Part shown: positions 1 to 64,000 of the stretch, piece by piece
Layout of the letters: every line of letters begins with the position of its first letter
Numbering within the stretch: the first letter of the stretch is position 1
Source of the DNA: Myxococcota bacterium
Lineage (GTDB): Bacteria; Myxococcota_A; UBA9160; UBA6930
Assembly: GCA_965223705.1 (NCBI GenBank)
Contig: OZ245015.1
Coordinates: 608,001 to 672,000, forward strand
Direction of reading: 5' to 3'
DNA length: 64,000 bases
Made by a program: the position numbers and the translations under genes
Notes under the pieces: generated by a model
Databases searched by the model: none
What the model was told of the DNA's origin: nothing
The model's input: only the letters and a program-made list of their open reading frames with translations

Positions 1-309
1 GACCCCGAAACGAAAGCGCTCGATCCCGAAGGCGAGTTCTTCTACTTCGCGCGTCAGCCGATCTGGCGGACGAAGAAGGGCGCCATGACGCGCTACCAGA
101 CGAACGGCGGCGGCGGCTGGGGTGAGCCCCTCCGTCGCGAGCCCGACCGCGTGCTGTCCGACGTTCGCAACGGCTACGCCAGCCTCGAGCATGCCCGGGA
201 GGCGTACGGCGTCGTCATCAACGGCGATCCCGATCGCGACCCCGAGGGCCTCGTTCTCGACCTCGACGCCACCCGCGCGCTGCGCGCGCGCATGGAGGGC
301 ACGCGCTAG
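1..309 (+). CDS. Hydantoinase B/oxoprolinase family protein, C-terminal fragment (5' end outside window)
   Basis: Frame is open from base 1. Ends with the family tail TNGGGGWGEPLRREPDRVLSDVRNGYASLEHAREAYGVV. Confidence 0.8.
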   Translation, partial: DPETKALDPEGEFFYFARQPIWRTKKGAMTRYQTNGGGGWGEPLRREPDRVLSDVRNGYASLEHAREAYGVVINGDPDRDPEGLVLDLDATRALRARMEGTR

Positions 310-322
310 TTCCCGCGGGCTC

Positions 323-1441
323 CTAGTGGAGTGTGGCGAGAGCGAAGGCGGTGCCCGCTGCGAGAATCGCGGCGAGAGGCAGCGTGACAACCCAAGCGAA
401 CACCACGGTCGCGACGACGCGCCAGTCGGTGCGGCTGTGGATGCCGATACCGAAGATCGCCCCCGCCGAGACGTGCGTCGTGGAAACCGGGCTGCCGAGC
501 AGCGACGCGCCGATCACCAGGCCGCTTCCGACGGCGTTAGCGAGGAGACCCTGCCCGTGGGTGAGCGACGTGATTCGGTGTGCCAGGGTTTCTGCAACTC
601 GCCGCGCTGAAAGCCAACCACCGAGTGCCATCGCGAACGCCACGCCGCAGAGCGCCCAGCGCGGGTCGATCGCGAGCCAGCCCGCCGCCACCAGGAGTGC
701 CAGTACTTTGGGCGTGTCGTTCAGGCCGCGCGCGAAGCCCAAGGCAAAGCCCGAAACCATGTGGAGTCGATCGAGGACACCCTGAAACGAGATGCCGAGC
801 AGCGAGCCCGCGTAGATCGCTCGACAGGCGGATTGTTGATCGATGGTGAGCGCGACGCCGGTTCGACGGAGCACCATGGAACCGTCGCCGCTGATATCGA
901 CGGGATCGCGCGTCGTTCCGACGCAGATGCAGAGGTCGCTCTCGACTCCGAGTCGTTTGCGGATCCCGTGAAACAGGGGGTAGAGAAGCGCCGTGGTTCC
1001 GATCGCCAAGAACGGGCTCAAGAGGAGCGGCGCAAAGTAGCTACCGGCGAGAGCCGACCAAACCAAGTCGCCGGGCGCCAGGGCGATTCCGGCGCCCGCA
1101 AGCCCGCCGACCAGTGCGTGCGTCGTCGAGATCGGTCCCCCGACAAAGGTCGCGAGAAGCACGGTCCCCCCGGCACCGAGTCCGACCGAAACGAGGAAAG
1201 CGGGGTCTCCGACGACCGCGTCGGGCACGAGACCTTTGCCCCCGAAGGCCGTGAGCAGGCCGGCGGCGAGCGCCACCGAGGCGGCTGAACCCGTGAGCTG
1301 CGCGATCGTAGCCAGGGCGCGCGCATGCGGATAGCCGATCGTCCCCGAGCCGTAGAGCGTCGCCGTGGCTTTCACGTTGTCGTTCGCACCGTTCGCGTAG
1401 GCGAGCAACAACGCAGCGGTCACCAGGAGTACAAGGAGCAA
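323..1441 (-). CDS. PiT (PHO4) family inorganic phosphate/anion transporter
   Basis: GANDN and GLNDTPK signature repeats, PISTTH/PVSTTH motifs, many TM segments; GGAGG before the TTG start. Confidence 0.9.
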   Translation of the reverse strand: MLLVLLVTAALLLAYANGANDNVKATATLYGSGTIGYPHARALATIAQLTGSAASVALAAGLLTAFGGKGLVPDAVVGDPAFLVSVGLGAGGTVLLATFVGGPISTTHALVGGLAGAGIALAPGDLVWSALAGSYFAPLLLSPFLAIGTTALLYPLFHGIRKRLGVESDLCICVGTTRDPVDISGDGSMVLRRTGVALTIDQQSACRAIYAGSLLGISFQGVLDRLHMVSGFALGFARGLNDTPKVLALLVAAGWLAIDPRWALCGVAFAMALGGWLSARRVAETLAHRITSLTHGQGLLANAVGSGLVIGASLLGSPVSTTHVSAGAIFGIGIHSRTDWRVVATVVFAWVVTLPLAAILAAGTAFALATLH

Positions 1442-1639
1442 GTGCGCCTCCCGGACGGGACTACGCCATTTCGCCTCCGCCGGTTACGCGAACCCCTGTT
1501 TTTTTGTGGTCTCCGTCACCCTAGCCACGACCGGACGTTAGGTGCTCCCGTTGCCGATCGGTGAACGCATCACCGTTCATGATCGCAAGAGAATGTGGGA
1601 TGATATGCGCCGCGTCGGGAAGGGTACGAGGAAGCCACA

Positions 1640-1945
1640 TTGCGAAATCACAAGCTCATCCATGTCATCCTTGGAGCCGCCTTGCTCGGTCTTACGAGCG
1701 GATGCGCCACGAGTCAGGAAGTGAGTCAGCTCCGCGAAGAACTGCGGCAAACCCGCCAGGAAGTAACGCAGGCTCGGACGGCGGCGGAGAACGCCGATCA
1801 ACGGGCACAGCGGGCGGAGAACGCCGCTCGCTCGGCCAGCATCGAGGCGGGCCGAGCTGCCGACGCGGCCGCCTCGGCGTCGGCGGAAGCTCGCGCCGCG
1901 AGCGACAAGGCCGAGCGCGTCTTCAAGGCGTCCCTGCGGAAGTAA
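1640..1945 (+). CDS. Lpp/OprI-like alanine-zipper outer-membrane lipoprotein
   Basis: Lipobox LTSG-C, Ala-rich coiled coil, C-terminal Lys (..FKASLRK); adjacent to L,D-transpeptidases. Confidence 0.85.
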   Translation: MRNHKLIHVILGAALLGLTSGCATSQEVSQLREELRQTRQEVTQARTAAENADQRAQRAENAARSASIEAGRAADAAASASAEARAASDKAERVFKASLRK

Positions 1946-1951
1946 CGCACC

Positions 1952-2473
1952 ATGCGGCGGCGTTGGCTTCTCTTGCGCAGCTGCGTCTGCATCGGCTGGA
2001 TCGCGGGCCTACTCGCCCTTCCTGTTCGGGCCGGCCCCGAGAGCGCGGCGCAGGCCGACCGCGTGAAGGTCTACAAGTCAGAGCGCAAGCTCTTGCTGCT
2101 TCGTCGCGGGCGCATCCTGCGACAGTACGCGATCGCGCTCGGCCAGAATCCCGAAGGACACAAGCGAGAGTCCGGTGACGGGCGCACGCCCGAAGGGCGC
2201 TACGTCCTCGATTGGCGCAGCGACGAGAGCCGCTTCTACCGGGCCATTCACGTGTCTTATCCGAACGGAGCGGACGTGTTGCAAGCGCGTGAGCGACGGG
2301 TCGACCCCGGAGGCGCGATCATGATCCACGGGTTGCCGAACGGCTTGGGCTTGATCGGATCGGCGCATCGCTTCTTCGACTGGACCGACGGTTGTATCGC
2401 CGTGACGAACGAAGAGATGGATGAAATCTGGGAGCGCGTCCCGGACGGTACGACCATCGAGATCTGGCCCTGA
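1952..2473 (+). CDS. L,D-transpeptidase (YkuD) family protein, YafK/DpaA-like short type
   Basis: Signal peptide; K-x3-GDGRTPEG, SYPN and IMIHG...WTDGCIA catalytic His/Cys motif. Confidence 0.9.
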   Translation: MRRRWLLLRSCVCIGWIAGLLALPVRAGPESAAQADRVKVYKSERKLLLLRRGRILRQYAIALGQNPEGHKRESGDGRTPEGRYVLDWRSDESRFYRAIHVSYPNGADVLQARERRVDPGGAIMIHGLPNGLGLIGSAHRFFDWTDGCIAVTNEEMDEIWERVPDGTTIEIWP

Positions 2474-3432
2474 TGCCGCGTCGTTGTGTCGCCTGGCTGT
2501 TTGCCGCGAGCTTGTTGTTCGCCTGCGCGAAGCGTCCAGCGCTCGAGGCCCATCCGGAGCCGCAGCCCTCGAACGTCGCGGGCCGACAGGGCGTACACGT
2601 CGCTACGGCCGACGATACGCTGGTCGAGCTCGCCCGAACCTACGCAATCGGCTACGTCGAACTCGTGGCGGCGAACCCCGGGATCGATCCTTGGTTGCCG
2701 CCGGCGGGCACACCGCTCGTTCTTCCGACCGCGCATCTGCTGCCGCCGGGACTCCATGAGGGGGTTGTCATCAACCTCGCCGAGCAGCGCCTCTATTACT
2801 TCGACGCGCCGGGCCCGCCCCGCACTTATCCGATCGGTGTGAGCCGCGCCGGTTGGAGGACCCCCATCGGTGAGACGACCGTCACCCGAAAGGCCGAGGC
2901 TCCGACCTGGTACCCGCCGGAGTCCGCCCGCCGCGAAGATCCGAGCTTGCCGATGGTCGTGCCGCCCGGGCCCGACAATCCCCTTGGCGAGCGGGCCCTC
3001 TACCTGGGCTGGCCCCGCTATCTCATCCACGGGACGAATGAACCGTACGGCGTGGGAAGACGCGTGAGCCGAGGCTGCATCCGGCTCTACCCGGAGCACA
3101 TCGAAGAGCTCTACCCGATGGTCTCGCCGGGGACGAAAGTCCGGGTCATCGACGAGCCCATCAAACTCGATTGGGTCGGGGACGCGCTCTACATCGAGGC
3201 ACATCCGACCCTCAAACAGGCCGGAGAACTCGAGGAGCACGGGTTTTTCCGACCGGTAGAAGCTCCGGAGCTTCGCGAGCGGATACCCGCGATCGCGATC
3301 TCATCCGCCGACCGCGTCGATTGGGCGGCCGTCGACCTCGCGGTGCGCGAACGCCGGGGCGTGCCCATCCCGATCATCCGGGGCTCCAAACCCCGCCCGA
3401 ATTGGCTTTTCAGCCGGCACGCGTCGAGGTGA
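2473..3432 (+). CDS. L,D-transpeptidase, ErfK/YbiS/YcfS type
   Basis: Lipobox LFA-C; LysM-like ELVAANPGIDPWLP; PGPDNPLG, IHGTN...SRGCIRL; overlaps the previous stop (TGATG). Confidence 0.92.
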   Translation: MPRRCVAWLFAASLLFACAKRPALEAHPEPQPSNVAGRQGVHVATADDTLVELARTYAIGYVELVAANPGIDPWLPPAGTPLVLPTAHLLPPGLHEGVVINLAEQRLYYFDAPGPPRTYPIGVSRAGWRTPIGETTVTRKAEAPTWYPPESARREDPSLPMVVPPGPDNPLGERALYLGWPRYLIHGTNEPYGVGRRVSRGCIRLYPEHIEELYPMVSPGTKVRVIDEPIKLDWVGDALYIEAHPTLKQAGELEEHGFFRPVEAPELRERIPAIAISSADRVDWAAVDLAVRERRGVPIPIIRGSKPRPNWLFSRHASR

Positions 3433-3519
3433 TTCGTTAGCTTCGAACTCTCGAGACCGGCGCCGGGCTTGCCCCCATCTGCTGGGTCCTTTCTGCTGAG
3501 TCCTTTCGGGAGTGGATGA

Positions 3520-4416
3520 ATGGCGCGGGACGAGTCGTACGAACTACTCGAGGCGGTCGAGCCCGACGTCGCGCGCTTGGTCGAAGAGCACGAGAAGCGT
3601 CGGAAGCACTGGTACTACCACGACCTTGTTCCGTGGGAGCGGGCGGAATCGTTCCGCGACAAGCCCTGGGACCCCTCGCAGTGCACCCTTTCCGAAGACG
3701 CCCGGGCCTCGCTCGCCTTGAATCTTCTCACCGAAGACAACCTGCCTTGGTATCACCGGGGATTGGCCACCGAGCTCCCGCGGGATTCAATGTGGGATCG
3801 GTGGCTCGGTATCTGGACTGCCGAGGAGGGCCAGCACTCCGTCGCAATCCGCACCTACCTGCTGGCGTCGCGCAACAGCGATCCCGAGGCGCTCGAGAAC
3901 GATCGCATGGATACGATGAAGTCCGGCTGGCACGGGGACTTCTCGAGCCCCATCGAGTTGTTGGCGTATACGTCCGCCCAAGAACTGGCGACGCGCGTAG
4001 CGCACCGGAACGCCGGCGACATCGCCGATGACAAGGCGGCCCTCGATCTGATGCGCAAGGTGGCGACGGACGAGAACCACCACTTCGTGTTCTACCGAGG
4101 CGTTCTCGCAGCACTGCTGCGCGAAAACGCCTCGGCTGTCCTGCAGGGGATCTACGACTCCTTCGTCGATTTTCGGATGCCGGGCTCGAGCATTCCGGGC
4201 TTCTTGCGGCGCTCCGTCGCGATCGCGCGCGCCGGCGTCTACAACCTGCGGATTCATCACGATCGCGTGTTGTGGCCGCTGCTCGACTACTGGAAGATCG
4301 GTTCTCTGTCCGGTCTGACCGGTGAGGCGGCGGAGTTCCAGGAGAAGATCATGGCGCTCCCCGATCGCGTGATGCGCAGCGCCGAGCGCTTCGAGGCGCG
4401 GTTCGGCACGGCTTAG
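3520..4416 (+). CDS. Acyl-ACP desaturase (soluble di-iron, DesA type)
   Basis: LLTEDNLP, WTAEEGQH, QELAT and DENHH di-iron motifs; FRMPG. Confidence 0.9.
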   Translation: MARDESYELLEAVEPDVARLVEEHEKRRKHWYYHDLVPWERAESFRDKPWDPSQCTLSEDARASLALNLLTEDNLPWYHRGLATELPRDSMWDRWLGIWTAEEGQHSVAIRTYLLASRNSDPEALENDRMDTMKSGWHGDFSSPIELLAYTSAQELATRVAHRNAGDIADDKAALDLMRKVATDENHHFVFYRGVLAALLRENASAVLQGIYDSFVDFRMPGSSIPGFLRRSVAIARAGVYNLRIHHDRVLWPLLDYWKIGSLSGLTGEAAEFQEKIMALPDRVMRSAERFEARFGTA

Positions 4417-4474
4417 CCGACCGCTCACCGCACTCTTCGTATACGCGGCCCTTACGACGGCTTGCGCGACCACC

Positions 4475-5017
4475 GTGCCGGTCCAGCAGGGCGATCTCTG
4501 CGCGATCTTCGATCAAAACCCGTCGTGGTATTCCTACGCGCTGAAGTCCGAGACGACCTGGGGAACGCCGAAGCACATTCAGCTCGCGTTCGTCCGCCAG
4601 GAATCGAGCTTTCGAGCGAACGCAAAGCCGCCGTTCCGCTGGTTCCTGTTCGTCCCGCTGGGTCGAGCTTCCTCGGCGAAGGGTTACCCGCAGGCTCAGG
4701 ACCCGGTGTGGAATGAATACGAAAGCGAGCGAGGCAGGTTGCTGCGCAGCCGCTCGGATATGAAGGACGCCCTCGATTTCATCGGCTGGTACAACCACAA
4801 GAGCCACCGAAGGCTCGGTTTGTCGAAACGCGACGCCCGCTCGCTGTACCTCGCCTACCACGAAGGCCATACCGGCTACCGACGCGGGAGCTACCGAAAG
4901 AAGGCGTGGTTGATGCGCGTGGCAGACCGCGTTGCAGCGAACGCGGAGCGCTACGAGGCACAGCTGGGTCAGTGCGAGGCGAAATTTCGCCGGCGAGGAA
5001 TCTGGCCGTTCAGTTGA
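4475..5017 (+). CDS. Transglycosylase SLT-domain lipoprotein (true start probably upstream, about 4412-4424)
   Basis: QESSF catalytic Glu motif, ASSAKGYPQA, LYLAYHEG; upstream in-frame hydrophobic stretch with lipobox LTTA-C. Confidence 0.8.
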   Translation: MPVQQGDLCAIFDQNPSWYSYALKSETTWGTPKHIQLAFVRQESSFRANAKPPFRWFLFVPLGRASSAKGYPQAQDPVWNEYESERGRLLRSRSDMKDALDFIGWYNHKSHRRLGLSKRDARSLYLAYHEGHTGYRRGSYRKKAWLMRVADRVAANAERYEAQLGQCEAKFRRRGIWPFS

Positions 5018-5037
5018 TCCGGTTGGCCTCTCTATTT

Positions 5038-5070
5038 AGTATAGATTATATCTGTACATTCGTGTAAGCT
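5038..5070 (+). promoter_or_regulatory. 21-bp palindromic operator over the -35 region, plus -10 TAAGCT (leaderless-type promoter)
   Basis: AGTATAGATTATATCTGTACA (5038-5058) matches the palindrome at 7861-7881 at 18/21; TAAGCT ends 6 nt before ATG 5077. Confidence 0.75.
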
Positions 5071-5076
5071 TCCGGG

Positions 5077-6561
5077 ATGGGAGCAAGAAGCGAATCCACC
5101 GAACCGCCGTCTGTACTCCTGACGGGGGCGACCGGGTACGTCGGCGGGCGGCTTCTCGGGCGACTCCGGGATTGCGGAGCGCGAGTTCGGTGCCTGGCGC
5201 GCCGCCCCGATTACCTCCGATCTCGGGTGGATGAAGCCGTCGAAGTCGTTTCCGGCGACGCGCTCGAGCGCGACACACTCGAGCGGGCGCTTCGCGGGGT
5301 CGAAGTCGCGTATTACATGATCCACTCGATGGGCTCCGCGGGGAGCTTCATCGAACAGGACCGCGTGGCGGCGCGGAACTTCGCGGCCGCTGCGAAGTCC
5401 TGCGGCGTTCGGCGCATCATCTACCTGGGCGGACTCGGCCAGGAGGGCGCACAGCTCTCGAGCCATCTCGAAAGCCGTCACGAAGTCGGCGAAATCTTGC
5501 GCGCCTCCGGACTCGAGGTCATCGAGTTCCGGGCCTCGGTGGTGATCGGTTCCGGGAGTCTTTCGTACGAGATGGTGCGTTCTCTCGTCGAAGGCCTGCC
5601 TTTGATGATCACGCCCAACTGGGTGCGCACGCCGGCGCAGCCGATCGGGATCGAGGATCTCCTCGATTACTTGACACGCGCCTTGACGCTTCCGATGCCG
5701 AACGGTGCAGCCCGGGTATACGAGATCGGCGGTGCGGACCGCGTCTCTTACGAAGACATGATGAGGACCTACGCGGATCTTCGAAAGCTGCCGCGCTGGA
5801 TGCTTCCAGTCCCCGTGATCACGCCCTGGCTCTCGAGCCTTTGGTTGGGGCTCGTCACGCCGATCTACGCGCGGATCGGCAGGAAGATCATCGACAGCGC
5901 CGCCTATCCGACGGTTGCGGATGACGCCGACGCGCGCCGCGACTTCGGTGTCGAGCCCGTCGGCATTCGCGAAGCCATGTTCGCCGCGCTCCGCAACGAA
6001 GACCGGAAGTTCGCGGCAACGCGCTGGTCCGACGCCGTCTCAGCGGCCGGCGTCGAATCCCGCTACGGCGGTGCCAGGATCGGAAGTCGCCTCGTCGATA
6101 GCCGCAGCTGCCGGGTGCCGGTGGGTCCCGACGAAGCATTCGCGCCGATTCGCCGTATCGGTGGCTCACAGGGTTGGTACGCCTACAACTGGCTCTGGAA
6201 AGTTCGCGGCGCACTCGACCGGATGCTCGGCGGCGTCGGGCTGGGACGCGGCCGCTCCGAGCCCGAACACCTTCGCGTCGGAGACGCCCTCGATTGGTGG
6301 CGGGTCGAGGAGTACATACCCAACAACCTCCTGCGATTGCGCGCCGAGATGAAGGTTCCGGGACGGGCCTGGCTCGAACTCGAGGTTCGGGAGCGCGAAG
6401 GAGGGAGCGAGATCGCGCAGCACGCGGTCTTTGAACCCTCTGGCTTCCTCGGACTCCTCTACTGGTACGGGATCTATCCCCTACACGCACTCGTGTTTCG
6501 CGGGCTCATCGATCAGCTCGGCCAGCGGGCTCGCGAAGCCGGCGCTGCACGCGGCGACTAA
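5077..6561 (+). CDS. SDR/NAD(P)-binding oxidoreductase with C-terminal DUF2867 (YbjT-like)
   Basis: TGATGYVG Rossmann motif, HLESRHEVG, IGGSQGWY, LRLRAEMKVPGRAWLE, GLLYWY. Confidence 0.9.
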   Translation: MGARSESTEPPSVLLTGATGYVGGRLLGRLRDCGARVRCLARRPDYLRSRVDEAVEVVSGDALERDTLERALRGVEVAYYMIHSMGSAGSFIEQDRVAARNFAAAAKSCGVRRIIYLGGLGQEGAQLSSHLESRHEVGEILRASGLEVIEFRASVVIGSGSLSYEMVRSLVEGLPLMITPNWVRTPAQPIGIEDLLDYLTRALTLPMPNGAARVYEIGGADRVSYEDMMRTYADLRKLPRWMLPVPVITPWLSSLWLGLVTPIYARIGRKIIDSAAYPTVADDADARRDFGVEPVGIREAMFAALRNEDRKFAATRWSDAVSAAGVESRYGGARIGSRLVDSRSCRVPVGPDEAFAPIRRIGGSQGWYAYNWLWKVRGALDRMLGGVGLGRGRSEPEHLRVGDALDWWRVEEYIPNNLLRLRAEMKVPGRAWLELEVREREGGSEIAQHAVFEPSGFLGLLYWYGIYPLHALVFRGLIDQLGQRAREAGAARGD

Positions 6562-6577
6562 TCGCGACGGAAGCGCC

Positions 6578-6650
6578 CGCTGCGGTCCAGACCCGTTGCG
6601 ACGGGAACGCGCGCTGCGGTCCAGACCCGTTGCGATGGGAACGCGCGCTG
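6578..6650. repeat. Two tandem 34-bp direct repeats, each with an internal hairpin, between convergent genes
   Basis: CGCTGCGGTCCAGACCCGTTGCGA(C/T)GGGAACGCG at 6578-6611 and 6612-6645; hairpin CCCGT-TGCG-ACGGG. Confidence 0.9.
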
Positions 6651-6654
6651 GGCT

Positions 6655-7842
6655 TCAGTGAAGCGCCGACTCCGCCGCTGCGCTCTTGAGCCCGTCGAGG
6701 GCCGCACGCTCGATCTGCCGCACCCGCTCGCGGGAGAGTCCGAACGCGTCACCGATCTGCTGGAGCGTCATCTCCGGCTTCCCGTTGAGACCGAACCGCA
6801 TCGACAGCACTTCCCGTTCGCGGCGTGTGAGTTTTGAAAGAAGCGAAGGAACGCGTCTCTCGGCGAGGTGTCGATCGAGCTTCTCCTCGAGGCTCTCCTC
6901 TTCGCGATCTGCAATCCGGTCGATGAGAGCCACGGGATCATCCGGTGCGAGCGGTTCGTCCAGGCGGAGCGGGCGCCGGTCGGCCTGGATCAAACCGGTT
7001 ACCTCGCTCTCGGAGAGATCGAGCGTTTTCGCGAGCTTGTCACGGGTCGGGTCGTCAACCGCCGTCCGGCGGGCGCGACGCAGCCGGACGAGTTTTTCGT
7101 GCACACTGGTCGGAAGGCGAACCGTCCGTCCGGTGTTTTGAACCGCCCGAACACACGACTGTCGGACCCACCAAACGGCGTACGTCGAGAAGCGGAACCC
7201 CGCCTCGGGATCGAACTTTTCCACCGCGCGAATCAGACCGAGATTTCCCTCTTGGATCAAATCCAAAAACGATACGCCCATCCCTCGAAACCGTTTCGCC
7301 ACCGACACCGTGAGCTTCAGGTTGTGGCGGACAAACCGATCGCGGGCGCTTCGATAGTCGTCGCACGCAACCTTCGCGTTTCGAAGCCTCGTCGAGGGCT
7401 TGCCGTCGTACGTGTCGACAAAATGAAAAAGTAGCTCTAGACGCGGGCGTATCTGGCCGAACAGTTCGCGCAACCGCCGCGTGTAGCCCGCCGGCCGCTT
7501 GTCGAGCAATTCTGAGGCCGCGAAGAACGAAGCGTCGATTTCGAGAGACACCCGGTCGCCACCCGCGTCGATTCGAGGCCTGACCATTGTGCTCGTGAGC
7601 AAGCCCGCCAGACGGACCGCTTCCCACCGCGCGAGGAGGTAGAGCCAACAAGGCCTCGACACCGAGAGCGTCTCTCGCAGAGCCACCTCCGCGCGTGCCA
7701 TCTCCCGTCCGAGCCGAACCTCCTCCTCGCGCGTGAGGATCTCTGTGTACCGAATCTCCGCCAGGTAGGCGTCGAGAAGCTTCTCTTCAGCGTCTTCGGA
7801 GGCACCGCGGAGTCCCGTCGCTCGGGATCCAAAGATTTCCAT
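6655..7842 (-). CDS. Sigma-70 family sigma factor, RpoD-like alternative (group 2 type, no region 1.1)
   Basis: Region 1.2 AYLAEI..LTREEE; region 2 DLIQEGNLGLIRAVEKFD..FSTYAVWW; region 4 TLQQIG..LSRERVRQIE. Confidence 0.93.
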   Translation of the reverse strand: MEIFGSRATGLRGASEDAEEKLLDAYLAEIRYTEILTREEEVRLGREMARAEVALRETLSVSRPCWLYLLARWEAVRLAGLLTSTMVRPRIDAGGDRVSLEIDASFFAASELLDKRPAGYTRRLRELFGQIRPRLELLFHFVDTYDGKPSTRLRNAKVACDDYRSARDRFVRHNLKLTVSVAKRFRGMGVSFLDLIQEGNLGLIRAVEKFDPEAGFRFSTYAVWWVRQSCVRAVQNTGRTVRLPTSVHEKLVRLRRARRTAVDDPTRDKLAKTLDLSESEVTGLIQADRRPLRLDEPLAPDDPVALIDRIADREEESLEEKLDRHLAERRVPSLLSKLTRREREVLSMRFGLNGKPEMTLQQIGDAFGLSRERVRQIERAALDGLKSAAAESALH

Positions 7843-7848
7843 AGCCGA

Positions 7849-7881
7849 ACGGTATCGTATTGTATAGATAATATCTATACA
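7849..7881 (-). promoter_or_regulatory. Perfect 21-bp palindromic operator plus -10 TACCGT upstream of the sigma factor
   Basis: TGTATAGATA-A-TATCTATACA (7861-7881) ends 18 nt before ATG 7842, the same geometry as at 5038. Confidence 0.8.
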
Positions 7882-7943
7882 TACATGTCGCGTCCCGAGG
7901 GCGACTTGACGATATCGACGCGCTCTTGCACGTTCCCGACACG

Positions 7944-8030
7944 ATGTACCCGACTTTCTGGACCCCGCTTTCCTCCGAGCTTCTCGGGCGGCTTATGAAA
8001 CGAGCCGTGAGGGGTTTCGTCGTCGCGTAG
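7944..8030 (+). other. Candidate leader peptide (MYPTFWTPLSSELLGRLMKRAVRGFVVA; alternative start 7995)
   Basis: Short ORF ending 26 nt before a terminator hairpin; its 3' end carries the alternative pairing strand. Confidence 0.5.
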
Positions 8031-8056
8031 ATCGACACTACAGCCAAGACCTACCG

Positions 8057-8096
8057 AACCTCTCCCGTCACCTGGCCGGAGGGGTTTTTCTTTTCT
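8057..8096 (+). terminator. Intrinsic terminator/attenuator upstream of the amino-acid dehydrogenase
   Basis: Stem AACCTCTCC (8057-8065) / GGAGGGGTT (8078-8086) followed by TTTCTTTTCT. Confidence 0.75.
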
Positions 8097-8125
8097 GGCC
8101 GATCCGGGAACAGCCGAGGAAAGCC

Positions 8126-9133
8126 ATGACGCAAGCCAGCCGCCCGCTCGAATCAAACGTCCATGTCCGGCGCACCGACGACCTCGCGATGTTCATCGCG
8201 ATCGACTCGCTCCGCCTCGGACCGGCGCTCGGCGGCTGCCGCTGGCTCCCCTATCCGTCGGAAGAGGCGGCGCGGGAAGAAGCGAAAGCGCTCGCCGCCG
8301 CGATGACACGCAAGGCGGCCCTCGCCGACTTACCTCTAGGGGGCGGAAAGGCCGTCGTGATCGGCAATCCCGCCGAGCGCACGACCGCGCAGTTGCACGC
8401 CTTCGGGGATTTCGTCGAGTCCCTCGGCGGGGCCTACATCACGGCCGAGGATATGGGCACCACGCCGTCCGCCATGTCGCTGATCGCGCAACGGACGTCC
8501 CATGTGATCGGCCTCCCGCCGGAGGAAGGCGGGTGTGGAGATCCGTCTCCCCACACCGCGATCGGGGTGTTCCTCGCGATGAAGGCCGCGCTCGCGCACG
8601 TGGGCCGGGAGATCGAGGGTGCGCGCATCTCGGTCCAGGGAGTCGGAGCCGTGGGGAGCGCGCTGGTCCGCGAGCTTGTCGAAGCCGGCGCCATCGTAAG
8701 CGCCGCCGACCCCGAGCCCTCGCGTCTGGCAGGGCTTCCCGAGGCGGTCAATCGCGTCGCGCCGGAACGCGTCCTCGACGAACCGTGCGACGTCTTCGCA
8801 CCGTGCGGCCCTCCTGGTGTTCTCCGCCTCGATAATCTCGACCGTCTCGATACGCGGGTCGTTTGCGGCGCCGCCAACAACCCGCTCTCCGAGGGGGCGG
8901 TCGCGGCCGAGCTGGATCGTCGCGGCGTGTTCTACGTCCCCGACTTCCTCGCGAATGCCGGCGGACTGATTCATCTACAAGTCGCGCGCGAAGGGGGCGA
9001 CGCAGCAGCGACTCGGGAGAGGCTCGAGACGATTCCGCGCAATCTCCGCGAGGTGATCCGGAAGGCGAGCCAGAAGGGCCTCGATCTTCTCGCGGCGGCC
9101 AACGAGGTGATCGAGGATCGGCTCACCCGCTAG
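8126..9133 (+). CDS. Glu/Leu/Phe/Val dehydrogenase (leucine dehydrogenase-like)
   Basis: GPALGGCR, MTRKAAL..LGGGKAV, YITAEDMGT, QGVGAVG, GAANN, PDFLANAGG. Confidence 0.92.
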   Translation: MTQASRPLESNVHVRRTDDLAMFIAIDSLRLGPALGGCRWLPYPSEEAAREEAKALAAAMTRKAALADLPLGGGKAVVIGNPAERTTAQLHAFGDFVESLGGAYITAEDMGTTPSAMSLIAQRTSHVIGLPPEEGGCGDPSPHTAIGVFLAMKAALAHVGREIEGARISVQGVGAVGSALVRELVEAGAIVSAADPEPSRLAGLPEAVNRVAPERVLDEPCDVFAPCGPPGVLRLDNLDRLDTRVVCGAANNPLSEGAVAAELDRRGVFYVPDFLANAGGLIHLQVAREGGDAAATRERLETIPRNLREVIRKASQKGLDLLAAANEVIEDRLTR

Positions 9134-9614
9134 TGGGCTTCTCCCTTTGCCAACGAGCGAGCTTGCTGCGGGCCTTGTTTTGCTCCGGATCGAGGAGGGC
9201 GTCGTGACGCTCTGCCTTGTCGAAGAGCTCGATGACGTAGCCGTTCGGATCGCGGAAGTAGATCGAGTGCCCGATCTTGTGATCGACGGGCCCGCGCACC
9301 TCGCGACCTTCTGCACGCGCCTTTTCGACCATGGCCTCGGAATTCTCCCGAGACGTTTCGAGGGCGATGTGGAGATCGAAATCGTGCTGCTCTTTGAACT
9401 CGAACGGCGTACCGGGCACTTCGAAGAAGGCGAGGAACGAGCCGTCCTCCATGCGATAGAAGGTGTGGAGGATCGAGACCTTCCTTCCGGTCTTCGTCTT
9501 GTTGATGGCGAGGGCTTCGGCGAGCGGCAGCCCCAGAAAATCTTCGTAGAAGGCACGCGTCTCTTCCGAGTCGCGACACCGATAAGCGTTATGATGCAGA
9601 CCGCGGATCTTCAT
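9123..9614 (-). CDS. VOC/glyoxalase family protein
   Basis: GLHHNAY..FYEDFLGL, HIAL, SIYFRDPNGYVIE; GGAGG RBS. Confidence 0.9.
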   Translation of the reverse strand: MKIRGLHHNAYRCRDSEETRAFYEDFLGLPLAEALAINKTKTGRKVSILHTFYRMEDGSFLAFFEVPGTPFEFKEQHDFDLHIALETSRENSEAMVEKARAEGREVRGPVDHKIGHSIYFRDPNGYVIELFDKAERHDALLDPEQNKARSKLARWQREKPTSG

Positions 9615-9699
9615 CGGGTGACCTCCACGGGAAGTCTAGCACCGCGGTTACGCTAGCCTCGAGAGGTCACCGCGCGCGTTTGTCGTTGGAGGCAAGAAG

Positions 9700-11289
9700 A
9701 TGGCCCGAGAGACGAGGGTCGATGTCGTGATCCCCGTCGTCGGCGCGGCGGCGCAGACGCGACGCTGTGTCGAGGCACTGTACGCGCATGTATCCCACCG
9801 ACTCGGCACGGTCCTCGTGTGGGACAACGCGTCGGATGCCGAGGCCCGCGAAACGCTCGGGGCTCTCGACTACCCCGGACTTGAGATCCGCCATGCCGAC
9901 GAGAACTCGGGCTTCGGCGGCGGGTCGAATCGTGCGGTAGCAGCGGTGCAGTCCGAAGCGGTCCTGGTGATGGGTTCGGACGAAGAGGTGGATTCCGATT
10001 TCTTGTCTCCGCTCTGCGAAGCACTCGACAGCGATCCCCAACTCGCACTCGTAGCGCCCGTCGACCGCAGCGCGTCGGCGACGGTCCGCCGATATTTCGA
10101 CAGCCCCGTCATTCCGACGTTCACGTTCGGGGGGGCCGCGTTTCTCGTACGCAGGCAGGTCTTTATCGACTCGGGAGGTTTCGACCCCGAGTTCCGTCTC
10201 GGCTACGCGTGCGAAGACTTGTCGCGGCGGTTTGTTCGCGACGGTTGGAAGATGGGCGTCGTGCCCGCTGCAACACTCGGACGCGTTACGGGCGCGCGCG
10301 CGAGCGACCGCACGCTTTACGACCGCCGCTATCCCGCCGCCGCGAGCAACGTTCTCCTCGTCTCGGGCCCGGTGGTTCGAGCCGCCGGTCCCGTGCGCGA
10401 CGCCGCGGTCGACCTGCTCTCGGGCGGCGGAACCTTGCAGTGGCTGGGAGATGACCCGGTCGAAGGCCTCCCCGCTTTCGAAGTGGCTTTCCGACCGTAC
10501 TCGTTCGTCGGGGCGTCGAGAGCGCTGCTTCGCGGGAGCGCCTCTCGTCCCGTCACCGAGCTTTGGCTCGCAGGACGCTCCGAGGTAGTGAGGGCCGCTC
10601 TTCGTTCGTGTGCGCGGCGGGCTTCGATTCCTACGCGGGAGTTCGATCTGCGTCGGCAATCGCATCGCGTCGAATCCGGCCGTTCGTTCAATCTCTACCG
10701 TCCCGTCAGAAAAGCGGTGAACGCCGGCCGCGATTGGGTGATCTCACGCTTCGCGCCGCAGCGGGTTCAGCGGAGCGTTCCGCTTCTTCCCGAAGATCGT
10801 CAGCACAAACGGCGCCGTTGGCACGTGCTGACCGACTTGATTCACGAAGAATTGGGCGACGGCCTGGTCGTTGTGGAACTCGGTGCGCTGAACGGCGTCA
10901 CGGGCCAGCACATCCTTCGCTACTGCCCGTCGATTGCGCGCCTCTACTCTATCGATCTCGAGCCTTTGCGCGGAAAACAGGGCGAGCCGTCATCCGATGA
11001 ACGTTTTCGCTTTATCCAAAGCGACTCGGCAAAGGCCGCAGGGCCCTTCGCCGACCACTCCGTCGACCTCGTGTTCATCGATGCGGACCACTCCGAAGAG
11101 GGAACGCGCCGAGATCTCGCAGCTTGGCTTCCGAAAGTCCGAGAGCACGGAATCGTCTGCGGGCATGACTACGGGTCCCACGCGTATCCGGGCGTCAAGA
11201 CGGCCGTCGACGAGGCCTTTGCGGCACGACCCGAACAGGTTCATCTCGACGCCAACAAAGTGTGGTGGGTTCGGAAAAGCGAGCCCTGA
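9700..11289 (+). CDS. Glycosyltransferase family 2 domain fused to a class I SAM methyltransferase domain
   Basis: N-term VVIPV..DNAS..NSGFGGGSN, GGFDPEF..EDL; C-term VELGALNG, DLVFIDADH, GIVCGHDY..GVKTAVDE. Confidence 0.8.
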   Translation: MARETRVDVVIPVVGAAAQTRRCVEALYAHVSHRLGTVLVWDNASDAEARETLGALDYPGLEIRHADENSGFGGGSNRAVAAVQSEAVLVMGSDEEVDSDFLSPLCEALDSDPQLALVAPVDRSASATVRRYFDSPVIPTFTFGGAAFLVRRQVFIDSGGFDPEFRLGYACEDLSRRFVRDGWKMGVVPAATLGRVTGARASDRTLYDRRYPAAASNVLLVSGPVVRAAGPVRDAAVDLLSGGGTLQWLGDDPVEGLPAFEVAFRPYSFVGASRALLRGSASRPVTELWLAGRSEVVRAALRSCARRASIPTREFDLRRQSHRVESGRSFNLYRPVRKAVNAGRDWVISRFAPQRVQRSVPLLPEDRQHKRRRWHVLTDLIHEELGDGLVVVELGALNGVTGQHILRYCPSIARLYSIDLEPLRGKQGEPSSDERFRFIQSDSAKAAGPFADHSVDLVFIDADHSEEGTRRDLAAWLPKVREHGIVCGHDYGSHAYPGVKTAVDEAFAARPEQVHLDANKVWWVRKSEP

Positions 11290-11460
11290 GAAGCGGTTCG
11301 ATTTGCGCTCTCCACGCAGCCTCGCGACATGTCGCTGAGCGCCGGTTGCCGGCTCGTTGCCGCGTCGAGTGGCCTCCGTGCGGCGCACGAGCTCAGACAG
11401 GATCGGCCGTAGGCAAGTCTTCGTCACCTGACGATCGCGACTTGGCTCTCACTGGGTCAC

Positions 11461-12078
11461 ATGACTCACGCGCTCGCCATCGCTTTGGGACTCGCGGCGT
11501 TGCTGGTCTCCGCCTCAAGCGCGGCGTGCACCTTCGCGATTCAACCCGAGAAGTCCCGGCTCAAGTTCCACGTCCGGCATGGCGGTTACGCGAAACCCGT
11601 TCGGGGGACGTTCGACGCCTTCGCGGGCACGATCGAATACGACGCCTCCAAGCAGGTCGAAGCGGTCCGGATCGACGTGACGATCGACGCCAACAGCGTG
11701 GATACCGACAATCGCTACCGGGACGATCACCTGCGCGAAGCCTTCTTGGAGATCGATCGCTTCCCGGAAATCCGGTTTCGTGCGGTTCGGATGGACCCCG
11801 CGGAGCAAATTCTCCACGGTGAGCTGACGATGAAGGGGATCACCCGCACCGTCCCCCTCAAGTTAATGGCTGTGCGGCTGTTTACCGATCAGGAAGGCGT
11901 AGCCATGCTCCGCTGTCGGGCTGTCGGCAAGGTCAACCGCCGCGAGTTCGGTGTTGTGGAAGATGCATCCCGCAGCGAGGGCCTCAGAAAGCTGGTGGCC
12001 CGAATCCAGGAAGGCCTGGACGAGTTCATCGAGGACGACGTCGACATCGTGATCTCTGTAGTCGCCAGAGCCAGATAG
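11461..12078 (+). CDS. YceI family periplasmic lipid/polyisoprenoid-binding protein
   Basis: Signal peptide; VRGTF, SVDTDN..RDDHLR..FPEIRF, GELTMKGIT, VNRREFG. Confidence 0.9.
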   Translation: MTHALAIALGLAALLVSASSAACTFAIQPEKSRLKFHVRHGGYAKPVRGTFDAFAGTIEYDASKQVEAVRIDVTIDANSVDTDNRYRDDHLREAFLEIDRFPEIRFRAVRMDPAEQILHGELTMKGITRTVPLKLMAVRLFTDQEGVAMLRCRAVGKVNRREFGVVEDASRSEGLRKLVARIQEGLDEFIEDDVDIVISVVARAR

Positions 12079-13844
12079 TGCGACGGGCCAAGGGTCCGCA
12101 GTGGGCGCTCCTCGTTTCGTGGGTTCCCCTCCTGATCGTTGCGGCGATCTCATCGGCCGGCACCTCGGAGGAGATCGACCCCGATCTCGCCCACGCCACG
12201 CTCATGGCGGAGAAACGGTTTCCTTCGGCTCGCGAGTGCAGCAACTGCCACCCGAATCAGTACGAGCAGTGGTCGATCTCGCAGCACGCCTACGCGCAGC
12301 TCAGCCCGGTGTTCAACGCGATGCACGGGACCTTGGTCAAGCAGACCAACGGCACGCTCGGGGACTTCTGCATTCGGTGCCATACACCGGTGGGGATGCA
12401 GTTGGGAGAGCCGGTCTTTACTTCCAACCTGAACCGGAGTCCGGTGTCGCGCGAAGGCGTGACCTGCACGGTCTGCCACCGCATCCAACGCGACTACGGA
12501 AAGGTCAGCGGCCGGATCGGCCTCCACGAGGGTGGATTGGAAGAGCCGGTGAGCGGACCGACCGGAAATGAAGAGTTGAAGCGTGTCCTCGGGGATCCGG
12601 ACCGCTACGTCCGGCGGAGCTCCGGTGAGGGACAACTCGGCGTCCACGGCGATGTCATCCAGTTTGCGCCGATCGAGACGTCGGCCTTTTGCGGAACCTG
12701 CCACGACGTCACCTCGCCCAGCGGGCTTCGTCTGGAGGAGGCCTTTAGCGAGTTCCGCCATTCACCGTCCGCCGACCAGGAGACGGGTTGTCGGGATTGC
12801 CACATGAGCCAAGAGCCCGGTCTACCGTCGGGCTTCAAGATCGGTCCGGCAGCCGTGGTGGGCGGCCGACCCACGCGCGACCGACCGCTTCGAGACCATC
12901 GCTTCGTCGGTCCGGATCACTCGGTGGTCCACCCCGGAATCTTCCCCTTCAGCCCCGGCGCCGAGGACCTCGCCAGCATGGCGGAGTGGCTGACCTTCGA
13001 TTGGAAGGCCGGTTGGGGCACCGATGCCTACGAGGACCAGGCGGCGCTCGATGCGGTGTATCCCGAGCGTTGGAAGGACGTCGGCGACCGCTACGACGCC
13101 AGGGAAATCGTCGACGAGAACCTCGAGCGGTTGGAAGTCATGGCCGAGGCTCGACGCGAACTCCTGAAGAGGGGCTATCTGCTCCGTGACGTTCGCGGGG
13201 AGCGCGGTCCCGAAGGCGTCGACGTTCATGTTCGCGTCGAGAACGGAACCTCGGGACACAACGTTCCGACGGGCTTTACCGCCGAACGGCTGGTTTGGCT
13301 CCACACCATCGTCCGGGACGCCCGGGGAGACGTCATCTTCGAATCGGGTGATCTCGATCCGAACGGAGACCTCCGCGACGGTCATTCTCGTTACGTCCGC
13401 GCAGGCGAGGTGCCGCACGACGATTCGCTCTTCACGCTGCAGTCGCGCTTCGTCTTGCGAAACCTCCGGGAGGGTGAGCGGGAGGAGGTTCTCGCGGTGA
13501 ATCACGCCACCGATCCACTTCCCTTCGTCCGGCCCGACCCGAATCCGAACTTCATCAACGGCGGGCCGGCGGGAATTCGGTTGCACAAGAAGGGGATCGA
13601 GCCGGGAGGCTTCCGCGACCACCGCTACCGAATTCCCAAGGAACGGTTCGAAGGGAAACCCGCTCCGTACGCCGTCACGGTGCACCTGAAGGCAGGCATG
13701 GTGCCCGTCCATCTGATCGGCGAGATCATGGGGGTGGGTTTCGATTACAACATGAGCGCCGCCGAGGTCGCTCGGGGGGTCGTCGACGGTCATCAAGTGC
13801 TCTGGACCCGAGGCTTCCTGATCGAAGGTGCGACGCACCCGTGA
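12078..13844 (+). CDS. Exported multiheme c-type cytochrome (5 CxxCH)
   Basis: Signal peptide; CSNCH, CIRCH, CTVCH, CGTCH, CRDCH; GHNVPTG in the C-terminal domain. Confidence 0.9.
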   Translation: MRRAKGPQWALLVSWVPLLIVAAISSAGTSEEIDPDLAHATLMAEKRFPSARECSNCHPNQYEQWSISQHAYAQLSPVFNAMHGTLVKQTNGTLGDFCIRCHTPVGMQLGEPVFTSNLNRSPVSREGVTCTVCHRIQRDYGKVSGRIGLHEGGLEEPVSGPTGNEELKRVLGDPDRYVRRSSGEGQLGVHGDVIQFAPIETSAFCGTCHDVTSPSGLRLEEAFSEFRHSPSADQETGCRDCHMSQEPGLPSGFKIGPAAVVGGRPTRDRPLRDHRFVGPDHSVVHPGIFPFSPGAEDLASMAEWLTFDWKAGWGTDAYEDQAALDAVYPERWKDVGDRYDAREIVDENLERLEVMAEARRELLKRGYLLRDVRGERGPEGVDVHVRVENGTSGHNVPTGFTAERLVWLHTIVRDARGDVIFESGDLDPNGDLRDGHSRYVRAGEVPHDDSLFTLQSRFVLRNLREGEREEVLAVNHATDPLPFVRPDPNPNFINGGPAGIRLHKKGIEPGGFRDHRYRIPKERFEGKPAPYAVTVHLKAGMVPVHLIGEIMGVGFDYNMSAAEVARGVVDGHQVLWTRGFLIEGATHP

Positions 13845-15202
13845 TGAAACGCTTCTGGCTGCTGTGCGCCGTGATCGGGCTCTTTGCGGTTCCGAACGAA
13901 CCGGGATACGCCGCTTCTCCCGCACTCCCCGATCGCCCTACGCCCCTAGAAGAACTGCCCGAGCAACCTCACCCGCTGCTCTCTCTCGGCTCCGAATATC
14001 TCGCGTCCGGAAAGCTCGACAAGGGGTTCGAGCTGCCGACGGGCGCCGTTTGGCAGCCGCAGCTCTTGGTCTGGGGATCTCTCCGAACCGCACTGCAGGG
14101 AGAGTGGGGAGACGGCAGGGACCAGGCGCAGTGGGCGAATCGCGCCGATCTCTTTGCCCAACTCTCCCTGACCCCGACCGAGCGCCTGGTGATCAGCCTC
14201 CAGCCGCTGCACGAAGGCGGCGAGTCGTCCGGCTATCGGTTCGGGCTCGACGGCGATCGCGCGGAGTTCGACGGCGAATTCGATTCCTTTATCGAGACGC
14301 TGTATTTCGAGGGGGATTTCGGGGAGCTCTTCCCCGCTCTCGACCGCAACGAAGCCTGGCCGAGGGATCTGGGGTTCGTGTTTGGCCGCGCGCCGGTTAA
14401 TTTTCAAGACGGCTTCCTGATCGACGACAACATGACGGCCATCGGTTTGGTGCAGAACTCTCTTTCGTGGCCGGGAACCTCGAACGCCCGCGTGTCGTTC
14501 TTGGCCGCTTGGGACGATGTGCACCGCGGAGGCAACAATCGGCGGGGGGGCCACACCCAGCTGACGGGTGCCTTTCTGGAAGTCGATCGCGGAGAGACGA
14601 CCTGGGCATTCGATTCCGTCTACGTAAGCGGCGACGGGCCTGGGGACGGCGTCTTCGCGGGAGTGAGTGCGATTCGCAGGATCCGCGACCGCTGGAACGT
14701 CACCACCCGGTTCTTGGGCTCGTATGCACTGGACGAGGAAGTGGACGAGCTGAGCGACGGGTTGCTCGGCGTCGTGAGCCTCAGCTTCTCGCCCTACCGC
14801 ACGCACGATGTGGCGTACGTGAACCTGTTCGCGGCCTCCGGCCGTTACACCGCCGCGTCCCGAGGACCCACTCGGGGAGGGCCGCTCGGGCGCATCGGAC
14901 TCCTCTTCGAAGCTCCGGGGTTCGGTAGCTTGAGCGCACCGCTCGCCAACGACGCCGACCACCCGATCGGCGGCGCCATCGGATACCACAAGTTCTGGTC
15001 ACAGGGCCGCAGCCAGCTGATCGTGGAGCTGGGCGGACGGATTCAACCCCGCGGCGACGGGACCGACGCCTGGGGAGTCACGGCGCGCTTGCAGCAAGCC
15101 CTCGGGCGGCGCGTGGTGTTGCGCTTCGATCTGTACGGTGTCAGCCAGCGCGAACGCGGAGAGTTCGTCGGCGCCCGCTCGGAGATCCTGATCAAATTCT
15201 AA
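13841..15202 (+). CDS. Putative outer-membrane beta-barrel protein
   Basis: Signal peptide, many alternating amphipathic strands, terminal Phe (..SEILIKF); overlaps the cytochrome stop. Confidence 0.7.
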   Translation: MMKRFWLLCAVIGLFAVPNEPGYAASPALPDRPTPLEELPEQPHPLLSLGSEYLASGKLDKGFELPTGAVWQPQLLVWGSLRTALQGEWGDGRDQAQWANRADLFAQLSLTPTERLVISLQPLHEGGESSGYRFGLDGDRAEFDGEFDSFIETLYFEGDFGELFPALDRNEAWPRDLGFVFGRAPVNFQDGFLIDDNMTAIGLVQNSLSWPGTSNARVSFLAAWDDVHRGGNNRRGGHTQLTGAFLEVDRGETTWAFDSVYVSGDGPGDGVFAGVSAIRRIRDRWNVTTRFLGSYALDEEVDELSDGLLGVVSLSFSPYRTHDVAYVNLFAASGRYTAASRGPTRGGPLGRIGLLFEAPGFGSLSAPLANDADHPIGGAIGYHKFWSQGRSQLIVELGGRIQPRGDGTDAWGVTARLQQALGRRVVLRFDLYGVSQRERGEFVGARSEILIKF

Positions 15203-15219
15203 GCGAGTTGGTCGGCAGC

Positions 15220-15837
15220 CTATTCGTTGTCGTAGCTCAGGTCGTGCGCGACGGCCTCGACGGTATCTTGCGCCGGATCGAAATAATTGAGCGTCTCTCG
15301 GATGATGTCGCCGCCGTAGACGTGCACGCTCACCGTCGGCGTGTCGGTGGGGTTGATGAAGTCGTGCACGCACTCATTCGGGTACAGCACGTGCGCGGTC
15401 TCACCCGGAAGCAGATCGAGCGCCGCGGTTTCCCGTAGCTTCGCGTATCCCGGCTGCGCGCCGTCATCCTCACGCACATAGCGGATCGTGTGCAGCTTGT
15501 TGCGGTAAACGCCTTCGACGACCCAGTTCCCCGCGTGATCGTGAACGCCGCTCCCACCGCGGGCGGGCCAGATCGCGGCCATGATGTTGAAGCAGTCGCC
15601 GGCACCCCGATAAAGGCGATACAACGTGAAGTCCTGATGTTCACTGGCCGTGCGTCCCTCGACCGGTCGGCAGTATTCCTCGGGCAGGCCCCCGGCAGAG
15701 AGAAAGCGACCCAGCAGGGGCTCGATCTGCGATACCAGTTTTTCCTGTTCGGACTCAGCCGTGACGACGGCTTCTACGTCGGCCGCGAAAGCCTCGAGCG
15801 GATAGTTGTCGGTTACGGCAGAAGGTGCGCTGGCCAT
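15220..15837 (-). CDS. Cysteine dioxygenase-type cupin (thiol dioxygenase family)
   Basis: W-x6-GVHDH-x2-W, a distal His (VHDFIN) and SVHVYGG motif. Confidence 0.82.
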   Translation of the reverse strand: MASAPSAVTDNYPLEAFAADVEAVVTAESEQEKLVSQIEPLLGRFLSAGGLPEEYCRPVEGRTASEHQDFTLYRLYRGAGDCFNIMAAIWPARGGSGVHDHAGNWVVEGVYRNKLHTIRYVREDDGAQPGYAKLRETAALDLLPGETAHVLYPNECVHDFINPTDTPTVSVHVYGGDIIRETLNYFDPAQDTVEAVAHDLSYDNE

Positions 15838-15906
15838 TTCTCAGCTCCCGGGGTTGTTCCTTATTGTAAGGAACACATCCACGAGTTCGGAGTCAACTCA
15901 GCAGCG

Positions 15907-16881
15907 CTATTTCTCAATAGTTTCCGAGAGATCACTTCCCCGGACGAGCCCCAGGTCTCCGATCATGCACTTCACGGAACCGCCGCCCTTTTTGAGAAAC
16001 TCGCTCACGTCGACGGTGACGGGGTTGACGTCGCGTTCGCGGATCTGGCCGAGCAGGCGGTCGGAGACGCCTTTCGGCATCACCAGGACCGGGTCGCCGC
16101 CGTCGGCGAAGGTGAAGGAGTTGGCGGCGTAGTGGGCGGCGTCGGCGTCTTCGATCTCGATCAGTTGTTCGCCGAAGAGATCGCGCAACAGGGAGAAGCC
16201 GGTCGCCGTTAGGCCGCGGCGGAATGCCAAGAGGTACTTCCGTCCGGGGCCGAACGCGCAGAGTGCCGTATCCCCGTGGTAGTGGGCTTCGAGGATGAGT
16301 TCGAGGCGATGGATCTCGCGGCCCGATGCGATATCGGCGAGGAGGGGCTCGACGCGCGCGTCGGTTCGGAACCCGTAGACACGGGTCCAGGGCGGGAAGC
16401 CCCAACGCGGAACGAAGCGTTGTTTCTCGAGCCGTCCGCAGGTCAACAGGAAATGGTCGCCCGCCGGGAAGAAATCCGCTTCGCCTTCGAAGCGAAGCGA
16501 TTCATCGATTTCGTCGAGCGGAACGCCCATCGGCTCGAGAAGCTTTCGGTAGTGCGCTTTCTCACCCGCACGGGACGGGAGCAGGTTTGAGAGCGTGAAT
16601 ACTTTCTCGTCGAGGGGCATCTCCAAATCGACGTCGCTCATCACGCCGGCGTTGGCGGGGTAGACCAAACCGGGGTGTGCGGGATCGGGTGGGACGACAA
16701 CGACCCGGATCCCCAGGTCGCGCAGGAGATCGCGGAGCCCGTGCCATTGTTCGATCGCGAGCTCTCGATTCACGCTGCGACGCAAACCGAAGCGATTGCG
16801 CGTATGGGGATTGGCACCGCCCTGTACGCTGAAGTGCGTCGGGTCTCCCATCAGAACGGTGCGTTTGTACGGGTCGGTCAT
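15907..16881 (-). CDS. Amidinotransferase/pentein superfamily guanidino-modifying enzyme (ArgZ/AgrE N-domain-like dihydrolase)
   Basis: NPH..AIEQW, VYPANAG, FEGEAD, YHGDTA, YAANS, EFLKKGGGSVKC (catalytic Cys). Confidence 0.85.
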   Translation of the reverse strand: MTDPYKRTVLMGDPTHFSVQGGANPHTRNRFGLRRSVNRELAIEQWHGLRDLLRDLGIRVVVVPPDPAHPGLVYPANAGVMSDVDLEMPLDEKVFTLSNLLPSRAGEKAHYRKLLEPMGVPLDEIDESLRFEGEADFFPAGDHFLLTCGRLEKQRFVPRWGFPPWTRVYGFRTDARVEPLLADIASGREIHRLELILEAHYHGDTALCAFGPGRKYLLAFRRGLTATGFSLLRDLFGEQLIEIEDADAAHYAANSFTFADGGDPVLVMPKGVSDRLLGQIRERDVNPVTVDVSEFLKKGGGSVKCMIGDLGLVRGSDLSETIEK

Positions 16882-16894
16882 GCTGCGTCGAGTC

Positions 16895-17920
16895 CTAAGG
16901 GAGGGGGGTCACGCTGACGCGGTCGCCGCCGCATACGCCGAGCGCGGCGCGGCATTCCGCGGAGACCCAGGGTGCGCGGTCGTCGTCGAGGGGCACGACC
17001 GTGGCGCGAAACCCGTCGCGACCTTCGACAGAAAGCAAAGCCAACGGGGCAGCTTCGTCGGCACGACCTTCTCGCGTCGTTCCCGGAAGCACGAGCTCCC
17101 GTCGTTCCCGCACCGAGACGATCGCGTCGCGTGCCGCTCCGTAATAGGGGCCGCCGTCAAACGGGTCGACTTGATTCAGGGGGTGGAAGCCCACTTTCTC
17201 GAGGATCCGGACGGCGGGGCGCGAAGAATCGTTCGGCACGCCGATCATGTCCTGGACGTCCTGGGGAAAGAGGGTGACGTAGACGGGATCCACCGGAAAG
17301 AGATCCGCGATGAACTGCTTCGTCTGCGCGGAGAGGTGATCGGCTTCGCGATACGGAAGACCGGTAAACCTCGCGCCAAAAGCTTCCCATAGACGGTTCT
17401 CACCGGGCGCCGCAAAGCACGAGAGCATTTCCGCGATGACCTGTTGCTCGAAGCGATCGGGATACGCGGAGATGTACGCGAAGCGAACCACCGAAAGCGC
17501 TTTGCCGCATTTCTCCGGGTGGCCTCGGTACGCCGGATCGAGAATCAGACCGCCGACTTCGGTGGGGCCGTTCTCCGACGAGCGCAACCGCAACTTCGTG
17601 TGTACGAAGCGCCGTTCGAGCTCTGGGCTGCGGCGCTCCTCTTCCGAGACTTCGAGCCAGAAGTAGGGGAGTCCCGGTCGGCCCTGCTTCGCGATGATGA
17701 GCGAAGTGCCGACGCAGCGCTTCTGCTCGAGGTCTTCGAGCACGAACGTGAATACCGCGTCGCGTGGATCCTTGAGGGAGCCGGCGAACGATCGGCTGGA
17801 AAGCTCGATGCGCTTTTCGAGAAAGTCTTCGTCCCGGGGCAAATTGACCGAATCGAGTCCGCCCGCAAGATCGAGAAGATCCGGAAGATCCTCCTGCGCG
17901 ACCGGCCGAAGGATCAGCAC
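16895..17920 (-). CDS. astA: Arginine N-succinyltransferase
   Basis: LILRPV..DL, NLP, FVLED, TEVGGLILDPAYR, VIAEM, EADHLS..KQFIADLFP, VDPFDGGP. Confidence 0.9.
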   Translation of the reverse strand: MLILRPVAQEDLPDLLDLAGGLDSVNLPRDEDFLEKRIELSSRSFAGSLKDPRDAVFTFVLEDLEQKRCVGTSLIIAKQGRPGLPYFWLEVSEEERRSPELERRFVHTKLRLRSSENGPTEVGGLILDPAYRGHPEKCGKALSVVRFAYISAYPDRFEQQVIAEMLSCFAAPGENRLWEAFGARFTGLPYREADHLSAQTKQFIADLFPVDPVYVTLFPQDVQDMIGVPNDSSRPAVRILEKVGFHPLNQVDPFDGGPYYGAARDAIVSVRERRELVLPGTTREGRADEAAPLALLSVEGRDGFRATVVPLDDDRAPWVSAECRAALGVCGGDRVSVTPLP

Positions 17921-19293
17921 GTAAGGCCTCGATCCTCCGCTACCTGTCTCAAGGCCTTCTCGAGAATGACGAAACCGCTCTCGAGCTCTTCGTCGGTCAC
18001 GTTGACCGGGAGAAGCATGCGGATCTTCATCGGGCTCGCGCCGGCGGGGAAGACGATCAGCCCGGCTTCGAACGCGGCGTCGATCACGGCGCGCACGACT
18101 CTCGGATCCCCGTCAAAGGGGACGAAGGCCTGCATGGCGCCGATCCCGGAACGGGCGCCCACGGCGCGTGGCATGCGCTTCTGTAGTGACTCGAATCGAC
18201 GATCGACCCGTCGTTCGAGCACTTGGATGCGCCCGTCGGCTCCGAGGTAGCCCTCGGAATCGAGCCGTTCGATGATGCGCGCACCCATCGCCATGGCAGA
18301 GGACGAGCCGGCGTACGTTCCGGCGATGAGCGCGGGATCCGGGTTGTAGGGCTTGCGGTAGAGGACCGCGCTCCCCTGCAGGAACTTCCCGGCCGTGACC
18401 ACGTCGACGTAGTCGTCGAGTTCAAACGTGCGGAACGCGAAAAGCTCACCCGTCCGCCCGAAGGTCTGCACTTCGTCGATCCAAACGGCGACCTTTGCGC
18501 GGCGGCAACATTCCATCAGTGCCACGAAGAATTCCCGCGGCGCCGTGTTGAAGCCGCCTTCGCCCTGCACCAGCTCGAACAACATGCCCGCGATTTTTCC
18601 CGGGTAGCGAGCGAGATGCGCCTCGAGCGCGTTGACACTGCGCAGTGTCGATGCGGGATCGTCCGGATCGTAGAACGGCACGTGGTGCACGTTGCCGCGA
18701 AGGGGGAGGCCTTTGCGCATCGCGGGCTTGTCCGTGAGCTCGGCCATCGTGCTGGTGCGCCCGGCAAACGCGCGCTCGAACACGACAATGTGGTCAGCCG
18801 GCGCGTGCTTGTGCTGAATGATCTTCAAGGCGTTCTCGTTGGCCATGGCGCCCGACAGGGAGAGCCACACGTGGCGGAGCTTCTTGCCGGCGTGCTTCAG
18901 CAGCGCCTCGGAGAGGCGGAAGTATTCCGGGCCGGGGGCCAAGTGCCCTTGAAACGCGGTGTCCGTCGCCGCGGCGATGGCCGCGGTTTCCAGGAGATCG
19001 TCGTCACTGTGGCCGAAACCGTAGACGCCGATGCCACCGATGAAGTCGAGCTTCGTCGTCCCGTCCGCGAGCCGAACACGGGCGCCGCGTCCGGGGCCCG
19101 CTGTGAGGAGTGGCAGGAACAGCCCCCGCCCCCGCATGCGGCCGAGTTTTTCGACCGCCTTGCGGTAGGCGTCGCCGGGCAGGGCACGCCGAGAGCTCTC
19201 CTCGGCGACCGCGGCGACGAGCGCGCGGGCGGCTTCGCGCACCGCCGGAGCGGACGCGAGATCGACGAGCGGGTTTCCGGATCGCTTGGCCAC
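17914..19293 (-). CDS. Class III PLP-dependent aminotransferase (acetyl/succinyl-ornithine aminotransferase-like)
   Basis: SGAMANENALK, AFAGR, ELVQGEGG, DEVQTFGRTG, VVTAGK (PLP Lys), GTYAG. Confidence 0.9.
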   Translation of the reverse strand: MAKRSGNPLVDLASAPAVREAARALVAAVAEESSRRALPGDAYRKAVEKLGRMRGRGLFLPLLTAGPGRGARVRLADGTTKLDFIGGIGVYGFGHSDDDLLETAAIAAATDTAFQGHLAPGPEYFRLSEALLKHAGKKLRHVWLSLSGAMANENALKIIQHKHAPADHIVVFERAFAGRTSTMAELTDKPAMRKGLPLRGNVHHVPFYDPDDPASTLRSVNALEAHLARYPGKIAGMLFELVQGEGGFNTAPREFFVALMECCRRAKVAVWIDEVQTFGRTGELFAFRTFELDDYVDVVTAGKFLQGSAVLYRKPYNPDPALIAGTYAGSSSAMAMGARIIERLDSEGYLGADGRIQVLERRVDRRFESLQKRMPRAVGARSGIGAMQAFVPFDGDPRVVRAVIDAAFEAGLIVFPAGASPMKIRMLLPVNVTDEELESGFVILEKALRQVAEDRGLTC

Positions 19294-19504
19294 AGTGGTC
19301 AGGGTATCGGCCGTTTGCGGGTGCGGCTTGGGAACCCTTCGCGTCTTGCGGTGTCATACTCGCGGAAGAGTCGAACCGTTGGCGCGGACGGAGAAAGCAC
19401 GCGATGCTTCGCCCGCGAGAGCGCGAGAAAACCACACAATTGTTGCACTTTCGACCCAATCGCTTCGCTTGATCCGAAACCGCGAATAACCGAAAAGAAA
19501 CGAC

Positions 19505-20329
19505 GTGCCGCGCGTAAACGTTCGAGCCCGATCCGACGAACGCCGCCGAACTTCCCAGCGGCGAGACGCCCTCGCTCAGGCGATCCCGTACATCGCCACG
19601 GTCAAGGCGCCCTCGGTGCCCGCGGCCGGCCGCGTTTTGGGGCGTCAGCTTTCGGTGGCGACGTACAACGTCCACCGCTGGTCCGGGCACAACGGCACGC
19701 GCGCGCCCGAACCGGCGCGCGCCGGCTTTGTCATCTCGGAGATGGGCGCGGATATCGTCGCACTCCAAGAAGCGCTGCGACCTTTTGACGGGCGCGATCC
19801 TCTGGCCGATCTCGCCGAGCGATTGCAGTTGCACTTGGCGTTCGTGACGACCCGCGTGCATCGCCGCGGCGAAGTGGGGAACGCGATTCTCTCGCGCTGG
19901 CCCATCACGAGTCTCTTCACGGTCGACTTGACGTACACGCGCGTGGAGCGCCGCTCGGCGATGGCCGTCCAGTTCGCGAGTGAAGCCGGGCCGCTGTCTA
20001 TCGTCGCGACCCATCTCTCACTGGTCGACCGCACTCGCCACCGCCAGGTGCAATCGATTCTCGGGCACCCCCAACTTCAAGGGGCCGTGGTGCTCCTCGG
20101 GGATATGAACGCGTGGCGACGCTGTAAGGCGAGCCGCGCACTCGAGAAGGAGCTCGTCGGAGAAGATCGTCGGTGGCCGCGTACGTTCCCCGCGGCCCGG
20201 CCGGTCCTCGCCCTCGACCGCATCTACGCGCGCGGCGCCGAGATCGAGAAGATCGAGGCCTACGCCACACCCGCTGCGAAGCGGGCGTCGGACCACCTCC
20301 CGGTGACGGCGGAAGTGCGCATCCTCTAA
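19505..20329 (+). CDS. Endonuclease/exonuclease/phosphatase family protein
   Basis: ATYNVH, DIVALQE, GNAILSR, ATHL, LGDMN, LDRIY, ASDHLP. Confidence 0.92.
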   Translation: MPRVNVRARSDERRRTSQRRDALAQAIPYIATVKAPSVPAAGRVLGRQLSVATYNVHRWSGHNGTRAPEPARAGFVISEMGADIVALQEALRPFDGRDPLADLAERLQLHLAFVTTRVHRRGEVGNAILSRWPITSLFTVDLTYTRVERRSAMAVQFASEAGPLSIVATHLSLVDRTRHRQVQSILGHPQLQGAVVLLGDMNAWRRCKASRALEKELVGEDRRWPRTFPAARPVLALDRIYARGAEIEKIEAYATPAAKRASDHLPVTAEVRIL

Positions 20330-20339
20330 CATCCATTCC

Positions 20340-20654
20340 ATGCGCGTTCTCGTTGCCCTCGCGTTCCTCGCCGGGACCACGGCTACCGGCTGCGCGACCT
20401 ATGAGGCCGGGCGCCTCTACAGCGCGGGGAGCTCTGTCATCTCGAGCGATCCGGAGCGGGCGATCGTGCAGCTCGAGCGGGCCGCGCGGTTGGCGCCTCA
20501 GGCCAGCGAGATTCATAACCATCTGGGGTTGGCCTACGCCGAAGCCGGTCGGCCGAAGGACGCCATCGCCGCTTTCGAGCGCGCCGTCGCGATCGACTGC
20601 GACAACGAGGCGGCGCAATACAACCTGGCGCGCGCCCGGGGCGAAGGGCCGTGA
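20340..20654 (+). CDS. Small TPR-repeat lipoprotein
   Basis: Lipobox ATG-C; TPR pattern IHNHLGLAY..G..KDAIAAFERAV..A.YNL. Confidence 0.85.
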   Translation: MRVLVALAFLAGTTATGCATYEAGRLYSAGSSVISSDPERAIVQLERAARLAPQASEIHNHLGLAYAEAGRPKDAIAAFERAVAIDCDNEAAQYNLARARGEGP

Positions 20655-21118
20655 GCCGGGAGGATCGCCCGAAGCCCTCTTTCAGCGAGCGGGACAAGCT
20701 GCTGAAAGAGAAGAAGCAAGGGTATTCGGCGCCCCGTGGGCGCGCGGCCGAGGCCCGCGCAAAGGCCGCGACCGATCAGGCGCTAAAAAGCGCGGATGCG
20801 CTCTTCAGCGGAGCGAAAGGCGGCGCCGACGGTGCCCGGCTCGCCGCGGCCGTCGAAGAGGCGCGGGGAAGCAGCGGATTCGACGCCGCGTGCCGCGCCT
20901 ACCTCGAAGCCGTCGGGCCGCCCGGCGATGTAGCGCTGGCGTCGGCGTTTCTCGATGCGGAGGACACCGCCATTCTCTGCGCGGGCCTCGAATCGCTCCG
21001 CAGCCAGCAGGGGGCCGGTGCGCTGACGATCAATCGCGGGCTGCGCTCGCGCTTGCGGATGCTCGCCGAGCACCGCGACGACGACGTGGCTTACGGAGCA
21101 GAAGACCTCCTGAGCTGA
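20651..21118 (+). CDS. Hypothetical protein
   Basis: GTGA overlap with the upstream gene, typical codon bias, helical composition. Confidence 0.75.
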   Translation: MSREDRPKPSFSERDKLLKEKKQGYSAPRGRAAEARAKAATDQALKSADALFSGAKGGADGARLAAAVEEARGSSGFDAACRAYLEAVGPPGDVALASAFLDAEDTAILCAGLESLRSQQGAGALTINRGLRSRLRMLAEHRDDDVAYGAEDLLS

Positions 21119-21138
21119 CAGCATCCCCTCGGGGATTA

Positions 21139-21196
21139 TTGACAGTCTTGAGCGCTCGCTCGTATCCTTGGAATTGAAAACGCTTTTCAATTCCAA
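21139..21196 (+). promoter_or_regulatory. Sigma70 promoter with an overlapping 13-3-13 palindrome (Fur-box-like)
   Basis: TTGACA (21139)-18-TATCCT (21163); TTGGAATTGAAAA-CGC-TTTTCAATTCCAA (21168-21196). Confidence 0.85.
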
Positions 21197-21217
21197 TTGA
21201 GACATTGAGTGCCGTCA

Positions 21218-21799
21218 ATGCCCAAACTTCTAGAACCTTTCACCCGTCGCGCCGCGTTCCTTGCCGCTTCGATCGGTGTTGCCGTCGCCCTGGCGTCGCC
21301 GGCTGCGACCAAGGTATTCGCGAGTCGAACCGAAGCGATCGAAGAAGCATTCCCCGACGCAACCCGCGTCGAAGAGAAGACCTGGTTGCTGGACGACCAC
21401 GAGCTCGCGGCGATCCAGGAGCTCGCGAAAGCGGGGCTCGATACTCGGCTCGTCACGATCTACACCGGGTACCGCGATGACGAGCTCCTCGGTTACGCAC
21501 TGATCGATATCCACACGGTGCGGACGCTCCCCGAAGCTTTTCTGATCGTGATGAGCCCGACGGGCGAGGTCGAAGGGCTGCGGTTGCTCGCTTTCTACGA
21601 GCCGCAGGAATACGCCCCGCAAGTCAAGTGGCTCGCACAATTCAACGAGCGCCCGCTCGCGCCGGGACTGCGCTTGCACGGCGAGATCGACGGCATTTCC
21701 GGAGCCACGCTGACCGCACGTGCGGTGACCGACGGGGTTCGGCGCGCTTTGGCGACGTACCGCGTTCTTCTGGAACGGCGCGTCGCCGGCACACCCTAA
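21218..21799 (+). CDS. Exported FMN-binding domain protein (ApbE-flavinylation substrate)
   Basis: Signal peptide with RR; FYEPQEY..WLAQF; DGISGATLT flavinylation motif. Confidence 0.88.
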   Translation: MPKLLEPFTRRAAFLAASIGVAVALASPAATKVFASRTEAIEEAFPDATRVEEKTWLLDDHELAAIQELAKAGLDTRLVTIYTGYRDDELLGYALIDIHTVRTLPEAFLIVMSPTGEVEGLRLLAFYEPQEYAPQVKWLAQFNERPLAPGLRLHGEIDGISGATLTARAVTDGVRRALATYRVLLERRVAGTP

Positions 21800-21807
21800 G
21801 GCGAGGC

Positions 21808-22302
21808 GTGCGGTTCGTCATCACGGGCGAATGGAGCCGCAACCGGCTGCTCCAGACGATCGTGGTTCTCTATTCCGTTTACGTCGCTCTTCTCTGGCTG
21901 ACCAACGCGCTGTTGTATTTCGAGAAAATGAACCTCACGCCCCAGTCGGTGGTCGACTACTACCTCGGAAACGAGGAGCAGTTCCTGCCGCCGCGGAGCT
22001 TCCAGGGGCTCCTCGAGATTTCGCACTTCCATCTGTTCGCGATGGGGATGCTGCTCTTGGTCCTCACGCATCTCATGCTCTTTGTCCCGTTGTCGAATCG
22101 CGTCAAGGCCTGGCTCATCGCGCTGCCGTTCTTGTCGGCTCTCCTCGATGAGGGAGCGAGCTGGATGGTCCGCTACGGGGGTGAGGCGTTCGCGATCGTG
22201 AAGATCGCCGGCTTCCTCTCGCTCCAGGCGAGTCTCGCCGTGTTGGTCGGCCTGGCACTTTGGGCCGTCTTCACCGGCAGCCACAGAAACTACTCGAGCT
22301 AG
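21808..22302 (+). CDS. Uncharacterised 4-TM membrane protein with His-bearing helix
   Basis: GAGG RBS before GTG 21808; four hydrophobic segments; EISHFHLFAMGMLLLVLTH. Confidence 0.8.
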   Translation: MRFVITGEWSRNRLLQTIVVLYSVYVALLWLTNALLYFEKMNLTPQSVVDYYLGNEEQFLPPRSFQGLLEISHFHLFAMGMLLLVLTHLMLFVPLSNRVKAWLIALPFLSALLDEGASWMVRYGGEAFAIVKIAGFLSLQASLAVLVGLALWAVFTGSHRNYSS

Positions 22303-22940
22303 TAGCGACGCTCGTCAATCACCAGGGCGGTCGGCAGCTCGTCCGGATTGCGAGCCGGCGCCGGCAGGTGTCGCGCCAAAATGGCGCCGATCTTCTCGAC
22401 TCCGCGAAGGAGGCCCTCGGTCAGGGCGCCGCTCTTCGCCAGGGGTAGGACGGCTGCGACGACACCCTCCCAACTCTCGTCCGGGTCGAGCAACGCATCG
22501 ACTCCACTGTCGCCGAGGACAATGACGCGATGCTCGAGAAGCGAAACGAACAACAGCACACCGCTGCGGCTCGCCGTTCGCGCGAGCCCGTGCTCATGAA
22601 AGCCCGCGGCAGCCCTTTGTCTGGCGCGTCGCTCCATGAGCGCGTCCGAAAGGAAGAGCCTCAAAATCGGATCGAAGCGGCACAGGAGCTGTCCCAGGAG
22701 CAAACAAAAAATCTGGAGCAGCAGGAGAACCAACGCGTCGCCGGGTGGACCGAACGCGACCCACGCGCAGGAGACCCAAAGCGTAAAGAGGAGCGCCGCG
22801 CGCCAGCGCGCGCCGCGGTAGCCGTCGCACGCATCGGTGACGAGGACCACGATCTCGCCCGTGGTTTCCGTTTCTGCGCGAAGCACCGCTTCCTCGATCC
22901 GCAGGCGATCAGCGGGGTCGATCAGCGCACTCGGTTTCAT
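22299..22940 (-). CDS. TPM-domain membrane protein (LemA operon)
   Basis: RIEEAV..AE..TTGEI, GVLLFVSLLEH, NPDELP; TGATG coupling to the upstream gene. Confidence 0.88.
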   Translation of the reverse strand: MKPSALIDPADRLRIEEAVLRAETETTGEIVVLVTDACDGYRGARWRAALLFTLWVSCAWVAFGPPGDALVLLLLQIFCLLLGQLLCRFDPILRLFLSDALMERRARQRAAAGFHEHGLARTASRSGVLLFVSLLEHRVIVLGDSGVDALLDPDESWEGVVAAVLPLAKSGALTEGLLRGVEKIGAILARHLPAPARNPDELPTALVIDERRY

Positions 22941-23827
22941 CACCAACTCCCCGAGGCGCCGCCGCCTCCGAAGCTTCCACCGCCGCCTCCAAAGCCGCCG
23001 CCGAAACCTCCGCCAAAGCCTCCCGTGTAGCCACCGCCGCGGCCGAAGCCTCCGGTTCCAAAGCCGCCGCGGCCCGAGCTGCCCGCGGTGCTCCCGAAGA
23101 ACGCGCCGACGCCGGCGGCGCCGAGCTGCCAGAGAAGGGTGGGAAGGAGCAACCAACCGAGAAGCCCGGCGAAGAGCGCGCCAAGGCCGGCTCCCAGGAG
23201 TTTCTTCTTGCGGCTCACGACCATGCCGACGCTACCGCCGAAGAAACCCGCGAAAAGCAGTCCGGCGAGAGGACTCGCCGGACCTCCGCGGTTGGAGCCG
23301 CGAGGAGGACGGGGGAGTTCTTCGCCGCGCGCGACTCGCATGAGCGCATTCACGCCCGCATCGATCCCGGCCGGGGTGTCACCCCTTCTGAATTCGGGCA
23401 GGACCTGCTCGCGCAAGATCCGCGCCGCGATGGCATCGGGGATCGCTCCCTCGAGGCCGTAGCCGACTTCGATGCGCACTTTGCGCTCGTTCGGGGCGAT
23501 GACGAACAACACGCCGTTGTCGTTTTCCGCGGTACCGAGCTTCCAGGCCGAGGCCACTCGGAAGGCGAAGCCTTCGACGGAGTCGCCACCCAGGCTCGCC
23601 ACCGTGAGGACCGCGAGCTGGTGCGTCGTCTCGCGCTCGAACGCTTCGAGCCGCGCCTCGAGTGCGTCGCGCTGCGTCGCGGAGAGCACGCCGGCGTGAT
23701 CCGAAACGCGCCCAACGAGGCGCGGGATCGGCGCGTCCGCCTGCGCGAGAACCGGTGTCCCGGTGGCCGCGAGGAGCGCCAGGAGAATCGCGGTCAGGAA
23801 GCCAAGGCCGAAAGCCCTTCCGATCAG
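22940..23827 (-). CDS. TPM-domain (YgcG-like) protein with Gly-rich tail; inferred CTG start
   Basis: Signal peptide, then RVSDHAGVL, QLAVLTV, RIEVGYGLEG, ..FGGGGASGSW. Confidence 0.88.
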   Translation of the reverse strand: MIGRAFGLGFLTAILLALLAATGTPVLAQADAPIPRLVGRVSDHAGVLSATQRDALEARLEAFERETTHQLAVLTVASLGGDSVEGFAFRVASAWKLGTAENDNGVLFVIAPNERKVRIEVGYGLEGAIPDAIAARILREQVLPEFRRGDTPAGIDAGVNALMRVARGEELPRPPRGSNRGGPASPLAGLLFAGFFGGSVGMVVSRKKKLLGAGLGALFAGLLGWLLLPTLLWQLGAAGVGAFFGSTAGSSGRGGFGTGGFGRGGGYTGGFGGGFGGGFGGGGGSFGGGGASGSW

Positions 23828-24417
23828 AACTTGACCTCGGGCGGCGTGTCGTCGACGCCCTCGCGCGGCGCGAACGTCGGTTTGGGATCCGCACCGATGA
23901 TCTTCGCGATGATGAGCGTCGGGAACGTACGCACGGTGGTGTTGTACGAGCGAACCGCATCGATGTAGCGACCGCGGGCGACGGTAATGCGGTTCTCCGT
24001 CCCCTCGAGCTGAGCCTGAAGATCGCGAAACGCCTCGCTCGCCGTCAGCGTGGGGTAGGCCTCGGCGACGGCGAACAGTCGAGATAGAGCACCGGACAGC
24101 TCACCCTGCGCGGCGAAGAAGTTCTCGATCGCAGCCGGGTCTTCCAGGAGCTCCGGTGTGATCTGGATCTGGGTGGCTTTCGACCGCGCCTCGACGACCG
24201 CTTCCAGGGTCTCGCGCTCGAACTCCGCGACACCTTTTACGGTGTTGACCAGGTTGGGGATCAGGTCGTCTCGCCGCTGGTACTGGTTGCCGACTTCGGA
24301 CCACGCTGCGCCCACTTGCTCGTCACTTGCCTGGATTTCGTTGTAGCCGCAGCCCTGCAACGAGAAGCTGGCGACCAAAAGGCCAAGCAGGGCGAATCGT
24401 TTCAGCGATCGATGCAC
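23824..24417 (-). CDS. lemA: LemA family protein
   Basis: GCGYN, AWSEV..QYQRR.DLIPNLV, EAYP.L, QLEGTENRI; GGAGG before GTG 24417. Confidence 0.93.
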   Translation of the reverse strand: MHRSLKRFALLGLLVASFSLQGCGYNEIQASDEQVGAAWSEVGNQYQRRDDLIPNLVNTVKGVAEFERETLEAVVEARSKATQIQITPELLEDPAAIENFFAAQGELSGALSRLFAVAEAYPTLTASEAFRDLQAQLEGTENRITVARGRYIDAVRSYNTTVRTFPTLIIAKIIGADPKPTFAPREGVDDTPPEVKF

Positions 24418-24498
24418 AGTAGAGATCCTCCAAAGACGCCCCAGCATACCCGATGGGGTCCGCTCAAGGGGCGCGACCGCGCAACCGTTAGATGGGAG

Positions 24499-24651
24499 GT
24501 GAAGGATTTGACTTGCCCGGTCTGTATGGCTGACGTTCCGCTCGCAGGCGACGAGCGCGCCGGTGATGAGGTGCTTTGCACCTACTGTGGCGCACCATTG
24601 AAGCTTCAAGGCGAACGAACCGACGACTGGGATCTCGAAGAAGACTTCTAG
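24499..24651 (+). CDS. Small zinc-ribbon protein, LysW-like with acidic tail
   Basis: CPVC-x17-CTYC then ..DDWDLEEDF; GGGAGG near the start (GTG 24499 or TTG 24508). Confidence 0.75.
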   Translation: MKDLTCPVCMADVPLAGDERAGDEVLCTYCGAPLKLQGERTDDWDLEEDF

Positions 24652-24657
24652 ACGGGC

Positions 24658-25431
24658 CTACCCGACCGGGGGAACCGACAGCCCGCCGTCGACCGGCACG
24701 ACGTGCCCTGTCGTTAGCCCCGGACCTTCGATCAGCGAGAGAATCGCGGCGGCGACGTCCTCTGGATCGCAGACGCGCCCGAGTGGCGCGCGCGCTTCGT
24801 TCTTTTCCTTGACCTGCTCATAGACCTCTGCACCGAACCCTTCGCGAAGCCAGCGTCCGGTGATGAAGCCCGGCGCGACGGCGTTGACGCGGACCTCTGG
24901 CGCCAACACGCGCGACAATGTGAGGGTCAACATGTTGAGCGCCGCCTTGCTCGTGCAGTAGGGAATCGAGCTGCCGATGCCTTGGGTCCCCGCGATGCTC
25001 GACACCATGACGACCTCGCCGTCGCCCGATCGACGGAGCGCTTCGGCCGCGGCGCGCGTCATCTGAAACGGCCCCTTGAGATTGACGGACAAGATGCGAT
25101 CCCAGTCTTCGCTCGCGAGGCGGTCGAGCTGGTGATGGGGAACGAACGTCGTGGTGCCGGCGTTGTTGACGAGAATGTCGAGGCGTCCGAACCGATCGAG
25201 CGCGCGATCGACGAAGGCTCGGCACGCCGCATCGTCACCGACGTCGGCTCGCTCGGCGAACGCATCGACGCCGAGATCCGTCAGCTCCCGCACCGTCGAC
25301 TGCGCCTCCGCTTCCGAGCGGCTGTAGTTGATCGCGACGTTGGCGCCGCGCCGGGCGAGCGCCAGGGCGGTCGCGCGACCGACGCCGGTACCGCCACCGG
25401 TCACGATGGCCGCTTTCCCCCGAAGGTTCAC
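24658..25431 (-). CDS. Classical SDR family oxidoreductase
   Basis: TGGGTGVG, LVNNAG, S..YCTSK, VNAVAPG, VDGG; GTGA overlap with the rmlC stop. Confidence 0.92.
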   Translation of the reverse strand: MNLRGKAAIVTGGGTGVGRATALALARRGANVAINYSRSEAEAQSTVRELTDLGVDAFAERADVGDDAACRAFVDRALDRFGRLDILVNNAGTTTFVPHHQLDRLASEDWDRILSVNLKGPFQMTRAAAEALRRSGDGEVVMVSSIAGTQGIGSSIPYCTSKAALNMLTLTLSRVLAPEVRVNAVAPGFITGRWLREGFGAEVYEQVKEKNEARAPLGRVCDPEDVAAAILSLIEGPGLTTGHVVPVDGGLSVPPVG

Positions 25432-25988
25432 GGCGATTCCCCGTAGATCGGCAAACGGGTGATGTCGGCCAAGTTCGGTGCTTCGCGGTCCTTGTCGGAG
25501 AGGATCGGCGATTCGATAGGCCAGGCGATTCCGATCGCCGGATCGTTCCAAGCGACGGCGATCTCATCGCCGGCGTTGTAGAGCGCGCTGCACTTGTACT
25601 CGACGTCGGCGCGCTCCGAGAGAACGCAGAACCCGTGGGCAAAGCCCGGAGGCATGTAGAGCTGCGCCCGATTCGTCTCCGAGAGGGTTGCACCGACCCA
25701 GCGCCCGAAGTGCGGAGAACCGCTTCGAATGTCGACCGCTACGTCGAACACCTCGCCTACCGGTACCCGAACGAGCTTCGCCTGGGCGTGGAGAATTTGA
25801 GCATGGAGCCCGCGAAGGACGCCGCGTTCGGACTGGGAGTGGTTGTCCTGCACGAAGTCCGTATCGATACCGACGTCTTCGTACTTTCCGCGGTGATACG
25901 TCTCGAGAAAAAAGCCTCGATCGTCCCGAAAGACGTCGGGCTCGATGAGAAACACGCCGGGAATGTCGAGTTCGCGAAACTTCGGCAC
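25428..25988 (-). CDS. rfbC: dTDP-4-dehydrorhamnose 3,5-epimerase
   Basis: DDRGFFLE, FVQDNHS, LRGLH, DVAVDIR, GFAHGF, YKCS. Confidence 0.95.
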   Translation of the reverse strand: MPKFRELDIPGVFLIEPDVFRDDRGFFLETYHRGKYEDVGIDTDFVQDNHSQSERGVLRGLHAQILHAQAKLVRVPVGEVFDVAVDIRSGSPHFGRWVGATLSETNRAQLYMPPGFAHGFCVLSERADVEYKCSALYNAGDEIAVAWNDPAIGIAWPIESPILSDKDREAPNLADITRLPIYGESP

Positions 25989-26890
25989 TAGACGCGACCT
26001 CCGGGTTTCGGCGAAGCGGGTCCCTCTTCTCGGGAAATGCGGAGGAGCTCTTGCCCGTACAGGCTGTTCTCGAGCCGCCGTCCACGCTCCGCGAGTGCGT
26101 CGCGGCCGATGTAGCCCATGCGGAACGCGATCTCCTCGACGCACGCGACCATCAGACCCTGACGCTCTTGCATCGTCTGGATGAAGTTCGAGGCCTGGAG
26201 GAGGCTCTCTTGGGTTCCGGTGTCGAGCCAAGCGACGCCACGACCGAGTTTCTCGACGCGCAGCTCCCCGAGTTCCAAGTACGCGCGATTCACGTCGGTG
26301 ATCTCGAGTTCGCCGCGGGCGGACGGTTGCAGCTCGCCGGCGATATCCGTGACGCGACGGTCGTAGAAATACAGACCGGTCACGGCATAGTTCGAGCGCG
26401 GCGCGCTCGGTTTTTCCTCGATATCGACTGCCCGTCCGTCTGCATCGAAAGAAACGACGCCGTAGCGTTCGGGGTCTTTCACCCAGTAGCCGAACACCGT
26501 CGCGCCTTTGCTCTGACCCGCAGCGCGCTGGAGTATCTCGGGCATCCCGTGCCCGAAAAACACGTTGTCACCCAAGGCGAGAGCGGCAGAACCTCCGCCG
26601 AGAAACCGCCGTCCGATGAGAAACGCCTGAGCAATCCCTTCGGGACGTTCCTGTGACGCGTATTCGATGTGGATGCCCAGATGCTTTCCGTCGCCGAGCA
26701 AGCGCTCGAAAGCGGGGAGGTCGACGGGCGTCGAGATCAGCAGGATGTCGCGAATGCCCGCGAGCATCAGGGTGGAGAGCGGGTAATAGATGAGGGGCTT
26801 GTCGTAGATCGGCAGGAGCTGCTTGCACACGCCGTGGGTGATCGGCGCGAGCCGCGACCCCGAACCGCCTGCGAGAAGGATCCCCTTCAT
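25988..26890 (-). CDS. rfbA: Glucose-1-phosphate thymidylyltransferase
   Basis: [43 protein letters not shown]. Confidence 0.96.
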
Positions 26891-28062
26891 CAGGGGAGAA
26901 ACCTGGCCGTCTGGGCGAGCTTCTGCGGCAAGTACTCGTCGATCACGTAGTTGAGTCCCCACTTTGCGAGCGCCTGCTGCTCGGCGCGGACGCCCATCTT
27001 GAGTAGATCATTGAGCGCTTTCTGCCACGGTTTGTGGGTCTTGAAGAAAGGATCGTTCTTCAGAGCGTCTTTCGCGCGCTTGATGTCGACGTCGAGGAGC
27101 GGGTGGGTCGGTAGGTCGTACTGCCGGATATCGGCTGGAGTCACGCCGAGAAAACGCGCCTGGGGGACGCAGAAGAACTGCGACAGATGGGCGGCGTTGC
27201 CCGAGCCGACCTTGAGCGTTCGGTAGATGTTGGAGATCCCGTAGGGATCGCAATCGACGAAGGCGTAGACGGGGAGCTTGCACTCATCGGAAAGCTTGCG
27301 GATGAAGCGGCGCGTCGCCCGGGTCGGGACGCCGGCCATCGACACGAGAATGCAATCGGCGCTCTGCCAGTACTTGTGATTCTGCAGCCGCTGGAAGATG
27401 CCGCCCGTCTCGATCGCCAAGATGAACTTCGCGTCGGTCTCAAACGAGAGATGTTCCACCGACGAGGGGATCGAGTACGCCCCGGAGCCGAAGCGCGTGC
27501 AGTCGATACGTTCGACCTCGCCGGTATCGCGATCGGGGTCGAGAACGATGAGCTGGCCGGCGACAGCACCGCCGTGTTCGTCCGGAACGAAGCGAAGTTG
27601 CTCTCGCGATACGCCGCGCGTCGAGAACAGCGCCTCGATGTCGTCCATCACCGCGTCCGACTCGGTCTGTTCGTCAAAGCGCGCTTCTTCCCAGTTCTTG
27701 CTCTGGTAGTACGCGTCTCGCTTCGTCGCGAAATCGTTCGTTTCGACGAGTTCCTTCGAGAGCCCCATCATCCGCAGCGTCTGGGCGAACCCCTTGACGG
27801 TGTTCACGGTCAGGGTGCGCGTCTTTCGCTGCTTGCCGATTTCGAAATAGCCGCGCTTTTCGGAATACGACACGTTCCCGAGGGATCGCACCGGGAAGGA
27901 GAGATCGGGCTTCTTCCTCTTGCCGATCACACCGTGGATGTTCTTCGCGGTGTCGACAATGGCGCCGACGGTCGCGGCGTCCTGCTCTGCATTGTGCTTC
28001 GCCGCTTTCGACGTGGTCTTCTTCTTCACGGCTTTCTTTGTGGCTTTTTTGCGGGCGGCCAT
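26890..28062 (-). CDS. top6A: DNA topoisomerase VI subunit A
   Basis: TKRDAYY (catalytic Tyr region), Q.ESD..DIE, ILAIE (Toprim Glu), [21 protein letters not shown]. Confidence 0.93.
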
Positions 28063-28069
28063 CGGTTTC

Positions 28070-29812
28070 CTAGTTGTTGCGGCTGCGTTCGAGGACGTCG
28101 GAGAGGTCTTCGACCACGCGGTTCCGATCTTTGTCGGAAAAGCCGAGAATTTGTTGGAGCCCCACGGCGACCTGGGGGATGTATTTCTCGATATACGCGC
28201 GCTTCTTCGCTTCGTCGGCGGCGCGCCGCCGCTTGCGAATATGGGTCGCGACACGCCGGCCGCACTCTTGCAGCGCGAGCCGGATTTCCTTGATGATCTC
28301 GGGATAGTGCGCGATGGCTTCCTTGCTCTCAGAAGTAAACGGAACCCATACGCTCGCGATGTGCACCATCAAGAGGAGCGGCCCGATCGGCAACGCACCG
28401 CGCGGTTGTTGCATCTGGTAGGACTTCCAATCGGTTCCGGTCACGGCTTTCGTGATCGCACACGCACCCTGCTGGTATTGCAGGGGGACGCGGTTCGCGA
28501 AGCGGTAGACCGTCGCGCTGTCCTCGGCGGACATACTTCCACCGTACGCGAGACCGACCTCGACGGCGAACGGATTGCCGCGGTACACCGTCGGGCGTCG
28601 GGTCACCGAAGCGTAAAAATCCGCCTGGACTTCGGCGCGCATCGCCCGCTCGATGAGCTCTTCTCCGATCGGCGCGATGCAGTCCGTCGGCGGCGCCATG
28701 ATCTTGGTCTTGGCGATCGCTTTGTGGATGCTTTCCGCTTCTTCGCGCGTGATTTCCTTCGGCCGGCGGCTCGTCGCGACCTTCGCGGTCTTCGAGATTT
28801 CGTCGGCGATTCTCGCCGAGACGCGAGAGAAATCCGTCGTCAGACAGCCCCGCAGATTTCGGGACGTCGTGTCGCGGAACATCTGCATCAGCACGCCGAG
28901 TTCGACGCCGTAGGGGTGGGGTTTGATCTCCTCCGTCTCCGGCGGCAGCTCGTCGGTGACGCGCGGAAATTCGATCGGAGAGGTCGCGTTGTCTCCCGAC
29001 GCGGGTGGCTTGAACGTGATCTGCGCGTGTGGGTTCGCCAGTGAGATCTGGCGGATGTACGCGTCGACCGAATGCTGACCGCCGCGGTACGCCCCCTCGA
29101 GCTCGATCTCGACACGGGTTCCGTGCGAAACATCCCACTCGACTTCTTCGTCGCGTTTCACACGCGGCTCATTGGTCTTGGTGTCGATGACGAGCTCGAA
29201 TTGGTGGGCCGGCTTTTTCGCGCCGGTGCGCGTGACGATCGAAACGGGCTTCCCGGTGGTCAGCAAGCCGTACATGCCCGCAGCGCTGATGCCGATGCCC
29301 TGTTGCCCGCGGCTCTGCCTCAAGCGGTGGAACTTCGATCCGTAGAGGAGTCGACCGAAGATCTTCGGGACCTGGGCGCGGACGATCCCCGGCCCGTTGT
29401 CCTCGATCACGACGCGGAACCGCGTCTCTCCCTGCTGGTGAATCTCGACGCCGATCTCCGGAACGATTCCGGCTTCCTCGCACGCGTCGAGAGCGTTGTC
29501 GACGCCTTCCTTCACGGTCGTCAAGAGGGCCTTCGAAGGGTTGTCGAAGCCCAAGAGATGTCGGTTCTTCGCGAAGAACTCGGAAACCGAGATGTCGCGC
29601 TGTCCACGCGCGAGGTCCGCCGCACTCGCCCGGGAGCGTGTTTTCGGCTTCTTGCCCGAAGGGGCGTCGGCTTGGCTTCGAGACGCCTTCGTCTTTTTCT
29701 TGGGTGCCGCTTTTTTCGGCGCCGCGCGTTTGCGCCCGGTGCCCCCCGAAGAGGAGCGTGCAGCCGCCTCGGCCGGAGCCGCGGCGAAATCAAAGGCGTC
29801 TTGTTCGCCCAT
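28070..29812 (-). CDS. top6B: DNA topoisomerase VI subunit B
   Basis: ISVSEFFAKN..LGF, KEGVDNALDA, EDNGPGI, SRGQQGIGIS, KPHP.G, RFANRVPL, VPFTSESKEAI. Confidence 0.95.
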   Translation of the reverse strand: MGEQDAFDFAAAPAEAAARSSSGGTGRKRAAPKKAAPKKKTKASRSQADAPSGKKPKTRSRASAADLARGQRDISVSEFFAKNRHLLGFDNPSKALLTTVKEGVDNALDACEEAGIVPEIGVEIHQQGETRFRVVIEDNGPGIVRAQVPKIFGRLLYGSKFHRLRQSRGQQGIGISAAGMYGLLTTGKPVSIVTRTGAKKPAHQFELVIDTKTNEPRVKRDEEVEWDVSHGTRVEIELEGAYRGGQHSVDAYIRQISLANPHAQITFKPPASGDNATSPIEFPRVTDELPPETEEIKPHPYGVELGVLMQMFRDTTSRNLRGCLTTDFSRVSARIADEISKTAKVATSRRPKEITREEAESIHKAIAKTKIMAPPTDCIAPIGEELIERAMRAEVQADFYASVTRRPTVYRGNPFAVEVGLAYGGSMSAEDSATVYRFANRVPLQYQQGACAITKAVTGTDWKSYQMQQPRGALPIGPLLLMVHIASVWVPFTSESKEAIAHYPEIIKEIRLALQECGRRVATHIRKRRRAADEAKKRAYIEKYIPQVAVGLQQILGFSDKDRNRVVEDLSDVLERSRNN

Positions 29813-29876
29813 CTGGGTTCAACCCTCCCACCGAGGCGGGATGATCCCCGCGGCCTTTTTCCGGGTCAAGGACCCG

Positions 29877-30065
29877 CTAGGCGGCGTCGGGAAGGGGGCG
29901 AGAAAGGAGCCTGACCTGGCCGCTACCGAGGAGCGAGAGGACCGTCGCCAACACCTCTTCCTCGGTGTCTGCGACCGAATCGACGGCTTCGACGAGCGCC
30001 AGCAAGGTCGTTTCGACGCAGTCCGCGGGGAAGGTTCGGGGGAGGGGGTAATCGTAGACAGACAT
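29877..30065 (-). CDS. Small hypothetical protein (62 aa)
   Basis: AGGAG RBS before ATG 30065; lies behind a sigma54 promoter. Confidence 0.65.
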   Translation of the reverse strand: MSVYDYPLPRTFPADCVETTLLALVEAVDSVADTEEEVLATVLSLLGSGQVRLLSRPLPDAA

Positions 30066-30105
30066 CAGGGACGTTCTCCTAGAGAATGGGTACCCGGAAA
30101 CGGTC

Positions 30106-30122
30106 AGCAGGTTCCGTGCCAA
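30106..30122 (-). promoter_or_regulatory. Sigma54 (-24/-12) promoter
   Basis: TTGGCACG-GAAC-CTGCT on the minus strand with GG-N10-GC spacing. Confidence 0.75.
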
Positions 30123-30238
30123 ATCGCCTCAGCGTTCGCATTTTCAAGTAGAAATCAGCAAAAACAGACACTTACGCGCTCTCTGGGGCTCGCGTTACCC
30201 GTTGGTGGCGTCAACGTCACCGACCGCGGCGCCAGTTC

Positions 30239-31765
30239 TCAGACGGTTCCTACACCAGACCATTCACTCCGGAGTCCGAGCGCTTCCGCGACCGAGGTCC
30301 GATCCACACGCTCATGCTCGGCGAGATCGGCCGCCGTGCGCGCGACCCGCATCGCACGGTGCACACCGCGGGCGGAGAGGCCGAACTGATCGACCGCCCG
30401 CTGGAAGAGGCGGTTCGCTTCGTCCGTCGGCGCGCAGTGCTCGGCCAGGGCGCCGCCCGGCAGCTCGACGTTGAGGCAGCCCTGTCGGGCGAGCTGTCGC
30501 CGGCGGACTTCGGCGACCCGTCGGCGGACCGATTCGGAAGATTCGCCGCGGGAGGTCCCATCGAGGTCGGAAAAGCTCACCTCGGGCATGCGCAGGTGGA
30601 GATCGATGCGGTCGAGGAGCGGTCCCGAGATTCGCGCCGCGTAGCGGGCGACCGTCGCGTCATCGCATCGACAGTCCCGACGTTTCGAGAGCCGCCAACC
30701 GCAGGGACATGGATTCGCCGCCGCGACGAGTTGGCAAGACGCCGGGAATTCCGTCCGCCCGGCCGCGCGCGCCAAGACGACGCGCCTCTCCTCGAGCACT
30801 TGCCGCAGTCCCTGGAGCGAACGTCGATCGAATTCAGCCAGCTCGTCGAGGAACAAGACGCCTCGGTGGGCGAGGGAGACTTCGCCGGGTCGAATCGGGC
30901 GCCCGCCGCCGAACAACCCCGCCGCGGTCGTACCGTGGTGTGGGGCTCGAAAGGGCCGCTGCCGGGGCAAGCTCGCCACCGAGGGTGAAGCCGTCGCCCC
31001 ATGGATCCGAGCGACTTCGAGTGCTTCGTCGGGGAGGAGCGGCGGAAGCAGCCCGGGAAGCCTCGATGCGAGAAGCGTCTTCCCGACGCCGGGCGGTCCG
31101 CTGAGAAGTAAGCCATGCCCACCGGCTGCGGCGAGAAGCAGCGCGCGTTTGGCAGCTTCCTGGCCTCGGACGTCGCGCAAGTCCGGCGCGTCGATCGGCT
31201 CGGTCGGCGGGGCGGGCTCGGCGCGAGGCAATTCGGCCTGCCCGCGCAACGCCGCGATGAGTTCGGCGAGTCCGGAACAGGTCCGCACGTCGAGTCGTGG
31301 GGAGAGTGCGGCTTCGGCTCCGTTCGGGGTCGGTACCACCACCTGCCGGATTCCGGCTCGGCGCGCGCCGTCGGCTGCCGCCAACGCCCCGCGGATCGGC
31401 CGCACGCGTCCATCGAGCGCGAGCTCTCCCAGCAGCGCGAGCTCTGATGCGGAGCCTGGCGGAAGGCTCCCGGCGGACTCGAGGATCGCCACCGCGATCG
31501 GGAGATCGAGGGTGCCCCCTGTCTTGCGGATTTCGGCCGGAGCGAGATTCACGGTGACGCGCCGGTCCGGGAACCGTTCGCCGGTGGAAGCGATCGCGGC
31601 GCGAACTCGAGCCACACTTTCGCGAACGGCCGCCTCGGGCAACCCGACGATGTCGACTCGAGGGAGTTGGGAAGAGATACGGACTTCGACTTCGACGACC
31701 AGGCCGTCGATACCCGATACGACGATGCCGAGCGTCTTGGCGACGGTTTCCAAAGGTTGCCCCAA
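30239..31765 (-). CDS. comM: YifB/ComM family Mg-chelatase-like AAA+ ATPase
   Basis: IVGLPE.AVRES..RV, VNLAPA, GELALDG, GPPGVGKT, RPFRAPHH, GVLFLDE, NPCPCG, ISGPLLDRID. Confidence 0.93.
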   Translation of the reverse strand: MGQPLETVAKTLGIVVSGIDGLVVEVEVRISSQLPRVDIVGLPEAAVRESVARVRAAIASTGERFPDRRVTVNLAPAEIRKTGGTLDLPIAVAILESAGSLPPGSASELALLGELALDGRVRPIRGALAAADGARRAGIRQVVVPTPNGAEAALSPRLDVRTCSGLAELIAALRGQAELPRAEPAPPTEPIDAPDLRDVRGQEAAKRALLLAAAGGHGLLLSGPPGVGKTLLASRLPGLLPPLLPDEALEVARIHGATASPSVASLPRQRPFRAPHHGTTAAGLFGGGRPIRPGEVSLAHRGVLFLDELAEFDRRSLQGLRQVLEERRVVLARAAGRTEFPASCQLVAAANPCPCGWRLSKRRDCRCDDATVARYAARISGPLLDRIDLHLRMPEVSFSDLDGTSRGESSESVRRRVAEVRRRQLARQGCLNVELPGGALAEHCAPTDEANRLFQRAVDQFGLSARGVHRAMRVARTAADLAEHERVDRTSVAEALGLRSEWSGVGTV

Positions 31766-31876
31766 GCCGGGACCGGTTGGGGATGTCAGAAGGTCGCAAA
31801 CCCCGGGGCATACCGCTTCGCGAAATGGCTATGTTTTTCGGCGACGGGGGATCGACTGAAAAAGAGCCATCGATCG

Positions 31877-32926
31877 GTGTGTTCGCGCGACGGTCGCGGG
31901 TCCGTAGTCCGCCCGTGCGCTCTCTTCGGCGCAGCCCTGTGGTTGTTGTCCTGCGCCGGTGCGCCCGAGCCCCCGCCGCGCGTCGAGCCCGCGCCGAGGC
32001 CGGTCGCCATCATTCGAGAGCCCGCCCCGGGACCCGAGATCGGCCCGGACGTAATTTCCGGCGAACGCGTCGTGAAACGCGCCGAGGCCTGGTCAAAGGA
32101 TCCACGCGGAGCGGGGGTCGCCGCTCGCGAAGCGTGGTCGAAGGCTTCGCACAGCGGTCGATCTCACGATCGACTGGTCGTCGCATTCGCCGATCCCGTC
32201 GATCTCGAGACCGCCGTCGACGCGTCGTTGGCCCTCGAAATCGCGACGGCTTATGCGGCGCGGCTGGGAGATGCCGCGCCCTACGGGCTCGAGCTGCGCA
32301 CGCTGTCCGAGAGCATCCCCGGGAAGCCCGGCATCGCCCGCTTCGCCGTCGTCCTGCGCGCCGCCGGCCGCGATGGCCTCCGCGTCTCGCGAGATTTGAG
32401 CGCCCATCCGCGCTACCGGGAGCTCTTCTGGCAAGCCGCACGACGACTCGGTCGCGAGTCGGTCTTCGCTCCCGACGCCGTTTTCGAAGACACCACCGGT
32501 GTCGCACGGATCACAGAACTCGGCGGACACCAAACCCTCCGGATCGCGCCCGTCCGAGACGCATCACAAATTGGAGGGTGCTGTCGCGCCGAAAGTGCAA
32601 CGGCCGTCGGTGAGGTCACGCTCGAGGGCCTCATCGCCGTGGGTGCGCAACTCGAGCAAACCGACGCGTACGCCACGCGCCCCGTCCCCCCGGTGCCGTG
32701 GTCCTTTCGCGTCGCGCCGGATTCTGGCGACGCGCCGGAAATCGCAGGAGAGGTCGGCTCGGAGGCCCTCGAGTTGCCGGCGGACGAGGGCGGGTCGAGG
32801 AGCGACGGGACGGGTGCGACGAATTCGGTGGATGTTCCCGACGTCGAAACCGAAAAGGCCACAACCGCTGCCGAGGCGGCGGGTTCTCAACCACAGGGCG
32901 CCGTCGGCGCCGGCGGCAGAGAATAG
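31877..32926 (+). CDS. Hypothetical lipoprotein (start uncertain)
   Basis: Lipobox LLS-C followed by a Pro-rich linker; acidic low-complexity tail. Confidence 0.6.
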   Translation: MCSRDGRGSVVRPCALFGAALWLLSCAGAPEPPPRVEPAPRPVAIIREPAPGPEIGPDVISGERVVKRAEAWSKDPRGAGVAAREAWSKASHSGRSHDRLVVAFADPVDLETAVDASLALEIATAYAARLGDAAPYGLELRTLSESIPGKPGIARFAVVLRAAGRDGLRVSRDLSAHPRYRELFWQAARRLGRESVFAPDAVFEDTTGVARITELGGHQTLRIAPVRDASQIGGCCRAESATAVGEVTLEGLIAVGAQLEQTDAYATRPVPPVPWSFRVAPDSGDAPEIAGEVGSEALELPADEGGSRSDGTGATNSVDVPDVETEKATTAAEAAGSQPQGAVGAGGRE

Positions 32927-32974
32927 TCTGGTGGAGTTTTACGAATGGACGGAATCCGAAAGGAGACGACTTCG

Positions 32975-33667
32975 ATGAGGCAGAGAAACCGAGCAGCGAC
33001 GGGGACCGTCTTGGTTCTAGCGATGGCGCTCACCACGGCGTGTGCCACGAACACGGGCACGACCCTCGACTCCCGACGTACCCAAGGCGCGATCCTGGGG
33101 ACCTTGGCAGGCGCCGCAGCCGGCGCGGCCGTCGATGACAACAAGCGGGCTCGAGGCGCGCTCATCGGCGCGGTCGCCGGTGGCTTGACGGGCGGCCTGA
33201 TCGGCAACTACATGGACAAGCAGAAGCAGGCGATCGAAGACGCGATCCCCGATGCGAACGTCGAGCGCACGCAGGACGGCCTGCAGGTGATGTTCGCCGG
33301 CGACCTCCTTTTTGACAGCGGCTCCTCCGGACTTTCCCCCGGCGCGTACAGCCGCATGCGGACGCTCGCGGAAACGCTTCGCAACTATCCCGATACGCGG
33401 GTCAAGATCACGGGTCACACCGACTCTCAGGGCGCAGAAGCCTTCAACCTCAAGCTGTCGGAGGAGCGCGCGGATGCGGTCCGTCGCCTCTTGATCGCCG
33501 AGGGCGTCGAAGCGCACCGCGTCACCGCCATCGGTATGGGCGAGTCCCTGCCGGTCGCTTCGAATGAAACGGCCGCTGGCCGACAGCAGAATCGCCGCGT
33601 CGAAATCACGTTGCAGCCGAACGAGCGATTGCGCGAACGGCACCAGCAGTCGGCCGGTACGTACTGA
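32975..33667 (+). CDS. OmpA family lipoprotein with glycine zipper (YiaD-like)
   Basis: Lipobox TTA-C; GA..GA..G zipper, GNYMDKQ, GHTD..G, N.KLSEERA, NRRVEI; AAGGAG RBS. Confidence 0.93.
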   Translation: MRQRNRAATGTVLVLAMALTTACATNTGTTLDSRRTQGAILGTLAGAAAGAAVDDNKRARGALIGAVAGGLTGGLIGNYMDKQKQAIEDAIPDANVERTQDGLQVMFAGDLLFDSGSSGLSPGAYSRMRTLAETLRNYPDTRVKITGHTDSQGAEAFNLKLSEERADAVRRLLIAEGVEAHRVTAIGMGESLPVASNETAAGRQQNRRVEITLQPNERLRERHQQSAGTY

Positions 33668-33681
33668 GGCCGGCGACGAAC

Positions 33682-34944
33682 TTGGGTCGCGGCTTCGCCC
33701 GATGGCTCGTCGCCCTGGCCGTTGTGATCGCGATCGACGCGGGCGCACGGGGAACCGATGTGAAAATTCGCATCGATTCGCCGGCGCCCGGAGTCGTCGT
33801 GACCGATCGGATCCACCACGCGCGTATCACGGGCAGCGCCGCTGCGGAATCTCTCGGTCCGAAGCCCTTCGACGTCGTCCTCGTGATCGATGTCTCCGGT
33901 TCGACGAGGACGGCGAGCGGAAGCGATGTCGACGGCGATGGCGTGGTGGGCGTGAACCCGCGCTCCGAGAACCTGCCGCCGGGAGCGTTTCCTCCCCACG
34001 TTTTGTCCACCGACCCCCAGGACAGCATCCTTCACGCCGAGATCGCCGCGGCGAACGCCTTGCTCGAAACCCTCGACCCGAAACGCGTGCGCGTCGGTGT
34101 CGTCACGTTCGCGGGAGAAGTCGATCCGTCGACGGGCCTCCGAAAGCGCGTCGACCAAGACGACGCGTGGCTCGAGGTCCCGCTCACGGAAGATTACGGC
34201 AGGGTTCGCCAGGCCTTGGCTTCCGTGCTCGCTCGAGGTGCCGCCGGCGCGACGAACTTTGCCGCCGGGGTCCGTCTCGCGGTTCGCGAGCTCGCGGGAC
34301 TGCGGGGCTCCGTTTCGACGAGCCGTCCCGACGCGCGGCGGGTCATGTTGTTCCTGACGGACGGTATCCCGACGCTTCCCGTCGACCGCGGATCCGTTTC
34401 CGACCCGGGAGACGTCGATTCCGCCGTGCGCGCCGCGGAACTCGCCGCCGAGGCGGGCATCCTGATCAACACCTACGCCCTCGGGCCGGCCGCCATGAAG
34501 TACCGCCGCGCCGTCACGGAGATGGCTCGCATTTCCACCGGGACCTACACGCCCGTCCAGAACCCCGGCGACATCGTGCTCCTGCTGCGCGGGGTGAGTT
34601 TCGCGGACGTCGAAGACGTCGTGCTGACGAACTTGACCACCGGGGATTTTTCCGAGGACGTGAGGCTTCACCCGGACGGTAGTTTCGTCGGCTTCGTTCC
34701 GACGCAAGAAGGTATGAACCGGGTTCGCGTCTCCGTGCTCGCCAGCGACGGTTCCCGCGACGCCCTGGAATTCAACTTCGAGTTCCACAAGGGTGAGCTC
34801 GACGACCGCGAGAAGCTCCGCGAGCTCGAACGGCTGCGGCTTCAAACGCGGGAGCTACTGCTCAAGCGAGAAGCCGACAACATCCGGGCCTTCCGCGAAC
34901 AACAGCGAAAAGAGTTGATCCTCGAGGGCGGCGCGACGGAGTAG
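33682..34944 (+). CDS. Exported von Willebrand factor A domain protein
   Basis: Signal peptide; MIDAS DVSGS, GATNF, FLTDG; DVDGDG insert; C-terminal coiled coil. Confidence 0.85.
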   Translation: MGRGFARWLVALAVVIAIDAGARGTDVKIRIDSPAPGVVVTDRIHHARITGSAAAESLGPKPFDVVLVIDVSGSTRTASGSDVDGDGVVGVNPRSENLPPGAFPPHVLSTDPQDSILHAEIAAANALLETLDPKRVRVGVVTFAGEVDPSTGLRKRVDQDDAWLEVPLTEDYGRVRQALASVLARGAAGATNFAAGVRLAVRELAGLRGSVSTSRPDARRVMLFLTDGIPTLPVDRGSVSDPGDVDSAVRAAELAAEAGILINTYALGPAAMKYRRAVTEMARISTGTYTPVQNPGDIVLLLRGVSFADVEDVVLTNLTTGDFSEDVRLHPDGSFVGFVPTQEGMNRVRVSVLASDGSRDALEFNFEFHKGELDDREKLRELERLRLQTRELLLKREADNIRAFREQQRKELILEGGATE

Positions 34945-34947
34945 CGT

Positions 34948-36471
34948 TTAGAGCGGCACGAGATCCGGATCGAGAATCTCGCGCTGCTTGAGCTTGCCGT
35001 TTTCGTACACCGAGCTGACGTCGATCTCGCCGTCGGCGTTCCGGTCCTCGTCGCGGCGCTTGATGCGGACCTCGCCCGCGACGACTTCGTAGCTTTCGAA
35101 CGTGTCGCGTCGGCCGTCGCCGTCGGTGTCCTTTTCGACGCGGTCGACGTGTTCCTTGCCGGCCGTTTTCTGGTACGTCGTCCAGGTGTCCATGAGACCG
35201 TCGCCGTTGCGGTCTTCCTCGGAACGCACCGCGATCCGGTCCTCGAAATAGACGACGCGGTCGATCTCACCGTCGTTGTTTCCGTCGTGTCGTTCCTGGA
35301 CGAGCGCGCCGCCCTTGTACTCGAAGAACGCGTCCCGTTGGCCGTCCCCGTTGCGATCCACTTCGCGACGCGTCATGAGACCCGCGGCGTCGAAGGTCTG
35401 CCACTCATCCGCGTTTCCGTCGCGATCTTCGTCGAGCGTGACGTCCGTCGCGACACCGTCCCGATAGGTCACCCACGAATCCATCGAGCCGTCGTAATCG
35501 CGGTCGTTTTCTTTGCGCAGGATGACGCCCGTTTTGGCGTCGTGATAACGCACTTCTTCGGGAGCGCCGTCTTCGTCGGCGTCGAGGCTGCGGACCCATA
35601 CGTCGAGCGCACGCCGGTTGCCCCACTCGCCGGCCGGGATCTCTTTGCGCTCCTCGTCGAAGATCGCGATGGGGAGATCGCGCTCCGGGGGCAGAGCCGG
35701 AGCGGTTCGAGGGTCGATGGGGCTGCTCGTCGAAGCGGCGGCGACCGATGGAGGTGCGGGCGTCGCCATCACCGGCGAGCCGTCTGCGCGCGCGGTGACG
35801 ACGGCGACATCATCGCTCGACGTGTCCGCGACGGCCGCCTCTCCCTCGCGCCGATCGATCTCTCGCAGCAGTTCTTCCTGCTTCCGGAGCTCTTCCTCGA
35901 TCTGATCTTCGAGAGAGGTCTGGCGTTCGATTTCGTTTTCGAGTTGTTCCTCGATCTCGCGTTCGCGATTCGCTTCGCTACCGCCGCCTCCGCCCGAACG
36001 GCCCGAGCGAGGGCCGCCGCCGAACGGCACGTTCCCGGTCACGGCACCGTAGATCATCATCGTGCCGGCACCGACGGCCGCGCCGATCGGACCGGCCTGA
36101 CCGCCGATAATCGCGCCCATCATGGCTCCTTCCACCGCGGCTTGGGCGCGATCGCCCGCGCTGCGCTGAGAGCCGTTGCCGCCTTGGGAGCCGTTCGTCG
36201 GCGAGCCGGGCTGAGTCGGGCCCGCCGCGCCGCCGGTGGACGTGGTCGAAGTGCCCGCAGAGGGTGCGCCGGGTGCCGGAGGTCCCGTCGTCGCGGGATC
36301 CGGCGCGTTGCTCGTTGTCGCCGTCGGGCGCCCGCCGGGCGTCGTGCTCCCGCTGGCCGGGGGCTGGGTCGTCGGGGGGCTCGCGCACGCCAAAGCCGCC
36401 CCCAACGTCGCTGCGCAGAGCGCTCGAACGGCGACGGCAGAGGTCGTCAGGCTTGTGGTGGACTGTCTCAC
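34948..36471 (-). CDS. Lipoprotein with Pro/Thr linker, glycine zipper, coiled coil and 8 DxDxDG-type repeats
   Basis: Lipobox ALA-C; GAMMGAIIGG..GAAVGAG; repeats such as DRNGDG, DTDGDG. Confidence 0.75.
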   Translation of the reverse strand: MRQSTTSLTTSAVAVRALCAATLGAALACASPPTTQPPASGSTTPGGRPTATTSNAPDPATTGPPAPGAPSAGTSTTSTGGAAGPTQPGSPTNGSQGGNGSQRSAGDRAQAAVEGAMMGAIIGGQAGPIGAAVGAGTMMIYGAVTGNVPFGGGPRSGRSGGGGGSEANREREIEEQLENEIERQTSLEDQIEEELRKQEELLREIDRREGEAAVADTSSDDVAVVTARADGSPVMATPAPPSVAAASTSSPIDPRTAPALPPERDLPIAIFDEERKEIPAGEWGNRRALDVWVRSLDADEDGAPEEVRYHDAKTGVILRKENDRDYDGSMDSWVTYRDGVATDVTLDEDRDGNADEWQTFDAAGLMTRREVDRNGDGQRDAFFEYKGGALVQERHDGNNDGEIDRVVYFEDRIAVRSEEDRNGDGLMDTWTTYQKTAGKEHVDRVEKDTDGDGRRDTFESYEVVAGEVRIKRRDEDRNADGEIDVSSVYENGKLKQREILDPDLVPL

Positions 36472-36751
36472 GAAGGCCCCCGGCAAGGATCCCCGTTCCC
36501 CGGAAGGCAAAGTGTACCGCCTCGACGGGAGACGCCCAGCGGTCGACTCGAGGGGCTCTACGAGGCGTCGAGTGCGTTGCGTGATAGTGCTTTCCCCTCG
36601 GGCGGCTTGGGTTGTAGCTGCACGTGCACGACGGCTCCCCTTGAGACACCGCGCGCGCGGTGTTCGGTTCGGAAAAGTCGACGCCATGTCGTGCCGATCG
36701 ACCCGATAGCCCGCCCTGTTAAGCTCCATCTCCCTCGAAAGGTGTGACGTT

Positions 36752-38125
36752 TTGGGTCTGACCCTGATTCGCAAGTCCGCGTCGAACGAGCCGGTGGAAT
36801 CACCCCACATCGCCCTGGTCCTGGCGGGCGGCGCGGTGACCGGCGGCGCTTTCAAGGTGGGAGGCTTGCTCGCACTCGATCACTACTTGGACGAGCGCAA
36901 GATCACGGACCTCGACACCTACGTCGGCCTGTCGGCCGGCGCGTTCCTCGCCGTGACCTTGGCCGCCGGGATCTCGCCCCGGGAGATGGTGAGGGTCCTC
37001 GAAGGGTCGAGTCGCCGTTTCTCGCAACTGCGTCCCCTCGATTTCTATCGTCCCAACCTGCGTGAGTTCGTGGCGCGGCCCCTCCGCTTCGCGTTGTCGG
37101 CCGCCGGATTCCTCCCCGGTGTGTTGCTCGATCTCGTCCGCGGTATCCCGCAGCTCGGGACTACCTTGTTGCCCTCGCTGCGCGCGTTCGTCGCAGAACC
37201 GACCTACGCGAATGCGGAACGGGTGGTGCTCGGTTGGCTCGAGACGCTGCCCCCTTCCCGACGGTTGCCGTCGTTGGCCACGCTCGCCCCGACGGGGCTA
37301 TTCGACAACAGCGGTCTCGAGCAGTGGCTTCGCCACAATTTGGCGCGAATCGATCTACCGAATGATTTCGCGGAGTTCGAAGCCGCGAGAAACCGGCGCT
37401 TGTATCTGACGGCCTGCGACCTCGATTCCGCGGAGCGCGTGATCTTCGGAGCGGATGAACGCTCCGACGTGCGAATTACCGAAGCCGTCCAGGCGTCGAC
37501 GGCATTGCCGCTTTTCTATCGACCGCCTCGGATCGATGGCGCGGACTACGTCGACGGCGGGGTTCGGCACACCGCGAACATCGACGTGGCGATCGACAAG
37601 GGCGCGGATCTCATCATCTGTTACAACCCGTTCCGACCGTTCAACAACCGCTCGGAGGCGCTGGCCGAGCTGGCGGACGACGACGCCTTCCTCAAGGATC
37701 GCGGGCTCCCGGTCGTGCTCAATCAGGTGTTCCGCACGCTGCTTCATTCGCGACTCGACCTCGGCTTGGAACGCTACGCGAGCGATGAGGATTTCCGCGG
37801 GGACATCGTCTTGATCGAGCCCGAGGAGAGCGATGCCGATTTCTTCGGCGTGAACCCGATGGCCTTCTGGCGCAGAGCGGAATCGATTCGGCACGGCTTT
37901 GAATCGGCCCGCCGGAGCATCGAAGAAAACCTGCCGGAACTGACCGCCGTCTTCGGCCGTTACGGGCTCGCCCTCGACCCGAAGAACGCCCGCCGTGAGG
38001 CGGCGCGCTTGCGTCGCAAGAAGGGCTGGCAGTTGGCGGCCGAAGACTCCGAAGCGGCCGAGCAACCGTCGCACCTTCGGGTCGTCCCAGGAGCCATCGC
38101 TCCAAAACAGCGTTCTTCACAATAA
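36752..38125 (+). CDS. Patatin-like phospholipase family protein
   Basis: LAGGAVTG oxyanion motif, GLSAG nucleophile elbow, ASTALP, YVDGG. Confidence 0.9.
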   Translation: MGLTLIRKSASNEPVESPHIALVLAGGAVTGGAFKVGGLLALDHYLDERKITDLDTYVGLSAGAFLAVTLAAGISPREMVRVLEGSSRRFSQLRPLDFYRPNLREFVARPLRFALSAAGFLPGVLLDLVRGIPQLGTTLLPSLRAFVAEPTYANAERVVLGWLETLPPSRRLPSLATLAPTGLFDNSGLEQWLRHNLARIDLPNDFAEFEAARNRRLYLTACDLDSAERVIFGADERSDVRITEAVQASTALPLFYRPPRIDGADYVDGGVRHTANIDVAIDKGADLIICYNPFRPFNNRSEALAELADDDAFLKDRGLPVVLNQVFRTLLHSRLDLGLERYASDEDFRGDIVLIEPEESDADFFGVNPMAFWRRAESIRHGFESARRSIEENLPELTAVFGRYGLALDPKNARREAARLRRKKGWQLAAEDSEAAEQPSHLRVVPGAIAPKQRSSQ

Positions 38126-38137
38126 AACGACGAGGGA

Positions 38138-38165
38138 TTGACCCCCGGGGGATTTCTGCTAACTT
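38138..38165 (+). promoter_or_regulatory. Sigma70-type promoter
   Basis: TTGACC-16-TAACTT with extended -10 TG. Confidence 0.55.
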
Positions 38166-38326
38166 CTTCTCCTGGACGTCACGCAATCCGTTTGTCGCTG
38201 CCCCTCGCGCCGGTTTGAGCCCCGTCAACGCCCCGAGCGAATGGCCTCGCCGACGACCATCCCGGGCCTCCCGGAGATCGGTCGGAAGCCAACGGAAGTG
38301 CGGCCCTTGAGGAGACCCTGCCCGCG

Positions 38327-39097
38327 ATGTGCACGTTGATCGCACTGCACGCCTGCCACCCGGACACCCCGCTCGCCATCGCGGCGAACCGGGATGAGTG
38401 GCTGAACCGGCCGTCGGCCGGTTTCGCCGTCCGCCGGGACGGCGACCGGGTGATTCTTTCCCCGAGCGACCTGCAGGCGGGTGGTACCTGGCTCGGGCTG
38501 AACGATGCGGGCGTCTTCGTCGGGCTGACAAACCGGCCCGGAGCCATCGATACGGCGCGCCGTTCCCGCGGTTTGCTGGTTCAGGAAACCCTGCGTGCAG
38601 ATTCCGCCGCCGCGGCCGCGGACCGCCTCGCGGCCCTGCCCGACCATTTTTACAACGGCTTCAATTTGTTCGTCGCCGATCGGGCGGACGCGTTCGTGGC
38701 CGTGTACGAAGATCGGGTCAGCGTCGAAACGTGCGCTCCGGGCGTTCATGTCGTGGGAAACGCCGATCCCAACGACCGCGAGCATCCGAAAGTTCGCCGC
38801 AATCTAGAAGCCGCCGAGGCGGTCGCATCGATGGACCCGGCGGAATGGCTCGAGCGGCTGGGATCGGTCTGTCGTACCCACGTCGGAGAACCGCCCTACG
38901 GCGCGACCTGTGTGCACGCCGACGGCTACGGGACGCGGAGTTCAACGCTTCTGCGGTTAACCGCGGACGGAGGCGGCGAGCTGCGCCACGCGAGCGGCGC
39001 GCCTTGCGAAACGGAATACAAGAACCTGAGCGCGTTCCTGGGCGCGCTGCGAATCGGAGCCGACGAAGCAACCGCTGCGCGGCCTGCGATTCGCTGA
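38327..39097 (+). CDS. NRDE/TANGO2 family protein
   Basis: MCTL, ANRDEW..RP, D..AGGTWLG.N, SRG.LV, YNGFNL, YGTRSST. Confidence 0.92.
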   Translation: MCTLIALHACHPDTPLAIAANRDEWLNRPSAGFAVRRDGDRVILSPSDLQAGGTWLGLNDAGVFVGLTNRPGAIDTARRSRGLLVQETLRADSAAAAADRLAALPDHFYNGFNLFVADRADAFVAVYEDRVSVETCAPGVHVVGNADPNDREHPKVRRNLEAAEAVASMDPAEWLERLGSVCRTHVGEPPYGATCVHADGYGTRSSTLLRLTADGGGELRHASGAPCETEYKNLSAFLGALRIGADEATAARPAIR

Positions 39098-39107
39098 GGA
39101 GGAAGCC

Positions 39108-39434
39108 ATGCGACGAATCGGAAGCAACATCCGCAAGCAAAATACGGACGACAAATCGAAGCGGATCGTCCGGAACATCATTCAGTACACGGACACAGAG
39201 CAGCCGCGGAACGAGTATCCGAAGAAGATCGTTTCCCCCACGCAGCCCGGGTCCTGCTGTAAGGAAGAAAACCGGGTCATGGTCGGTTCCGTCAAGGAGA
39301 TCGAGGGATTCAAGTTCTGTTACAAGATCTGTGAAACCTGCGGTCACGCGGTGAAGTACTACTTCCCTGCCGTCGAAGGCACGAGTACGTCGGTCAAGTC
39401 CTACCGAAAGTGGAAGCGCTACATGGTCCAGTAG
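39108..39434 (+). CDS. Small basic Cys-containing hypothetical protein (possible zinc ribbon)
   Basis: GAGGAGG RBS; CC...CxxC pattern; strong C/G third-position bias. Confidence 0.8.
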   Translation: MRRIGSNIRKQNTDDKSKRIVRNIIQYTDTEQPRNEYPKKIVSPTQPGSCCKEENRVMVGSVKEIEGFKFCYKICETCGHAVKYYFPAVEGTSTSVKSYRKWKRYMVQ

Positions 39435-39447
39435 CGCGCGCCGCGTC

Positions 39448-40824
39448 GTGAGAGATCTCGCGGAAGCAGCGCGCTACCTAGAAGGCCTCATCAACATCGA
39501 GCGTCGCCCTCGGGAGCCGACGCATCGAATGAACCTCGACGCGATCGACTACCTGCTCGAGCGGGTCGGCCACCCCGAGCGCCGCTACGACGTGCTCCAT
39601 ATCGCCGGCTCCAAGGGGAAGGGCAGTACGGCGCTGTTCGCCGAGGCGCTCCTCTCCGGGCCGGGTCGCCGCGTCGGCACCTTCACGTCTCCCCACCTGA
39701 CGAGCTGGACCGAGCGTTTTCGTATCGATCGAAAGCCCGTCGATCCGCCGCTGCTCGTCGACGAGCTCCGCCGCATCGCGCCCCATGTCGATCGGGCGAG
39801 GGCGACCGACGAGATCCGGCCGAGCTTCTTCGACGTTACGACGGCCCTGGCCTTCGCGATCTTTTCGAGAGTCGGCGTGACTACGGCGATCGTCGAGGTC
39901 GGGCTCGGCGGCCGCCTCGACTCGACGAACATCGTTCGCCCGCGCGTTGCGTGCATCACGAGCATCGAACTCGAGCACACGGATCGCTTGGGAAACACGC
40001 TGGCTGCGATCGCTGGTGAGAAAGCGGGCATCATCAAGCCCGGCGTTCCGGTCGTCGTCGGCGACCTTGCCGAAGAGGCGCTCCGCGTTGTGGAAGCGCG
40101 CGCCGAGGTCTGCGGCGCGAGGCCGCTCCTCTGGGGGAGAGATTTCGGGGTGCGCCGACTCGAAACCAATGCTCGTGGCGTGCGCGCCGAGTTGTTCCAT
40201 GGCAACTGCGCCGTTCTGTTTGAGGCGCCCCTTCTCGGTAGCCACAACGCGCACAACGCCGCGCTGGCGCTCACGGCAACGCGGATCCTCGGAGCGAAGA
40301 TCGACCCCGTCGAGGCGGCTTCGCGGCTGGCTGGCGTGGAGCTTCCGGGTCGGCTCGAGCTTCGCGACGGAGATCCCCTGGCGATCATCGATTCGGCACA
40401 CACCGAGGTTTCCTTTTCCGCACTTGCCGAAACACTCGAGCTCTTTCCCGGGCGGCCCCGGGATTTCGTGTTCTCTCTGTCCGAAGGGAAGCGACCCTCA
40501 CTCCTCGGAAGTTTGTTGCGCGGGGCGCGTCGGGTGACGCTGACACGGGCCGATCCCGATCGTTCGATCGATGTCGACCTCCTCGCGCGCGCCGTGCGCG
40601 ACGCGGGCTACCGGGGCCAGCTTTCAAGCCAGGAGGATCCCGAGCTCGCGGTTCGTTCGGCGCTTGACGAGGCGCCGGCGGGGGGCCTGTTGTGTATCGC
40701 GGGGTCCGTCTACCTCGCGGGAATCGCCCGGCGGATTCTCGATCGCGGGACGGCTGGCCGGTCGGCGACACCAAAGCAAAGCGCCCGGGTAGGCTCCTCG
40801 CACAATGTGCGAGGGGAGGGGTAG
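39448..40824 (+). CDS. folC: Folylpolyglutamate synthase/dihydrofolate synthase
   Basis: HIAGSKGKGST, FTSPHL..ER, EVGLGGRLDSTN, EKAGIIK, PGRLE, DSAH, GSVYLAG. Confidence 0.94.
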   Translation: MRDLAEAARYLEGLINIERRPREPTHRMNLDAIDYLLERVGHPERRYDVLHIAGSKGKGSTALFAEALLSGPGRRVGTFTSPHLTSWTERFRIDRKPVDPPLLVDELRRIAPHVDRARATDEIRPSFFDVTTALAFAIFSRVGVTTAIVEVGLGGRLDSTNIVRPRVACITSIELEHTDRLGNTLAAIAGEKAGIIKPGVPVVVGDLAEEALRVVEARAEVCGARPLLWGRDFGVRRLETNARGVRAELFHGNCAVLFEAPLLGSHNAHNAALALTATRILGAKIDPVEAASRLAGVELPGRLELRDGDPLAIIDSAHTEVSFSALAETLELFPGRPRDFVFSLSEGKRPSLLGSLLRGARRVTLTRADPDRSIDVDLLARAVRDAGYRGQLSSQEDPELAVRSALDEAPAGGLLCIAGSVYLAGIARRILDRGTAGRSATPKQSARVGSSHNVRGEG

Positions 40825-40856
40825 CCTGGCCCGGGCGCAGAGGACGTTTCCGTCAC
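40773..40856 (-). ncRNA. Candidate sigma54-dependent small RNA (~84 nt)
   Basis: Consensus sigma54 promoter, GAAA-tetraloop hairpin, long bulged hairpin and U-rich tail; no plausible ORF. Confidence 0.6.
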
Positions 40857-40866
40857 GGCCGTTTAT

Positions 40867-40883
40867 CGCAAGCAGCGTGCCAG
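40867..40883 (-). promoter_or_regulatory. Sigma54 (-24/-12) promoter
   Basis: CTGGCACG-CTGC-TTGCG matches TGGCACG-N4-TTGC exactly. Confidence 0.85.
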
Positions 40884-40996
40884 TCAGCGATCTGCGCTTT
40901 GTGCGCGACAAGCGCAACAAACGAAGCAGCCTCGGATCTCCCTCCGGCGACGGACTCGCAACTCTGCAGCATTCGTCCGACCATCGGCGCACACGG

Positions 40997-41015
40997 GTGA
41001 CGCAAATTGTGTCGC
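40997..41015. promoter_or_regulatory. Imperfect palindrome, candidate enhancer-binding-protein site
   Basis: GTGACGCAAATTGTGTCGC, about 140-160 bp upstream of the predicted sigma54 start. Confidence 0.45.
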
Positions 41016-41096
41016 CGGGTCGCTGCGCTTCGCGTCAAATCGTCTCCCCCGTTCGCTGCGGGTCAGCGTCCGACCCGAAGTGGTTATACTCCGCCC

Positions 41097-41771
41097 GTGT
41101 CGCAAGCCTCTTCTCGGGCGTTCGAGATCGCCGTCTTTTGTGACTTCGACGGCACCTTCTCCGTGCAAGACGTGGGCTCGACCCTCGCGCGCATGCATCT
41201 CGGTGAGCGGCGGGCCGCGCTCTGGGAACGCCTCGTCGAGGGCGAGCTCGATCCGTGGGCCTACAACCAGGAACTGTTCAAGGACTTCGCGCTCCCCGAG
41301 TCGGAACTCGACGCGTTTCTCGCCACCGTCGATCCCGATCCGGGAGCTGCGGCGCTTTTCGCGTGGTGCGAGGGACGCGGCGTGCCGTTCAGGATCCTCT
41401 CCGACGGGTTCGACTACAACCTCGAACGTCTACGCGAGCGCTTAGGCATTCCGTTCGAGTTCGACGCGAACCACCTCCACTACAAGGCCGGTTGCTGGGT
41501 GATCTCGGCGGGGCACCCCGATCCCTCGTGCGGGTGCGGGACCGGAGTCTGCAAGCGTTCGCGCATCCGAGAGTTCGCCGATAAGCATCGAGGCGTGAAG
41601 ACGGTCCACATCGGCAACGGCCGGGTATCCGATTTGTGCGGCGCCGAAGCGGCGGACTACGCGTTCGCGAAAGACACGCTGGCCGAAGAACTCACTTCAC
41701 GCGGTCGAGCTTACCGACCGTTCACAACGCTGCACGACGTCGTGGCGGGTCTCGAAGCGCTCGTTCGGTAG
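41097..41771 (+). CDS. HAD-IB family phosphatase (MtnX-like)
   Basis: FCDFDGT, ILSDG, CGCGTGVCK, GNG..SD, FAK; TATACT 6 nt before GTG 41097. Confidence 0.87.
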   Translation: MSQASSRAFEIAVFCDFDGTFSVQDVGSTLARMHLGERRAALWERLVEGELDPWAYNQELFKDFALPESELDAFLATVDPDPGAAALFAWCEGRGVPFRILSDGFDYNLERLRERLGIPFEFDANHLHYKAGCWVISAGHPDPSCGCGTGVCKRSRIREFADKHRGVKTVHIGNGRVSDLCGAEAADYAFAKDTLAEELTSRGRAYRPFTTLHDVVAGLEALVR

Positions 41772-42341
41772 GCGCAGCAGCGCGTGGCAACGCCTGCGCA
41801 ACTCCGGAACCACAGTTGCCTCGAACCACGGATTCCGGCGCAGCCACAAATTGTTGCGGGGGCTCGGGTGGGGGAGCGGCAAGTAACGGGGCCCGAACTC
41901 TCGGAAGCGTTGCACCGTGTCGGTGAGGGATCGGCCGCGCGACGTCCCCAAGTGGTAGGCATGAGCGTACGCGCCGATGGGAAGAATGAGCGCCAGGTTC
42001 GGTAGCGCGCCGAGTAGGCGATCCATGTAGCGCTCAGCGCACTCTCGCCGGGGCGGAAGGTCGCCGCTCTTGCCGCGGCCCGGGTAGCAGAATCCCATCG
42101 GGATGATCGCGACACGGCGTTCGTCGTAGAAGACGTCCGGTGGGATCGCCATCCATTCGCGCAGACGAACGCCGCTGGGATCGTTCCAGGGGATTCCCGT
42201 TTCGTGCACGCGCGTTCCCGGCGCTTGGCCGGCGACGAGGATCCGCGCGTCGGGATGTGCGCGGAGAACCGGTCGCGGACCGCGCGGCAGCGCCTCGGCG
42301 CAAACCCGACAGGAACGGACCTCGGCGAGAAGAGCGTCCAG
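41697..42341 (-). CDS. Uracil-DNA glycosylase family protein; inferred CTG start
   Basis: LLAEVRSCRVC, GQAPG.RVH, WNDPSG.RLR.W, PMGFCYPG, LPHPSPRN. Confidence 0.88.
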   Translation of the reverse strand: MDALLAEVRSCRVCAEALPRGPRPVLRAHPDARILVAGQAPGTRVHETGIPWNDPSGVRLREWMAIPPDVFYDERRVAIIPMGFCYPGRGKSGDLPPRRECAERYMDRLLGALPNLALILPIGAYAHAYHLGTSRGRSLTDTVQRFREFGPRYLPLPHPSPRNNLWLRRNPWFEATVVPELRRRCHALLRLPNERFETRHDVVQRCERSVSSTA

Positions 42342-42344
42342 GCG

Positions 42345-43073
42345 CTAGCTCTGCATCGAATCGAGGAACGTCTCCGCCTCGGCGACGGATCGCTGCATGT
42401 CGCGTATCAGTGCGGCGACGTCGTTCTCGATCTCGACGGTGTTTTCCTGAATCGAAGCGATCGCGCGGGCGTTCAAGTTGTGTTTCAGGAAGAGCACTTG
42501 GTCGCGGAACGCCAGGAGTACGGGCTCCATCTTCGACTCAGCCCGTCGCATCGCACCGATGTAGCGCTCGTAGCGCTGCTGGGTGTCGACGAGGCTATCG
42601 CGCGAGCGGCGACGCAAGTCTGCACTCTGAATGTCTTGGATCTCGCCTTCCCACTCGCGAAACAGATCGGCGGCGACTTTCTCGATGGACGTGATGCGCT
42701 CGCGCACGTCTTCTGCGCGTTTCTCACTGTCGTCGTACTCGCCCTGGAGTTTCTTGTAGAAGCCCTCGAGCTCGCCCCCATCGAACTTCGTCACGTCTTT
42801 GAAGAGCTCGAGGGTGGTTTGGAACTGCTCTTGTGCCTCGGCCTGGTCTTCTTGGCCGGCTTCGACGCGCGCGCGGAGGATGTGCCGTTTCTGCCGACCG
42901 AGGAGCTGTTCTTGGGCGTCGTAGTAGAGGCCGGAACAACCCGACGTCGAGAATACGGCGAAGAGGGTCGTTGCCAGGCCGAGAGCGACCCATCGACTAG
43001 ACGCGTTTCGTCTCGGCTTCGTCGTGCGGCCGGTGGTTCTCCGCCGTCTTCGGTCGCTCGTGTCCCTGCTCAT
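42345..43073 (-). CDS. DUF2959 family lipoprotein
   Basis: Lipobox TSG-C; YY...G..KR.IL..RV, LF.EW..E, MEPVL..F.DQVLFLKHNLNARAI. Confidence 0.88.
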   Translation of the reverse strand: MSRDTSDRRRRRTTGRTTKPRRNASSRWVALGLATTLFAVFSTSGCSGLYYDAQEQLLGRQKRHILRARVEAGQEDQAEAQEQFQTTLELFKDVTKFDGGELEGFYKKLQGEYDDSEKRAEDVRERITSIEKVAADLFREWEGEIQDIQSADLRRRSRDSLVDTQQRYERYIGAMRRAESKMEPVLLAFRDQVLFLKHNLNARAIASIQENTVEIENDVAALIRDMQRSVAEAETFLDSMQS

Positions 43074-43362
43074 GGTGCATCACCCCCCTGCCCATCGATC
43101 GATCGGGCGCCATGATCACCCAAAGTGCCGCGTAGATCACGAGTCCGACACCGCCGGCGAAAATCGTCGCCAAAACAAAACCGAGCCTGAGCAGTGCCGC
43201 CGGAATGCCGAACTCGCGCGCGAGCCCGCCGCACACGCCGGCGATGCGCTTGTCGTCATCCGTTCTGCGCCAGTCGAGGGAGAACCGCTCGGTCGGCGGG
43301 CTCTTCTTTGCGCCGCAGTGCGGGCACGCGGATGCGTGTGTGTCGTGAGTGAGATCGGTCAT
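42997..43362 (-). CDS. PspC domain-containing protein
   Basis: CPHC, then R..DDKRIAGVCGGLA, LR..FV, IYAALW. Confidence 0.88.
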   Translation of the reverse strand: MTDLTHDTHASACPHCGAKKSPPTERFSLDWRRTDDDKRIAGVCGGLAREFGIPAALLRLGFVLATIFAGGVGLVIYAALWVIMAPDRSMGRGVMHHEQGHERPKTAENHRPHDEAETKRV

Positions 43363-43802
43363 TCGAAGGAACCTCCGGGTCGGTGTCGGTGGGCGGTTGC
43401 GGGGCTATTCAAGGCGTGGGCGAGCGGTGGCAACGCGATCCAGGCGAGCGATAGCCACAGGATTCCCGCGAGCGCGTAGCTACCGGCCGCGAACCAGACA
43501 AGCGCACTCGGGAGATATTGCGCGAGCCACGGCGCGCCTACCGAGAGCAGCCAGACGTAGGCGAGTAGGCACACCGCAGCCGGGGCGGCCGCCGCGGTGA
43601 CCCAGCGCAAGGTGAAGGGCGCCGAGTCACGGCGCAGATCCGAGACGAGCTCGCGGGCCGCCTTGGCCTGCGTTCTCGCGACGAGTTCCTCGGTGGGCTC
43701 CGGGACCGTCCCGCGATGGAGCTCGGCCGCGAGTCGCGAGAGCTGCGGATCGGCGCTGGGCGCGCCGGCTAGAAAATCCTCGAGTTCGCGGTCGTCCGTC
43801 AT
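43359..43802 (-). CDS. Putative anti-sigma-type membrane protein
   Basis: Directly downstream of the ECF sigma; short soluble N-terminus plus two TM helices; GGAGG RBS. Confidence 0.6.
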   Translation of the reverse strand: MTDDRELEDFLAGAPSADPQLSRLAAELHRGTVPEPTEELVARTQAKAARELVSDLRRDSAPFTLRWVTAAAAPAAVCLLAYVWLLSVGAPWLAQYLPSALVWFAAGSYALAGILWLSLAWIALPPLAHALNSPATAHRHRPGGSFE

Positions 43803-43833
43803 CGCGTGACCTCCTCGGCGGGATCGTCTGTCG

Positions 43834-44385
43834 TCATGGCGTGACCTCCTCCGAATCGAGGGCTTCGCGCAAGCGGCCCATGGCCGCGTGGAGGCGGCTC
43901 TTCACGGTGCCGCGCGGAATGCCCAGGAGTTCCGCCGTCTCGGCTTCGGTGTGCCCCTGGTAGTAGCGGGAAATCACCACTTCGCGATGCGCGTCCCCCA
44001 GACGGGCGAGGAGGGCGCGCGCATCGAGGCGCGCGCCGCTCTCGGGCGCCGCGTGCGCCGCCGAAGTCTGCGCGACGTGTTCGCGGCGGCGCCCTTCGGC
44101 GGCCTGCCGTCTCGCCCGATCCCGGCAGAGGTTGTTCGCGATCTGAAACAGCCAGGTCGAGAAGCGCCGCTCGGGATGGAAGAGATGGCGCGAGCGCACG
44201 ACCCGCAACCAGGTCTCCTGAAACAAATCATCGACGTCGCCGTCGACCCGCCTCCACAAGAATCCGTAGAGCGGCTTGCGATAGCGGGCGATCAGGTCCG
44301 AGAGCGCGCGATCGTCGCCACGCTGGGCCGCTCGCATCAGGGCTTCATCCGATTCGGCGGCTCTCGGGGGCGTTGTGTTCTCCAC
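43834..44385 (-). CDS. ECF sigma factor (start uncertain, 44385-44447)
   Basis: SDEALM, DLFQETW, FSTWLFQIANN, E.AELLGIPRGTVKSRL. Confidence 0.92.
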   Translation of the reverse strand: MENTTPPRAAESDEALMRAAQRGDDRALSDLIARYRKPLYGFLWRRVDGDVDDLFQETWLRVVRSRHLFHPERRFSTWLFQIANNLCRDRARRQAAEGRRREHVAQTSAAHAAPESGARLDARALLARLGDAHREVVISRYYQGHTEAETAELLGIPRGTVKSRLHAAMGRLREALDSEEVTP

Positions 44386-44503
44386 GTCGGGAGAAACTAC
44401 CGGACCGCCGTACAACGCCGGTCGGAACCTCATCGCACTTTCGATCATGGCCGTAGTACGCGGCGATCTACGAAGACGTTCAACCCGAACTATGCTTCGC
44501 CCC

Positions 44504-45757
44504 ATGGGGCCCCAGGAGGTCATCGTCATCGGTGCCGGGTGGGCGGGACTGTCCGCAGCGACGGCGCTGGCCCGTCTCGGGAAACGCGTCGAGGTGCTGG
44601 AAGCGGCTCCTTTTGCCGGCGGGCGGGCTGCGAGGGTCGAGGGCCCGGCGACGCTTCGGCTCCGCGAGGGCGACGCACACGCCCTCGCTTGGGTCGCGGA
44701 GGTTTCTCCCGCCTCCTCACCGCCTCGCTTTGCACGCTGGCTCCGCGCAGACCGGGACGACCTTGTCGCACTCTCCGACGACGACATGGCTCACCGGGCA
44801 AACCTCCGACGGCGGGGACGCTGGGGATTGACCCGACTCGAGCGAGTCGCGGCCCGCTTCCGAGACGCCCCGAGCGAACGGTTCGACGACCGGAGCTTCG
44901 CCGATTTCGCGCGCCTCTACCTCGGCCGACGCGACGGCGGTCGCTGGTCGAGGTGGTTCGAAGACGAATGGCTGCTACCGAGTCGCGAGACGTCGCGCGC
45001 GGCATGGCGCGCACTTCTCGCGCGCCGTCGCGGCGGCGTGGGCTACTTGCGTGCGCCTCTCGATTTCTCCTCGCTGCCCTTCGCGTTGCGCCTCGATTAT
45101 CCCGTGAAAGCCGTCGTACGCGAGCGCAACGAGTTTCGCTTGACGGCCGAAGGGCGTGACGACCGCACGGCCGAAGCGGTGGTTCTGGCGACTCCGGCGG
45201 ACGTCAGTGCACGCTTCGTCGCGGGACAAGTGACATCGGCCGAATCGTCGCTGCTCGCCGGCGTTCGCTATCGGTCCGCACTCTCGTTTCACGCGCGGCT
45301 CTCTTGCCCGGCGGGATTCACCTGCTCGGAAATCGCCTTCCCCGGAGAGCGAGCGCCCGTACTGTCGCGCGTCTCTCTCGCCGCGGGCGTCGAGCACGCG
45401 GAGACCGAGGGGCACATCGTGGCCCACGCGCACCCGGATTTCGCGAGGCGCGCCGAATCGATGCCGGACGATATCGCGCTTCGCATCTTCGACGCCGCGT
45501 TGCGGGCGATCCTTCCCGAGACCCTGTGCGAGTTCGACGCACCGTCGCTCGAGAGGAGCCGCGCGCCCGCGTTTGCAGTCGGCCAGGTGCGCCGGATCGA
45601 CGTTCTCAAACGACTCGTCGCCGAGGAACGGCGGTGCGGACGCGCGCTGGCCTACGCCGGTGACTTTCTCACGGAACCGACGCTCGAAGGCGCGGTTCGG
45701 TCCGGTCTCTCCGCCGTCGATGCGCTGTTTCCGGGTCAGCGCGTGAGCGCGGGCTAG
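44504..45757 (+). CDS. FAD-dependent oxidoreductase (amine oxidase/protoporphyrinogen oxidase-like, divergent)
   Basis: VIGAGWAGLSAA..VLEA...GGR, AVVLATP, AGD..TLEGAVRSG. Confidence 0.8.
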   Translation: MGPQEVIVIGAGWAGLSAATALARLGKRVEVLEAAPFAGGRAARVEGPATLRLREGDAHALAWVAEVSPASSPPRFARWLRADRDDLVALSDDDMAHRANLRRRGRWGLTRLERVAARFRDAPSERFDDRSFADFARLYLGRRDGGRWSRWFEDEWLLPSRETSRAAWRALLARRRGGVGYLRAPLDFSSLPFALRLDYPVKAVVRERNEFRLTAEGRDDRTAEAVVLATPADVSARFVAGQVTSAESSLLAGVRYRSALSFHARLSCPAGFTCSEIAFPGERAPVLSRVSLAAGVEHAETEGHIVAHAHPDFARRAESMPDDIALRIFDAALRAILPETLCEFDAPSLERSRAPAFAVGQVRRIDVLKRLVAEERRCGRALAYAGDFLTEPTLEGAVRSGLSAVDALFPGQRVSAG

Positions 45758-48123
45758 GGAGCACGCAGGAACGCGATCGTGGCGCCCTCACCGCCTTCCG
45801 AAGCCGACGCCGATTCGTATCGTTCGACGTAGGGAGAGCTTTGCAGGTAGTCCCGCACCGCGCGTCGCAGCGCACCGGTTCCGAACCCATGAATGATCGT
45901 GAGTTGGTACGCGCGCGCTGCGAGCGCGTTCTCGAGAGCTCTCTCGAGACGCTCTTCGGCTTCGAGAACGCGCTCGCCACGGAGATCGCAGGGCAAAAGC
46001 GTCTCGTCTCGCGGTTCGGGGACCCGCACACGCGGGCGCGCTGTCTCCTCTGATTTCGGGACACCGCGAATTTGTTCCGACGCCAGGGTGAGCTTGGCGC
46101 TTCCGGCCTGTACCTGAACCTTTCCGCGTCGGTCCGGCGCCGAGAGCAGAATGCCCTGCTGCCCGCCCGGGAGGAGCACCCGCGTTCCCGGGCGCGCCGA
46201 CGTCCAATCGATCGGCCCCGCGACGGCTTCGCTCGGGGCGGGGACCGGGCGCGCTTCGCTCTCCGGTGCGGCACTTTCGAGTTCGATCAGCCGTTCGCGG
46301 GCGCGGGCCGCGGCTTGCGCGGTCCCGCCGCGTTGCAACGTGCGAATCACGCCCGCAACTTCTTCATGCGCGCGAGAGAAGGACGCTTGCAGTTCTTCTC
46401 GCATCTCGCCGAACAACTTTTCGCGCTTCGCTTCGAGCTGTTCGAGCTTTCGTCCGTAGGCTTCCCGAGCGCTGTCGCTTTCCTCGCGCAACCGTGCGGC
46501 TTCGGCGCGCTCCGTCTCGAGCGCAGCACGACTCGTTTGTAGCTCGGCGATCATGCGGTCGAGTTGGCGATCTTCGGAGGCCAGGAGCGTACGGGCGCGT
46601 TGTGCGACGTCTTCCGGCATTCCCATCCGCTGCGCGACCGCGAGCGCCGAGGAAGCGCCGGCCATCCCCGTGCGCAAGACGTACGTGGGTTGCAGCGTTT
46701 CCGGATCAAACGCGACGGCGGCGTTCTCGAAACGTTCGTCGACTTCGGCCAGTTCTTTCAGCAAGTTGTAGTGGGTCGTCGTGATGACGCGCGCATCCCG
46801 CGCCGCCAACGCTTCGAGAATCGCTTGGGCGAGCGAGGCTCCCTCGCTCGGATCGGTCCCCACCCCGATCTCATCGAGGAGAATGAAGCTCCGGCGGTCC
46901 GCGCGATCGACGACCGACGCGACGTTCGCCATGTGCGCCGAGAAGGTCGAAAGATGTTCTCGGATGTCCTGCTCGTCGCCGATATCCGCCAGGACCGTGT
47001 CGAACCGGTCGACCCGCGCGCCGGGCTCGGCCGGGACGAAAAGGCCCGCTTGGGCGCACAACACCGCGAGGGCCGCGGCTTTCATGGCGACGGTCTTGCC
47101 TCCCGCGTTCGGTCCCGAGATGACGAGTACGCAGTAGGTTCGACCGAGTCGCAGGTCGTTCGGTACCGCTTCGTCGCCGAGCAGCGGGTGGCGAAGCCCG
47201 GGAAGCTCGACCACACCGCGATCCCCCATCTCCGGAGGTACGCCGCCGATTTGGCGGGAGAACTTCGCGCGCGCGAAAGCGAGATCGAGCTTCGCCAACG
47301 CTTCGAGTCCGACGCGGAGCTCGGGTGCCGCCCGCGCCACGGCGGCCGACAGCTCGGCGATGATGCGCCGCTCCTCGCGATCGGCATCGAGTTCGGCGCG
47401 TTTGTGTCGATTGTTCAGCTCGACGAATTCGCTCGGCTCGACGAAGAGCGTGGCGCCGCTGGCGGACGCGTCGTGCACGATACCGGGCACGGAGGCGCGC
47501 GCGTCGGCTCGCACCGGCAGGACGAACCGGTCGTTGCGGACCGTGTAGAAGCGGTCCGCGAGCGACGATTCGAGTTGCCGATCGCGCAAGGTCCGCTCCA
47601 TGCGCTGCTTGCCCTCGGCGGCGAGTCGTTGCGCGTCGGCCCTCGCCCGCGCGAGAGTTTCGGAAGCTTCGTCGCGAATGGTCCCGTCGGGCCCGATCGC
47701 GTTCGCGATCTCGCGATCGAGGACTCCGAGCGGCACGATGTCTTCGCCGGCACGCACGAGGGTCTCGGCGGAGGCGTCGAGGGTGTCGAGCATTCGTCGC
47801 GTGTCCCCGAGGACGGCACACGCCGTCGCAATGTCGCGCAACTCGCGCGGACTCAGGCCGCCGCCTTTGCAGGCGCGGTCGAGCGACGCCTCGAGTGGGG
47901 AGATTTCCCCGAGCGGGAGGTCGCGGCCGGTCTCGAGCAGGCCGAAGGCCTCGCGAGTTTCGGCGCGGAGCTCTTCGAGCTCTTCCAGATTCTGGGCGAA
48001 AGGCGCCTGAAGCTCGGCGAGCCGATCCCGCGCGGCGGGCGTGCGGACGTGGCCCCGCAGCATCTGCACCAATTCATGCCACTCGAGCCGCAACAGCGTC
48101 TTGGTTTCGACAGCGAACGCCAC
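45754..48123 (-). CDS. mutS2: MutS2 (MutS ATPase + KOW + Smr)
   Basis: HD.SASGATLFVEP, ISGPNAGGKT, DIGDEQ..STFSAH, DEIGVGTDP, TTH, DLRG, IIHGFGTG. Confidence 0.95.
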   Translation of the reverse strand: MAFAVETKTLLRLEWHELVQMLRGHVRTPAARDRLAELQAPFAQNLEELEELRAETREAFGLLETGRDLPLGEISPLEASLDRACKGGGLSPRELRDIATACAVLGDTRRMLDTLDASAETLVRAGEDIVPLGVLDREIANAIGPDGTIRDEASETLARARADAQRLAAEGKQRMERTLRDRQLESSLADRFYTVRNDRFVLPVRADARASVPGIVHDASASGATLFVEPSEFVELNNRHKRAELDADREERRIIAELSAAVARAAPELRVGLEALAKLDLAFARAKFSRQIGGVPPEMGDRGVVELPGLRHPLLGDEAVPNDLRLGRTYCVLVISGPNAGGKTVAMKAAALAVLCAQAGLFVPAEPGARVDRFDTVLADIGDEQDIREHLSTFSAHMANVASVVDRADRRSFILLDEIGVGTDPSEGASLAQAILEALAARDARVITTTHYNLLKELAEVDERFENAAVAFDPETLQPTYVLRTGMAGASSALAVAQRMGMPEDVAQRARTLLASEDRQLDRMIAELQTSRAALETERAEAARLREESDSAREAYGRKLEQLEAKREKLFGEMREELQASFSRAHEEVAGVIRTLQRGGTAQAAARARERLIELESAAPESEARPVPAPSEAVAGPIDWTSARPGTRVLLPGGQQGILLSAPDRRGKVQVQAGSAKLTLASEQIRGVPKSEETARPRVRVPEPRDETLLPCDLRGERVLEAEERLERALENALAARAYQLTIIHGFGTGALRRAVRDYLQSSPYVERYESASASEGGEGATIAFLRAP

Positions 48124-48179
48124 CGCCGGGATTCTAGGGGTCTCTCACCCGAAGGTGCCCGTCTGCCGATGTTCCCGGC

Positions 48180-49016
48180 GTGGCGGACCAACTGCTCACA
48201 GAAGCCGTGCTCGAGAGCGCGCGCGACCTCGATCAACGAAGTACCCGGGACGTATTGCGGGCCGTTCACGATCAGGACGCGGTGGCTTTGCGCGCGGTTG
48301 AGGGCGTTTTGCCCCATGTCGAAGAGGCCGTCGACGCTCTGGTCCTGACCCTCCAAGGGGGCGGCCGGTGGTTCAACATCGGTGCGGGGACGAGCGGTCG
48401 ACTCGGCGTGGCCGACGCCGCCGAGGTGCCGCCCACGTTCGGCTATCCGCGGGATCGGGTCGTCGGTCTGATCGCCGGTGGCCCGGCGGCCCTGTCGGGT
48501 GCGGTCGAGGGGGCCGAAGACGACGGCGAGGCGGCGCGGCGCGATTTGAGCACACGAAACCTATTGCCCGGAGACGCCGTGGTCGCCCTTTCGGCCAGCG
48601 GGCGAACGCCCTATGCCGTCGCAGCGCTGGATGAAGCCGAGAGCATTGGCGCTCGGCGAATCGCGATCTGTTGCGATCCGAATTCGCCGCTCGCGAGAGC
48701 CGCCGAGATTGCGATTGCGCCCGTCGTCGGTCCCGAGATCATCGCCGGTTCGACGCGAATGAAAGGCGGTCTCGCACAGAAGATGGTGCTGCACTTGTTG
48801 TCGACGACGGTGATGGTTCGGCTCGGGCGCGTCGAAGGGAACCTCATGACGAACCTGCACCCGGCGTCGCGCAAGCTCCGCCGGCGGGCCGTGGAGATTG
48901 TCATGTCCTTGGCGAGCGTGGACCGCGCGCGTGCAGAGGCACTCCTCGACGAGGCCCACGGCAGTGTCCACGATGCGCTGGCGCTTGCGCGCCGGGAACC
49001 CGACTCGGGCCGCTAG
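48180..49016 (+). CDS. murQ: N-acetylmuramic acid 6-phosphate etherase
   Basis: GAGTSGRLG..DA.EVPPTFG, AVEGAED, SASGRTPY, GPE..AGSTRMK, GNLM. Confidence 0.95.
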   Translation: MADQLLTEAVLESARDLDQRSTRDVLRAVHDQDAVALRAVEGVLPHVEEAVDALVLTLQGGGRWFNIGAGTSGRLGVADAAEVPPTFGYPRDRVVGLIAGGPAALSGAVEGAEDDGEAARRDLSTRNLLPGDAVVALSASGRTPYAVAALDEAESIGARRIAICCDPNSPLARAAEIAIAPVVGPEIIAGSTRMKGGLAQKMVLHLLSTTVMVRLGRVEGNLMTNLHPASRKLRRRAVEIVMSLASVDRARAEALLDEAHGSVHDALALARREPDSGR

Positions 49017-49363
49017 CGGACGGCGGTTTCCAGCTCGCGGATTCGCCTCGACAAACGCGTCAGCTTGCGGTCGATCTTGGCGAGATCGCTCGCGGTGGCG
49101 ATGTCGAGGTTGCCGAGGAGAGCCGCAATCGAGTCGGTGAGCTTCTCGCCGACGTCCTGGCGGAGGGCCACCGCGGTTTCTGTAAGACGCCGCAGCTCGG
49201 CCTGCGCAGTTTCTGTGAGCTCTTGGCGCCGTCGGTCGGCTTCTTCGCGGACGCGTTGGATTTCGGCTTCCACGCCCTCGCGAACCCGACCGAGTTCGCC
49301 CTCGATGTTTTGGAAAGCCTCGCGACCGAGGCGGAGACCGTTTTCGAGAGTAGATTGGATCAT
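49013..49363 (-). CDS. Phasin/PHA-granule-associated-like coiled-coil protein
   Basis: Amphipathic helices ending L..LDIAT..D...I..KL..L. Confidence 0.65.
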   Translation of the reverse strand: MIQSTLENGLRLGREAFQNIEGELGRVREGVEAEIQRVREEADRRRQELTETAQAELRRLTETAVALRQDVGEKLTDSIAALLGNLDIATASDLAKIDRKLTRLSRRIRELETAVR

Positions 49364-49369
49364 GAGATC

Positions 49370-49397
49370 AATCTAACGCGTTGCGTCAATATGTCAA
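49370..49397 (-). promoter_or_regulatory. Sigma70 promoter with a spacer palindrome
   Basis: TTGACA-16-TAGATT, 6 nt before ATG; spacer contains TGACGC-AAC-GCGTTA; AT-rich upstream tract. Confidence 0.7.
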
Positions 49398-49454
49398 GTG
49401 ATCTTTAAAAATGTTATATAAAACAGTATCTTGGAATATGTCTCGTTGCATCAT

Positions 49455-50456
49455 TCACCAGCGGACGACCGCGCTCGCCCAGCTGAAGCCGGCGCCGAAG
49501 GCCGTCATGGAAATGAGGTCGCCGGGCTTGAGCTGCTCGTCCGCCCGGGCCTCGGCGAGGAGGATCGGGAGCGACGCCGCCGAGCAGTTCCCGTACTGCT
49601 GAACGTTGTTCCGAATCTTTTCGACCGGAATCTCCATGGATTCCGCGACGTACTCGTTGATTCGAAGGTTCGCCTGATGGAACAGGAAGAGATCGACGTC
49701 TTCTTGTTTGAGACTCGCTGCGTGAAGGGTTTCGAGGAGCACTTCCGGCATACGGCGGACCGCGTGTTTGAAGACCATCCGCCCGAGCATCTTCGGGTAG
49801 TGGCGTTTCTCGGCCATCAGCTCGTCGCTGATGCGCGGATTGAGGGCGCACCCCGGCGCTTCGGTCCAGAGCTTTTCCGCGAACTCGCCCTGGGCGTGCA
49901 GCCGGACTTCGAGGATCGCGCCACTATCCGCGGGGTCATCGTTCGCCTCGACGACGCACGCACCGGCACCGTCGCCGAACAGCACTGAAACGTCTCGTCC
50001 TTCGGGCGACATGTCGAGCCCGCGCGATTGCAGCTCGCAACCGACCACGAGAATTCTCCGGTATTGGCCGGCCTCGATGAAACTCTTCGCAACGGACATC
50101 GAGTACAAGAAGCCGCTGCACTGCGCGCGCAGGTCGAAGCAGGGGGTGTCGTCGAGCTCGAGTTGACGCTGTAGGAAAAAGGAGGTTCCGGGGAACTCGG
50201 CATGGGGCGACAGCGTCGCGAGCACGATGCAGTCGATATCCGAGGCTTCGAGCTCGGCGTCGAGAAGCGCCGCACGGCTCGCGCGTTCCGCGAGATCCGC
50301 CGGCGTCTCGTCCGTGACGTAACGGCGCGCTTCGATCCCCGAGCGTTGGATGATCCACTCCTCGGAGCACTCGAACTGATCGAGAATTTCCGCGTTCGGT
50401 ACCACGCGCTCCGGCACGTACATGCCGGTTCCACTGATTTTGGCTCGGGTCGTCAT
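49455..50456 (-). CDS. fabH: 3-oxoacyl-ACP synthase III family
   Basis: AQCSGF, LFGDGAGA, FHQAN.RI, YGNCSAAS, AFGAGFSW (Cys-His-Asn triad). Confidence 0.92.
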   Translation of the reverse strand: MTTRAKISGTGMYVPERVVPNAEILDQFECSEEWIIQRSGIEARRYVTDETPADLAERASRAALLDAELEASDIDCIVLATLSPHAEFPGTSFFLQRQLELDDTPCFDLRAQCSGFLYSMSVAKSFIEAGQYRRILVVGCELQSRGLDMSPEGRDVSVLFGDGAGACVVEANDDPADSGAILEVRLHAQGEFAEKLWTEAPGCALNPRISDELMAEKRHYPKMLGRMVFKHAVRRMPEVLLETLHAASLKQEDVDLFLFHQANLRINEYVAESMEIPVEKIRNNVQQYGNCSAASLPILLAEARADEQLKPGDLISMTAFGAGFSWASAVVRW

Positions 50457-52144
50457 TTACCTCTTCCGCCTCTTGCTTCCGCGAGCTCTTGGGAGAAAGA
50501 GAGTCGCTCGTTTTCGGGGTGATCACTGCGCCACAAATGTTCTTCCGCGCGCATCAAAAGTTCTCGAAAGCCCGTCCCGTTCGTCGCCGAAATCGCGATG
50601 CCGCCCGTCCGGTCCGCAAGCGCTTTCGCCTCGGCCTCGGGCATGAGATCGGTCTTGTTCCAAACCAGCAGCTCCGGAGTATCGCGGAGCCCGATGTCGT
50701 CAAGGATCTCATGAACGGCGTCCATGTGCCGCTCCGCGTCGGGGCTACTCGCATCGACGACGTGTAGAAACAGGTCGGCTTCGGAGAGTTCTTCCAGCGT
50801 CGCGCGGAAGGCCGCGACGAGGTCGGGCGGCAGATCTCGGATAAAGCCCACGGTGTCTGTGATGATGACCTCGCGATCCCGGGGGAAGCGCAGTCGCCGA
50901 GACGCGGTGTCGAGCGTGGCGAACATCTTGTCTTCGACGAGGACATCGGTCTTGGTGAGCGCCCGGAGGAGGGTGCTCTTGCCGGCGTTGGTATAGCCGA
51001 CGATCGAAAGCACCGGGACGTTGCGCTGCTGACGCCTCGAGCGGCGCCCCGCGCGTTGTCTCGAGAAGCCCTTGATCTCCCGTTCGAGCCGATTGATCCG
51101 CTCTCGCACGCGCCGGCGGTCAACTTCGAGCTTCGTTTCGCCGGGGCCGCGTCCACCGATCCCGCCGGCGAGCCTCGACAGCGACGTGTCTCGCTGCGCC
51201 AGGCGCGGCAGCACGTAGCGCAGCTGCGCGAGCTCGACTTGGACCTTGCCGTCTCGGCTCGTCGCGTGTTGCGCGAAGATGTCGAGGATCAGCTGCGTGC
51301 GATCGATGACGCGGAGCTCGAGCCGTTCCGCGAGGTTGCGTGCTTGGGTGGGCGTCAGGTTGTCGTCGAAGATCACGAGATCGACGCCCGTTTGGAAGCA
51401 GCGGATCACGAGGTCTTGCAGCTTCCCTCCGCCGACGACGGTTCGGGGATCGACGCGGGAGCGGTTTTGCTGCACGACGTCGACGACCGAGACACCGGCG
51501 GACTTCGCCAACTCGCGGAGTTCTTCGACCGAAGCCTCGAATTCGGCGCGCCCGCGTCCTGCCGTTACGCAGACCAGAATCGCGCGTTCGCCTTCCTCGA
51601 CGGTGCGCACGCCCGTGCTGCGCGCGAGTTCCTCTTCGAGGGCGCGTACCCACTCGCGAAAGTCGAGGTCGAGGGCGGAAGGAGGTCGCGGCTCCCACTC
51701 TTCGACTTGCTGCCCTTCGTCGTTGGCCGGAAGCAACGTGGCGACGTGGGCGTCCCCGGGAAGCCCGTCTTCCGTCGCCTCGATCGCGACCATCGCGTCG
51801 AGGCGAAGCAGCGCCAAGTCCGTCACGTCGTCCCGGTCGAGTCCGCCGGGCACCAGATGGGTGTGCAGGCAGCGGAGACCGCGCAGGCGACCACGACCGG
51901 CGCGCAATCGACCCCAGTCGGGCATTTCGATCTCGCGCTGATCGCCGACCATCACGTGGGTCACATTGCCCCGCCGGTCGACCAAGACACCGAGCTGGCG
52001 GCGGATTTCCCGCGACAGTTCCGTGAGTTGGCGCGCGAACTCCTGCGTGACGAGCCGGTCCGCCGGTAGACGGCGGCGGCCCATTCGCTCGATCGCTTTT
52101 AGCTGGCTGGCTTTTAAGCCCTGGGTATTGCCGTGGACGCGTAT
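50453..52144 (-). CDS. hflX: GTPase HflX, long form; inferred ATA start
   Basis: GNTQGLK N-terminus, HTH, GPGETKLE.DRR, VGYTNAGKST, FATLD, DTVGF, NKTD. Confidence 0.93.
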   Translation of the reverse strand: MRVHGNTQGLKASQLKAIERMGRRRLPADRLVTQEFARQLTELSREIRRQLGVLVDRRGNVTHVMVGDQREIEMPDWGRLRAGRGRLRGLRCLHTHLVPGGLDRDDVTDLALLRLDAMVAIEATEDGLPGDAHVATLLPANDEGQQVEEWEPRPPSALDLDFREWVRALEEELARSTGVRTVEEGERAILVCVTAGRGRAEFEASVEELRELAKSAGVSVVDVVQQNRSRVDPRTVVGGGKLQDLVIRCFQTGVDLVIFDDNLTPTQARNLAERLELRVIDRTQLILDIFAQHATSRDGKVQVELAQLRYVLPRLAQRDTSLSRLAGGIGGRGPGETKLEVDRRRVRERINRLEREIKGFSRQRAGRRSRRQQRNVPVLSIVGYTNAGKSTLLRALTKTDVLVEDKMFATLDTASRRLRFPRDREVIITDTVGFIRDLPPDLVAAFRATLEELSEADLFLHVVDASSPDAERHMDAVHEILDDIGLRDTPELLVWNKTDLMPEAEAKALADRTGGIAISATNGTGFRELLMRAEEHLWRSDHPENERLSFSQELAEARGGRGK

Positions 52145-52400
52145 GGGTCGATTCTCCCCGCGACGGAATCTACGAGACGGAGCTCCGCGGCGCCAAAAAC
52201 TCTGACGATTTGAGGTATTTAACACCCACAACAGGTGCCGACCAACGCGGGATCCCCCTTGGGGCTTACCTGTCTCTCGCCGTCTAGTTGGATAGCTTCT
52301 CCGCCCCGGTCCGCGGCAAACTCCGAGCAAGTCGCGGGTCCTGTCGGACGAAACGAGAGAGGACCATGTACACGAACTACGCGCACACCGGGCCGTACGG

Positions 52401-53732
52401 ATGCTGACGGAGGGCTCCCCTCTCGCCGTGGCGATCCTCGCCGCGGGTCAAGGCACCCGGATGAAGTCGCGTTTGGCGAAGGTGCTCCACCCGGTCGCGG
52501 GCCGTCCGATGCTCGACTACCCGCTGCGCCTCGCAGAGGAGCTCGCCCCGGAGCGGCTTGTCGTGGTGATCGGGCGCGACGCCGAGCGCGTCGAAGCGGC
52601 GTTCGAAGGCCGCGCGGATTTCGTCATCCAGACCGAGCGCCGGGGTACTGGACACGCGGTCAAGCAAACGCATGCGTACCTGAAAGAGTTTCGAGGTGAC
52701 GTCGCCGTCTTGTACGGCGACACCCCGCTCCTCACAGCGGACACCCTGCGCGCGATGCAGCGGATGAAGGCTGAGACCGGGGCCGCTCTCGTCATGCTCT
52801 CGACGCGCGTGCCTCTCCCCGGAATCGTCGTCCGTGACGCGGCGGGTGCCGTGCGTCGCATTGTCGAGCGTCCCGACGCATCGCCCGAGGAACTCGAGCT
52901 CACGGAGTTCAACACCGGCGTCTATTTGATCGACTCGCAATTCTTGTGGGCGGGCCTGGAAGAACTCCGCGACGACAACGCCCAGGGCGAGTTCTACCTG
53001 ACGGATCTCGTCGGCGTCGCGGTTTCCCGAGGGATTCCCGTGGCGGCGCTCACCCTCGAGGACGACGACGAAGCGCTCGGGGTAAACGATCGCGCGGATC
53101 TCGCACGGGCCGGTCGTGTCGCACGCCGCCGTCACGCCGAGGCGCTCATGGCAGCGGGCGTCAGCATCGTCGATCCGGACAACACGTACATCGACACGAA
53201 CGTCGAGATCGGGGCCGATTCGCAAATCGACCCCGGCTGCGTCATCAGCGGCCCGACCCGGATCGGCGTCGGCGTTCACTTGAAGGCCCACTGCGTCGTC
53301 GAGGAAAGCGTGATCGAGGACGACGCGGTCGTCGGGCCTTCGGCCCACGTGCGCCCGAACACCCGGCTCGGCCCGGGGGTGCGCATCGGCAACTACGTCG
53401 AAGTGAAAAACAGCAACCTCGGCGCCGGCGTGAAAGCCGATCATTTGAGCTACATCGGCGATGCCGACGTGGGCGAGGGAGCGAGCTTTGGTTGCGGTGC
53501 CATCGTCGTCAACTACGACGGTGTCGAGAAACATCGAACCACCGTGGGCGAGGGCGCTTTCATCGGCTGTAACGTGAACCTCGTCGCGCCGATCACCGTC
53601 GAACCGGAGAGCTTCGTCGCGGCGGGCTCGACCATTACGAAGTCCGTCCCACACGACGCGCTCGCCGTGGCGCGGGAACGCCAACGCAACGTCAAAGGCT
53701 GGGTCAGCCGACGCCGGGAAAAGAAGGAATAA
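52401..53732 (+). CDS. glmU: Bifunctional UDP-GlcNAc pyrophosphorylase/glucosamine-1-P acetyltransferase
   Basis: LAAGQGTRMKS, GTGHAV, GDTPL, NAQGEFYLTD, hexapeptide repeats, HLSYIGDA, NYDG. Confidence 0.95.
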   Translation: MLTEGSPLAVAILAAGQGTRMKSRLAKVLHPVAGRPMLDYPLRLAEELAPERLVVVIGRDAERVEAAFEGRADFVIQTERRGTGHAVKQTHAYLKEFRGDVAVLYGDTPLLTADTLRAMQRMKAETGAALVMLSTRVPLPGIVVRDAAGAVRRIVERPDASPEELELTEFNTGVYLIDSQFLWAGLEELRDDNAQGEFYLTDLVGVAVSRGIPVAALTLEDDDEALGVNDRADLARAGRVARRRHAEALMAAGVSIVDPDNTYIDTNVEIGADSQIDPGCVISGPTRIGVGVHLKAHCVVEESVIEDDAVVGPSAHVRPNTRLGPGVRIGNYVEVKNSNLGAGVKADHLSYIGDADVGEGASFGCGAIVVNYDGVEKHRTTVGEGAFIGCNVNLVAPITVEPESFVAAGSTITKSVPHDALAVARERQRNVKGWVSRRREKKE

Positions 53733-53736
53733 CAGC

Positions 53737-55572
<1,836 letters not shown>

Positions 55573-55663
55573 GCGCGAGGCGTGGTTAGTGGCACCGTCG
55601 AGTAGCTCGAAACCCGCGGTTCGAATATGATCGCTCCACCCCGGTCCTCCACCGAGGTGGCCA

Positions 55664-57862
55664 TTGCCCGAAGACGATGTAGCGAACCACTCCGTTCTCG
55701 AGGGTCTGAACCCGGAACAGCGCCGCGCGGTCACGACGACCGAGGGGCCGCTGCTTGTCGTCGCGGGGGCGGGCAGTGGTAAGACCCGGGTTCTCACCCA
55801 CCGAATCGCGTACCTGGTGGGTGCGTGCGGGATCCCGCCCGAGCAGATTCTCGCGGTTACGTTTACGAACAAAGCCGCCAGGGAGATGCGGGAACGCGTC
55901 GCGAAACTGCTCGGTCCCGACGGCGAAGGCGCGTGGATCTCGACGTTTCACTCGACGGGCGTGCGGATCCTGCGACGAGAGATCGGTCAGCTGGGTCGCT
56001 CTCGCGGTTTTGTCATCTACGACGAGGCGGATTCCCTGGGTGTTCTGAAAGAAGCCCTCCGGCGCCACGGCCTGGATCCCAAAGGCCAGGAGGCCAAGCG
56101 CCTGCGTTGGCGGATCGACGAATGGAAGAACGCCGGGCTTTTGCCGAACCAAGCCGTCGAGACGGCGGAAGATCTCGAAGCACGGCAATCCGCGGAGATC
56201 TACGCGACCTACCAGCGGCTGCTCGCCGACGCGAACGCCCTCGATTTCGGCGACCTTCTCCTACTCAACGCCCAACTCTTCCGCGAACACCCGGAAGTGC
56301 TGCGGCACTACCAGCAGCGCTGGGCGTACATCCTGATCGACGAATACCAAGATACGAATCGCGTCCAGTACGAGTGGGTGAACGCTTTGGCGAGCGCCCA
56401 TCGAAATCTGTGCGTCGTCGGCGACCCGGATCAGAGCGTCTACGCTTGGCGCGGGGCGGATATTCGCAACATCCTCGATTTCGAGCGGGACTACCCGGAT
56501 GCCGAGACGGTGGTTCTCGACCGCAACTACCGATCGACCCAGCCGATCTTGTCCGGGGCGGGGGCGGTGGTCGCCAACAACACCGGCCGGCCGGAAAAAT
56601 CGATGCGCGCCGAGCGAGGTGCCGGCGACCCGATCCACTTCTATCACGCGGATGATGAGCGGGACGAAGCGGCCCATGTCGTCGGCGGCATCCTCGACCG
56701 TGCGCGTTCGGAGAGCCGCCCGCTCAGCCATTTCGCGATTTTCTACCGAACGAACGCGCAATCGAGGCCCCTCGAGGAAGAGCTCCTCAAGTACGACGTA
56801 CCCTACGTGGTGGTGGGGGGGATCCGCTTTTACGACCGCGCGGAGATCAAGGACGTACTCGGTTATCTGCGCCTCCTCGTAAACCCGGCGGACGATATGG
56901 CGCTCCGGCGCATCGTGAACAGTCCGCCGCGGGGGGTCGGTAAAACGACGCTCGAGCGCGCGGCTTCCGTCGCCGAGCGAGAGGGCTTGCCGCTTCTCGC
57001 CGGGCTCGAACGGTACGCGTCCGAAGCGCCTCGCGGTGGTGACAAGATCCGGGCCTTTCTCCGTCTGCTCGGCGAGCTGCGCGATGAGGTCGTAACCACC
57101 GGCCCGGCGGACGCGATTTCGATCGTGCTCGAGAGGAGCGGCTACCTGCGGCATCTGGAAGCCGCACAGACACCCGAGGCCGAAGCGCGCGTCGAAAACT
57201 TGCGCGAGCTCGTCGTGGGCGCCGAGGACTTCGAGGTCAGCAACGAGGACGAAGATATGGAGCGCTCTCCGCTCGAGCTGTTCCTCGATCAAGTCGCGCT
57301 GGTGACCGACCTCGACAGCGTCGACGACCGCACGGATCGCGTCTCCCTCATGACCGCGCACTCCGCCAAAGGGCTCGAGTTTCCGGTGGTGTATCTGGTC
57401 GGCATGGAAGAGGGCCTGTTTCCGCACGGGGCTTCTGCACGCGACGCCGAGGCCGTCGAAGAGGAACGGCGCCTCTGTTACGTCGGTATGACGCGCGCCA
57501 TGGAGCACCTGACGCTTTCCTGGGCCGCCCGGCGCAGGCGCTACGGCGGACTTGAATTCGCGACCCCGTCGCGCTTTCTCTCCGAGGTGCCGGGCAATCT
57601 CGTTTCGGGGCCCACGCCGGACGACGCGTTTCGCGGACCCGCCCGGCAATACGGGGGCGAGCGCAGCCTCGATTACGAGTACAGCCAGGCGGAGCCGGAG
57701 CTCGGTGAGCTCCAAGGCACGCGCGTCCGTCATCCGATTTTTGGCGCCGGCACGATCCTGCAATCGATCGGCGAAGGGCCGAAGCAGAAGCTCCGCATCC
57801 GCTTCGAGAAAGCGGGCGTCAAAACGGTGCTCGTTCGCTTCGCGAACTTGGAGTTCTACTAG
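55664..57862 (+). CDS. pcrA: UvrD/PcrA ATP-dependent DNA helicase
   Basis: AGAGSGKT, TFTNKAA, DEYQDTN, GDPDQS.Y.WRGA, HSAKGLEF, EERRL.YV; C-terminal RVRHP.FG.G. Confidence 0.95.
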   Translation: MPEDDVANHSVLEGLNPEQRRAVTTTEGPLLVVAGAGSGKTRVLTHRIAYLVGACGIPPEQILAVTFTNKAAREMRERVAKLLGPDGEGAWISTFHSTGVRILRREIGQLGRSRGFVIYDEADSLGVLKEALRRHGLDPKGQEAKRLRWRIDEWKNAGLLPNQAVETAEDLEARQSAEIYATYQRLLADANALDFGDLLLLNAQLFREHPEVLRHYQQRWAYILIDEYQDTNRVQYEWVNALASAHRNLCVVGDPDQSVYAWRGADIRNILDFERDYPDAETVVLDRNYRSTQPILSGAGAVVANNTGRPEKSMRAERGAGDPIHFYHADDERDEAAHVVGGILDRARSESRPLSHFAIFYRTNAQSRPLEEELLKYDVPYVVVGGIRFYDRAEIKDVLGYLRLLVNPADDMALRRIVNSPPRGVGKTTLERAASVAEREGLPLLAGLERYASEAPRGGDKIRAFLRLLGELRDEVVTTGPADAISIVLERSGYLRHLEAAQTPEAEARVENLRELVVGAEDFEVSNEDEDMERSPLELFLDQVALVTDLDSVDDRTDRVSLMTAHSAKGLEFPVVYLVGMEEGLFPHGASARDAEAVEEERRLCYVGMTRAMEHLTLSWAARRRRYGGLEFATPSRFLSEVPGNLVSGPTPDDAFRGPARQYGGERSLDYEYSQAEPELGELQGTRVRHPIFGAGTILQSIGEGPKQKLRIRFEKAGVKTVLVRFANLEFY

Positions 57863-57864
57863 GA

Positions 57865-58947
57865 CTAGCCGCGGCGATAGAGGCGTTCGAGCCGGCTGCG
57901 CTCTTCGTGACGCTCGAGGGCGAGCTCGATCAGCCGATCGAGGAGCGCCGGGTAGGGGAGGCCGCTCGCCTGCCAAAGACGGGGATACATCGAAACGTCG
58001 GTGAAGCCCGGAAGACTGTTCAGTTCATTGAGGAACAGTTCGCCGCTCTGCTTGTCGAGAAAGAAGTCGACGCGCGCGAGACCGGCGCCTTCGAGAAGCG
58101 CGAAGGCTCGTACGGCGAGCTCGCGCATCCGATTCGCCACGGATTCGGGGATGTCCGCCGGTACGACGAGCTGTGTCCCCTCGTCGACGTACTTCGATTC
58201 GTAATCGTAGAACTCGCCGGAGGGAACGATTTCTCCGGGGACCGACGCTTCGGGCTCGCGGTTGCCGAGGACGGCCACTTCGATCTCTCGCGCATCGACC
58301 GCCCGCTCGATCATCACTTTGTCGTCGAACCGCAGCGCATCGTCGAGCGCCGCGTCGAGGTCACCGGGGGTGTTGACTTTGTGGGTCCCGACGGAAGACC
58401 CCAGCGAAGCGGGTTTCACGAAGCAGGGAAAACCGAGCTCGGCGGCTCGCTTCCTCGCCCGCGCGCGCGCCGCCCCGTCTTCTCCAGCGCGCACGATAAA
58501 CCACGGGAGTACGGGGAGACCTTCTGCTCGAAGGAGCCGCTTCGCTAGGTCCTTGTCCATCTGCAAAGCGGATCCCAAGACGCCGGAACCCACGTAGGGG
58601 ATTCCTGCCAACTCGAGTGCGCCTTGGAGGGAGCCGTCTTCCCCGCCGGTCCCGTGCACGATCGGGAAGATCACGTCGAGTTGGGTTTCGACGCCCGATC
58701 CGTCGCGGCGTCGGACGCGTCCTTCGTCGGGCGCCAATCCGATCGAGACGCTCGGACCGTCGAGTGCCTGGCCCATCGGGGCGTGGCCGGGCGCCAAGTG
58801 CCAATCGCCGTCGGGATCGATTGCGAGGAGCCGGATCTCGTAGCGGGAGGGGTCGAGGGCAGCGGCGATCGAGGCCGCGGACTGCACCGACACCTCGTGC
58901 TCGACCGATCGACCCCCAAAGGCAATTCCGACTCGCAGTTTGGCCAC
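57865..58947 (-). CDS. ddl: D-alanine-D-alanine ligase
   Basis: FGGRSVEHEVS, HG.GGEDG, KP..LGSS.G, FYDYESKY, NELNSLPG. Confidence 0.96.
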   Translation of the reverse strand: MAKLRVGIAFGGRSVEHEVSVQSAASIAAALDPSRYEIRLLAIDPDGDWHLAPGHAPMGQALDGPSVSIGLAPDEGRVRRRDGSGVETQLDVIFPIVHGTGGEDGSLQGALELAGIPYVGSGVLGSALQMDKDLAKRLLRAEGLPVLPWFIVRAGEDGAARARARKRAAELGFPCFVKPASLGSSVGTHKVNTPGDLDAALDDALRFDDKVMIERAVDAREIEVAVLGNREPEASVPGEIVPSGEFYDYESKYVDEGTQLVVPADIPESVANRMRELAVRAFALLEGAGLARVDFFLDKQSGELFLNELNSLPGFTDVSMYPRLWQASGLPYPALLDRLIELALERHEERSRLERLYRRG

Positions 58948-58990
58948 GGATCTCCCCCTCGAGATCTTAATCGTCCGATCGAGGCTGCGC

Positions 58991-59019
58991 TTGACCCGGC
59001 AAAACCGGCTTCGTACAGT
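58991..59019 (+). promoter_or_regulatory. Sigma70 promoter of larE (leaderless type)
   Basis: TTGACC-17-TACAGT, 6 nt before GTG 59026. Confidence 0.75.
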
Positions 59020-59025
59020 CGGGAG

Positions 59026-59859
59026 GTGGCCGCCATCTCACCGGAATTGCAGCGAAAACAAGATCGGCTGCGGCGACTTCTGGCCGCGGAGAAGAGCTTG
59101 GTCGTAGCCTTCTCCGGGGGCGTCGACTCGAGCTACTTGGCCTACGAGGCGCACCGGGTTCTCGGAGACCGTGCGGTCGCCCTGACGGCCCTGTCGCCGT
59201 CTTACCCGGCGCACCATCGCGAAGCCGCCCTCGCCGTCGTCGAAGCCACCGGCCTGGCACATCGCTTCGTGACAACCCACGAAATGGAGCGCCCGGCGTA
59301 TCGACGCAACGCCGCGGACCGCTGCTACCACTGCAAGACCGAACTCTTCGACGTGCTCGAGAAGGAGCGCGCGGCGGCGGGCTTCGCCGCGGTGGCGTAC
59401 GGCATCAACGTCGATGACACCGGCGACTACCGCCCGGGGCACCGCGCGGCCGACGAGCACGCCGTCCGGGCGCCGCTACTCGACGCGGGCTTGTGCAAAG
59501 AAGAGGTGCGCACGCTCGCCCGCCGAGCGGAGCTACCGACCGCAGATCTACCGGCATCGGCGTGCCTCGCCTCGCGCCTTCCCTACGGGACCGCCGTTTC
59601 GCCCGAACGGTTGGCGGCGGTCGAACGCGCAGAAGAAGCCGTCCGCGGCCTGGGCTTCCGCCAGCTTCGGGTTCGGCACCACGGAGAGCTCGCCCGAATC
59701 GAGATTGCCCAGGACGAGCTGCCCCGCGCCCTCGACCCGGCGATGGCGCGCGAGCTCTCCTCCGCGCTGCGCGCGTTGGGCTTCCGATACGTCGCGCTCG
59801 ATCTCGAGGGCTACCGTCAGGGCTCTCTCAACGCTGTCCTCGTCGATCCGCCGCAGTAG
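59026..59859 (+). CDS. larE: ATP-dependent sulfur transferase LarE family (PP-loop)
   Basis: AFSGGVDS, RCYHCK, DD.GDYRPG, ACLASRLPYG, LRVRHH, DLEGYR.GSLN. Confidence 0.92.
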   Translation: MAAISPELQRKQDRLRRLLAAEKSLVVAFSGGVDSSYLAYEAHRVLGDRAVALTALSPSYPAHHREAALAVVEATGLAHRFVTTHEMERPAYRRNAADRCYHCKTELFDVLEKERAAAGFAAVAYGINVDDTGDYRPGHRAADEHAVRAPLLDAGLCKEEVRTLARRAELPTADLPASACLASRLPYGTAVSPERLAAVERAEEAVRGLGFRQLRVRHHGELARIEIAQDELPRALDPAMARELSSALRALGFRYVALDLEGYRQGSLNAVLVDPPQ

Positions 59860-59862
59860 TCG

Positions 59863-60570
59863 ATGACGCCCCTGGTTTGTCGGGGTGCGCCCCGAGACAT
59901 GGGGGACGACGAAGGAGCGGCGATCGACGTCGCGCTGCTCGAAATCCCGAAACGTGCGGCGCGTCGAGCACTTCGCGATCTGCGGCGCCACGTTCCGCAG
60001 CAGGCTGAACGATTGACGGCGTTGGCCGCCCGAATCCGCGTATCTCCCGCGACGTTGTTGGCAGAGCTTCCGACCCCGACCTTCTGCGTCGCGCCCGACG
60101 GCCGCCCGGGGTTCTCAGGTGCGCCCGGCTACCTACGGCGTTCGCTGCCGGACGCCGGGATCGAATCGGTCGAGTGGCAAGCCCGCCCCGGCGCGGCTCC
60201 TTCACTCGGGATCAACGCGGCCGGGCTCCGCGCCGTCGCGGACACCGCGGCTAGAAGTCCCTTCGACCCACGAAGTCACGCCCCCGCCGCTTTTCTACTC
60301 CCCGAAGTGCTGCAGCGTTTCGCCCACGCGCGCGTCGCGGCCGATTGGCTGACGAAACGCCCGACGTCCGGCCGTGTGCGTTTCTATTTGCGCGACGGAG
60401 TCCGCGATCACTGGATTTGCGTCTCGAAAAGCGGCGCGTCCTGTCGCATCGACGAGACGGCAGAACTTCCGCGTGAGCGCGCCGAGGCGACGGCGGCGGT
60501 GCTTCTCGGCGCGGACGGAATCGCGTGGGGAGGGCGCCGTTACTTCCCTTCGCACCAGTCGACGGCCTGA
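59863..60570 (+). CDS. Hypothetical protein, weak resemblance to peptidase C45/AAT Ntn-hydrolases
   Basis: G.PRDMG, GINAAGL and LL.EVLQ motifs; short and divergent. Confidence 0.5.
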   Translation: MTPLVCRGAPRDMGDDEGAAIDVALLEIPKRAARRALRDLRRHVPQQAERLTALAARIRVSPATLLAELPTPTFCVAPDGRPGFSGAPGYLRRSLPDAGIESVEWQARPGAAPSLGINAAGLRAVADTAARSPFDPRSHAPAAFLLPEVLQRFAHARVAADWLTKRPTSGRVRFYLRDGVRDHWICVSKSGASCRIDETAELPRERAEATAAVLLGADGIAWGGRRYFPSHQSTA

Positions 60571-61076
60571 ACCGCACGGTCGGTAATGCGAAAAAAATCG
60601 AGACGTTCCGGCTTTTCGAAACCGGCGCGAACGGCGTTGCGCAGCAGGGCGCCCCAGGGCTTCCAGAAGTCCTCGCGATCGAGCAGGACCACCGGTCGAT
60701 CGTGAAAGCCGAGTTTTCGAAACGACAGAATCTCCGCGAGTTCTTCGAGCGTGCCGTAGCCGCCGGGGAGCGCGACGAACGCGTCCGCCGGCGCGTCCAG
60801 ACCGGCCTTTCGCGAACGCATGTCGTCGACGATTCGGAGCTCGTGGAGGCCATCGTGCTGAACGTCGTGCTCTAGGAAGGCGCGCAAGATGACGCCTTCG
60901 ACCCGACCTCCGGCCTCGAGAGCCGCGTCCGCGGCGGCACCCATGAGCCCGCAGTTGCCGCCGCCGTAGATCAGCGTGTGACCACGCGATGCGATCTCCT
61001 TCCCGAGACTCGCCGCGAGTTCGCGAAACGGGGCGCCCGATTGCCGGCTCGAGCCGGCGTACACCGTGATCTTCAT
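60540..61076 (-). CDS. LOG family nucleotide phosphoribohydrolase
   Basis: VYAGS, IYGGG..GLMG, M..RK, ALPGGYGTLEE. Confidence 0.93.
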   Translation of the reverse strand: MKITVYAGSSRQSGAPFRELAASLGKEIASRGHTLIYGGGNCGLMGAAADAALEAGGRVEGVILRAFLEHDVQHDGLHELRIVDDMRSRKAGLDAPADAFVALPGGYGTLEELAEILSFRKLGFHDRPVVLLDREDFWKPWGALLRNAVRAGFEKPERLDFFRITDRAVQAVDWCEGK

Positions 61077-61111
61077 CGGCTACGCACGGTGAGCGGTGCG
61101 ATCTTCATCGA

Positions 61112-62533
61112 TTAGGAGCGGGGTCGACGCCTGCGCCGCCGGCGTCTTCGGGGGGTGTCTGAGCCGGCCTCGTTTTCCGCCGGCTGCGGCGGCGCTTCGG
61201 GTTCGTCTTCGACGTGGGTCGCCGGGCGATGTTCTCGTAGGTAGACCGCGCAAATCGCGGCGAGGTCGTTCAGGCCGTCCTCGGTTTTCATGAGGTCTCT
61301 CACGACGGGGACCATGGGATCGACCATGATCTTGCGTTCGGCCGCCGAGAGCTCGCGAATCTCCTGCTCGACCTTGACCGCCAGGCGCTGACGAACGAGG
61401 GCGCGCTCGTCGGCTTCCGTCGGGAGCGGCCGCTCTTGCGCCGTGATCTTGTTTACTTTCTGCAGGTGGCGGAAGTTTCCGATGTCGAGGCCCGATACGA
61501 GGGAGATCGCGACGCCCGCCTTGCCCGCCCGTCCGGTGCGCCCCGTTCGGTGGAGGTACACCTCCGGAGTTTCCGGAGCGGCGTAGCTCACGACGTGGCT
61601 CAAGTCGCTGATGTCGATACCGCGCGCCGCGACGTCGGTTGCGACGAGGATGCGCAGCTCGCCGGCCTTGATGCGCGCCATCGCGCGCTCGCGAGCCGAC
61701 TGCGTCAGATCGCCGCTGATTTGATCGGCGTCGAAGCCGTGTCGCTGCAAGAAAGCCGTGACAAACCGGACGTCGTCTTTCGTGTTGCAGAAGACGATCG
61801 CGCTGTCCGGATCCTCCGCTTCGAGAATCCGGCGGAGGTTTTGTTCTTTCTCTTGAGCCGTCGTCACGTAGAAGACGTGCTCGATCTCCGTCGGCGAGGT
61901 GTGCCCTTCGACCAGGGAGATGAAATCCGGCTCGTCGAGGAAAGCGCGGGAGAGGGCCAGCACTTTTTCGGGCATCGTCGCCGAGAACAGGCACGACTGG
62001 CGGCGCTCGGGGAGATAACTGCGGATCTCGCGCATGTCGGGCCAGAAACCCAGGGAGAGCATCTCGTCGGCCTCGTCGAAGACGACGTGCTTCACCTGAT
62101 CGAGTACGAGCCGGCCGGCCCCCAAATGGTCGAGGATGCGCCCGGGCGTGCCGACGACGACGTGAGCGCCTTCCCGGAGTCCGTCGATTTGGGGTCCGTA
62201 GCCGACCCCGCCATAGATCGCCAAACAGCGCGCGCCCCGCGGTTCGCCGAGAACGGCGAGCTCTTCTCGCACCTGGTTCGCCAGCTCGCGCGTCGGGAGA
62301 AGCACCAACGCCTGGGTGGCGGCCACGTCGGGGTCGATCGACTGGATCAAGGGGATGCCGAAGGCGCCGGTCTTCCCGCTGCCGGTACGCGCCTGCACGA
62401 TGAGATCGCCACCCCCGATCATGGTCGGGAGCACGCGCTCCTGCACGGGCATCGCTTCGGTCCACCCGAGCTTGGCAATGCCGGCGAGGGTTTCGGGGTG
62501 GAGATCGCAGAGGTCGGAAAAGGATTGGGGCAT
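61112..62533 (-). CDS. DEAD-box RNA helicase
   Basis: ARTGSGKT, PTRELA, TPGR, DEADEM, SAT, TDVAARGID, HRTGRTGR. Confidence 0.96.
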   Translation of the reverse strand: MPQSFSDLCDLHPETLAGIAKLGWTEAMPVQERVLPTMIGGGDLIVQARTGSGKTGAFGIPLIQSIDPDVAATQALVLLPTRELANQVREELAVLGEPRGARCLAIYGGVGYGPQIDGLREGAHVVVGTPGRILDHLGAGRLVLDQVKHVVFDEADEMLSLGFWPDMREIRSYLPERRQSCLFSATMPEKVLALSRAFLDEPDFISLVEGHTSPTEIEHVFYVTTAQEKEQNLRRILEAEDPDSAIVFCNTKDDVRFVTAFLQRHGFDADQISGDLTQSARERAMARIKAGELRILVATDVAARGIDISDLSHVVSYAAPETPEVYLHRTGRTGRAGKAGVAISLVSGLDIGNFRHLQKVNKITAQERPLPTEADERALVRQRLAVKVEQEIRELSAAERKIMVDPMVPVVRDLMKTEDGLNDLAAICAVYLREHRPATHVEDEPEAPPQPAENEAGSDTPRRRRRRRRRPRS

Positions 62534-62613
62534 CCGCTGCCCGGAAGCTATCCGTCGTTCGGAGGTGCCGCAACGCGCGCGTTCCCGTGCGCGCGCTCCG
62601 CTATGTTCGGACG

Positions 62614-62919
62614 ATGTCCCACATCACGCTTTCCGACGTGACACGTATGGCGCGGCTCGCGCGTCTCCGGCTCGCCGACGATGAGCGCGAGGCCCTCGTC
62701 AAAGACCTCGACGCGATTTTGACCTACGCGGAAAGCCTGTCGCCGCTCGCGACCGACGACGTCCCGCCTACGCACCACGTGCTCCCGCTCGATACACCGC
62801 TCCGCGAGGACAGGCCGGCCGCGGCTCTGGCCCCCGAGAAAGCGCTCTGCAACGCGCCGGCGCGCGAAGGCACGGCGTTTTCGGTTCCCAAGGTGCTCGA
62901 TGGCGAAGACGAGGGATAG
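62614..62919 (+). CDS. gatC: Asp/Glu-tRNA amidotransferase subunit C
   Basis: I...V...ARLARL, LRED, NAP....F.VPKV; precedes gatA. Confidence 0.93.
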   Translation: MSHITLSDVTRMARLARLRLADDEREALVKDLDAILTYAESLSPLATDDVPPTHHVLPLDTPLREDRPAAALAPEKALCNAPAREGTAFSVPKVLDGEDEG

Positions 62920-62920
62920 T

Positions 62921-64000
62921 TTGGGATTCCTTTCGGGCGGCATTGCCGAGCTCCGAAGTGCCCTGGATCGAGGCGACACGACGGCTCGGTCGCTCGTCAC
63001 AGACGCCCTCGCCCGGGCACGCGAGGTGGGCCACCTCGGAATTTTTACGGCGCTGCGCGAAGACGCGGCGCTCGCCGAGGCGGAGGAAGCGGACGAGCGG
63101 CTCCGAGACGGGCGACCGCTCTCACCACTCGACGGGGTTCCCTTTGCGGTGAAGGACAACATCGCGCAGGCGGGAGAAATTCTCGGCTGCGGTTCGCGAT
63201 TTCTCGAAAACTACCGGTCCCCGTTCGACGCCACGTGCATCGAACGATTGCGAGCCGGAGGCGCGATCGCGATCGGTACGACGAACATGGACGAGTTCGC
63301 GATGGGCTCATCCACGGAACACTCGATCCACGGCCCGACAAAGAACCCCTGGGACGCAGGACGTGCGCCGGGCGGCTCGTCCGGTGGCTCCGCCGCCTGC
63401 GTCGCGGCCGGCGTGGTCCCGTTCAGCTTGGGGAGCGACACCGGTGGCTCGATTCGTCAGCCGGCGTCGTTCTGCGGGGTGGTCGGGATGAAACCGACCT
63501 ACGGACGCGTATCGCGGTGGGGGCTCGTCGCGTTCGCTTCCTCACTCGACCAGATCGGGCCCTTCGCCCATTGCGCGGAAGATTGCGCCCTCGTCCTCGA
63601 TCAGATCGCCGGGCCCGACCCGCGCGATTCGACCTCGCTGCCCGAAGCGCCGCCGCGCTGTGCAGAAGCGATCGATGGCGGCGTCGAGGGACTGCGCATC
63701 GGGATACCGCGAGAATATTTCGAGGCGGAAGGAGCTTCTCGCGACGTGATCGCATCGGTCCGCGAGGCTTTAGGCCTTCTCGAAGACGAGGGTGCGACGC
63801 TGTGCGAGGTTTCACTTCCCCATACGCCGTACGCCATCGCAACGTACTATCTGGTCGCGACGGCGGAGGCGTCGAGCAACCTCGCTCGCTACGACGGCGC
63901 GCGCTACGGCCGGCGATCACAGCAGGCGAATACGTTGCTCGACATGTACGAGCTCTCCCGATCGGAAGGGTTCGGCGCCGAGGTGAAGCGGCGCATTCTC
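62921..64000 (+). CDS. gatA: Asp/Glu-tRNA amidotransferase subunit A (3' end outside window)
   Basis: Translated by hand from TTG 62921: GVPFAVKDN, TNMDEFAMGSS, PGGSSGGS, GSDTGGSIRQPA, SSNLARYDG. Confidence 0.95.
   Translation, partial: MGFLSGGIAELRSALDRGDTTARSLVTDALARAREVGHLGIFTALREDAALAEAEEADERLRDGRPLSPLDGVPFAVKDNIAQAGEILGCGSRFLENYRSPFDATCIERLRAGGAIAIGTTNMDEFAMGSSTEHSIHGPTKNPWDAGRAPGGSSGGSAACVAAGVVPFSLGSDTGGSIRQPASFCGVVGMKPTYGRVSRWGLVAFASSLDQIGPFAHCAEDCALVLDQIAGPDPRDSTSLPEAPPRCAEAIDGGVEGLRIGIPREYFEAEGASRDVIASVREALGLLEDEGATLCEVSLPHTPYAIATYYLVATAEASSNLARYDGARYGRRSQQANTLLDMYELSRSEGFGAEVKRRIL

Follow-up and report, generated by a model that had tools for sequence, protein, structure and literature searches.

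Examining a 64,000-nt stretch of genomic DNA (the window, in which all window positions are counted; G000 is the genome that holds it), we found that the minus strand beside a folC-like gene almost certainly carries a functional RNA gene, the representative of an apparently undescribed sRNA family. The element is a class-wide RNA gene and not a feature of folC. It is probably a stand-alone trans-acting sRNA that works through Shine-Dalgarno (SD) pairing; we infer from sequence both its transcription and a repressive effect on translation. An uncultured, widespread lineage thereby gains an outlined regulatory RNA whose predicted enhancer, promoter, structure, and seed are all backed by comparative data.

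Each feature listed in the initial annotation is found in the sequence. Read along the minus strand, the locus opens with a palindromic upstream activating sequence (window 40997-41015, no strand assigned, consensus GTGACRCAAWTTGYGTCAC), to which a sigma54 enhancer-binding protein is predicted to bind, followed by a sigma54 -24/-12 promoter of exact consensus (TGGCACG-N4-TTGC, 40868-40882, minus strand) with a predicted +1 at 40856. The predicted sRNA of about 84 nt (40773-40856, minus), its ends set by promoter geometry, the hairpin, and the U-rich tail, comprises a small GNRA hairpin in the 5' leader (GACG-GAAA-CGTC, 40843-40854, minus), a rod hairpin (40781-40838, minus), and the U-rich tail TTTGCTTT (40773-40780, minus), which is T-rich after the stem and reads as a weak intrinsic terminator. 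The rod consists of an outer stem P1 of 15 pairs, a one-sided 8-nt bulge, an inner stem P2 of 8 pairs, and a variable loop. The bulge, ACCCCTCC = ACCCCUCC (40815-40822, minus), is predicted to be unpaired, includes the anti-SD motif CCUCC, and is the predicted seed. Neighboring genes are the convergent folC-like gene (39448-40824, plus, with Pfam Mur ligase domains) and a divergent HAD-family hydrolase gene (41097-41771, plus, Pfam HAD). Predicted homologues are 69 to 160 nt long, with a median of 88, and the folded stretch has a z-score of -4.39, none of 200 shuffles being equally stable. In each of two public DNA runs, which may include the source sample, a single contig spans the locus, and this argues against an assembly artefact. 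None of the sequencing runs listed for the locus is an RNA run.

The promoter is the sole exact sigma54 match in the 64-kb window. With one mismatch allowed, the window holds three matches where 1.14 would be expected; taken by itself, the motif is therefore little above chance, and its weight rests on conservation. Among 61 distinct pattern matches, 54 have a sigma54 promoter 19 to 56 nt upstream of the hairpin; the initial annotation had reported this consensus and its +1, and the loss of promoter conservation that it named as counting against an RNA gene is not seen. Of the remaining seven, four are chance matches lacking the hairpin, two are second copies in tandem, and one has a variant promoter. 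A sigma54 gene was detected in 38/41 genomes.

The palindrome that the same annotation had placed at enhancer distance is likewise a conserved feature. In the conserved arrangement it stands about 125 bp upstream, its distance from the -24 element being 133 bp in G000, and a 19-bp palindrome with at most four mismatches occurs 101 to 154 bp upstream of the promoter in 66/74 homologous loci versus 0.1 in shuffles. Because this consensus was derived from the 74 loci themselves, we tested it anew on metagenome loci, 80 out of at least 121, picked with a pattern free of the enhancer and of the 3' arm. Of these 80, 52 scored above 50 bits. The enhancer was present in 45/49 evaluable hairpin-positive loci versus 1/27 hairpin-negative loci, the single exception being a truncated member. 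Within G000 the site is unique (30.8 bits; the runner-up, at 15.3 bits, falls within a CDS) and is absent from the other 83 intergenic sigma54-like promoters, with genes called by an in-house script. IHF-like sites were found in 13/74 homologues versus 3.1 in shuffles; none was found at the G000 locus. These comparisons show that the predicted enhancer and promoter sites are conserved together with the hairpin and its bulge.

The long hairpin with a one-sided bulge, also proposed earlier, is supported by covariation in relatives. In a training alignment of 56 sequences, partly chosen with a pattern in which the bulge is fixed, 96.7% of cells are paired, two-sided change occurs at 9/23 pairs, and the RNAalifold fold is nearly identical to the modelled rod. 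Since the selecting pattern bears on this set, 21 model-found sequences outside the training set were counted separately: in this held-out alignment, which is fitted to the covariance model and hence biased towards it, 95.7% of cells are paired and two-sided change occurs at 18/23 pairs, including all eight pairs of P2. Although all P2 pairs covary, the CCCUCC of the bulge is unchanged in 21/21 held-out homologues. The bulge sequence is ACCCCUCC in 66/74 homologues, and its predicted mean unpaired probability over the 74 is 0.96 (above 0.8 in 68/74), so that the anti-SD motif appears exposed as the initial annotation had proposed. The alignments thus point to a seed that is fixed in sequence on stems that are fixed in pairing only. 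Five outer-stem pairs never vary in alignment A1, partly owing to the search pattern, and could reflect protein recognition.

Several features bear on strand and on the nature of the conserved object. G-U cells exceed A-C cells (81:16 and 44:6), which favors the minus strand as the RNA, and across the 74 loci the 8 nt that follow the stem contain a mean of 4.3 T, compared with 1.5 A for the 8 nt that precede it. The conservation would be of another kind if the hairpin were a DNA-level palindrome or protein-binding site giving rise to no functional RNA, a reading to which we assign hardly any probability: the changes are compensatory, the G-U excess is strand biased, and the elements keep a fixed order of enhancer, promoter, hairpin, and U tail in a single copy per genome. 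The 5' leaders vary freely in length and sequence among homologues; the GACG-GAAA-CGTC hairpin noted earlier is thus present in the window but incidental, as it is not conserved. In one family with long leaders (L094, L095, L103, and L110), a common word, GAGGAGCG, lies within a predicted hairpin. At least four loci carry tandem hairpins behind one promoter with the bulge kept (L099:1410-1566, L052:1498-1634, L067:1466-1593, and L532:348-493), and in the first copy at L099 the inner stem is rewritten while the bulge is identical.

The gene neighborhood varies around the element. In the 458-residue product of the folC-like gene, the last Pfam domain ends at residue 420, and the stop of the gene at 40824 gives a 52-nt antisense overlap with the predicted RNA in G000. 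The initial annotation was therefore right that the predicted RNA is antisense to a folC tail beyond the conserved end, and the overlap itself is incidental: it recurs in part at L018, and most homologues overlap no gene. The locus is syntenic across the class, with changes among the adjacent spacer genes. Downstream genes include folC, an MFS transporter, a GH20 hydrolase, and a lipA-like or patatin-like gene, in either orientation; in 77 loci the next gene behind the promoter lies on the opposite strand in 46, on the same strand in 26, and is unclear in 5. The initial annotation had noted that the promoter points at no protein gene, and across the loci no particular gene is found consistently behind the conserved promoter and enhancer. 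At most 11 of the 46 convergent ORF calls overlap the hairpin, and several of these are probably shadow frames. Because neighbors change from locus to locus, a folC-specific or leader role is ruled out. This variable neighborhood also largely refutes a cis element more generally, be it a folC terminator, an antisense RNA to folC, or the leader of a downstream gene. The folC tail overlaps in G000 and L018 and the 26 same-strand genes speak for such an element; the differing identity and orientation of the downstream gene, the few overlapping convergent calls, and the U-rich tail and G-U bias, which indicate the minus strand, leave it with a negligible probability.

On the upstream side, an ORF cluster is present in 18/20 loci, and all three members tested are S-methyl_trans proteins (homocysteine S-methyltransferase). 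This gene, which usually lies between the HAD gene and the enhancer, is missing from G000 (window 41015-41097), where the enhancer is retained. Beside folC, a 108-aa ORF (window 39108-39434, plus) without a Pfam match shows 60 to 72% identity across the order.

Mapping the element onto genomes, we found by BLAST that the region is matched in 30/40 relatives, with one match outside the hairpin and one weak. Scanning 185,579 species genomes with an exact pattern returned 58 loci, of which four are chance matches in other phyla, devoid of promoter and hairpin; the remainder are mostly titled Myxococcota or Deltaproteobacteria, and one is titled UBA9160, which is probably the class concerned. A covariance model (R1) built from the 56 sequences detected the RNA in 27/28 genomes of the class, a second order included, and found nothing convincing in 123 other genomes of the phylum, just two short hairpins that resemble terminators and lack the bulge. 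Divergent families escape the strict pattern, and deeper homologues may exist beyond the sampled phylum. Viral contigs gave no match to one strict pattern. With BLAST and model results combined, the RNA is present in 36/41 near relatives, and the five RNA-negative ones are assemblies of 2.1 to 2.8 Mb that are 75 to 91% complete. G000 has one copy, and the RNA is nearly always single-copy across the class; the two copies in G024 are identical, form an inverted duplication on a contig of short length, and were treated as an assembly artefact. Loss of the RNA is not tied to loss of sigma54, which the five small RNA-negative genomes retain. In the small-genome relatives G001, G002, G004, G007, and G016, sigma54 is kept and both the RNA and the pilus regulators are absent; four of these were counted for strong enhancer proteins and have two to four each, versus about 20 in G000.

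Searches for known families agree with the earlier description of the RNA as unannotated. Rfam at gathering and E-value thresholds gave nothing credible (best E-value, 0.041, on the opposite strand). The Pxr model RF01812 gave no match at the locus in five genomes, even with the threshold relaxed to E ≤ 10, and no match in 151 genomes in a phylum-wide run made without a positive control. No description of this RNA was found in the literature searched, including the available parts of PMC6211767, PMC8035640, and PMC7519303, within a body of work in which subscription papers are thinly covered and motif catalogues in supplements could hold it.

Sigma54-dependent sRNA genes are known as stand-alone units in Gammaproteobacteria, where GlmY, NrsZ, CrcZ, and Qrr are each driven by one enhancer-binding protein. 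The RNA described here differs from these four in having no Rfam match, another structure and seed, and no Hfq found in the five hosts tested. A closer parallel is myxobacterial Pxr (PMC5684412, PMC5568312), which likewise has a sigma54 promoter preceded by an enhancer region, a functional stretch that is unpaired and rich in C, a host lacking Hfq, and occasional tandem copies. These likenesses are what a deeply diverged Pxr homologue would display. However, RF01812 is silent at the locus, and the RNA comes from a different bacterial class; it forms one rod with a one-sided bulge, whereas Pxr forms three stem-loops with its C-run in the first loop, and it lies behind the homocysteine S-methyltransferase gene, or behind the divergent HAD gene in G000, with no NtrC-like gene upstream, whereas pxr directly follows pxrK/pxrR. 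Homology to Pxr is thus very improbable. The direct targets of Pxr are described as unknown (PMC11928866).

Other anti-SD RNAs offer functional parallels. According to PMC4615179, the cuckoo and alpha-r14 RNAs are repeatable modules that present an invariant unpaired anti-SD on compensatorily varying stems; the same combination is found here, and the tandem hairpins resemble repeated modules. They differ in host, being from Alphaproteobacteria, in motif (RCCCCUCC here versus CCUCCUCCC there, with CCUCC alone in common), and in placement, which is in two to four adjacent hairpin loops there and in the bulge of one long rod here. NfeR1 (PMC10746234) is an Hfq-independent anti-SD sRNA that blocks ribosome-binding sites, with an eight-nucleotide pairing at the ntrB start region; unlike the present RNA, with its sigma54 promoter and dedicated enhancer, it has LsrB as activator and NtrC as repressor. 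Campylobacter jejuni FlmE/CJnc230 (PMC11187230) is an RpoN-dependent anti-SD sRNA that represses translation in a surface-appendage cascade; it arises by processing of the flgE mRNA and its action is on flagella, whereas our RNA has a promoter of its own and a distribution that does not follow flagellin. By analogy, a cuckoo-type mode of action is most plausible for this RNA, in which the defining features of the cuckoo RNAs and of Pxr were not found. A rod with its seed in a bulge is unlike the loop-borne anti-SD RNAs described in the papers cited here and would be a minimal Hfq-free design.

In the mechanism that we propose, a sigma54 enhancer-binding protein would bind the conserved palindrome and switch on the conserved promoter, as is established for sigma54 promoters in general, and RNA polymerase would produce an RNA of about 70 to 160 nt ending after the rod hairpin. 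The rod, a structure backed by covariation, would serve as a stable scaffold that keeps the 8-nt bulge unpaired, and the bulge would pair with G-rich SD regions (GGAGGGG-like) of several mRNAs in competition with the 16S anti-SD. By analogy to NfeR1, the cuckoo RNAs, and FlmE, such pairing may lower translation without Hfq, which was found in 0/5 genomes tested, with control searches positive. The CCUCC of the bulge, invariant and unpaired, is complementary to the SD core and agrees with the 16S tail of G000, the match to the 16S end being limited to these five nucleotides.

Target prediction seeded on the bulge, a check put forward in the initial annotation, had a divided outcome: no strict 8-mer target emerged, and several pilus genes are enriched against soft controls. 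No single target keeps the full 8-nt seed match in strict searches, and the intersection of GGAGGGGY start sites between G000, G031, and part of G014 (17/111 matches), for ATG and GTG starts, is empty. Candidates from G000 were rejected: the best match, 12 nt at the start of an OmpA-family gene, has GGAGGG near the start in just three other loci of the 29 listed; a response-regulator/HTH gene retains its site in 0/3 orthologues; and a FliA-type sigma gene has an ordinary SD, with GGAGGGG in 1/29.

The absence of a strictly conserved mRNA target is also what would be seen if the bulge were a protein decoy, resembling the 16S rRNA tail with its CCUCC, or some other C-rich site, and titrating an RNA-binding protein, with tandem copies adding sites. 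An invariant bulge on a sequence-conserved stem and the tandem hairpins would fit this reading as well, and sigma54-driven protein sponges such as CrcZ provide a precedent. Known protein sponges, however, carry many binding sites and this RNA has a single one in most genomes, the bulge matches just CCUCC of the G000 16S end, and CsrA was found in 3/5 RNA-positive genomes and Hfq in 0/5. We therefore consider a decoy unlikely. A CsrB/Rsm-type sponge was rejected, as CsrA is patchy among RNA-positive genomes, and the RNA also differs from that type in having no conserved GGA loop. Still less probable is a sponge for another, G-rich-seeded sRNA: it would account for an invariant seed without a fixed mRNA target, and intergenic GGAGGGG sites distant from any start codon are numerous in G000, the one genome counted, but no conserved partner RNA was identified.

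Returning to SD pairing as the preferred reading, the circuit that we consider likeliest, and propose tentatively, is control of type IV pili, with an activator from the pilus cluster (PilR-like or a neighboring regulator); its candidate targets would be pilP, pilO, pilC, and an SgmX-like TPR gene. In its specific form, which we regard as doubtful, the RNA would be a post-transcriptional layer of the pilus cascade, the sole strong target of a pilus-cluster enhancer protein, whose Hfq-free bulged anti-SD throttles pilP, pilO, pilC, and the SgmX-like activator. In a bolder variant, the bulge would on its own mimic the 16S tail and damp G-rich ribosome-binding sites as an entire class. If the pilus link is true, RNA control would be added to type IV pilus assembly in myxobacterial relatives, an independent parallel to Pxr; if it is false, a solid new Rfam-type family would still stand.

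The SgmX-like gene is a long TPR gene beside pilMNOPQ. Its label and that of the PilR-like regulator are our assumptions, taken from domain content and position and not from direct comparison; a PDB search returned engineered TPR proteins only. The RNA is present in 26/26 genomes with the SgmX-like gene versus 3/8 without it (one further genome is outside the count), a co-loss with P = 2e-4 that is overstated by kinship and incompleteness and also confounded by genome reduction. Genome size alone is no explanation, since G206, at 5.9 Mb and 94% complete, has neither the RNA nor the TPR gene. G034 lacks the SgmX-like gene, the PilR-like regulator, and the enhancer, and has the most degenerate RNA of all. 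G013 keeps a perfect RNA in the absence of pilus genes; a damaged enhancer in this genome was considered and dropped, its score of 10.9 being the same as that of its congeners.

Evidence from target sites is suggestive only. At a seed-pairing threshold of -11.1 kcal/mol or better in the start region, the site is found in 11/17 orthologues of the SgmX-like gene, 13/21 of pilP, 11/21 of pilO, and 11/18 of pilC, compared with 21/172 and 12/125 control orthologues and with outgroup orthologues of pilO (2/30), pilP (7/23), and pilC (1/5); that is, 52 to 65% of class orthologues, which as kin are not independent, versus 10 to 12% of controls and 7 to 30% of outgroups. Outgroup pilP thus already reaches 30%, four additional outgroup pilO sites stand at -11.0, and 16% of strong-SD genes reach the same threshold. 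Other pilus genes scored 0/6 (pilA), 0/20 (pilM), 4/20 (pilN), and 3/18 (pilT). GAGGGG is found at the SgmX-like site in 8/31 across the whole class, and the true seed ties for first place with two of 56 permutations. The pilus cluster was picked after inspecting G000, and about 4% of the 29-gene windows of that genome score equally high. Near the cluster, an SPFH/Band 7 gene (L151:4136-4903; G000:C1:2639136-2639903) has a G-run ribosome-binding site in 11/15 orthologues; it may be a target outside the pilus system, or else an indication that the signal is unspecific.

Four regulators were profiled as candidate activators, and three of them are missing from all RNA-negative genomes. The FleQ-like regulator shows the best presence fit (34/36 RNA-positive, 0/5 RNA-negative); counting against it, the promoter beside it differs in the arrangement of sites, and G034, which has no enhancer, retains this regulator. 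The PilR-like regulator is present in 32/36 RNA-positive versus 0/5 RNA-negative genomes and the regulator beside pilM in 28 to 29 of 36 RNA-positive genomes, and the fourth candidate gave weak matches only. The same half-sites occur at other spacings in pilA and fliA promoters, so no one candidate is singled out. At pilA promoters (G000:C1:1112018-1112054 and L263) the motif is TGACRC-N3-GYGTCA, with the half-site of the sRNA enhancer and a spacer of 3 bp versus 5 bp.

A flagellar role for the RNA was rejected, flagellin being present in 11/41 genomes versus the RNA in 36/41. A FliA/WhiG-type sigma gene (L301:4831-5625 = G000:C1:2659831-2660625; L314-L343) follows the FleQ-like enhancer protein in 29/30 loci and sits behind a sigma54-like promoter, in a group where flagellin is confined to those 11 genomes. 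FliA-type promoter motifs face the pilM operon and its adjacent regulator in most of 17 loci. This arrangement suggests a flagellar-type sigma cascade running type IV pili.
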